Shown here: positions 1 to 32,000 of the stretch, one piece after another | Numbering within the stretch: the stretch's first letter is position 1 | How the letters are laid out: the number at the start of each line of letters is the position of its first letter | Source: an uncultured archaeon | GTDB taxonomy: Archaea; Asgardarchaeota; Thorarchaeia; Thorarchaeales; CAZPUN01 | Direction of reading: 5' to 3' | DNA: 32,000 nucleotides | NCBI GenBank assembly: GCA_964589775.1 | Contig: CAZPUN010000027.1 | Coordinates: 10,923-42,922, forward strand | Made by a program: the position numbers and the translations under genes | The notes under the pieces: generated by a model | Told to the model about the DNA's origin: nothing | What the model saw: only the letters and a program-made list of their open reading frames with translations | Databases searched by the model: none

Positions 1-311
1 TAGCTGAACATACGGATCTTACAACTATCAGTGCAATTATTTCTTCAGTTGTTTCAATTGCCGAACGTGGTGTTCAAGAATTAGTTCCAGATCAGCCTTT
101 AAACCAAGTCATATTAAAAATTGGTGATGATCCAACTGGACAAACAATCATTATGGAAAAAATTTGGGAAAATGTAATTATATTTGTTATATTTCCTACA
201 GTGTCTAATCTTGGATTGGTTTTACTTGAATTAGAAAATGCAATTCGAGATATTATAGAAGTTATTAAATCAAATGTGGATGTTAAATTGCATCCTGAAA
301 CAGTATTATAA
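1..311 (+). CDS. Roadblock/LC7 (MglB/LAMTOR2-like) protein, 5'-truncated by window edge
   Basis: Not in the ORF track. Frame 3 is open to TAA at 309-311: AEHTDLTTISAIISSVVSIAERGVQEL...LNQVILKIGDD...SNLGLVLLELENAI. The ISA...AER..EL and NLGL+LLE patterns are typical of roadblock proteins. Confidence 0.85.
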   Translation, partial: AEHTDLTTISAIISSVVSIAERGVQELVPDQPLNQVILKIGDDPTGQTIIMEKIWENVIIFVIFPTVSNLGLVLLELENAIRDIIEVIKSNVDVKLHPETVL

Positions 312-325
312 GGAGGAAATCGACT

Positions 326-745
326 ATGACCAAAGGTGGAACTCTAGCTAGATTAAATAGGTTTTTAGATAAACTAATTGCTGAAACAAACTGCGAAGCT
401 GCATTTATTTCAAATAAGAATGGATTAATAATGGCAAACAGATCAAAGACTGATATTGAAATCAGTCCCAAGGCAATTGCTGCAATGTCTTCTTTGATAA
501 ACGAATCAGGTGAGAAAACATACCGCCGATTAAATTTTGCAAAACCTGAAGTTTCAGCTATTTTCAGCAAAGAATTCATTATAGATATAACAAACATCTA
601 TATTCGTGATGGAAAACAAGAAATTCTAGTTACTAAAGTAACACGTAACCATAATAATAAAAAAGGATTTTTCCGTCGTAAAAAAACTATCAAGCTTGGT
701 ATTTCCGATGCTTTAAAGAGGGAACTAGTTAGTCTATTTACATAG
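326..745 (+). CDS. Roadblock/LC7 domain protein
   Basis: GGAGG SD at 312-316. AAFISNKNGLIMA and AIAAMSS match the roadblock beta1-beta2 and helix 2 pattern. Lies in tandem with the upstream roadblock gene. Confidence 0.75.
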   Translation: MTKGGTLARLNRFLDKLIAETNCEAAFISNKNGLIMANRSKTDIEISPKAIAAMSSLINESGEKTYRRLNFAKPEVSAIFSKEFIIDITNIYIRDGKQEILVTKVTRNHNNKKGFFRRKKTIKLGISDALKRELVSLFT

Positions 746-1007
746 CTTCCTCTAGTATTTTATCGATGTGGGATTTCCATTCTGGTTTGAATTCAAGTGC
801 TTTTTTGGCACACTCTATCGCTTTTTGTTTTTCTCCTAACTGTAAATGAGCTTTTGCTTTATAATACCAAGCTTTTCCAAAATCCGGTTTTAGTTTTATT
901 GCATGCTCATAACATTCAATGGCGCGCTTATAATCGCCTTTTACCTCTGCGACTCTTCCTTCTTCAAACCAGTCGTATGGTGTATAATATTCTTCATCGA
1001 CAGACAT
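738..1007 (-). CDS. Small tetratricopeptide-repeat protein
   Basis: Two TPR units: GDYKRAIECYEHAIKLKPD and AWYYKA...GEKQKAIECAKKALEFKP. GGAG SD upstream. Overlaps the convergent roadblock gene by 8 bp. Confidence 0.9.
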   Translation of the reverse strand: MSVDEEYYTPYDWFEEGRVAEVKGDYKRAIECYEHAIKLKPDFGKAWYYKAKAHLQLGEKQKAIECAKKALEFKPEWKSHIDKILEEAM

Positions 1008-1044
1008 TCAATTCTCCTCCATTATAATAATAAAAAATAAGGAA

Positions 1045-1494
1045 CTAATAAATGTCACTTATTGGATATACGATTGTAAATACTGCCTGCTCTAATGTCA
1101 TTACACCGTCTTTTACCCATTTGAATATGAGTTCTACGCCCTCTTTTCCAGCCAAGCTACATAGTATGTCATATACTGAATCATGGAATCGCTCATCCTT
1201 TAACAGTTCTTCGATGGTCTTTGTGATAATTATCTGGCGAATATCTCGAACAGGATGAGTTATCCAATAAAATATTTTTTCAACTTGTTTATCTGATAGA
1301 TTATATTTATTTGCATTATTTTGAAGGTCCTCTAATACTTTTTCTTTATTACTTCCATTTACATTTGATATACCCAATTCGTAAGCTAACAGATCGTATA
1401 ATAGGTGGTCCTCTGGATTTTTGCGAATTATATCGACTAATATCTTTTCGACATCGATTGGCGTAATTTTTCTTTCTTGCATTTTTATACCCAT
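1045..1494 (-). CDS. Hypothetical helical protein
   Basis: 149-aa ORF with protein-like composition, co-oriented between panB and the TPR gene. No recognisable motif. Confidence 0.7.
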   Translation of the reverse strand: MGIKMQERKITPIDVEKILVDIIRKNPEDHLLYDLLAYELGISNVNGSNKEKVLEDLQNNANKYNLSDKQVEKIFYWITHPVRDIRQIIITKTIEELLKDERFHDSVYDILCSLAGKEGVELIFKWVKDGVMTLEQAVFTIVYPISDIY

Positions 1495-1570
1495 ATATAT
1501 ATATTATACATATTCTTACAAAAACATTACTATTTTATAAGGGAAAAATCAAAAGCAAAAAATTGATTTT

Positions 1571-2374
1571 TTAATAATAATGGTCCTTATCTGGAAAAAT
1601 TTCTTTTCTAACCTCATCAGCATATGTATTTATTGCCTTAACGATTTCATCTCCTAAATTTGCATACGTTTTCAAAAATTTCGGTTTAAATCCACGAACC
1701 ATACCTAACATATCATATATAACTAGTACTTGTCCATCACAATATGGGCCTGCACCTATTCCAATAGTTGGAATATTTATTGAATTCGTAATTTCTTTTG
1801 CAATTTCTGATGGTACCAATTCTAAGACTAGAGAAAAAGCTCCTGCATTTTCAATTGCTTTTGCACTTTCTATCAAGTATTTTTGTGTTTTTTCATCTTT
1901 TCCTTGGACTTTATATCCTCCAAATTTGTGGATCGACTGCGGTGTAAATCCTATATGTCCCATAACTGGTATACCCGCATCTACTACTTTTCTGATTATG
2001 TTTTCAATTTCTTTTCCCCCTTCCATCTTTACCGCTTCGGCATGGCCTTCTTGGATCAAGCGTCCTGCATTTTGCAATGCCTGCTCTGGACTAATTTTGT
2101 AAGTCATAAATGGCATATCCGCTACTACTAACGAATATTGATTTCCTCTTGCGACAGCTGCTGTATGATGTATTATATCTTCGAGAGTTACTGGTATTGT
2201 ATTGTCATATCCTAAGACTGTATTTCCAACGGAGTCTCCCACCAAAATTATGTCCACGCTGCTTTCATTGAACAACTTGCTCATAATATAATCATAAGCA
2301 GTTAACATTACAATCTTTTTGCCCTTCTTTTTCATCTGTAGGAGTTTTGTAACTGTGATTTTTTTTCTATCCAT
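1571..2374 (-). CDS. panB: 3-methyl-2-oxobutanoate hydroxymethyltransferase
   Basis: Motifs MLTAYD, ILVGDS, ADMPF, VKMEGG, VMGHIGFTPQ and IGIGAG..CDGQVLV. Start reassigned to ATG 2374 (MDRKKITV). Confidence 0.97.
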   Translation of the reverse strand: MDRKKITVTKLLQMKKKGKKIVMLTAYDYIMSKLFNESSVDIILVGDSVGNTVLGYDNTIPVTLEDIIHHTAAVARGNQYSLVVADMPFMTYKISPEQALQNAGRLIQEGHAEAVKMEGGKEIENIIRKVVDAGIPVMGHIGFTPQSIHKFGGYKVQGKDEKTQKYLIESAKAIENAGAFSLVLELVPSEIAKEITNSINIPTIGIGAGPYCDGQVLVIYDMLGMVRGFKPKFLKTYANLGDEIVKAINTYADEVRKEIFPDKDHYY

Positions 2375-2465
2375 TTTAATCCCAGCCGATTTTGGATATA
2401 CTAAAAAAGATTTATGAATATTCGGATTTAATATTGTTTTGATTATCTGCAAAGGAAGGGTATCC

Positions 2466-3389
2466 ATGGATTTATTCAAGATAAAAGCGAAAATTAAGTA
2501 TGTGCTTTTAAGATTTCATAGTAATTTGGAAAAGTATCTGAGAATCCTATGGGTAGTGACGAAAAGCGTCTTTGAATTAATTATTTCAATTGCCTTTATC
2601 GTATTTGCGGTTTATTTCCATTCATGGATAGCAAATCTTCCTCCTTCGAATATTAATCAAAGCCTTCCTGAATCTTACATTGTTGAAATTACAAAACATT
2701 GGGGTTGGGGCACATCACCATTTTTCGAATTTGTACTTGGAGTTCATAATACTATATTATTTAATTATGGTTTAGATCCTATTAATGGGAATCTTATTTT
2801 ACCTATTGTATTGTATGGATTTGCAATAACATTCATTTCATTGTATGGGGCTCTTGTCCTACTTATATTTGTATATAAAAATTCCTTCGAGGTTAAAAAT
2901 AATGTAACTATTGCAATTAAGCATGAGCATTTATCTGACATTAAGTTATGGTCTGGTGGGTTTATTGTATCTCTTGTATTAACCGGTTTTGTTCTTTATT
3001 TTGAACCAATTTTACATATGTGGGCTGGCGTGTTTAAGCAAATTGTTTTACTTTTACTTATGTTCACTGCAACTGGAATATTTATGAGTTTCAATGGAAA
3101 ATTTTCAGAATATCTTTCGACTCAAGAATTAGTTAGTTTATTTGCACATCAGCTCGCGCCTTTAATTATAAGTCTATCAATAATCTTTGAAACATTGATT
3201 CGCATTAATGGCATAGGATATTTATTATTTGATTCGCTATTTATTCAAAATACTCCTGTATTGTTTGGATCCTTCTATTTATTAGGACTTTTATTATTTC
3301 CATTGCGAATATTTTCAGGAGCTATAAAAATAGAAAAAAGAGAAATTGATGACACGTCATCCCGAGTAATATCTACGTATCTTGGATAG
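2466..3389 (+). CDS. Multi-pass membrane protein with a DppB/OppB-like ABC permease C-terminus (divergent)
   Basis: Several hydrophobic helices. IIFETLIRINGIGYLLFDSLFIQNTPVLFG resembles the DppB ETVF..PG+G.L..DA+..D.PV+ motif. ATG 2466 is preceded by a purine-rich SD. Confidence 0.6.
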   Translation: MDLFKIKAKIKYVLLRFHSNLEKYLRILWVVTKSVFELIISIAFIVFAVYFHSWIANLPPSNINQSLPESYIVEITKHWGWGTSPFFEFVLGVHNTILFNYGLDPINGNLILPIVLYGFAITFISLYGALVLLIFVYKNSFEVKNNVTIAIKHEHLSDIKLWSGGFIVSLVLTGFVLYFEPILHMWAGVFKQIVLLLLMFTATGIFMSFNGKFSEYLSTQELVSLFAHQLAPLIISLSIIFETLIRINGIGYLLFDSLFIQNTPVLFGSFYLLGLLLFPLRIFSGAIKIEKREIDDTSSRVISTYLG

Positions 3390-3391
3390 AT

Positions 3392-3925
3392 CTAATCTAT
3401 CCGTTCTAATTCATTTGGATATCGCTTTGCGTTGTTTGTATAAAAATCAACAAAGCCATCGATTTGAACGCGTGCGGGGTCTTCTGGAGATTCAATATAT
3501 CTCATAACTTTTGCAGGGACTCCTACCATAATACTATTTGCAGGGGCTTCCTTATTCTGAGGGAGAAGCGCGCCATCTCCTATTATTGCACCTGTTCGAA
3601 CTACCGTATTATATGCTATAATTGCACCCATACCTATGGCAGCTCTATCTTCAATCAATCGTGCATGAATTGTTGCGTTGTGTCCTATATTTACATAATT
3701 ACCGATTTCTGTTGTATATTCTCGTTGGCTGTGAATCACGACGCCATCTTGGATGCTAGTATGAGATCCAATAATGATTTTTCCGCCATCGCCCCTAATT
3801 ACGGCTGTTGGTGCGACAAAGGTATACTCATCAATTGATACGTCACCAATAACAACTGCCATTGGGTGTACGTATGCTTTTGGATCTATTTTTGGAACAA
3901 GTTTTCCCAACTTATAGATTGCCAT
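3392..3925 (-). CDS. Gamma carbonic anhydrase-family hexapeptide-repeat protein (YrdA/PaaY-like)
   Basis: VIGDV, VIRGD, SIQDGVVIH and IGHNATIH, which supply three metal-binding His residues. Confidence 0.93.
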   Translation of the reverse strand: MAIYKLGKLVPKIDPKAYVHPMAVVIGDVSIDEYTFVAPTAVIRGDGGKIIIGSHTSIQDGVVIHSQREYTTEIGNYVNIGHNATIHARLIEDRAAIGMGAIIAYNTVVRTGAIIGDGALLPQNKEAPANSIMVGVPAKVMRYIESPEDPARVQIDGFVDFYTNNAKRYPNELERID

Positions 3926-3959
3926 ATTTCATCACGTCATAATTTTGTATGTTTCTGTT

Positions 3960-4832
3960 TTATGTATTTATAGTTAATTCGCTTCCAGCTCCCGCAAATA
4001 TAAAACCATTTAATTCAGTAAATCTTCGTACCGCATTAAATCCTGTACAATGGAGTGGTACTATAAACTCTATATTGTTAGATTCAAGTTCATGAATTAT
4101 TTCATCTATTTCTGCATTAGACGCTGCTCGTAAGTGAAATCCACCAATAATCCCATAAATTGGTAAGTCTGATAGATTTTTTGCGTATCTGATTGTATTT
4201 ATCAATCCGCTATGGCAGCATCCAGTAATTATGATCTGACCTTTGTCTGTTAATAATGATATAAACTGATCATCAATTAATGGGTCTTCAATCCAAGCCT
4301 CATTCTTTTTATATAGCGAGTGTTTTGATGGTTTTGAGTAATATCCTGCGATCCGTGGGACTTCCCCGGATATAATTATGTTCTCTGTAATGTTCGTTGG
4401 TTGTATCGTATATGTTACATCATAATCTGTCAAAATCTTCCTTACTGTTGATGAAAGTCCAACATTGTATGAATAATCCTTGTATTTTACCAATCTTTCA
4501 GACAACGCATGTGGATGCAAATATATGGGGATTCTAGCAGAAATAATATCCATGAGTCCTCCAACGTGGTCCCAATGTCCGTGAGACATTACATACGCAT
4601 CAATGTCTTTAAGTGCTATGTTTAAATGTTTCAGATTATGTTTAAAAACCGATGAACTCCCGGATGAGTCTAATAATAGCTTCTTATCATCATGTTCAAT
4701 AAATATCGAAAGTCCATGTTCTGCCATACAATGGTCTGGTGATTTTGTAAGTAATGTGTGTTTTATAGTATCGATTTTTGGGGTAAACGGTTCTCCAACT
4801 TTATTGTCTGCTACTATTATTATTCGTGTCAT
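3960..4832 (-). CDS. MBL-fold metallo-hydrolase of the MJ0301/MptH-like family
   Basis: Motifs AEHGLS, SHGHWDHVGG, DDQ, ITGCCHSG, GGFHL and PLHCTG. Confidence 0.88.
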   Translation of the reverse strand: MTRIIIVADNKVGEPFTPKIDTIKHTLLTKSPDHCMAEHGLSIFIEHDDKKLLLDSSGSSSVFKHNLKHLNIALKDIDAYVMSHGHWDHVGGLMDIISARIPIYLHPHALSERLVKYKDYSYNVGLSSTVRKILTDYDVTYTIQPTNITENIIISGEVPRIAGYYSKPSKHSLYKKNEAWIEDPLIDDQFISLLTDKGQIIITGCCHSGLINTIRYAKNLSDLPIYGIIGGFHLRAASNAEIDEIIHELESNNIEFIVPLHCTGFNAVRRFTELNGFIFAGAGSELTINT

Positions 4833-4880
4833 GATTATCCCTCATTATGTTAAAAAATAAAAAAGAAGTGTAAAAAGTAT

Positions 4881-7343
4881 TTACTTCTTGAACTTGATTA
4901 TATATACTATAATTACAACAGCTACGGCTCCACCAATTGCGATTATTGGTATATAACCTAAAGTGTAGCCTCCGCTTGGATGTTCTTCGCCATTGGAAAT
5001 TGTAGTGTTAAAAACTGGTGATGTGAATACATGCCCATCATGATCAAATGCATAATATTTATACTGTACATTTGTTCCGCCTGGTAGTGCCTCCAATAAA
5101 GTACTATATCCATTTGTTTCAGCGGTTAGTGTATGATTTTCCCAACCATTTCCAGTATTATAACTGACTAAAACTGAAGTGACTCTGCTCATAGTATCTG
5201 GTGTTGCGAATAGTCCAATTACAGCTTCTTGATTTGCCTGTGGTGGATTTGGTTCGAGTTTTGGAACGAAGTAGTATGCAGCACCATCTACAGAATATTG
5301 TTTTATGTCTCCCACGCTTGAATTTTCGATTGTTATATGTACAACTCCATATCCTCCATTCTTAGCTGAGAATGTTGCATTGTAAATATACTTACCATTT
5401 GCAGGTATTGTAATATCTGTGATTTCGGTATTTGCTAAGTTAAGATTTTGGACTTTTGTAACGGCTTTGAAGGTAATACTTTCGGTATTATAATTATTAA
5501 TTGTAACCGAGAAAGTCTTACTAATTCCAGTTTCTGTAAATATTGCACTATATTCGTTGAATGTAATTGATATATTTAGTACCTTAGAATTCAATCCTGA
5601 TTCTGCATATTGGATCGCGCGATATGGATTTCCATTATCAAATGCACGTATAGCACATTTGAGATAATATCTCGAGAGTGATGCAATATTTCCAGAATTT
5701 TCATGTGCCGTTATTGCATTCGTTAGATTTTGAATTAAATTCTGTGCTTGTTCTGTATAATTGAATAGTACATCGATCCAGGTCTTTTCACCAATGAGCG
5801 CATTGTTAAAGCGGTCTCTAATTATAACGCGTCTATTTAAGATTGCATTGACTAAGTCATGTCCTGATGGATTACCCATGTATCCATGTGTCTCGTTGAA
5901 GAACATGTACATCTCCATTAATGGCATCTTAATTCTGTTATGTGAATCTGAAGCACCTACGAATACATGTGTAAATCCAGCTTCTGGACTTCCCAGTATA
6001 TATCCGGAATTATCAATCTCAATACCATCGAAACCGATCTCATCAAAATGCATGTAGGGTTCAATATAACTTGGTCCGATTGTGGGATGCGCATAGATTG
6101 CAATTGCACCTTGCTTGTGGGCTTCAATTACAACTGCTTTGTGCGTACTATTGTGAATATTTGCAGTTGATGGGAATACAGTTGTATGTTGAATGTGAGA
6201 GACTTCTTGCCCCCAGACAACTTGTAGGTCATAATGATTTGCACGAATATATGCATCTGCAGCTTGGGCGCCAGTTATACCTCCAATAGTAACTGGCTTT
6301 TCATAAATATGATCTGTAAGAACAAAATAGTTTAGGTCTGCCCAGAGAGCTGCATCGGCTTGTTCATTGGGTCTGTCTCTACCATCACTATGTGTAGTAT
6401 GGTCATGATATACGCCCAAGTATGGTTTGAAATCTTGAATCCATGATGCGTTTGGTTCTGGTCCAACTCCAACGTACAGAATAAATGGATCTGGAACAGA
6501 TACTGTACGTTGTGGTATCTGTGCAAGCCATGTAAATACATTTAGAGCCAGCTGATAATGGTCATTTGGATTCTTAAGTTCCTTATTTAAGAAGATCATA
6601 AATGGTCCCGGAGAGCCAAACGCCAATATTCTTCCAGAGCCATATGTTGATGCAGCTACTACAGTTTTTCCATCGTATTCTACGAGGCTGGTTGCTGGTG
6701 ATTGAACCGTTAGAGTGCATGATTTCATATCATCTGCATAAGATGACATTGATTGTACATCTGTAAATATTTCATGTGATGGCAAATTTGTAATCAAGTA
6801 ATGTTCTGAATCTTGATTAAAGTGTATTCCGAAGTTCTCTGCAATTGGGTTAAGGTGTGTAGTTGTATATCCCCAACCTGAGCCACCTTCATTCAGTCCT
6901 ACTAAGAGAAGGCCTCCTCCATTGTTCACAAAAGCTTTGATAGCATCAATTTCGCTGCTGGATAATGCTATCTGTGGGTACATAATTACGAGAACATCAT
7001 AGCCAGCTAAAAGGCTGGATGTGATATTTTTATCTAAATTAGTATCTGAATGAATTTGATTAGCAAGTAATAAGCCTCCAATTATTGAAGCATTTCCCGG
7101 AGACCATAGATCGCTAGAATTGTATGCATGCGCTTCATCGAATAATACATTTGCAATATATGTGTCTGATAAAACAGGTCTCACGAAGGGATGCTTAATT
7201 TGAGGCAATGGTGGTAATACATTTGCAGCGGCTTGAGGTGCTGCTTGAATTGGAGATGGATAAACAAATGAAAGTGTAAAAATCAAAATAAATACAATCG
7301 AGACTTTTCTATTCACCTTTTGTCGGCCTCTTTTATTTTTCAT
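4881..7343 (-). CDS. Membrane-anchored surface protein: signal peptide, DUF4350/GldG-IFT52-like domain, PHP phosphoesterase, Ig-like domains, C-terminal TM
   Basis: Basic and hydrophobic N-terminus. VLFDEAH...YDVLVIMYP...EIDAIKAFVNNGGGLLL. PHP motifs HDHTTHSDG, TDH, GQE, AHP and SDSH. C-terminal hydrophobic helix followed by KFKK. Confidence 0.85.
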   Translation of the reverse strand: MKNKRGRQKVNRKVSIVFILIFTLSFVYPSPIQAAPQAAANVLPPLPQIKHPFVRPVLSDTYIANVLFDEAHAYNSSDLWSPGNASIIGGLLLANQIHSDTNLDKNITSSLLAGYDVLVIMYPQIALSSSEIDAIKAFVNNGGGLLLVGLNEGGSGWGYTTTHLNPIAENFGIHFNQDSEHYLITNLPSHEIFTDVQSMSSYADDMKSCTLTVQSPATSLVEYDGKTVVAASTYGSGRILAFGSPGPFMIFLNKELKNPNDHYQLALNVFTWLAQIPQRTVSVPDPFILYVGVGPEPNASWIQDFKPYLGVYHDHTTHSDGRDRPNEQADAALWADLNYFVLTDHIYEKPVTIGGITGAQAADAYIRANHYDLQVVWGQEVSHIQHTTVFPSTANIHNSTHKAVVIEAHKQGAIAIYAHPTIGPSYIEPYMHFDEIGFDGIEIDNSGYILGSPEAGFTHVFVGASDSHNRIKMPLMEMYMFFNETHGYMGNPSGHDLVNAILNRRVIIRDRFNNALIGEKTWIDVLFNYTEQAQNLIQNLTNAITAHENSGNIASLSRYYLKCAIRAFDNGNPYRAIQYAESGLNSKVLNISITFNEYSAIFTETGISKTFSVTINNYNTESITFKAVTKVQNLNLANTEITDITIPANGKYIYNATFSAKNGGYGVVHITIENSSVGDIKQYSVDGAAYYFVPKLEPNPPQANQEAVIGLFATPDTMSRVTSVLVSYNTGNGWENHTLTAETNGYSTLLEALPGGTNVQYKYYAFDHDGHVFTSPVFNTTISNGEEHPSGGYTLGYIPIIAIGGAVAVVIIVYIIKFKK

Positions 7344-7450
7344 TTACTAACTTTTTTCATAATCCTTTTTAGTTTTCCGAAATTATAGAGATATTTTTAA
7401 GAGTACGAATACAAATTCTTTTGGATAGAAAAATTAAGGATGTATGGCTA

Positions 7451-9124
7451 ATGAAGCGGCATCATACCATAATCATATTAATTTCATTACTGATAGTTTC
7501 TATTCCCCCAAGTATAAATGCACGCCCTGCACAAGCTTGGGGATTACCGGTGCATATGTACTTTGTAGAAAAAGCGACGGCAAACTTGCCTAATGCTACA
7601 TGGCGAAATGCATTTCTCTGGTATATGAGTGAATTAAAGACTGGTTCAACAACACCAGATCAAGTATTTCAAGATTGGCCAAATCATCTCTATTATATTC
7701 CACACACCGATAATTCTACCACTGCGGATATTGCAGTAAATCGTTGGTATAACTTTGTTGTGAATAACTTTTCACAAGGTAATTGGAAAGATGGATTTTT
7801 TGCAGCAGGAGTAATGTCACACTATTTCACGGATATCAATATCCCTGTGCATACTGGACCATATTGGGAAGGTCATCCTGCATATGAAAAAGACATTAAT
7901 AACCATCTAAGTGAATTTGAAGTAACTCTTCAGCCTCCTGCTCTCGTAACTAATATCACCGATTTTGTGATTCAACATGCAACATGGGCGCACGAATATT
8001 ATTCACTTATCCATGAAGCCTACCCATCTTCTAGTTCTGTAGCACTATCAACAAATCAAACCATATGGAATATTACCGAACTCCAAATGTCTCGCGCAAT
8101 TAATGGATTAACCTCTCTATGGTATACTATTATTCACAATATTAATGCTCCTGAATTACCCGAAATTCAAATAAAATATACTGCATTAATCGATAATTAT
8201 CATAATAATGACTATAGTGATAGTCAACTGAGCTCATTATCTTCACAGCTACCTCGCTGGGGCATTGATGTTGTAATGGCAAATGGGCCACTCACTGAGG
8301 CTATACTAAGTGATGATATCGACTTGCTTATATTGACCTGCCCGTATTCAGAAATCAATTCTACGGAACAGCAAGCAATTGCAAATTGGTTATCCGGTTC
8401 AAATCATAGTATAATTCTCACGAGTCGTGGTGATTATTACAATACATCCTATGCTCGCAGAGATATTTTGAATCAAATTCTTGAAAAGATCAATTCTACA
8501 ATACGTGTCAATGATGATAGTGTATATGAACAGAATACCTATCGAGATTGGTACGTTGAACTTGAAAATATCAAGCCACCTTCTGAAACATTAAATATTA
8601 CCGCAGGTGTAAATACATTCTTCATGTTTGCGCCTTCCAGTATTTACTATCTTCCTGGATCTAGCGCAACTACAGTAATGACTGGGGATCCTACTTGTTA
8701 TCAATTAGATCAGAATCCGCCTCCAATTAATACTACATATGACACAACGAAGGATAATTCTGGTGGAGATAGTATTCCTTTAGTTGGTGTTGAAAAGGTT
8801 GAAAATTACAAGATTGCCGTAGCAGGTACGACATTTTTCTCAGATTTTGATTTCGGTAAGTCTAATGATTTCGATAATGTAGTATTTCTAAAGAACATTT
8901 TCGGATGGCTATTAAACACACAATTGGTAGATGTTTCTGAACCAACTTCATCGACATCTAGCTCGTCTTCTAGTCCCTCATCTACTTCATCACAAACTGG
9001 GTCTTCAAGTACAAATACCAACACTAACCTATTTCCAGTTGATCCACTTTATATAGAAATAGGCGCTATTGCAGGAATAGCATTAATTGCAATAGTTGTT
9101 ATAATATATAAAAAGAGAGGCTAA
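7451..9124 (+). CDS. Membrane-anchored Zn-dependent phospholipase C / S1-P1 nuclease-fold protein with a DUF4350/GldG-like domain
   Basis: Signal peptide followed by a mature-type W-G-x-x-x-H (AWGLPVH), PD, GVMSHYFTDINIPVHT and HPAYE. Second domain ALIDNYH...IDLLILTCP. Ser/Thr linker, TM helix, KKRG. Start ATG 7451. Confidence 0.85.
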   Translation: MKRHHTIIILISLLIVSIPPSINARPAQAWGLPVHMYFVEKATANLPNATWRNAFLWYMSELKTGSTTPDQVFQDWPNHLYYIPHTDNSTTADIAVNRWYNFVVNNFSQGNWKDGFFAAGVMSHYFTDINIPVHTGPYWEGHPAYEKDINNHLSEFEVTLQPPALVTNITDFVIQHATWAHEYYSLIHEAYPSSSSVALSTNQTIWNITELQMSRAINGLTSLWYTIIHNINAPELPEIQIKYTALIDNYHNNDYSDSQLSSLSSQLPRWGIDVVMANGPLTEAILSDDIDLLILTCPYSEINSTEQQAIANWLSGSNHSIILTSRGDYYNTSYARRDILNQILEKINSTIRVNDDSVYEQNTYRDWYVELENIKPPSETLNITAGVNTFFMFAPSSIYYLPGSSATTVMTGDPTCYQLDQNPPPINTTYDTTKDNSGGDSIPLVGVEKVENYKIAVAGTTFFSDFDFGKSNDFDNVVFLKNIFGWLLNTQLVDVSEPTSSTSSSSSSPSSTSSQTGSSSTNTNTNLFPVDPLYIEIGAIAGIALIAIVVIIYKKRG

Positions 9125-9150
9125 ACTGCCTCATTCTCTTATTTTTTAGA
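9117..9150. terminator. Probable bidirectional terminator between convergent genes
   Basis: Hairpin GAGGC-TAAACT-GCCTC flanked by A-rich and T-rich runs. Confidence 0.4.
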
Positions 9151-10216
9151 AATTACGTGTGATCATAAAATCATTTAGAGCTTTGAAGAATTCTACATAC
9201 TCGTCTTTTATTTTAGGTTCAGCCCTATCTAAAGCTTCCATAGCTTCTTTGTTTAGGCGTTTTCCTAATTCTGTTGCAAACTCTAATGCGCCAGTTTGTC
9301 TGAACACTTCTCGAACTTGTTCGACTTGCTCTGGTGTTGCTTCTCGATGTCCTAAAATAGTATCCAAAATTTTCTTCTGTTCATCATTTGCTTTCTCATA
9401 TGCACGAATTACAAGTATTGTTCGTTTGCCTTCTTTTATATCTCCATCTGCTGGTTTTCCAGTGACTTTTATATCTCCAAATGTGCCCAATATATCATCT
9501 TGGATTTGAAAAGCTTCTCCGGTCTTAATTGCATATTCACTTAATGCTTCAAGTTGGCTTTCTGATGCTCCTCCAAGTGTGGCACCCATTAAAATGGATT
9601 TTTCGAAAAGGCTTGCAGTCTTTCCTTCAATCATTTTTATGTATGTATCAACTGTAACATTTGGTTCCCAAATCATCATAGTTTCTAAAAATACGCCGTC
9701 GATTAATTGGTTGAATGCGAGCGAATAATATCTATGCAATTTAACAAGTAGTTCCGGTGCAAATCCCGATGTGGATATAGCTTCATTTCCAAGATTAATG
9801 AGTGAATCGCCTCCAAGAATTCCCATTTCCGATCCAAAATCAACTGCTTTTTTGGGGTCCACATTATCCTTAAACCAATCGCGGTATTTTGCATGGAAGG
9901 TTGGTCCGCCTCTTCGGAATTCATCATGATCAATTAAGTCATCATGAAGTAAGCTTCCATTATGTAATAGTTCAACTGAAATTGCAGCCCGATACAAATT
10001 TCCTTTATTCTTTGCTCCAACAGCATGATATGCATGTACAAAAACAGTCGGGCGAAGTCTCTTGCCACCGCGGCTTAAATATTCAAGAATGTTATCATAA
10101 TACTCGACATGCCATTTACTATATTGTTTTCCGTGTTCTTTTTTCTCTTCCATGAATCTTTTCAATTCTTCATTAATGGGCACAATCTCTGACTTCAACA
10201 ACTTTTCGAAATCCAT
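9146..10216 (-). CDS. idsA: Trans-polyprenyl diphosphate synthase (GGPP synthase family)
   Basis: GGKRLRP, first Asp-rich motif LLHDDLIDHD..RRG, KTA, second motif FQIQDDILG, and DIKEGK. Confidence 0.93.
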   Translation of the reverse strand: MDFEKLLKSEIVPINEELKRFMEEKKEHGKQYSKWHVEYYDNILEYLSRGGKRLRPTVFVHAYHAVGAKNKGNLYRAAISVELLHNGSLLHDDLIDHDEFRRGGPTFHAKYRDWFKDNVDPKKAVDFGSEMGILGGDSLINLGNEAISTSGFAPELLVKLHRYYSLAFNQLIDGVFLETMMIWEPNVTVDTYIKMIEGKTASLFEKSILMGATLGGASESQLEALSEYAIKTGEAFQIQDDILGTFGDIKVTGKPADGDIKEGKRTILVIRAYEKANDEQKKILDTILGHREATPEQVEQVREVFRQTGALEFATELGKRLNKEAMEALDRAEPKIKDEYVEFFKALNDFMITRNF

Positions 10217-10321
10217 AATTAAGACCTCACGTCTACTAATACCAATCGAAATAACTCTTTTCTGACTATATATATTTATTGAAATAAAAATAGAACATTT
10301 TAGAAAATGTTTGTTTTTAAA

Positions 10322-10355
10322 GAATAAAAAATAGGTGAGATATGAGAAATCTCAC
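10322..10355 (-). terminator. Hairpin plus U-tract at the Tes stop codon
   Basis: 7-bp stem GTGAGAT/ATCTCAC (10335-10355) followed on the minus strand by TATTTTTTATTCTTT. Confidence 0.5.
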
Positions 10356-11992
10356 TCAAGTGCTTCGCGTACGGAATCCTTTTCTACTTCAGTTAGTTTC
10401 TTCTTAGATGCGAGCCATTCTTTAATGCTGACTGAGAATTTCTCTTCAACGCGAGGTCTGTGAATTGTGTTCATTGTGCAGAATGGAATAATTCTTCCAT
10501 CGGGAATTCCGTAGTTAATATCACAGTGCTGTACGCGCTCTAAATCAATATTATATGGGTCCTGGAAGTGCATTGCGCTAACCATGATAACTCTTTGCAT
10601 AAATTCAGCAAGTGAGTCATAATCACCTCTGTTGAAGAATGCATTAAGTAGATCCTTTAAGATTCCCTTCTTCTTGAAGTGTCTGATTGAACCGGCGATT
10701 CTGAACTTGGCTTTCATACGTGATATTCTACCGCCATTTACAAGGTCATTGTTGATTCCTTCAAGAGTCTTAAGGAAGTTATCTACATTGATGTATTTTG
10801 TAATTGGTTCATAGTCCTTGCCATCTTCGTCCATAATGATGAATGTTGCAGCACCGCATGCTGGATGGCATGATAATTCAAGCTGTGGGCGGCCCTTCAA
10901 GAGACCTAATACACGACCAATTGGGAGCATTGCAGGAACTGGATACCAGTCATGTGGCTTGATCCGGCCGTCTGTTTGCTCATCCATTAGGTGGATCAAG
11001 TCAGGAATTGTTATTCTCATATTATTTCGTTCTTCACGATTGATTCTTCCAGTTATACTAACAGGCTGGAAGTTAACTCCACGTACAACATCTCGGTTTT
11101 CAACAGCAAAATTAATGATGTCACCAACTTGGTCATCATTTAAGCCACGGACAAGTGTGGGTACAAGAACAATACTGTTCAATCCTGCTTTTCGAGCGTT
11201 TTCAATCGCTTGTAATTTCTTCGGTAATAAGTCTTCACCACGAGCTGCAATGTATGGTTCAGGGGTTAGACCATCAAATTGCATGTATAGTGTACTAAGC
11301 CCAGCTTCTTTTAGTTTCTTTGCATATTTCAGGCTATTTGCGATTCTAATTGCATTAGTTGCGATTTCAACGTGTTTAAATCCTAATTCCTTTGCCCATT
11401 TAATATATTGTGGCAAGTGCTCGCTTACAGTTGGTTCTCCACCTGCAAACTGAACAGCTGGTGCAGGTACAGGACGATTTGCTCGTAGGTTCTTTAGAAT
11501 TTCATAAATTTGTTCGGGAGTTGGTTCATAGACGGTACCCGAATGAGCTGCATTTGCAAAACAGATTGGACATCTTAAGTTGCACCTGTTTGTAATATCA
11601 ATAAGTGCAAGTGCAGTGTGGCTCTTATGGAATGGACATAAACCACAGTCTTCCGGACAACCTTTGACAATTTTCGTTCGTGGATTATCAAGACCAATGC
11701 TCTTATACCAGTATTTAAAGGCGCGTTCAAGTAATTTTGCATCGCCCCAATATACATCTACAGTTTCGCCATGTACCGGGCATGTCTTCTTTAGCATAGC
11801 TTTGCCATTCTCTTCATAAACTGTCATTTTGATAACGCGGACTTCGTTATTTTCAAGTAAACATTGATCGCAAATAGATTCAGTTTCAAATGGCAGCTTG
11901 CGTTCTGGATACTTTTTCAAAATATATCTGGCTCTTTCTTCCTTTGTGCTGCCATGGGTGATTTTATCTTCAGGTACTAGTACATCTGTCAT
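10352..11992 (-). CDS. tes: Tetraether lipid synthase (Tes / GDGT-MAS, MJ0619 family radical SAM)
   Basis: N-terminal CxxC...CPVHG, CPEDCGLCPFH, radical SAM motif CNLRCPIC, GGEPT, YMQFDG, NFQPVS, and C-terminal CHPACG / HCDI / IPFC auxiliary-cluster cysteines. Confidence 0.9.
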   Translation of the reverse strand: MTDVLVPEDKITHGSTKEERARYILKKYPERKLPFETESICDQCLLENNEVRVIKMTVYEENGKAMLKKTCPVHGETVDVYWGDAKLLERAFKYWYKSIGLDNPRTKIVKGCPEDCGLCPFHKSHTALALIDITNRCNLRCPICFANAAHSGTVYEPTPEQIYEILKNLRANRPVPAPAVQFAGGEPTVSEHLPQYIKWAKELGFKHVEIATNAIRIANSLKYAKKLKEAGLSTLYMQFDGLTPEPYIAARGEDLLPKKLQAIENARKAGLNSIVLVPTLVRGLNDDQVGDIINFAVENRDVVRGVNFQPVSITGRINREERNNMRITIPDLIHLMDEQTDGRIKPHDWYPVPAMLPIGRVLGLLKGRPQLELSCHPACGAATFIIMDEDGKDYEPITKYINVDNFLKTLEGINNDLVNGGRISRMKAKFRIAGSIRHFKKKGILKDLLNAFFNRGDYDSLAEFMQRVIMVSAMHFQDPYNIDLERVQHCDINYGIPDGRIIPFCTMNTIHRPRVEEKFSVSIKEWLASKKKLTEVEKDSVREALE

Positions 11993-12201
11993 TTATTTCA
12001 CCTTAATCATAAATCATTATCTTATTACCATTATCAGTGGTAAGTTATTAATTTTCAATTAACTTTTAATTATATAAGGATTTTCCGAAGTATCATATTT
12101 TGAGAAGTGAAATATGGCAAAAATTTTCTACTTGTATATCAATAAATTAAATAGCATAAGGCAAAAACAACGTCATAAGCATTTAATAGGAGATACTTGG
12201 A

Positions 12202-13752
12202 TTGGAACGAATAATCGTTATCGATTTCGGAGGACAATATACCCATTTAATTGCTCGAAGAATCCGCGAGCTCGGAACATATAGTGAGATACTCCCTGCA
12301 TCACGTGGGCTTGACAAATTAAATATGGATGGTGTAATTGGGTTCATACTATCTGGAGGTCCACGTAGTGTCAAAAATAGTAATAGTATAAATGATGAAA
12401 TTCAAATTGTAAATACGCTTCAAAAGATTGGATTACCTGTTTTAGGCATTTGTTATGGTCATCAATTGCTTAGTCTTGCCTTAGGTGGTAAAGTAGAAAG
12501 TGGCAAACTGCGAGAATATGGTAAAACTGTCGCACAAATTGTGCCACAAGATATTTTTGAAGGCTTGAAAAATCATGAAGTCGTTTGGATGAGCCACACA
12601 GATCTTGTATCAAATCCTCCTGAAAATGCTGAGATACTGGCAAAGACAGAATCCTGTCCTATAGCTGCTTTGAAATATAATGTCGCAAATTGGTATTCGA
12701 CACAGTTTCATCCGGAGGTTCATCATACTGAATCTGGGATGAAAATACTTGAAAACTTCCTACGTAAGATATGTCGTGCGAAGGAGCATTGGGATCCTGG
12801 TGATATAATTGAACAGATTAAAACTGCAGTTAAACGTGAAATTGGTTCTTCAAATGTAATTATGGCCGTTAGTGGTGGTGTTGATTCTACTGTTGCTTCG
12901 TATATTTTGCATTTGGTATCTCCTGACAATCTTTATTGTATCTTTGTTGATAATGGGTTATTACGAAAAAACGAAGCAGAAGAAGTCAAACAATTCTATG
13001 AAAAGTTTGGATTTAAGCATTTTATGATGATTGATGCTTCTAAAGAATTTTTGGATATGTTGAAAGGAATAACGGATCCTGAAGAGAAGCGTAAAGTTAT
13101 TGCGGAGACATTCATCCGCGTATTCGAACGTGAAGCAAACAATCTTTCTAAAAAGGGTATAAATATTGAATTTTTAGGGCAGGGTACAATCTATCCAGAC
13201 CGTATCGAATCTGCTGGAACCGGAGAAAAAAGTGCAAAGATAAAAAGTCATCATAATGTTGCATTACCTGACTGGTTAAATCTCAAGGTCGTTGAGCCTC
13301 TTAAAGATCTTTATAAAGATGAAGTAAAAGAACTTGCAAAAAAGCTGGGATTACCTGAAACACTTATCAATCGCCAACCGTTTCCCGGTCCTTCACTAGC
13401 TATACGTATTATTGGTGAAGTTACCGAAGAACGATTATCTATACTACGGGAAGCTGACGCAATTGTTAGAGAATATATAGACCGCTCGGATATTCGCAAT
13501 CAATTATGGCAGTATTTTGCGGTTTTATTACCAATTTCCAGCGTAGGTGTAATGGGTGATTCCAGAACATATGAACATACAATTGCAATCCGCATAGTTG
13601 AGAGTAAAGATGGTATGACTGCAAATTTTGCAAAAATTGATTGGGATCTTCTTGAAAAGATTGCGTCTGAGATTGTAAACCGAGTTCACGGTATAAACCG
13701 AGTCGTATACGATATTACTAATAAACCTCCTGCAACTATTGAGTGGGAATAA
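12202..13752 (+). CDS. guaA: GMP synthase (fused glutaminase and ATP-PPase domains)
   Basis: DFGGQY, GICYGHQL, QFHPEV, SGGVDS, IKSHHNV, RQPFPGP and KPPATIEWE. TTG start after GGAG. Confidence 0.97.
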   Translation: MERIIVIDFGGQYTHLIARRIRELGTYSEILPASRGLDKLNMDGVIGFILSGGPRSVKNSNSINDEIQIVNTLQKIGLPVLGICYGHQLLSLALGGKVESGKLREYGKTVAQIVPQDIFEGLKNHEVVWMSHTDLVSNPPENAEILAKTESCPIAALKYNVANWYSTQFHPEVHHTESGMKILENFLRKICRAKEHWDPGDIIEQIKTAVKREIGSSNVIMAVSGGVDSTVASYILHLVSPDNLYCIFVDNGLLRKNEAEEVKQFYEKFGFKHFMMIDASKEFLDMLKGITDPEEKRKVIAETFIRVFEREANNLSKKGINIEFLGQGTIYPDRIESAGTGEKSAKIKSHHNVALPDWLNLKVVEPLKDLYKDEVKELAKKLGLPETLINRQPFPGPSLAIRIIGEVTEERLSILREADAIVREYIDRSDIRNQLWQYFAVLLPISSVGVMGDSRTYEHTIAIRIVESKDGMTANFAKIDWDLLEKIASEIVNRVHGINRVVYDITNKPPATIEWE

Positions 13753-13769
13753 AAAATAAGAGGGAGATT

Positions 13770-14498
13770 TCAAATCTTCGGGAATTCTCCTCTTTCAAAT
13801 TTTTTTACGAAATCTACCAACTCATTTATAGCTGCTTCGACTATTACTGTACCTTTTGCTGGACTTGCTTTTGTTGGATCTCCATACATACCATCTTTAA
13901 GCTGTTTACTTCTTAGTTTTGATGAATAGAAACTAAATTCAAAATGCGGTCTCCATGCAACGGCTTTGCTCAAATCTACAAGGTCCGGTCGCACTGCCAT
14001 GACTTCTGAGGTCTCGTCTTCCGCCGCATGGCCTTCTTGAGTTTCTAAAACTTTCTTGCGTGCGTCTTTTCCAAGATCTAACCACCAGTTTATTACTACA
14101 ATTATTGCATCGTTTCCTTCGCACGCTTCTTCTGCGGCAGCTCTAATATGTCCTGCATTACCTCCATGTCCATTTAGTACTATAATTTTCTTGATTCCAT
14201 TTGCTATTATTGCTCGTAAGACTTCAGTATAGAAGTTACGAAGTGTATCTGGCGATATAGAGATCGTGCCCGGAAAATCTTTGAAATGCCAGGAATCGCC
14301 AAATGGTATAGGCGGAAGAACTAAAGCGTCTGTTTTTTCTGCCACAACTTTAGAAATCTCAGTCGGTAACAACATATCTGTAAAAAGTGGAAGGTGCTTT
14401 CCGTGTGCCTCTAATGAACCACATGGCAGAATTGCAACGCTATTTTCATTCCTTAAGTCATCAAATTTTGGTGAAGATAATTCTCCCCATAATGGCAT
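13770..14498 (-). CDS. Creatininase-family amidohydrolase
   Basis: GSLEAHGKHLPLFTD, NGHGGN and HAAEDETS. Confidence 0.92.
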   Translation of the reverse strand: MPLWGELSSPKFDDLRNENSVAILPCGSLEAHGKHLPLFTDMLLPTEISKVVAEKTDALVLPPIPFGDSWHFKDFPGTISISPDTLRNFYTEVLRAIIANGIKKIIVLNGHGGNAGHIRAAAEEACEGNDAIIVVINWWLDLGKDARKKVLETQEGHAAEDETSEVMAVRPDLVDLSKAVAWRPHFEFSFYSSKLRSKQLKDGMYGDPTKASPAKGTVIVEAAINELVDFVKKFERGEFPKI

Positions 14499-14584
14499 AT
14501 TCTCACTTCCTTATTTTGCGCCAAATATTTAATGTCTATCAGACTTAATACATGTTTTTTTGTGTGTGTTTTTTTGCAAATCAT

Positions 14585-14597
14585 AAAGTTTATGTAT
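14585..14597 (+). promoter_or_regulatory. BRE/TATA of the tRNA-Gln gene
   Basis: AAAGTTTATGTA about 30 nt upstream of the tRNA 5' end. Confidence 0.55.
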
Positions 14598-14626
14598 GTA
14601 TGTTTCATCTCTGTTTATTAGTAAAT

Positions 14627-14720
14627 AGCCCGGTGGTGTAGTGGTCAGGGTAAATTCCCCACAAAAGCATTTGGGACTCTGGATCCCGAGACCCAGGTTC
14701 GAATCCTGGCCGGGCTACCA
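14627..14720 (+). tRNA. tRNA-Gln(CTG) with an 18-nt non-canonical D-loop intron (14647-14664), CCA encoded
   Basis: Acceptor stem AGCCCGG/CCGGGCT. Anticodon arm TGGGA-CTCTGGA-TCCCG. T arm CCAGG-TTCGAAT-CCTGG. Ends in ACCA. Removing 14647-14664 leaves a 76-nt standard tRNA. Confidence 0.95.
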
Positions 14721-14805
14721 TTTATGCCTAATTTTCATTTAACTATTAGTGGTTAGTGAGAATTAGGTCAAAAAAAAGTAGTATTAAAAAAACAATAACA
14801 ACAAG

Positions 14806-14870
14806 GGAGCCCTGTGTGACCTTTTTGCCGGGAGGCCACTTAGGTTCACTAAGCGTGAACACAGGACTCC
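14806..14870 (-). ncRNA. Unidentified small structured RNA candidate (65 nt)
   Basis: 57% GC island with a 12-bp terminal stem GGAGUCCUGUGU/ACACAGGGCUCC. TTTTAAAA TATA box 23-30 nt upstream and T7/T8 tracts downstream. Confidence 0.6.
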
Positions 14871-15022
14871 ATATAATATTTTATATAAATGCTTTTAAAA
14901 TCTTTTGGCTTTTAGCAACTAAATTGTTAAAAAAAGTATATATGTGGATAATTCTTCTACACAAATGTAATATGATTATGCTGAACAATGTATATTTTTT
15001 AAAAGGTAATAGAAATAGCAAG

Positions 15023-15346
15023 TTAGGATTGGTTTTGTAATTCGCGCATACGTCTTTCGCGTTCGCGCATTAATTTTTCGTAGACTTTTTGAAGTTTTTC
15101 TCGTGTCATTGCTCCCAGATACACCTTTACATCATCTACGCCATCTAATGATAAAACGCGTTCTCGTGCATCGTTTGCAATATAGCTTGCTAGAGGACAA
15201 CCAGGAACTGTAAGATCTATTGTTAACTCAACTTTGTTTCCATCAATTTTTATATCTCTTACCATTTCTAGAAAAACAATGTCGGCTCCAATTTCTGGAT
15301 CTACTACGTTTTTTAGAACTTCAATAATTTCCTGTTCGGAGACCAT
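15023..15346 (-). CDS. Metal-sulfur cluster assembly factor (DUF59/SufT/FeS_assembly_P)
   Basis: V.DPEIGADIVFLEMV and LTVPGCPLA. ATG 15346 follows a GGTG SD; 15358 is an alternative start. Confidence 0.92.
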   Translation of the reverse strand: MVSEQEIIEVLKNVVDPEIGADIVFLEMVRDIKIDGNKVELTIDLTVPGCPLASYIANDARERVLSLDGVDDVKVYLGAMTREKLQKVYEKLMRERERRMRELQNQS

Positions 15347-15685
15347 AATCTGCACCATTCATTCTTTTATTTGTATAAAAGGTTCGTTAGCATGTATTAA
15401 AGTTATTCGATAGATACAGATTGTATATTTTTTTAATATTATTTGTACTACGCATGAATATTATTTAATTTGTCTAGATATATGTTAAAATTTTTATAGA
15501 TATTTCAATTGGAAAAATATAAAAGAATTTGTAGTTTCCATTTCATAATCCTTAAATAATACTGCATAGTGGTTTGAACGTAATAATATAATGAGAACAA
15601 GTCATGACAAATTAAATGACAAATAGTTTTGACGCGTTCGCCATTTGGATTATTAAGTTTAAGTTGAACATAAAAGGTGAACAAG

Positions 15686-17899
15686 TTGGTAAGAGTAAAG
15701 AACCCCGACGATATTAGAAAAATGGTTATGGGAGGCGATATTAAGAAAAAGAGAATTATCAGTATCGCTGCCCATATTGACCATGGAAAGACTACAACAA
15801 CTGACTATCTATTACGAAGAGCAGGTCTTATGAGTGATGAAGCTGCAGGTCAGGCTCTGATGACCGATTCCGATGAGGAAGAACAACAGAGAGGCATTAC
15901 AATTTTCACAAGCGTTGTCATGCTTACATTCAAAGTTGGAGATGAAGAATACGTTATTCAATTGAACGATACCCCCGGACACCTTTCATTTACCGGTGAA
16001 GTATCTCGAGCTCTTAGAGCCTCTGATGGTGCAGTAATCTTAGTTGATGCTTTAGAAGGTGTCATGACTCAGACCGAAACCAATATTCGTCTTGCTGTTG
16101 GTGGAGAATATTGTAAGCCTGTTTTGTTCATTAATAAAGTAGATCGATTAATTAATGAACTTAAGCTTCCACCAGCTAAAGTATATGAACGTATTGACAT
16201 GATTATTGATAAAGTGAATGCCCTCATCCGCAAGATTGCACCAAAAGAATACGCAAAGCAATGGCAAGTTAGCTTCCAGAAGGGTAGTGTAGCCATTGGT
16301 TCTGCAAAGCATGGCTGGGGCTTCACGATGGACATTCTGACAGAGAAGAACATCAAGCCCAACCTTGTATTCGAAAAGTATAATGAGGGCGATGTTAAGT
16401 GGCTTCGTGAAAACCTACAACTTGATGAAGCGTTATTACGTATGATTGTGAAGCATCTTCCAGACCCTCAGACCGCTCAGCAGTATCGTATTCCTAAGAT
16501 CTGGACTGGTGATTTAGAGTCAGAAGTCGGAAAAGCTCTTCTGAACTGTGATCCTAATGGTCCTCTACTGGGTATGATTACTAAGATATTTATCGATCCT
16601 AAGAGCAAAAGACCTACACTTATTGGTCGTGTTTATTCCGGTACATTATCTGCCGGTCAGGAAATCTATCTTGTTAATCAGAGAAAGAAGACTCGTGTCA
16701 GAAGACTTGGAGTTATGGAAATCACAGATATCCTTGATGTAGAAAAGATTCCTGCAGGAAACTTATTCGCTGTATTTGGTTTCATGTGCCCTGCAGGCGA
16801 GTCATTCATTGAGCCGGGCAAGAAAATCGCTCCATTTGAGAGCATAGAATATGTAAGCGAACCTGTTGTCAGTCGAAGTATCAAACCAAAAGATCCTCAG
16901 GACCTTGCTAAGCTTGGTGAAGTTGTATCTAAATGGATCATGGCCGATCCCACCGCTCGATTCGTTCATGATAAAGAATCTGGTGAGTATCGTCTAGATG
17001 GTATTGACCCACTTCAGATTGAAATCCTGACCAAGCGTATAAATGAACAGATTCCAATCAAAGTATCCGAGCCAATTATTGTATATCGTGAAGTTCCCGA
17101 AGCACGCAGTCAGGAATATCACACCAAGTCTCCAAATGGTCACAACCGTATCAAGATCTATCTTGAGCCACTAGATGAAAAGACCGTCGAACTTCTTCGT
17201 CGTAAGCGAATTAACATGGAACAGGATCCCAAAGTACGCGGTCAAATTCTTAGAGATGAAGCCGGTTGGGATCCAAAGGCTGCACGAAATATCTGGGATA
17301 TTTATGAAACCAACTTGCTGATTAACGTCACAACTGGAGTTCAGAGATTAGACCGCATTAAAGACTATGTAATCAATATCTTCCGTGAATGGTGTAATCG
17401 TGGTACACTTGCACATGAGCCTGTCATGGGTGTAAAGGTATTCATTACAGATGCCACAGTTCACGTTGATCCTGCTCACACTGGATTTAGTGAAATTATG
17501 ACAATGGTGTCATCCGCATTGAACTTATGTTTCTTAACAGCAGATCCAAAGCTCTATGAACCTATGCTTAAAGTCGACATTAAGACACCTGCAGAGACCC
17601 AAGGTGCAGTTATCAAAGTCCTTACAGGTCATCGTGGTCAGATTCTAGATATTACTCCTGAAGAAGACAGCGTAATTGTAAAGGGAATTATTCCAACTGC
17701 AGAAACAATTGGTATCGCTGATGAATTTCGAAGTGTAACTTCCGGTAGAAGCTTCTTTGGCTATGAGTTTATGGGATTCAGACCAATACCTGCAAACATG
17801 CAAGAAGCTAAGATTCTCGAAATTCGTAAGAGGAAGGGACTTCCAGAAGAATTACCAAAGCCCGACAATTGGCTCAGATTCGTCTACAAGAGAACATAA
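15686..17899 (+). CDS. Translation elongation factor 2 paralog (aEF-2p type GTPase)
   Basis: G1 AHIDHGKTT, G2 RGITI, G3 DTPGH, G4 NKVD, G5 SAK, and KSPNGHNR. Diphthamide loop reads HTG instead of HRG, and GIDPLQ replaces GMGELH. TTG start at 15686 after an AGGTGA SD. Confidence 0.88.
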   Translation: MVRVKNPDDIRKMVMGGDIKKKRIISIAAHIDHGKTTTTDYLLRRAGLMSDEAAGQALMTDSDEEEQQRGITIFTSVVMLTFKVGDEEYVIQLNDTPGHLSFTGEVSRALRASDGAVILVDALEGVMTQTETNIRLAVGGEYCKPVLFINKVDRLINELKLPPAKVYERIDMIIDKVNALIRKIAPKEYAKQWQVSFQKGSVAIGSAKHGWGFTMDILTEKNIKPNLVFEKYNEGDVKWLRENLQLDEALLRMIVKHLPDPQTAQQYRIPKIWTGDLESEVGKALLNCDPNGPLLGMITKIFIDPKSKRPTLIGRVYSGTLSAGQEIYLVNQRKKTRVRRLGVMEITDILDVEKIPAGNLFAVFGFMCPAGESFIEPGKKIAPFESIEYVSEPVVSRSIKPKDPQDLAKLGEVVSKWIMADPTARFVHDKESGEYRLDGIDPLQIEILTKRINEQIPIKVSEPIIVYREVPEARSQEYHTKSPNGHNRIKIYLEPLDEKTVELLRRKRINMEQDPKVRGQILRDEAGWDPKAARNIWDIYETNLLINVTTGVQRLDRIKDYVINIFREWCNRGTLAHEPVMGVKVFITDATVHVDPAHTGFSEIMTMVSSALNLCFLTADPKLYEPMLKVDIKTPAETQGAVIKVLTGHRGQILDITPEEDSVIVKGIIPTAETIGIADEFRSVTSGRSFFGYEFMGFRPIPANMQEAKILEIRKRKGLPEELPKPDNWLRFVYKRT

Positions 17900-17989
17900 T
17901 TTGTTCTCAAATTTTCTCTTCTTTTTTCTAAAATGTCCAACACCATAAATGATAAAATTTAGTTGATGTGTTATTATTTTGTGATATTC

Positions 17990-19303
17990 ATGAACGCTCC
18001 ATATCTTGATTGGTTGAAATATCTTGTTGAGATTCCTTCTGTAAATGATCGTCATGAGAATTTACAACCTGATGATAAGATTCCAAAATTCTTGTATGAA
18101 TTTTTTATAGAAAGACAGTTTAAAACCGAAATTATAGAACAAAATGGTTATTATAGCGTGTTAGCAATAAAAGGGGACCATGGTCCGAAAATTCTATTCC
18201 TTGCGCATTTTGATGTGGTTCCACCAGGAAATGGTTGGCAGACGGACCCATTTAAACTTACCATAAAAGGCGAGAAAGCCTTCGGTCGTGGAACAATTGA
18301 TGATAAAGGAAATGTTGTTGCACTTATGCTTCTTGCTGAAAAATTAAAGGATTTGAATTTAGATGCAACTATTATGATTGGTATAACCGGTGATGAGGAA
18401 ATAGGTGGTCGCAATGGTTCTGTGGCTGTTCGAGAACGTCTCCGCGAGCTTGGGTTATCACCTGAATATGTTATAGTGGCAGATGGTAGTGGGCAGAGGA
18501 TAATCTTTAGACGCAGAAATACATTTCGACTTAGTATATCTGCCAGGTCTCAACTGAAAACGATAAGAGGAATTACTAAAACTATTAGGTTTGAAACTGA
18601 ATATTATAAAAGTCAATCTCGACATTCTGCATATTTTCGTCCAGGATTGGACCGCCACGCATTACTCTGTGCCTCAAGATTCGTACTTGAAAATACAGTT
18701 TATATTAAATCATTGAAGGGTGATTTCATAAAAGAAAATGTAGTACCAAGTTGGGTTGAACTTGAAGTTGTATATCCTGACCCTCAAGGTACTGATCAAT
18801 CTATAGATATGACATTAACAAATCTAGTCAAGTGGTTGTATTCTCTTTCGCGAATGAATTTTCCATCTGAACCAAGTGATTATGGTACAAATATACTTCC
18901 AAATATGATGTTTCATGATGGCGATATATGGTCTGTAAATTTCGATATTCGTGCTATGAGTAATGATAAAAAATCTATTCATAGAGCTGCAGAAAAAGTA
19001 CTAGAGGGGCGTCTTTCATACTCTAAACTTGAGGTTCTAGCAGGTGTGGGTTATGTATCAAATTCATTGGACTCCAAATTAATCAAAGCTGCAGTTTCGC
19101 AATCGCAGGAAATGAATTGGAATTCGGAGCCAATCGAGGGTGCAGGGGCTTCAGATTCACGACATTTCGCTGATGGAGTCACTCAGATATTTGATTTCGG
19201 ACCTTTAGGTACAAATCTTCATGGTCCTAACGAATATGTCCTCTATGAATCAATCCCGGAAACTACTGAGTTCTACTTTGGTCTAATAAAACGTCTGATA
19301 TAG
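17990..19303 (+). CDS. M20/ArgE/DapE-family metallopeptidase/deacylase
   Basis: HFDVVP, GRGTIDDKG, GDEEIGG, GASDSRHF and FGP...HGPNE. Confidence 0.93.
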   Translation: MNAPYLDWLKYLVEIPSVNDRHENLQPDDKIPKFLYEFFIERQFKTEIIEQNGYYSVLAIKGDHGPKILFLAHFDVVPPGNGWQTDPFKLTIKGEKAFGRGTIDDKGNVVALMLLAEKLKDLNLDATIMIGITGDEEIGGRNGSVAVRERLRELGLSPEYVIVADGSGQRIIFRRRNTFRLSISARSQLKTIRGITKTIRFETEYYKSQSRHSAYFRPGLDRHALLCASRFVLENTVYIKSLKGDFIKENVVPSWVELEVVYPDPQGTDQSIDMTLTNLVKWLYSLSRMNFPSEPSDYGTNILPNMMFHDGDIWSVNFDIRAMSNDKKSIHRAAEKVLEGRLSYSKLEVLAGVGYVSNSLDSKLIKAAVSQSQEMNWNSEPIEGAGASDSRHFADGVTQIFDFGPLGTNLHGPNEYVLYESIPETTEFYFGLIKRLI

Positions 19304-19308
19304 CCTAC

Positions 19309-19520
19309 AAACACTCTGCGAGAAAGCATCGTTTTTCAAAGCGGTGATGAATCGCAGAAAAGTTCAATAATGATTATCCATATCTTAATGGAACTAAACA
19401 TACTAAAGGGCTGGAGCGTATAGTTCCCTTGTCGGGGCACAGCGCATATATGCATGAAATGGCTACCGCTGAATAGCCTATATGCAGACCCCTCGCATTT
19501 CAATGCGGGGAGTATGCCAG
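19309..19520 (+). mobile_element. Non-autonomous IS200/IS605-family element (left end, tnpB 3' remnant / omega-RNA scaffold, right end)
   Basis: Left end GAAAG-hairpin-ATGAA nested in a CTGCGA/TCGCAG stem. NILK remnant of the TnpB C-terminus. Right-end hairpin CCCTCGCATT-TC-AATGCGGGG followed by AGTATGCCAG, similar to IS608-type GGGGAGTATGTCAA. No transposase. Confidence 0.75.
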
Positions 19521-19524
19521 AAAA

Positions 19525-20310
19525 TCAGAGATATTCAACAAGATCAATCGCAAAGTCGATATTTTTTTCTCCAATTTTTATTGTTCCATAATACTTATGC
19601 GAGTTCCAGTCATGCTTTTTGTTTTTTGTTATTATCCATAATTCCATAGCATTCGTCTTATTCTTTAATTCTAAACGAATAGGTTTAATGATTGTTTCAC
19701 ATTCTTCATCCTTGCAGTTCAAATACAATTTTATAGGCGTTTCATCTGAAATTCCAACTTTACGTTTGGTCTTATTTATTGCATCTATTGCATCTATCAA
19801 AATGATTTTCTGGCGTAATCTATCATCAACTGATAAATCTACAAAAACAAATCCGTGCTCGTTTTCGTTATATACAACATTTTCAGGAATATCTATTTCA
19901 AATTTTATGTCCTCTTGATCTATGGTAGCCTCTTGTTCCTTACCTAATGGTATTGTCACTGGTCCTGCTGTAATCTCTTCCATCAATGAAATCGGATCTA
20001 ACATTTTAATAACTTCTAAAACCGCATCACTTTTCTTCTTAAATTTTTTACGGATCTCTTTCTCATTAGGTAGGACTTTTATCTGTGCAAACTTTGGTAG
20101 CGTGTTAATGTTTGTTATTACAAAATTCTCAACTTCAAATTCTATTGATATGCGTTCTTTAACTAATTCTGCAGATTCTTTTGCAGCTGCGCTCTTTGGT
20201 GAAAAGTATATCGTGTGAATTGGTTTTTTCTCTTTTACTCTTGGGAGTTCTCTTAAAAACTCAGAGAGTACTGGGTATATATCTACAGAATAGATCGTCT
20301 TAAAAGTCAT
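19525..20310 (-). CDS. Stand-alone protein resembling the C-terminal (DUF5915-like) region of type-2 isoleucyl-tRNA synthetase
   Basis: KVLPNEKEIRKKFKK..DAVLEVIK.LDP, VFVDLSVDDRL and AINKTKRKVGI...IKLY align by eye with the IleRS C-terminal KPNF..LG.KF / YLDT.LT.EL / RIQ.MRK..L pattern. No HIGH or KMSKS. ATG 20310 after GGTGA. Confidence 0.7.
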   Translation of the reverse strand: MTFKTIYSVDIYPVLSEFLRELPRVKEKKPIHTIYFSPKSAAAKESAELVKERISIEFEVENFVITNINTLPKFAQIKVLPNEKEIRKKFKKKSDAVLEVIKMLDPISLMEEITAGPVTIPLGKEQEATIDQEDIKFEIDIPENVVYNENEHGFVFVDLSVDDRLRQKIILIDAIDAINKTKRKVGISDETPIKLYLNCKDEECETIIKPIRLELKNKTNAMELWIITKNKKHDWNSHKYYGTIKIGEKNIDFAIDLVEYL

Positions 20311-20633
20311 AGACTTAATCACCAAACCTTTACAAATCAATAATATCTGCAGCGCCAAGCTCTCTTTATTTTATATGTTTTTCTATATTTATATTTGTAT
20401 CCTTATATTTTATATTCGCTTTTTGATTTAACTTTATTCCTGTATTTTAATTATAAAAGGAAAATATTTTCATAATGTTAATTTTTCATTTTCATAATTT
20501 AGTCTAAACAAGGAATTTTAGTACTATTATTAATTCATACTCCATTGAAAAATTATAATGAAATATTACCATTTTATTCTCTTTTTTAAATTTATAATGG
20601 TAAAATTAATATATTTGAAATATATTGTATAAT

Positions 20634-20741
20634 ATGACGCCCCTTCGCGTCTCGAATCTGAATCTATTCCTTGCTATACGCACGCACGACTGGCTGACTG
20701 ATTTTCGCATATTATATGCGAGACCGGGAGAGGGGCGTCAT
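20634..20741 (+). ncRNA. Unidentified structured RNA candidate (108 nt) or small inverted-repeat element; strand uncertain
   Basis: 52% GC island in very AT-rich DNA. Perfect 11-bp terminal stem ATGACGCCCCT/AGGGGCGTCAT, extended by GTCTCG/CGAGAC. TATA-like TTAATATA upstream and a T5 tract downstream. Confidence 0.5.
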
Positions 20742-20923
20742 CGAGTTTTTGTGATATTATCTATGGCTTATTTCGCTATTCCTGAATATTCAAAAAAACT
20801 AGCTAATCAATAAATCGTTTTGATAGTTTAGATCATAATAATGTTAATCATTCAGAAAAATGAGTTAACTATAATCTTGTATTAAAAAAGGTGGGGTTTC
20901 ATATGCGATTATTATTACGAATT

Positions 20924-21514
20924 TTACTTTAGAAGTATTTCTGTTGATTCATTTTTGAATCTCAACTTAAGTCTTATTTTTCCATCGATCCTATATTTTT
21001 GAAAATCATTTATATTCACATTATATGTTTCTTTCACGAAATTGTCCAATATTTTCCTTATATCTTCATCATTTTCCAAGCCTTTAATAAACTCCTTATT
21101 TTTCTCTTCATTAAAGATTCTGACTACCAATCCAAGAATATTTTCGATACTTCCATTCTCAATGACTTCTATAACATTCTTGAAATTCTTCTCATCTGAA
21201 AAGTAATTTGATGAATTTATGAACCAATCTATGATCAGCGAGATTTGATATGGATTGATGCTTAATCCATTGTTTTTTATCTTTTTTATGATTCTCAATG
21301 CAATTTCAAATGCTTTAAGATAATCATTCATATCATAACTTCCAAAAGAATGTGCCTGTGCAGAAACAAATAATGATAGCCTCGAATATAAAACATCTCC
21401 TATATCCTTATCATATTCAAAAATTTCATTGGATAATTTTTCAATACTCGCAACTCTACTTTCTTTAGCATTCAAGTGTCCTAAATTCCTTAATCTTTTG
21501 TAAAACCTTTCCAT
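20924..21514 (-). CDS. Hypothetical AT-rich protein
   Basis: 196-aa ORF with a GGGTG SD. Rich in I/K/N/E, no recognisable motif. Confidence 0.7.
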   Translation of the reverse strand: MERFYKRLRNLGHLNAKESRVASIEKLSNEIFEYDKDIGDVLYSRLSLFVSAQAHSFGSYDMNDYLKAFEIALRIIKKIKNNGLSINPYQISLIIDWFINSSNYFSDEKNFKNVIEVIENGSIENILGLVVRIFNEEKNKEFIKGLENDEDIRKILDNFVKETYNVNINDFQKYRIDGKIRLKLRFKNESTEILLK

Positions 21515-21844
21515 TTTCTACACCCTTAATTTTTTATTTTTATATGCGTTATATCTGTTGCAATAATCCTTTATTATTTGCCTCTCAATAATTTGATTTT
21601 ATTCAATCATTTCTTTTTTGTAGCAGGTCTTCATTCTTCTAAGAGCTTTAAGATAAATATATGTAAAGGATCTAAAATTATTTTTTGTCCCCATGGATAT
21701 CATTTTCATACAATTTATGTATTATCAATTGAGTTTTTAGAAATATGAATGGGCTGAAATTGTGATATGGTATAAATCATACAATTCAAAAGTTTAATAA
21801 ATGGAATAATTACGAGAGTATACAAGATTTGACAGGTGATAAAA

Positions 21845-22228
21845 ATGACCGATGACGACCTCGAGTTGGAACTTATACGCAAGCGGAAGATGGAACGACT
21901 ACTACAGATGCAGAAACAGCTCGAGGAGCAAAAGAAGCGAGAACAGCAGAAGCAAAGTAAGCGTGAAGAACTATTATCTCGTGCATTATTACCCGAGGCT
22001 AAATTATACTTAAATCAAGTTAGATCTAAGGCACCGGGAGTTGCAAAGCAAATTGAAGATATTGTATTGTACTTGGTGTTGTATAGAGGATTGTATGAGC
22101 CATTAAATCAAATCGACATAATGTATATTGAGCGAAAGATTACCGGCCAGGAACCTAAGATTACAATAAAGCGAAGAGGAAAAGAAAATAAGACAATTTC
22201 AGACTATTTTAAGGAAAATATGGATTAA
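21845..22228 (+). CDS. PDCD5-related dsDNA-binding protein (MJ0691 family)
   Basis: DDLELELIRKRKMERL, LLSRALLPEAK.YL..V, P.VAKQIE and PKITIKRR. ATG 21845 after GGTGA. Confidence 0.9.
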   Translation: MTDDDLELELIRKRKMERLLQMQKQLEEQKKREQQKQSKREELLSRALLPEAKLYLNQVRSKAPGVAKQIEDIVLYLVLYRGLYEPLNQIDIMYIERKITGQEPKITIKRRGKENKTISDYFKENMD

Positions 22229-22429
22229 TCCCCCTTATTTCTAATTATTTCTGAGCATATCTCTCATTTTTGATTACTATATTATGATATTTCGTAGTAT
22301 TGGATAGTTTATGCTTATTCCTAAGATGTAGAATGACTCCCTATGTACTTTTTATCTAGTGCATTATATGCTTGTATTGCGCTTATTCTAATGTTGAAAA
22401 AGATATAAATAGAAAATAAATATATATTA

Positions 22430-23380
22430 ATGAGAAGAGGGATTTATGTGTCAGCTCCAGGTCAATGCCCCTATTTGAATATATCTAAAAGTGGATATTA
22501 CTGTAAAGTTCGAAACATGCCTATAATTGATACAGAAGTTCGTTATAAATGTACGAATCCAAGCATGTATCAATATTGTGCAATAGCCTATGAAGATTTA
22601 ATAAAAGCAAATAAAATGGCTTCCGAGCGAAATCCAGAAGCCTTATTATGGTTAAAAGAAGCAACGGAGTACTTCAAGGTCATTGGCGAAACTGACAATG
22701 CTATTTATTCTGAAATTCAAGCTATTAAGATTGCATTAGCACTTGAAATGGATGATGAAGCAAAGCGACGATATGAAATTGCTCGTGAGATCTATGATAA
22801 AGGTATTGCTGCTGGTGATCCTGCATTAAGTAACCCTCGTGTTCGTGATGAACTGAATGAGATCGGTTCTCAGGTTACTGAATCATTTAAAGCATCGGAA
22901 CCAATGATGGCGTTGCAGGCTGAACTGAAACAAAGCCTTATGCAAGGAATTAAATTGAAGCCCGCAGAACGAAAGGATAAAATCGATATGGAGCTAGAAG
23001 TTATTGATCGGACACGTGTGTACAAGCAAAAATCCGCTGAATACTGGGAGGCAGCTGAAAAATACTTGCAATCTGGAATAATTCAAAGTGCTGTTTTATT
23101 TGCATGTTTAGGCGCCCTATCTGATTTAATGTTAGGTATTCCCAAGGAAGCAATTAAAAAACTAGTCCAGTTCATAGATCGAACCGGTAAGAAAGAAGAA
23201 GTATCAAATCTCTCAATATTTCGTATGACAAAACTATTATTCAAGGCCTATGTTGAAAAGAGTCATGCTGCATTATCTGATGCGGAAGTTTTGTTCCGTA
23301 AGATGGTTTTTGTCTTTGATGATGATGAGCAATTTGCGAAACGTGCTGTACAATTTGTAAAGAATAAAATCAGGTCTTAG
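22430..23380 (+). CDS. Hypothetical protein: N-terminal Cys4 cluster, TPR/SNAP-like helical repeats and a central WH2-like motif
   Basis: CPY-x9-C-x15-C-x8-C. Helical repeats such as KEATEYFKVIG and WEAAEKYLQSG. LKQSLMQGIKLKPAE. The true start may be GTG 22448, after GAGGG. Confidence 0.75.
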   Translation: MRRGIYVSAPGQCPYLNISKSGYYCKVRNMPIIDTEVRYKCTNPSMYQYCAIAYEDLIKANKMASERNPEALLWLKEATEYFKVIGETDNAIYSEIQAIKIALALEMDDEAKRRYEIAREIYDKGIAAGDPALSNPRVRDELNEIGSQVTESFKASEPMMALQAELKQSLMQGIKLKPAERKDKIDMELEVIDRTRVYKQKSAEYWEAAEKYLQSGIIQSAVLFACLGALSDLMLGIPKEAIKKLVQFIDRTGKKEEVSNLSIFRMTKLLFKAYVEKSHAALSDAEVLFRKMVFVFDDDEQFAKRAVQFVKNKIRS

Positions 23381-24713
23381 GTACGAACTGAGACATGAAA
23401 AATCCAATTGTATTATGAATATGTGGGAAAAGTCGCTTAACATAGGGAGCTGACAAATATCCCTTATATCCCTCTACGCCGATTGATTCTACATGTTGTA
23501 TTTCTATTAAATCTTGTTTCATCAGAAAATCTATTTGTGCCTCGCCTTCCTGTGGTAATAAGGAGCATGTTGAGAAAATAATTCGTTTTGGTGGCTTCTG
23601 GAACATTCTCAAAGAGTTCATTAAAATTTTATTTTGAATAGTCGTAAGAATGCCCAAGCGATTTCTGTTAATTTTCCATTTCACATCCGGATTCTGTTGA
23701 AAAGTTCCTGAAGATGAACATGGAGCATCTAATAAGATTCGGTCCACCTCAATTCCTTGGATTTTGCTTATGTCTCCATGTATAACTTGGATCTCATGGT
23801 ATCCCAATCGGTCAAAATTTTGTTTCATTTTCTCCAATCGCTTATATGACAATTCAACGGCAATTAACTTTCCTTCTCCTTGCATTATTTCCCAGATTAG
23901 ACGTGTTTTCATACCTGGTGCAGAACAACCATCTAATATAGTTTCTCCCGGTTTTGGATCTAGTGCTTTCACAGCTGCAATGCTTGCTTTATCTTGAATA
24001 AATATTAGTCGCTCTTTATGTGCACGAGTATGTACTATTGGTATTTTTGTATCTACGACTCTTAGTACGAGCTCTGGAAAATCTTCATCTTTCTCAACTT
24101 TGACTTCGTCTTCATTCAAAGCTTCGATTGCCATATCTACATCTGCTTTTAGAGTGTTCACGCTTAGCCATGTGGTTTTATTCTGATTGTTTGCTTCTAA
24201 TAATTTTAGAATTTCTTCTTCGTTCATAAATTTTGATAATAGCCGTACAAGATAACTAGGATGGGAATAAATTAAACCGAGCTTCTGATCATTTTCAAAA
24301 TCGCTTAAGAAATCCTCTAAATTCAAATTAATTGCCTTACCCAATGACCGCCTTAATTTCGTGATCAAATACTCATCATATTTATCTTTAAAGTAATTGC
24401 TCAATTCTGTAAAGAGTGGTACTGCATATCCTTTAAATGACCGAAAATTTGTTAATGATATTCTAAGTGCTGATTTCAATTCGGGGGCCAGTTCCATATA
24501 TGTAATATCTCTTGGCATACTGCGTACGAGTAAAAAGTCAATTGTATTTAGTGTTCGTATGGTTTCCAAAACGATGGAATAGATAGCACTAACTTGGCTT
24601 ACATTTGATATGTTCTTCTGATAAATTGTGCTTCGAACTAATTCACGAATCGATGATTTTGAAGTTTCATATTTCGTTAGTATTTCCCATGCTATCTTAT
24701 TCACTTCGCTCAT
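23370..24713 (-). CDS. RsmB/NOP2/NSUN-family RNA m5C methyltransferase with a NusB-like N-terminus
   Basis: IQDKAS, LDGCSAPGMKT, LDAPCSSSG (motif IV), FSTCS (motif VI) and PHIHNTIGFF. Confidence 0.93.
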   Translation of the reverse strand: MSEVNKIAWEILTKYETSKSSIRELVRSTIYQKNISNVSQVSAIYSIVLETIRTLNTIDFLLVRSMPRDITYMELAPELKSALRISLTNFRSFKGYAVPLFTELSNYFKDKYDEYLITKLRRSLGKAINLNLEDFLSDFENDQKLGLIYSHPSYLVRLLSKFMNEEEILKLLEANNQNKTTWLSVNTLKADVDMAIEALNEDEVKVEKDEDFPELVLRVVDTKIPIVHTRAHKERLIFIQDKASIAAVKALDPKPGETILDGCSAPGMKTRLIWEIMQGEGKLIAVELSYKRLEKMKQNFDRLGYHEIQVIHGDISKIQGIEVDRILLDAPCSSSGTFQQNPDVKWKINRNRLGILTTIQNKILMNSLRMFQKPPKRIIFSTCSLLPQEGEAQIDFLMKQDLIEIQHVESIGVEGYKGYLSAPYVKRLFPHIHNTIGFFMSQFVPKT

Positions 24714-24801
24714 TTTTCCCTAGTTCCCTGTCCCATTTCTATTATTCTCTATGTAATAAAGTTTGCTAAAATATTTCCGCTTGGGGATTTTGTGCACGGC
24801 A

Positions 24802-24816
24802 CGAAAACATTAAATA
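24802..24816 (+). promoter_or_regulatory. BRE/TATA of rps26e
   Basis: CGAAAA-CA-TTAAATA, predicting a TSS near 24836-24840. Confidence 0.65.
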
Positions 24817-24864
24817 CATTCGCGAAAGCTATTAGTTGATAACAACTCAAGGAGAAAGGCGCAT

Positions 24865-25140
24865 TTGACAAAGAAAAGAAAATCCTCGGGCCGTCATAAG
24901 AGTAATGCCGGCGTAAAAGGCGTTGTCCAATGTAGTTATTGTGGAAGACTTGTTCCTCGTGATAAGGCTAAACGAGTGACAAGGTACATCTCACCTGTTG
25001 ATCCTCAATTAGCTCGCGAGCTAAGAAAGCAGGGCGCATATATTGCGAGACAGAAGCAAGTATCTTACTATTGTGTATCATGTGCGGTACACATTGGAAA
25101 AGTAAAAGTAAGGTCAAGAGCAGAAAGAAGGCAAAGATAA
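24865..25140 (+). CDS. rps26e: 30S ribosomal protein eS26
   Basis: TKKRKSSGRHK, VQCSYCGRLVPRDKA and YCVSCAVH..KVKVRS. TTG start after GGAG. Confidence 0.97.
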   Translation: MTKKRKSSGRHKSNAGVKGVVQCSYCGRLVPRDKAKRVTRYISPVDPQLARELRKQGAYIARQKQVSYYCVSCAVHIGKVKVRSRAERRQR

Positions 25141-25208
25141 TAAATAATTTAGAACACCATGAACGCCAATAAAATAAAAACTCAAATCGAACAAATATTT
25201 TGTACTTA

Positions 25209-25254
25209 GTGGAGAAGGCCTGAAATGTGCCTTTCTCCACGTTTTGAGGTGTTG
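25209..25254 (+). promoter_or_regulatory. Hairpin / anti-RBS element between rps26e and trmY
   Basis: Local stem GTGGAGAAGGC/GCCTTTCTCCAC. Its 3' arm plus the trmY SD is complementary to the rps26e leader at 24840-24866. Confidence 0.7.
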
Positions 25255-25256
25255 CT

Positions 25257-25814
25257 GTGAGTCATATCTTAGTTATGATAGCTAACCGTGCGAAAATCAA
25301 TAGTACTTTTTCATTGAAAGATCTAGCTGGTAGTGCGGGAAGATTAGATGTTGTTTGCCGTGTAGTTCTTAGTTTTCAAGAATCCAAGACTTTTGATACT
25401 CTTTATCTAGTTCTTCGTGGAATGAATGTTCCAATATCACTTGTTCTGCAAAAAGATGTAAAAAAATTCTATACCGAACAAGAAGTGGCACTTGATATTA
25501 AATCAGCAATCCTTGGAATGCCTTCGAGATTTTCTCTTTTAAATATGGATTATGAATCGGTTTTGGAAAGTTTATCAAAAGATCATACATTAGTTCTACT
25601 CGAAGAAACGGGTTCTGACATATTGTCTTATTCACTTGGTAATGATAATTATGCTTTTATATTAGGTGATGATAAAGGATTTCTAGAAGAGCAAATCCTA
25701 TATATGAAAAAAATATGCGATGTATCAATATCTCTGGGAAATATACCCTATCTATCAAGTCAAGTTGTAGCTATTTTAGATTATGTACTTTCAAAATGTA
25801 TTGAAGTGATTTAA
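25257..25814 (+). CDS. trmY: tRNA (pseudouridine54-N1)-methyltransferase, SPOUT family
   Basis: FSLKDLAGSAGRLDVVCR, LEETG, FILGDDKG and SISLG..YLSSQV. GTG start after GAGGTG. Confidence 0.88.
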   Translation: MSHILVMIANRAKINSTFSLKDLAGSAGRLDVVCRVVLSFQESKTFDTLYLVLRGMNVPISLVLQKDVKKFYTEQEVALDIKSAILGMPSRFSLLNMDYESVLESLSKDHTLVLLEETGSDILSYSLGNDNYAFILGDDKGFLEEQILYMKKICDVSISLGNIPYLSSQVVAILDYVLSKCIEVI

Positions 25815-25815
25815 A

Positions 25816-26145
25816 ATGTCTGAACCAAAAGCGATATCGCGACTTAAATCAAAGATAACAAAAGAAAATTTATGGATCTATATTCTTAGATTACTACAGG
25901 AACGTCCTCATTATGGTTATGAAATTAAAAAGGAAATAAAAGAACGCTTTAATTTTCAACCCGCCATGGTCAGTGGTTATGCAATCATTTATCGATTAGT
26001 TAAAGATGGTCTTGTGGAAGCGAAAGCGGATCCTAATTCGACTCGAAAATATTATGAAATCACACCTACTGGTCAAAAAGCTATGAAAGAGGCAAAAAGG
26101 ATCCTTTTGGAAACTTTGAATACTGTTTTTGATCTCACTGAATAA
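25816..26145 (+). CDS. PadR-family transcriptional regulator
   Basis: YILRLL.ERPHYGYEI, Y.IIYRLVKDGLV and RKYYEITPTG. Confidence 0.93.
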   Translation: MSEPKAISRLKSKITKENLWIYILRLLQERPHYGYEIKKEIKERFNFQPAMVSGYAIIYRLVKDGLVEAKADPNSTRKYYEITPTGQKAMKEAKRILLETLNTVFDLTE

Positions 26146-26284
26146 TTTTAGAGGTTTATATACTCATTTTCAAATTTTTGCAATATATTACTAATATAAT
26201 ACAAATATTACAATTTTAACATTATTAAACTACCAAATTAGAAATATATTTAAATACTTTTTATAATATATTTATATAAATGAA

Positions 26285-26563
26285 ATGGTAAGCAACCGGG
26301 AGATTAAATCGATGAAAATTGAATCATACGAGTCTATACTTGGAAACGAGGAATATGTCGTTTTACAGATGATATTACAAGGCTGTCGCAAAATTCCTGA
26401 AATCTGTCAGTTTACCGGTCTATCAAAATCCTGTGTATCTGCAAAGATCGAAGTACTTTCATCACTTGGTTTTATTGAAAAAGGCTGTGATGGTTACGAA
26501 CTAACCAACAAAGGATTTGAATGGATTACTACACAGTCTGGAGCTAACTTAATAATTGTTTAA
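26285..26563 (+). CDS. Small winged-HTH regulator
   Basis: EICQFTGLSKSCVSAKIEVLSSLGFI...YELTNKG. Alternative start ATG 26312 after GGGAG. Confidence 0.8.
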   Translation: MVSNREIKSMKIESYESILGNEEYVVLQMILQGCRKIPEICQFTGLSKSCVSAKIEVLSSLGFIEKGCDGYELTNKGFEWITTQSGANLIIV

Positions 26564-26613
26564 TCTTTTTTTGTAAGAAAATATTAAAAATACGTATCTA
26601 TTTTATAATATCG

Positions 26614-27825
26614 GTGTTTGATTTGGTTGATTATGATGTAGTGGTTGTTGGAGCTGGTCCTGCCGGTTCTATCGCTGCTAAAGAAATAGGTGAATCTGGA
26701 TATAGTGTTCTTCTTTTAGATAGGGATTCAGAACCCGGGCGAACAAAATTATGTGGTGGAATGATAAGTTATCAAGGAATCAGTAATTTTACTTTTCCCG
26801 ATTGGGTAATCGAGCGTAAAATCTCGGGCATACGTACTATATTGCCAAAGAAAGGATTACGCGAATATGATTTTGGCTTAGTTGTTGGAATAAATGTTAA
26901 GCGAGAAGTTCTTGGAAAATACTTGGCTCAACTCGCTCAAAAATCTGGTGTTCATACTGAATTTGGTGCGCGTGTAACTAAAATTTCTAATGGCAAATTT
27001 CCAAAAGTGAAATATGTGACTAATTCCGAAACTATAGAGATTTCTACTAAAATTATTGTAGGTGCTGATGGTGTTTTCTCATTGGTTGCACGGCATTTTG
27101 GAATACGTAAGAAATTTAATGATGAGCAAATTGGAATTACCGCACAGCGCGAAATCTATCTAAACGCTAAGACAATCAATGAAAATTTTGGTAAATTCAA
27201 TGAATTCTATTACGGTCATGAATTTTCTCCTTTTGGATATGGTTGGGTTTTTCCTAGATCTGATTCAGTTGTTGTTGGTGTTGGTTCGTTGTATTCTGTT
27301 GAGAAACGTGATCCCCATGGAATTTCTTATTATCTTGATGCAATAATCAAACATCCATTAATTTCTCCAAGATTATCTGAAGGTCGAATTGGACGTCTAA
27401 AGCAGTTCTTTGTTCCTCTAAGTGGTCCTATATCTCCAACATTTGGGAACAATTTTATTTTGGTGGGTGATGCTGCGGGGCATGTCTCGCCTATCAGTGG
27501 CGAAGGGATTCATTTTGCAATGCTTGGAGGAAGAATTGCTGGGCAGGTGGTTGTTGAGTCTTTGAAGCATGATGATTTCTCTGCTAAACGTTTGGGAAAA
27601 TACGAAAAACTTTGGCGCAAGAACTTTGGAAGTGATTTGAAATGGGGTTTAAAATTAATGAAAATCTTTGAGAAGCGAGGCTCAAAGTCATTAGGCTCTG
27701 GATTCGGCTCAGATAAAACTAGTGTACGATTAATCGGTGAGCTGCTTTATGGTATTAAACCTGTAAAGAAAGTCATTCTATCCGCAATTCCTCAATATGT
27801 CAAATGGAAAATAAGAAAAAGATAA
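26614..27825 (+). CDS. Geranylgeranyl reductase-family flavoprotein
   Basis: VVGAGPAG, KLCGG, GADG, PFGYGWVFP and LVGDAAG..SP.SGEGI. Confidence 0.92.
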   Translation: MFDLVDYDVVVVGAGPAGSIAAKEIGESGYSVLLLDRDSEPGRTKLCGGMISYQGISNFTFPDWVIERKISGIRTILPKKGLREYDFGLVVGINVKREVLGKYLAQLAQKSGVHTEFGARVTKISNGKFPKVKYVTNSETIEISTKIIVGADGVFSLVARHFGIRKKFNDEQIGITAQREIYLNAKTINENFGKFNEFYYGHEFSPFGYGWVFPRSDSVVVGVGSLYSVEKRDPHGISYYLDAIIKHPLISPRLSEGRIGRLKQFFVPLSGPISPTFGNNFILVGDAAGHVSPISGEGIHFAMLGGRIAGQVVVESLKHDDFSAKRLGKYEKLWRKNFGSDLKWGLKLMKIFEKRGSKSLGSGFGSDKTSVRLIGELLYGIKPVKKVILSAIPQYVKWKIRKR

Positions 27826-28128
27826 TTAGAAAATTGAATGCATAGATTTTGGCGGCATACCTAGTATATGAATTAGCCTATTATATATCTGTAGATATTG
27901 TTGTCCTTTAACAGTGACCATATAATACGTACGGTTTCGTTCTTGTTCTTTTTTTAGCAAGGATTTCTCAACGAGGAACTCAAGTGTGACTTTTGCACGG
28001 TCGACTGGCAAATTTGTGGTGCGCGCTGCACGAGTGAGCGGGCATTTTCCTATTATTCCGATAACTCTAATTAGTTCGGCAAATATATCGTATTTGGTTC
28101 GTTTTGCAAATTCAGAATATGCTGACAA
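27826..28128 (-). CDS. Winged-HTH protein (archaeal predicted regulator, HTH_45-like)
   Basis: KRTKYDIFAELI, LTRAARTTNL and LVEKSLL...YMVTVKGQQYL. Confidence 0.82.
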   Translation of the reverse strand: MSAYSEFAKRTKYDIFAELIRVIGIIGKCPLTRAARTTNLPVDRAKVTLEFLVEKSLLKKEQERNRTYYMVTVKGQQYLQIYNRLIHILGMPPKSMHSIF

Positions 28129-28192
28129 GAATCTCCCTCATTTTAGTTGTTACACAAAGGTGCATATTAATTTTAGTCTTGATGTACAAAAT

Positions 28193-28735
28193 TCAAAAAT
28201 CAATCCCTTGGTCTCGTGCCCACTCAATAATGTGTGCGACTTCTTGATATGGTACATTCCAGAGGCGTAATCTTTCGACTAGTTCGACTAAGCCTTCCCC
28301 CCAATCTTTTAGAAGTTTATCAATGCGTATCTTCATTTTTTCACTTACGCGATCCATGGGTATATTCAACAGCATATTTACTATTACCTTGGACATTTTT
28401 ACTACTGTAATTAAGCGAGCGATCCATTCGTTGCGTTGTTCATCAACTGTTGTCATTGCAACGCTAAAATGATAATAGAACTGAGCATTATAATATCTCA
28501 ATTGCCATGAGATCATTTCTAAAAATAATCCACGGTATGCTTCACTTGGAGCGTTCTCAATTAAGAGATTGGCTACGGTCCTGTATGTACTATCGGCTGA
28601 CTCACTGGCTAGAAAATATTTTGCGAGGGAGTTTTTGAATTTTCCTTCATCGAAATATGCTTCGCCCTCTTTGATCTGCTTTCTGAATTGCGATACGAGT
28701 TCTGAAATGACCACTTTGTAATTTGTAGATTCCAA
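28193..28735 (-). CDS. Hypothetical helical protein
   Basis: 180-aa ORF with a GGAGG SD and TTG start. No recognisable motif. Confidence 0.75.
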   Translation of the reverse strand: MESTNYKVVISELVSQFRKQIKEGEAYFDEGKFKNSLAKYFLASESADSTYRTVANLLIENAPSEAYRGLFLEMISWQLRYYNAQFYYHFSVAMTTVDEQRNEWIARLITVVKMSKVIVNMLLNIPMDRVSEKMKIRIDKLLKDWGEGLVELVERLRLWNVPYQEVAHIIEWARDQGIDF

Positions 28736-28876
28736 TAAAGTGCCTCCAATCGGAACGATTCAATATTATAATATATGCAAATACCTCTAATTTTAGCTTT
28801 TCTAATAATACATCTTTTTTTCTAATAAATTACACATACAAATGGGAAAGGTGAGAAGTTACTGCGTTTTTTAGAT

Positions 28877-30178
28877 TTACTTCAAATATTCTCTCATTAT
28901 TTCCTCAAAATCTGGAAGTTTCTCTACTTTAATAGGGTCTTCTGAAAGTTGTACTCCTTTCTCTATATTTATTGTATCTACGTAATATATTTTTCCGGAA
29001 ACAACTACGCCACGCTCGAGATGAACTTTGTGTGCATATATCGTGTCGATTCTTGTTTTTTCTTCGATCAAGACACTATCTGCATATATAACTCCAGCAT
29101 GTCCCTTGGACTCAATGGTTACTTTATTTGCTCTTACAAGGCCTTCAATTATTCCATTTTTTCCTATAGAAACACGTCCTGCTTCGATTATCCTAGCGCG
29201 TATTTCTGAACCTGCTGAAACTTCTGCAGCACGTAATAGTTCTCCTACGATTATTTTACTGCCAACTTCGATTATACCATCGCAGAGTAGTCCTTTAGAG
29301 ACATCAACATGGCTTCCTACGTCAAGATTTCCACTTAATGAAAGCGTTCCTTCGACAATTAATTTTCCGCCGACTTCGATTGATTTTCCGGAGGCATTAC
29401 CAAAAATTTCTATATTTCCACCCACATCTAATGATACAAATTCAAGACCATTTTCTGCAATTAATTTTCCACCAACATCTGCATAATCTAATTTCAAATA
29501 TCCTAAGATATGTGCGGTACCTCCAACAGAAACTTTTTCGATATTTGCTGCGCCATCAATTTCTAAAGTTCCACCCACAGAGATAACTCCGTATGTGCCC
29601 TTAAAAACGCGAACTGTTCCACCTACTGATATTCGGTCAATCTCACTAGTTCCTGCGATGTCTAGCGTACCGCCTACTGAAACCTTACGAGCCTTTACAC
29701 TGCCGTCAAAATGTGCTGAGCCTCCAACAGATATTGTTGATGCAACAAAGCTCAATGTTGCGTATATTTTTCCGCCAACACTTATTTCATCAATTTCAAC
29801 ATCATTGTGAAATTCTGCAGTTCCACCAATTGAAATCCTCGATGATGTCACTTTTCCAAGAACTGATAGACCGTTGTCTACTTTAATTCGTGGTGCATTC
29901 AAGTCTCCTTCGACTTCAAGAGATCCATCCTTTATTTCAATGGAGCAATCTGCGACCAGAGAACCATGAATTATGATAGTTCCTTTTCCGGACGAACGTA
30001 AGCTATTGCATTTGACATTTCCGTTGATTATGGCTGAAGTATTTATAATAATTTTACCGGACACTGTGATGCTCTGGCCTTCTGCGGAATTAATGGTAGC
30101 TCCTTCATTTATTATAAGGTCGCCATCAACGTTGGTAACTGTAACATTTTCGCCTTTCCCGACTTTTAGCATATCCAT
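28877..30178 (-). CDS. Polymer-forming cytoskeletal (bactofilin-like) beta-helix repeat protein
   Basis: About 17-aa periodic (I/V)SVGG / DVGG repeats across most of the protein. Start reassigned to ATG 30178 after GGAAGTGA. Confidence 0.8.
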   Translation of the reverse strand: MDMLKVGKGENVTVTNVDGDLIINEGATINSAEGQSITVSGKIIINTSAIINGNVKCNSLRSSGKGTIIIHGSLVADCSIEIKDGSLEVEGDLNAPRIKVDNGLSVLGKVTSSRISIGGTAEFHNDVEIDEISVGGKIYATLSFVASTISVGGSAHFDGSVKARKVSVGGTLDIAGTSEIDRISVGGTVRVFKGTYGVISVGGTLEIDGAANIEKVSVGGTAHILGYLKLDYADVGGKLIAENGLEFVSLDVGGNIEIFGNASGKSIEVGGKLIVEGTLSLSGNLDVGSHVDVSKGLLCDGIIEVGSKIIVGELLRAAEVSAGSEIRARIIEAGRVSIGKNGIIEGLVRANKVTIESKGHAGVIYADSVLIEEKTRIDTIYAHKVHLERGVVVSGKIYYVDTINIEKGVQLSEDPIKVEKLPDFEEIMREYLK

Positions 30179-30303
30179 TGCAGTCACTTCCTTGTTGCCT
30201 ATCTCAATATTATTAATAAGTGATAACCACCAAATAAGGTCACAAAATGTGACTATAGATGAGATTTTATATGTTTTAATATCATCCATGACTGGTGCAA
30301 ATT

Positions 30304-31173
30304 ATGCAAAGTGATTTAAATGGAAATGTTCCGCGTGTAATAATAGATGTCCATGAATTAAAGGGAAAACGGATCAATGCAGTTAAAATATTAATGACTC
30401 TATTGGATAACGAAAATATACCATATGTAGTTCAAGCACTACCTGTTGGTGATATTTTAGCTTCGGGCGGAATTGTTGTTGAACGTAAAACAGTTTCAGA
30501 TCTTGTAAATACTCTTAAGGGCAGCTCTAATGGTGTATTACGTTTTCAACAACAAATGCGACAGATCTCTGAAAATTACGATCATCCCTATTTACTACTT
30601 GAGAATATTCTTGCAATACGCGAAGATCCCAGAAATCGTTGTATTTACGTTCCATTTAAATCAACTATGAAATCTGGTGGCCGTATTTATTTTACTGTTG
30701 AGCAACGAATTAATATACATCCTTCAAGCCTTCGCGGATTATTGGAAAAAGCTCGCGAAATGGGTATTACGATTCTTGAAGGATTTGATGCTGTTCATTC
30801 TGCGGGATTATTATTTAATATAATTAAAAACGAAGATAAAAAGCAGTCTCAAAGTTTACCTTCTATTCGTAGTCGTAAAAAAATAAACACTATGGCTGAT
30901 GAACAAGAATTCTTCCTTGCCGGATTACCGAAAATTAATACTAGTCGTGCTCGCCAAATCTTGCAGAAATATGGAACGCCGCTTAATGCGTTGAATCATG
31001 TTGATGAATGGCGAGAAATAACTGGGATTGGTCCTAAAATTGTAGAGGCCGTTATGAAAGTTTTGAATACCGAATATATCTCGCCCCATATCGATGATGA
31101 TGCTGAGAAAAATTCTGAAGACGAGCCTAAATCTTCTCATGGTGGTCCTCTTGATGAATTTATTGAGGACTAA
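30304..31173 (+). CDS. xpf: Short-form XPF/ERCC4 structure-specific endonuclease with tandem HhH
   Basis: IIDVHE, GD...ERKTVSDL, HhH motifs LPKIN and ITGIGPK, and a C-terminal PLDEF PIP-like motif. Confidence 0.9.
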   Translation: MQSDLNGNVPRVIIDVHELKGKRINAVKILMTLLDNENIPYVVQALPVGDILASGGIVVERKTVSDLVNTLKGSSNGVLRFQQQMRQISENYDHPYLLLENILAIREDPRNRCIYVPFKSTMKSGGRIYFTVEQRINIHPSSLRGLLEKAREMGITILEGFDAVHSAGLLFNIIKNEDKKQSQSLPSIRSRKKINTMADEQEFFLAGLPKINTSRARQILQKYGTPLNALNHVDEWREITGIGPKIVEAVMKVLNTEYISPHIDDDAEKNSEDEPKSSHGGPLDEFIED

Positions 31174-31272
31174 TTTATTCTTTTGAATAAGAACAAAAAG
31201 CTTAAATTGTGACTATTTTACAACTATATAATATATGGTCATAAAATATTTGGACCTAGGAGTTGAAAATTT

Positions 31273-32000
31273 ATGGGTAAGATTAGAATAGCAATTGCAG
31301 GTCTTGGAAACTGTGCTTCTGCACTTATTCAGGGAATTCATTATTATGCAAATGTAAAAGAAGATGATGTTGTTCCAGGACTTATGCATACTAACTTTGG
31401 TGGATATTTTCCTAAAGATATTGAAGTCGTAGCCGCATTTGAAGTTAATAAATACAAGATTGGAAAGGATGTTTCTGAAGCAATTTGGGCAAAACCCAAT
31501 GTATGTGCTAAATTTGCCGATGTTCCCAAACTTGGTGTCAAGGTTCTTCCAGGACCGATTAGTGATGGAGTAGCTCCTCATATGCGGGAATCCTTCCATG
31601 TTTATGATGAGAGTGAAATCAAACCTGTTGATGTTGCTGAAGAGCTTAAGAATTCAAATGCCGATATGCTCATTAATTATCTTCCTGTAGGTAGTGAAAA
31701 AGGCGCTCGTATTTATGCACAAGCTGCTTTAGATGCAGGTGTTGCTTTTATTAATGCAATTCCTGAATTTATTGTATCTGATGATGAATGGGCTGCAAAA
31801 TTTGAGAAGAAAGGAATTCCAATTGCAGGTGATGATATTAAGAGTCAATTGGGCGCTACAATCCTTCACAGAGTTCTGACCCAGTTGTTCTCGGACCGTG
31901 GTGTAATTATTGAGAATACATATCAGCTAAACATTGGTGGAAACACTGATTTTGAAAATATGACTATGGAAGATCGATTAAAGTCAAAGAGAATCAGTAA
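31273..32000 (+). CDS. ino1: Myo-inositol-1-phosphate synthase, 3'-truncated by window edge
   Basis: Not in the ORF track. [45 protein letters not shown] and [11 protein letters not shown]. Confidence 0.96.

Follow-up and report, generated by a model that had tools for sequence, protein, structure and literature searches.

The analyzed window is a 32,000-nt stretch of the contig CAZPUN010000027.1 (positions 10,923 to 42,922 of the forward strand, GenBank assembly GCA_964589775.1) from a Thorarchaeota-type Asgard archaeon. The minus strand contains a 65-nt predicted small RNA gene, which faces a tRNA-Gln(CUG) gene with a D-loop intron at a distance of 86 nt, and lies 152 nt after the stop codon of an FeS-assembly-protein gene. 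The features of the locus and of the putative target locus elsewhere in the genome (G000, contig C56) are listed in the table.

Features of the predicted small RNA locus, its surroundings and its putative target (positions refer to the window unless a contig or locus is named; RNA position n = window 14871 - n)
Feature	Position	Strand	Remarks
Small RNA gene	14806-14870	-	65 nt; primary transcript probably runs on to the T7 run (about 80-85 nt)
P1, 5' strand of closing stem	14861-14870	-	nt 1-10; pairs with 14806-14815; corresponds to the GGAG...CUCC closing stem of the sister family
P1, 3' strand of closing stem	14806-14815	-	nt 56-65
P2 hairpin	14844-14860	-	nt 11-27; 6 bp, 5-nt loop
P3 hairpin	14816-14839	-	nt 32-55; 7 bp, 10-nt loop; nearly the reverse complement of the target's SD hairpin
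Anti-Shine-Dalgarno segment	14825-14839	-	nt 32-46; 15 nt perfectly complementary to the leader of the 85-aa gene
Only variable base	14823	-	nt 48 (A/U/C), in loop 3 just outside the predicted duplex
TATA box	14893-14900	-	TTTTAAAA; 22 nt between the box and G1; invariant in relatives
BRE	14901-14906	-	AAAAGA; invariant in relatives
First oligo-T run (T7)	14786-14792	-	likely archaeal terminator of the small RNA; a T run is kept in relatives
Second oligo-T run (T8)	14770-14777	-	back-up terminator
tRNA-Gln(CUG)	14627-14720	+	positional marker of the RNA family; co-oriented in the sister family, convergent here
T7 run between upstream gene and promoter	14929-14935		
FeS-assembly-protein gene	15023-15358	-	ends in TAA, no in-frame TGA
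Conserved block in divergent spacer	15521-15585		65 nt, between the FeS-assembly-protein gene and the EF-2 paralog
ORF overlapping the element	14756-15040	+	spurious
Gene with a 14-nt antisense match	23370-24713		447 aa; site at 24154-24167, matching nt 9-22
Putative target gene	G000:C56:13842-14096	-	85 aa
Putative target site	G000:C56:14105-14119	-	covers GGAGG 12 nt before the AUG
Leader of the target gene	G000:C56 about 14120-14215	-	locus L002, 1516-1600
Repeated CGTTTAC/CGTGTAC motifs	L002 about 1840-1930	-	upstream of the target gene
Hairpin with an 11-nt match	G000:C48 about 45700-45790		locus L037, 900-990

The minus strand of the element folds into a three-way junction, in which the closing stem and two hairpins meet and a 4-nt junction separates P2 from P3. 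The fold energy calculated by RNAfold is -31.3 kcal/mol (z = -5.09), and none of 200 dinucleotide shuffles folds as well, whereas the plus strand folds less well (-26.3 kcal/mol, z = -2.7). Two G.U pairs (U5.G61 and G35.U52) would be C-A mismatches on the plus strand. The element has a GC content of 57%, compared with 35.2% for the genome. The sequence, strand, three-way junction, promoter elements and T runs described for this element in an earlier note were all confirmed. The 12-bp terminal stem proposed there, with inner hairpins of 4 and 5 bp, is the same junction with two pairs migrated, because G11-U12 can pair with either A26-C27 or A54-C55; the sister-family alignment favors the 6-bp form of P2. 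The alternative pairing of loop 1 with the junction, also pointed out in that note, exists in the sequence but has no counterpart in the sister-family RNAs.

Two of the checks suggested in advance were a comparison with Rfam and a count of genomic copies. No match to Rfam 15 was found over the element, either at gathering thresholds or at E <= 10, and the sequence occurs once in the 2.16-Mb genome, so it is not a repeat or MITE. A tRNA, an armless, split or permuted tRNA, or an acceptor minihelix was considered and dropped, judging by the absence of D and T arms and of CCA and by the short length; C/D and H/ACA sRNAs by the absence of boxes and of a 3' ACA; SECIS by the stop codon of the upstream gene and its lack of an in-frame TGA; and HDV-like, twister and hammerhead ribozymes, as well as an SRP Alu-like domain, by the absence of an Rfam signal. 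A fragment of SRP or RNase P RNA was rejected, since complete genes for both are present elsewhere in the genome.

The neighboring tRNA gene carries a non-canonical intron of about 18-21 nt in the D-loop and is miscalled as tRNA-Cys(ACA) by ARAGORN. More generally, ARAGORN finds only 20 tRNAs and the Rfam tRNA model about 28-30 in this 96.75%-complete genome, and many tRNA genes probably have unusual introns or layouts that escape detection.

Close relatives were identified through the 90%-identity protein cluster of the upstream FeS-assembly-protein, which led to syntenic contigs from four lineages. Over 2 kb these lineages are about 78% identical to the window. The lineage of the studied genome itself is present in runs SRR32938009, SRR32938001, SRR21418560 and SRR8542060 and in assembly ERZ27262694. 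The spacer just after the stop codon of the upstream gene is only 32-45% identical, whereas a block from about 14940 to 14800 is 85-97% identical. This block contains a T7 run, an invariant stretch of about 27 bases holding the BRE and TATA box, and the RNA, in which 64 of 65 bases are invariant. The exons of the tRNA-Gln are conserved to the same degree, while its intron varies. The BRE/TATA matches the promoters of this genome's tRNA genes in sequence and spacing, and its distance to G1 is that expected for a start at G1. On the plus strand, the TATA-like sequence before the element is not kept in the relatives, and the overlapping ORF was discarded because of indels and the low identity (32-45%) of the relatives in that region. 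The same comparison revealed the block at 15521-15585, which is 95% identical across lineages that are 35-45% identical just beside it and may be a promoter, a leader or another small RNA.

Direct searches for homologs of the RNA gave nothing. BLAST and a single-sequence covariance model (R1) found no homolog in 60 genomes of the same order, from the sister family (f2, named Thorarchaeota in public records; the family of the studied genome is termed f1), or in 150 genomes sampled across the phylum. The two near-hits of BLAST were chance matches inside GC-richer sequence, and R1 failed because P3 is remodeled in the sister family. A search based on synteny with the FeS-assembly-protein gene also failed, since that gene is not conserved in f2. 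A loop-based DNA pattern gave no hits in JGI metagenome contigs and only two chance bacterial hits in GTDB genomes.

The family was instead recognized through the putative target. The longest antisense match of the RNA anywhere in its genome is 15 nt, formed by nt 32-46 with the leader of a gene encoding an 85-aa protein. The site sits in its own small hairpin, with a 5-bp stem and a 12-nt loop carrying most of the SD (core CCGGGAGG). P3 is almost the reverse complement of that whole hairpin, giving 15 + 5 bp and -38.8 kcal/mol against -7.4 and -6.7 for the two hairpins alone. The hybrid energy is -33 kcal/mol against an opening cost of 15, i.e., a net gain of about -18 kcal/mol. A match of 15 nt or more anywhere in the genome occurs for 5.6% of dinucleotide shuffles, whereas an antisense match of that length to a deliberately lenient set of 11,784 start regions occurs for only 0.42% of 20,000 shuffles. 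The next-best antisense matches in the genome are 11-14 nt long, and those inspected lie inside coding regions, or are same-sense matches, not at start sites. The 14-nt match inside the 447-aa gene, about 180 codons from its start, is at chance level (14-mers or longer occur for about 23% of shuffles). The 11-nt match on contig C48 is in the same sense as loop 3 and lies in a strong GC-rich hairpin followed by a U run after a 50-aa plus-strand ORF, which is probably a terminator, and this match is probably due to chance.

The site is invariant in the four f1 lineages that also carry the RNA, while its flanks vary. In a fifth lineage (L030, a 513-bp contig), a 1-nt indel between the hairpin and the AUG shows that the hairpin is untranslated. 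The leader of this lineage has U-to-A at the position that pairs with A46. The f1 leader is about 95 nt long, GC-rich and structured, and has no Rfam match. Its 5' end (GCCUC) can also pair with the SD in cis, and one lineage (L033) shows a compensatory change in the closing helix of the leader. The repeated, partly palindromic CGTTTAC/CGTGTAC motifs lie upstream of the target gene in f1 and flank its TATA box in f2 (loci L040-L047), which looks like a conserved operator for a transcription factor.

The putative target belongs to an uncharacterized family of proteins of about 73-94 aa (loci L039-L047 and L118-L131), with invariant residues M1, L6, H25, G30, G31, Y33 and L60. A profile search finds it, mostly once per genome, in 61 of 77 f2 genomes and in several other Asgard families (f7, f12, f19 and others). 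In family f7 (L119, L120, L122 and L129) the leader of the orthologous gene pairs its SD (GGGAGGG) with an upstream CCCUCCC in one hairpin, a cis version of the masking that the small RNA would do in trans. The protein has no Pfam, NCBIfam, PADLOC or PDB-sequence match; a HicA-like toxin was considered, but no such similarity was detected in Pfam, NCBIfam or PADLOC. A type I toxin-antitoxin system is likewise not indicated, since the target is a hydrophilic and widely conserved protein rather than a small, usually hydrophobic, patchily distributed toxic peptide. A first model was poor (pLDDT 60), and Foldseek found nothing with it. A second model, made by AlphaFold with a 22-sequence alignment, gave a confident helix/four strands/helix sandwich (pLDDT 88.9), for which Foldseek returned only weak polo-box matches with E > 0.1. 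The best VIA-align match was the Med17 C-terminal domain (Z 8.1), followed by frataxin-like folds (Z 5-7); these scores are within background, and no fold family is claimed.

In f2 the leader of the orthologous gene is short and carries an SD hairpin whose stem covaries and whose loop keeps the core CCGGGAGG. Five f2 genomes were searched for the reverse complement of this loop. In G026, G034 and G278 the exact 12-mer occurs only at the target locus and at one further site, G272 has an additional copy at the 3' end of a tRNA-like gene, and in G037 the 12-mer is present only at the target, with no sRNA found. The four further sites are homologous to each other and belong to an RNA of 79-114 nt (mostly 85-101) with its own TATA box. 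BLAST finds this RNA in 34 of 60 f2 genomes. A covariance model built from two f2 sequences (R2) finds it in 21 of 27 f2 genomes, always once, and in none of 123 genomes of other Asgard families. Each member folds into a three-way junction with the C-rich motif in the apical loop of the third arm. RNAalifold on a plain MAFFT alignment of the f2 RNAs gave no structure, because the 5' ends were misaligned. On the model-guided alignment, 25 of 34 pairs show compensatory changes and 92% of cells are paired, compared with at most 58% when partners are slid by 1-3 columns, although this alignment is fitted to the model, which favors it somewhat.

The window RNA has the same junction topology as the f2 RNAs. 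P1 and P2 align, the P2 sequence being nearly that of G054, G036 and G027, whereas P3 does not align and is treated as an insertion. The C-rich core CCUCCCGG is present at nt 36-43, partly in the P3 stem rather than wholly in an apical loop. In f2, tRNA-Gln(CUG) lies upstream on the same strand in 16 of 18 loci checked, while here the RNA gene is inverted relative to the tRNA. The only match of R2 in the window has exactly the boundaries of the element, end to end, but is marginal (18.4 bits, E 0.095 in 148 kb, with no match at E <= 0.01 in a whole-genome search), the score being similar to those of the divergent f2 members G012 (19.2) and G022 (16.3). Homology therefore rests on P1, P2, synteny and the shared loop motif together.

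The predicted pairing is conserved and covaries. In 28 genomes with both loci, contiguous pairing around the shared 8-nt core is 9-15 bp. On the 5' side of the core, f2 has two C-G pairs where f1 has two U-A pairs; on the 3' side, f2 has G-C where f1 has C-G, and f1 adds three more pairs. Within f2, that G-C pair becomes A-U in G015, G030 and G043, where the RNA has lost one C, which brings a U into register, and G039 has the G.U intermediate. Cognate pairs match better than swapped ones: the f1 leader pairs over 15 bp with its own RNA and 11 with f2 RNAs, and f2 leaders pair over 12 bp with their own RNA and 8-10 with the f1 RNA (permutation p about 0.001 over 13 classes). However, the classes are related genomes and represent roughly three to four evolutionary events; within f1 both partners are invariant, so f1 alone gives no covariation. 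In addition, in G015 and G028 an A.C mismatch next to the core shortens the pairing to 9-10 bp without compensation.

Taken together, these data support the interpretation of the earlier note that the element is an independently transcribed minus-strand small RNA of no catalogued family; its membership in an order-wide RNA family and the antisense match of its largest loop to a specific ribosome-binding site could not be seen from the sequence available to that note. We propose that the element is a single-copy gene for the miniaturized f1 ortholog of the f2 RNA, which acts in trans to mask a ribosome-binding site (probability about 0.7). In this view, loop 3 contacts the loop of the SD hairpin, and the kissing contact spreads into a 15-bp (up to 20-bp) duplex that would bury the SD, block 30S binding and lower translation. 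The fold, the conservation, the resemblance of the promoter to tRNA promoters, the family membership, the complementarity and its covariation come directly from the sequence comparisons, whereas transcription of the RNA with its start and 3' end, binding in vivo, and repression rather than activation, which is deduced from SD occlusion, are all inferred. All 65 nt are constrained and not only the 15 that would pair; the invariance of P1, P2 and the junction is not explained by the duplex and points to a further requirement, such as stability, a protein partner or other targets.

Among the alternatives, a protein-binding or scaffold RNA, whose C-rich loop is recognized by a protein, for example as a mimic of the 16S rRNA 3' end, would make the complementarity to the leader a by-product of SD/anti-SD-like sequences in both. 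The invariance outside the predicted duplex is in line with this idea, as is a 21-nt block around the loop that is identical in many f2 genomes and exceeds the 12 paired bases. A mimic or a protein site does not, however, predict that the positions flanking the core change in step in the RNA and the leader, and the distribution of the exact 12-mer in G026, G034, G278 and G272 also speaks against it, so that we consider this reading unlikely. A general anti-SD regulator or sponge, for which the 85-aa gene would be only the best-matching of several targets, appears similarly improbable. The core CCUCC is complementary to the consensus SD, CCUCC-type loops match any SD to some degree, and validated archaeal sRNAs such as M. 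mazei sRNA154 and sRNA41 have several targets (PMC5867862), but the next-best matches that were inspected are not at start sites, and conservation and covariation were seen for this one leader.

A DNA-level element (a protein-binding inverted repeat or a recombination site beside the tRNA gene), or a terminator or 3'-UTR structure of the upstream gene, is very unlikely. The 10-12-bp inverted repeat and the position next to a tRNA gene and downstream of the FeS-assembly-protein gene would be compatible with it. Nonetheless, a T7 run and the conserved BRE/TATA separate that gene from the element, the two G.U pairs fit only the minus-strand RNA, the family fold covaries as RNA, and the upstream gene is absent beside the f2 RNAs.

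Almost nothing is known about RNA-based regulation in Asgard archaea, the closest prokaryotic relatives of eukaryotes. It is more likely than not that the RNA and the leader hairpin form an order-wide, dedicated riboregulator that has co-evolved since before the split of the two families and controls an Asgard-conserved, uncharacterized small protein. If so, as far as we could find, this would be the first sRNA-target pair in Asgard archaea supported by intermolecular covariation, and a handle on the function of that protein, whose tight translational control would suggest that dosage matters. Our literature searches on Asgard small RNAs and on sRNAs in Thorarchaeota retrieved no description of such a pair or of this RNA family. 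The locus provides a concrete, testable pair, comprising a small RNA with a predicted promoter and a defined 15-20-bp predicted interaction over a Shine-Dalgarno hairpin, with natural compensatory variants that predict which mutations should break and restore control. It assigns a probable function to an uncatalogued RNA family, and shows how such an RNA can shrink from about 100 to 65 nt while keeping its business end. Trans-acting archaeal anti-RBS sRNAs are already known; the new elements are the link of the 65-nt f1 RNA to the f2 family and the covarying target.

The closest known system to the element is the uncatalogued tRNA-Gln-linked RNA of the sister family, with which it shares the GGAG...CUCC closing stem and three-way junction, a P2 hairpin of nearly the same sequence in some members, the C-rich anti-SD motif in the third arm, the single copy per genome, the TATA box, the position beside tRNA-Gln(CUG) and the predicted pairing with the SD hairpin of the same orthologous gene. 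In the f1 RNA, the inner part of P1 and the long P3 arm are lost or remodeled, the anti-SD lies half in the P3 stem and half in a 10-nt loop instead of a 6-nt apical loop, and the flanks of the core are re-matched to the f1 leader. The proposed mechanism is that described for Methanosarcina mazei sRNA154, in which loop 2 masks the RBS of glnA2 mRNA, and for sRNA41, which masks RBSs in ACDS operon mRNAs (PMC5867862). Like the predicted RNA, these are intergenic, trans-encoded sRNAs with a stable stem-loop fold and an anti-RBS sequence in a loop; they belong to a different phylum and show no sequence or structural homology to it, and the putative pair in the Asgard archaeon appears to involve one dedicated, co-evolving target whose SD sits in its own hairpin loop. 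Loop-loop antisense control, such as that of CopA/CopT of plasmid R1, also involves a regulator hairpin and a target hairpin that are near reverse complements, where contact can start loop to loop, spread into the stems and cover a translation start region. CopA and CopT are cis-encoded and fully complementary, whereas the pair considered here is encoded on different contigs and shares only 15-20 bp.

What the first reader, a model, noticed from the sequence alone, without database searches (positions are those of the whole stretch)
24840..25254. Candidate long-range RNA switch enclosing rps26e: leader, RBS and start codon pair with the downstream spacer, competing with an RBS-decoy hairpin
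Seen in sequence: the rps26e RBS/start segment GGAGAAAGGCGCAUUU (24851-24866, including 2 nt of the TTG start) is fully complementary, with one G-U, to AAAUGUGCCUUUCUCC (25223-25238) about 370 nt downstream. After a 5-nt bulge (25239-25243) pairing continues between UAACAACUCAA (24840-24850) and UUGAGGUGUUG (25244-25254) at 10 of 11 positions; that segment contains the trmY SD. Complementarity begins at the TSS predicted from the TATA box at 24810. The same anti-RBS strand can instead pair locally with GUGGAGAAGGC (25209-25219), a near copy of the rps26e RBS lacking one A. Inference: two mutually exclusive folds. In the local hairpin both RBSs are free. In the ~26-bp end-to-end duplex the eS26 ORF is looped out and both rps26e and trmY initiation sites are masked. 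This could be eS26 autoregulation, translational coupling, or a 5'-3' closed mRNA. I know of no described element like this for archaeal eS26.
Basis: partly seen in the sequence, partly recalled or inferred. Interest (0 to 1): 0.85.

Follow-up and report, generated by a model that had tools for sequence, protein, structure and literature searches.

The report
Fold-back switch on Asgard eS26 mRNA
In one order of Asgard archaea, the message for ribosomal protein eS26 can fold back so that the start of the next reading frame hides its own ribosome-binding site, and a conserved mini-gene between the two probably lets ribosomes flip this switch, which would be a new way for a ribosomal protein to control its own production.

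Summary
The pairing is real and far beyond chance. The rps26e leader:25223-25254 duplex is the strongest such pairing among 1716 long and 615 short ORFs of this genome. It is kept in two sister species whose TrmY is only 52-57% identical. Across Thorarchaeales the rps26e Shine-Dalgarno (SD) region pairs with the start of the next ORF, with genus-specific compensatory changes (permutation z -4.7, 15 genera); 157 outgroup rps26e loci show nothing. uORF1 (25159-25209) is SD-less, starts in a C-A-N-N-AUG context, and is present in 52 of 52 anchored loci. uORF2 (25225-25260) has the 'decoy' as its SD, holds the anti-RBS, and its stop overlaps the trmY start. The long-range duplex dominates at equilibrium, so switching must be kinetic or ribosome-driven. 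Best model (about 0.5): eS26 autoregulation. eS26-loaded 30S subunits, which cannot form an SD duplex (PMC11698992), favour uORF1; a ribosome at its stop melts the local hairpin and frees the anti-RBS to close rps26e. Pairing, uORFs and covariation are shown from sequence; transcription, translation and eS26 dependence are inferred only. I found no described element like it.

The parts
24810..24817 (+). TATA-like box of the rps26e promoter; predicted TSS about 24838-24840
   Evidence: Sequence; TATA-like motif upstream of rps26e in 98% of order loci; TSS inferred from archaeal spacing
24840..24850 (+). 5' leader arm of the outer helix; pairs with the trmY SD region
   Evidence: changed in L197 to a perfect 10-bp helix
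24851..24866 (+). rps26e RBS and start of the UUG codon; 5' arm of the core 15-16 bp helix
   Evidence: invariant in 3 species
24865..25140 (+). rps26e (eS26), 91 aa, single copy, weak UUG start
   Evidence: PF01283; UUG or GUG start in 48 of 52 order loci
24865..25014 (+). Codons 1-50 under extra nucleotide constraint
   Evidence: 47 of 50 synonymous codons identical to L192, against 22 of 38 in codons 51-88 and about 53% in four neighbouring genes; Fisher p 1e-9
24886..24892 (+). CDS arm of a third long-range helix, pairing with 25217-25223 in the closed state
   Evidence: Pair probability 0.37-0.93 in three species; one G-U to A-U change
24949..24983 (+). Hairpin inside the CDS
   Evidence: one U-G to A-U double change at synonymous sites; L197 also has an alternative register
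25151..25161 (+). SD-less start context of uORF1: A at -8, C at -4, A at -3, AUG
   Evidence: Genus-weighted A 0.87, C 0.89, A 0.97; no SD in 52 of 52
25159..25209 (+). uORF1, 16 codons, ending at UAG 25207-25209 at the foot of the local hairpin
   Evidence: 16/14/18 codons in three species with the same stop; at least 10 codons in all 16 genera
25209..25219 (+). 'Decoy' arm = SD of uORF2 (GGAG 25211-25214); 5' arm of the local hairpin
   Evidence: the A-to-G change in L192/L111 keeps the pair as G-U
25223..25238 (+). Anti-RBS strand shared by both folds
   Evidence: invariant in three species
25225..25260 (+). uORF2, 11 codons; its AUG corresponds in position to the trmY AUG of Thorarchaeaceae; its UGA overlaps the trmY GUG (-4 overlap)
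   Evidence: Same frame and stop in three species; anchor motif
25244..25254 (+). trmY SD region (SD 25246-25251), 3' arm of the outer helix
   Evidence: SD energy -8.0
25257..25814 (+). trmY-family RNA methyltransferase, followed by padR (25816-26145)
   Evidence: PF04013, PF03551

Best explanation
A translational feedback switch that matches eS26 synthesis to the share of small subunits carrying eS26. SHOWN from sequence: rps26e is SD-led with a weak start codon; its RBS can be masked by an anti-RBS at the start of the next ORF; between them lies an SD-less uORF whose AUG, context, minimum length and stop position are conserved. INFERRED: (1) rps26e is translated while the anti-RBS is not yet made, is held in the local hairpin, or is covered by ribosomes translating ORF2. 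(2) eS26-free 30S uses SD-led starts; eS26-loaded 30S cannot form an SD duplex (shown for Saccharolobus) and favours the SD-less uORF1 AUG, by reinitiation after the rps26e stop or by internal entry. (3) A ribosome ending uORF1 sits on the ORF2 SD/decoy arm, opens the local hairpin and blocks ORF2 initiation, so the anti-RBS pairs with the rps26e RBS in a duplex of about 30 bp. (4) Reopening needs translation of ORF2, which in this family also relays ribosomes to trmY. High eS26 closes the mRNA; low eS26 keeps it open.
For: Duplex strength and genome rank. Order-wide cognate advantage only for windows at the ORF2 start (z -4.7 for -3..+33, z -2.5 for -33..+3; eight other windows between -1.9 and +0.4). 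SD-flank covariation p 0.0008 over 12 genera, with double changes between sister taxa such as L207/L208. uORF1 AUG in 52 of 52 against 0.22 per locus by shuffle; at least 10 codons in 16 of 16 genera against 9.8 expected (p<0.004); in frame with the conserved UAG in 12 of 16 genera (p 0.0008). SD contrast: rps26e 83% strong SD, uORF1 0%. Constrained folding: a ribosome on uORF2 abolishes both helices and frees the RBS (unpaired 0.54-0.79); one at the uORF1 stop leaves only the closed fold. uORF1 is kept in three rps26e copies not followed by trmY. eS26 competes with the SD duplex (PMC11698992). Precedent for autoregulation by ribosomes lacking a protein: bS21 (PMC9976891).
Against: No RNA, ribosome-profiling or probing data were available. 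Reinitiation in Haloferax nearly vanishes at about 20 nt (PMC10666635), while the stop-to-uORF1 gap is 18 nt here and mostly 6-24 nt in the order. The eukaryote-specific mRNA-contacting motif of eS26 is absent from archaeal eS26 (PMC3326325). The ORF2 SD is weak across the order (median -1.5). Several genera (g12, g5, g8) show no leader pairing better than non-cognate, and g13/g3 pair with a different segment. The core helix never varies within the window's family, so it shows no covariation there. The closed fold dominates even without a ribosome at the uORF1 stop, so the open state must be kinetic, which was not modelled.
Confidence: 0.5

Rival explanations
1. Ribosome-traffic coupling independent of eS26 level: the uORF relay carries ribosomes from rps26e to trmY, and the fold-back shuts rps26e whenever ORF2 is not being translated, limiting each mRNA to a burst of synthesis and tying eS26 to trmY-padR output.
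For: Anti-RBS lies in the first codons of ORF2; -4 overlap uORF2/trmY is the usual coupling geometry (PMC6728339); ribosome on ORF2 opens the RBS; few U-tracts after the stop, 6% against 47% in outgroups.
Against: Does not explain why uORF1 is strictly SD-less with a fixed -8/-4/-3 context that is not the general start signal, nor its retention without trmY. Odinarchaeia-like genomes keep the gene order without the element.
Confidence: 0.22
2. Classical operator: free eS26 (or another protein) binds and stabilises the closed structure or the constrained CDS hairpins; the CANNAUG motif is part of a protein-binding site rather than a start codon.
For: Strong synonymous constraint on codons 1-50 and conserved CDS hairpins in the window's family; eS26 binds single-stranded RNA and is loosely bound to 30S (PMC11698992).
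Against: Frame, length and stop constraints after the AUG point to translation; the CDS constraint is weak or absent in most other genera; no conserved helix includes the motif.
Confidence: 0.13
3. Processing-activated fold-back, as in hok or aapA mRNAs: the full transcript is inert, and cleavage at or near the conserved C-A removes the anti-RBS and leaves a downstream RNA with a 3-nt leader before the AUG.
For: Closed fold dominates at equilibrium; precedent in type I toxin mRNAs (PMC6733600); fixed C-A just upstream of the AUG.
Against: No evidence of a cut; no conserved bulge-helix-bulge (6 of 52 against 5.9 expected); no TATA box before uORF1 (1 of 52); would make the local hairpin unnecessary.
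Confidence: 0.11
4. Chance or a DNA-level inverted repeat (inversion site, mobile-element end) with no RNA role.
For: An inverted repeat does flank the gene.
Against: Genome rank, covariation with G-U pairs and bulges, same orientation in all relatives, arms not repeated elsewhere in the genome.
Confidence: 0.04

Closest known systems
bS21 (rpsU) autoregulation in Flavobacterium johnsoniae (PMC9976891)
   Same: A small-subunit protein that blocks the anti-SD controls its own SD-led gene through ribosomes lacking it.
   Different: There an extended SD alone suffices. Here the SD is ordinary, and control would run through a downstream SD-less uORF and a long-range anti-RBS. eS26 dependence is untested.
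Long-distance SD sequestration in type I toxin mRNAs: aapA/IsoA, hok/Sok (PMC6733600)
   Same: An anti-SD far downstream folds back on the RBS; the closed fold is the most stable; local metastable hairpins compete.
   Different: Ribosomal protein gene in an operon; anti-RBS is mid-transcript and inside a translated ORF; no antisense RNA seen; no 3' trimming shown.
E. coli infC-rpmI-rplT L20 operator (long-range pairing and pseudoknot; PMC1888825)
   Same: Long-range pairing masks an r-protein RBS and is linked to translation of a neighbouring ORF.
   Different: Opposite polarity: there the upstream gene masks the downstream RBS and the protein binds an rRNA mimic; here the downstream ORF masks the upstream RBS and no mimic was found.
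Termination-reinitiation coupling in archaea (PMC6728339, PMC10666635)
   Same: -4 overlap between uORF2 and trmY.
   Different: The rps26e-uORF1 and uORF1-ORF2 gaps (mostly 6-24 and 8-32 nt) are longer than efficient coupling allows in Haloferax.
Eukaryotic Kozak context read with eS26, and uORF control of the GCN4/ATF4 type (PMC7166083, PMC3326325; GCN4 from my own knowledge)
   Same: C at -4, A at -3, often C at -2, SD-less AUG opening a short ORF with unconserved peptide.
   Different: The uORF lies downstream of the regulated gene; +4 is never G; archaeal eS26 lacks the eukaryotic mRNA-contact motif; no scanning is known.
Archaeal r-leaders (L4, eL15, S15; PMC7247131)
   Same: Conserved cis RNA structure at an r-protein gene.
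   Different: None is for S26 (0 mentions); those are local 5' structures.

Membership tests
Any Rfam family | Match above gathering score | tested here: not met
   Best 19.9 bits against 40, E 0.56
r-leader (autogenous operator) | Conserved structure in the 5' UTR of an r-protein gene that masks or controls the RBS | tested here: met
   Leader arm conserved and covarying, but its partner is 370 nt downstream
r-leader (autogenous operator) | Binds the r-protein, often by rRNA mimicry | not testable with these tools
   No binding data; no order-wide conserved local helix found
bS21-type autoregulation by incomplete ribosomes | Protein blocks SD:anti-SD pairing | not testable with these tools
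   Shown for S. solfataricus eS26 (PMC11698992), not for Thorarchaeales
bS21-type autoregulation by incomplete ribosomes | Exceptionally strong extended SD (below -13 kcal/mol) | tested here: not met
   rps26e SD -3.7 here, median -4.5 in the order by my helix model including initiation cost
Fold-back inhibition of type I toxin mRNAs | Distal anti-SD pairs with the RBS in the most stable fold | tested here: met
   P about 1 in three species at 37 and 60 C
Fold-back inhibition of type I toxin mRNAs | Small membrane toxin ORF | tested here: not met
   Gene is PF01283; uORF peptides are unconserved and hydrophilic
Fold-back inhibition of type I toxin mRNAs | Activation by 3' processing and an antisense RNA | not testable with these tools
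   No RNA data
BHB-processed or circularised archaeal RNA | Bulge-helix-bulge at the 5'-3' stem | tested here: not met
   6 of 52 against 5.9 expected; absent in both sister species
Regulatory uORF / leader peptide | Conserved start, open frame and stop position with free peptide sequence | tested here: met
Regulatory uORF / leader peptide | Demonstrated translation and effect on the regulated gene | not testable with these tools
   No ribosome profiling
Kozak-type start signal | General enrichment of the context at starts genome-wide | tested here: inconclusive
   None in this genome (7.6% against 5.5% background); weak in SD-less starts of Thorarchaeaceae (10 of 52 against 7 of 104, p 0.03)
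C/D box sRNA | Conserved C box and D box | tested here: not met
   Logos show neither box conserved; Rfam negative

The most novel reading that the evidence does not exclude
Thorarchaeales use a downstream uORF with a Kozak-like, SD-independent start as a sensor of eS26-containing ribosomes, and relay the signal backwards by a long-range anti-RBS to shut off rps26e. This would be a ribosome-composition sensor and an archaeal forerunner of eS26-assisted Kozak recognition inside a polycistronic mRNA.
Probability: 0.3. Interest if true: 0.92.

Novelty: new variant of a known kind. Interest (0 to 1): 0.8.

Why it matters
How the change from SD-led to eukaryote-type, SD-independent start selection came about, and what eS26 does in Asgard archaea, are open questions. 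This locus puts an SD-led start and a strictly SD-less, Kozak-like start on one short mRNA for the very protein that blocks the anti-SD, and keeps them across an order. It offers a ready 420-nt substrate for toeprinting with and without eS26. Even on the weaker reading it is a conserved, covarying long-range translational control element with backward polarity in archaea, where few cis-regulatory RNAs are known.

Tried and rejected
Rfam: no match. Expression: no RNA holder listed, which is no evidence either way. Contigs laid from two DNA runs showed no joints or inversions (contigs show presence only, and one run may be the source). Repeat or mobile element: arms not repeated in the genome. 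BHB splicing: not enriched. Internal promoter before uORF1 or in the spacer: TATA-like in 2% and 8% against 98% at the rps26e promoter; the sigma-70 scan does not apply to archaea. Pairing role for the CANNAUG motif: no order-wide helix; its complementarity to the trmY SD in this family has low probability (0-0.22). Programmed frameshift from uORF2 into trmY: the U-run is not kept in L197. Selenocysteine/SECIS: no in-frame UGA in eS26. General rps26e feature of TACK/Asgard: 157 outgroup loci mean z 0.05, motif in 1 of 157; 14 other Asgard loci lack it. RNAduplex with long interior loops was noisy for Thorarchaeaceae (mean z about -1.5) and was replaced by a short-helix model of my own. Earlier-findings searches gave nothing on this locus.

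Full report
Setting. The window belongs to a 2.16 Mb genome that is the only member of its family among those held; the rest of the order is one family with many genera. A hit named Candidatus Thorarchaeota lies on a contig of the same length as G019 C1, so the order is Thorarchaeales. The locus is rsmB-type methyltransferase (minus strand), rps26e, trmY-family methyltransferase, padR. rps26e is single-copy.

Observation. The leader-to-spacer duplex scores z -6 to -9 against shuffles in three species and beats all 45 non-cognate flanks. With a short-helix model it is -25.2 kcal/mol; the best of 1716 long ORFs is -20.6 and the next best of 615 short SD-led ORFs is -22.3.

Own family. Two sister species were found: L111/L192-194 (TrmY 57% identical) and L197 (52%). 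The spacer diverges except for a block around an AUG at 25159 and the block 25204-25253. The core helix is invariant, so it gives no covariation. The outer helix changes in L197 to a perfect 10-bp helix. The single change in the decoy keeps the pair as G-U. A third helix, 24886-24892 with 25217-25223, extends the closed state into the CDS. Codons 1-50 keep 47 of 50 synonymous codons, against about 53% in neighbouring genes (p 1e-9), and a CDS hairpin carries one double change.

uORF1 runs from the conserved AUG to the UAG at the foot of the local hairpin: 16, 14 and 18 codons in the three species, with length changes in multiples of three. uORF2 starts at 25225, uses the decoy as its SD, contains the anti-RBS, and ends in a UGA that overlaps the trmY GUG in all three species. 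Its AUG matches in position the trmY AUG of Thorarchaeaceae, where the first 6-9 codons form an N-terminal extension.

Order-wide test. 52 loci carry a UAG...CC..AUG anchor before ORF2 (L216 lacks it). All 52 have an AUG 54-72 nt upstream of the ORF2 AUG, against 0.22 per locus by shuffling; the window was chosen after seeing the data, but 16 of 16 genera cannot be chance. The context is A-8 0.87, C-4 0.89, A-3 0.97, never G at +4. The ORF is at least 10 codons in every genus (expected 9.8 of 16), ends between -32 and +7 of the ORF2 AUG in 51 of 52, and is in frame with the conserved UAG in 12 of 16 genera. It never has an SD, whereas rps26e has one and starts with UUG or GUG in 48 of 52. Leaders pair better with their own ORF2 start than with that of other genera (genus permutation, own family excluded: -9.6 against -7.2, none of 100,000 permutations as low). 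Sliding the target shows the advantage only at the two windows around the ORF2 AUG, and CDS windows in place of the leader show none, which argues against a GC-content artefact. The three bases 5' of the SD, not constrained by 16S rRNA, covary with the three bases after the anti-SD (p 0.0008, 12 genera), including double changes between sister taxa on the tree. The pairing is not universal: g13, g3 and g10 pair with the segment just before the AUG, and g12, g5 and g8 show little. Outgroups are negative, including small Odinarchaeia-like genomes that keep rps26e next to trmY.

One transcript? Not shown. U-rich tracts follow the stop in 6% of these loci against 47% of outgroup loci, and no TATA box lies in the spacer. 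No RNA run was listed.

Energetics. The closed fold has probability about 1 at 37 and 60 C. The local hairpin forms only when the rps26e RBS is occupied. A ribosome on uORF2 removes both helices. The trmY SD is mostly paired in every scenario. So the open state must be kinetic (the hairpin's arms are adjacent) or held by ribosomes; folding kinetics were not modelled.

Mechanism. In S. solfataricus eS26 wraps the 16S 3' end, excludes the SD duplex, binds loosely, and in excess removes toeprints on SD-led mRNAs (PMC11698992). In Flavobacterium, ribosomes lacking bS21 preferentially translate the SD-led rpsU (PMC9976891). With that, the anatomy reads as a feedback loop: eS26-rich subunits start poorly at rps26e and ORF2 and use the SD-less uORF1; termination there covers the ORF2 SD and frees the anti-RBS; the mRNA closes. 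Against it: reinitiation over about 20 nt is poor in Haloferax (PMC10666635), the eukaryotic mRNA-contact motif is missing from archaeal eS26 (PMC3326325), and the ORF2 SD is weak. The CANNAUG context is not this genome's general start signal, which makes it a locus-specific signal but gives no general Kozak rule. I put this model at about 0.5, eS26-independent traffic coupling at 0.22, a protein-binding operator at 0.13, processing-activated fold-back at 0.11 and chance at 0.04.

Comparison and novelty. Each component has a precedent: distal anti-SD (PMC6733600), long-range masking in an r-protein operon (PMC1888825), -4 overlap coupling, autoregulation by incomplete ribosomes. It fails membership of each: no Rfam match, no extended SD, no toxin, no BHB, and no S26 leader among described r-leaders. 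Literature searches in the held library found no such element for eS26 or Thorarchaeota; subscription papers are not covered. I rate it a new variant of a known kind, with a 0.3 chance of the more novel reading.

Noticed in passing
window 25170-25196 and G000 C23:114052-114078: A 27-nt A-rich stretch inside uORF1 has a 26/27 copy in an intergenic region on another contig (E 3e-6). It is not conserved in the sister species; low complexity may inflate the score.
   Followed up: partly
window 24765-24809: Block between rsmB and the rps26e TATA box is almost identical in the sister species and holds a palindromic 8-bp hairpin; possible regulator site or rsmB leader.
   Followed up: partly
L002, L004, L006, L198, L199, L203, L209, L211: About ten Thorarchaeaceae genomes carry a second eS26 gene with all four zinc cysteines kept, in other contexts and mostly without uORF1. 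L004 has its own 12-bp leader pairing at +91.
   Followed up: partly
L017, L018, L026: rps26e copies followed by a convergent gene rather than trmY still keep uORF1 and the UAG-GG motif; leader pairing is clear only in L018.
   Followed up: partly
Thorarchaeaceae ORF2 start, -15..-1; G000 C23 16S rRNA: The conserved motif before the trmY AUG resembles the 5' strand of 16S helix 18 and is complementary over 7 nt to its 3' strand; the window's family has a different motif. Unexplained, may be chance.
   Followed up: partly
P0001, P0122: Public gene calls give this eS26 wrong upstream starts (102 and 126 aa) because of the UUG start.
   Followed up: yes
G028:C7:25290-25557 (L233): rps26e is split into two frames with a stop: frameshift or assembly error.
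   Followed up: no
L248-L327: SD-less starts in Thorarchaeaceae show a weak excess of C at -4 with A at -3 (10 of 52 against 7 of 104, p 0.03); worth testing with proper gene calls.
   Followed up: partly
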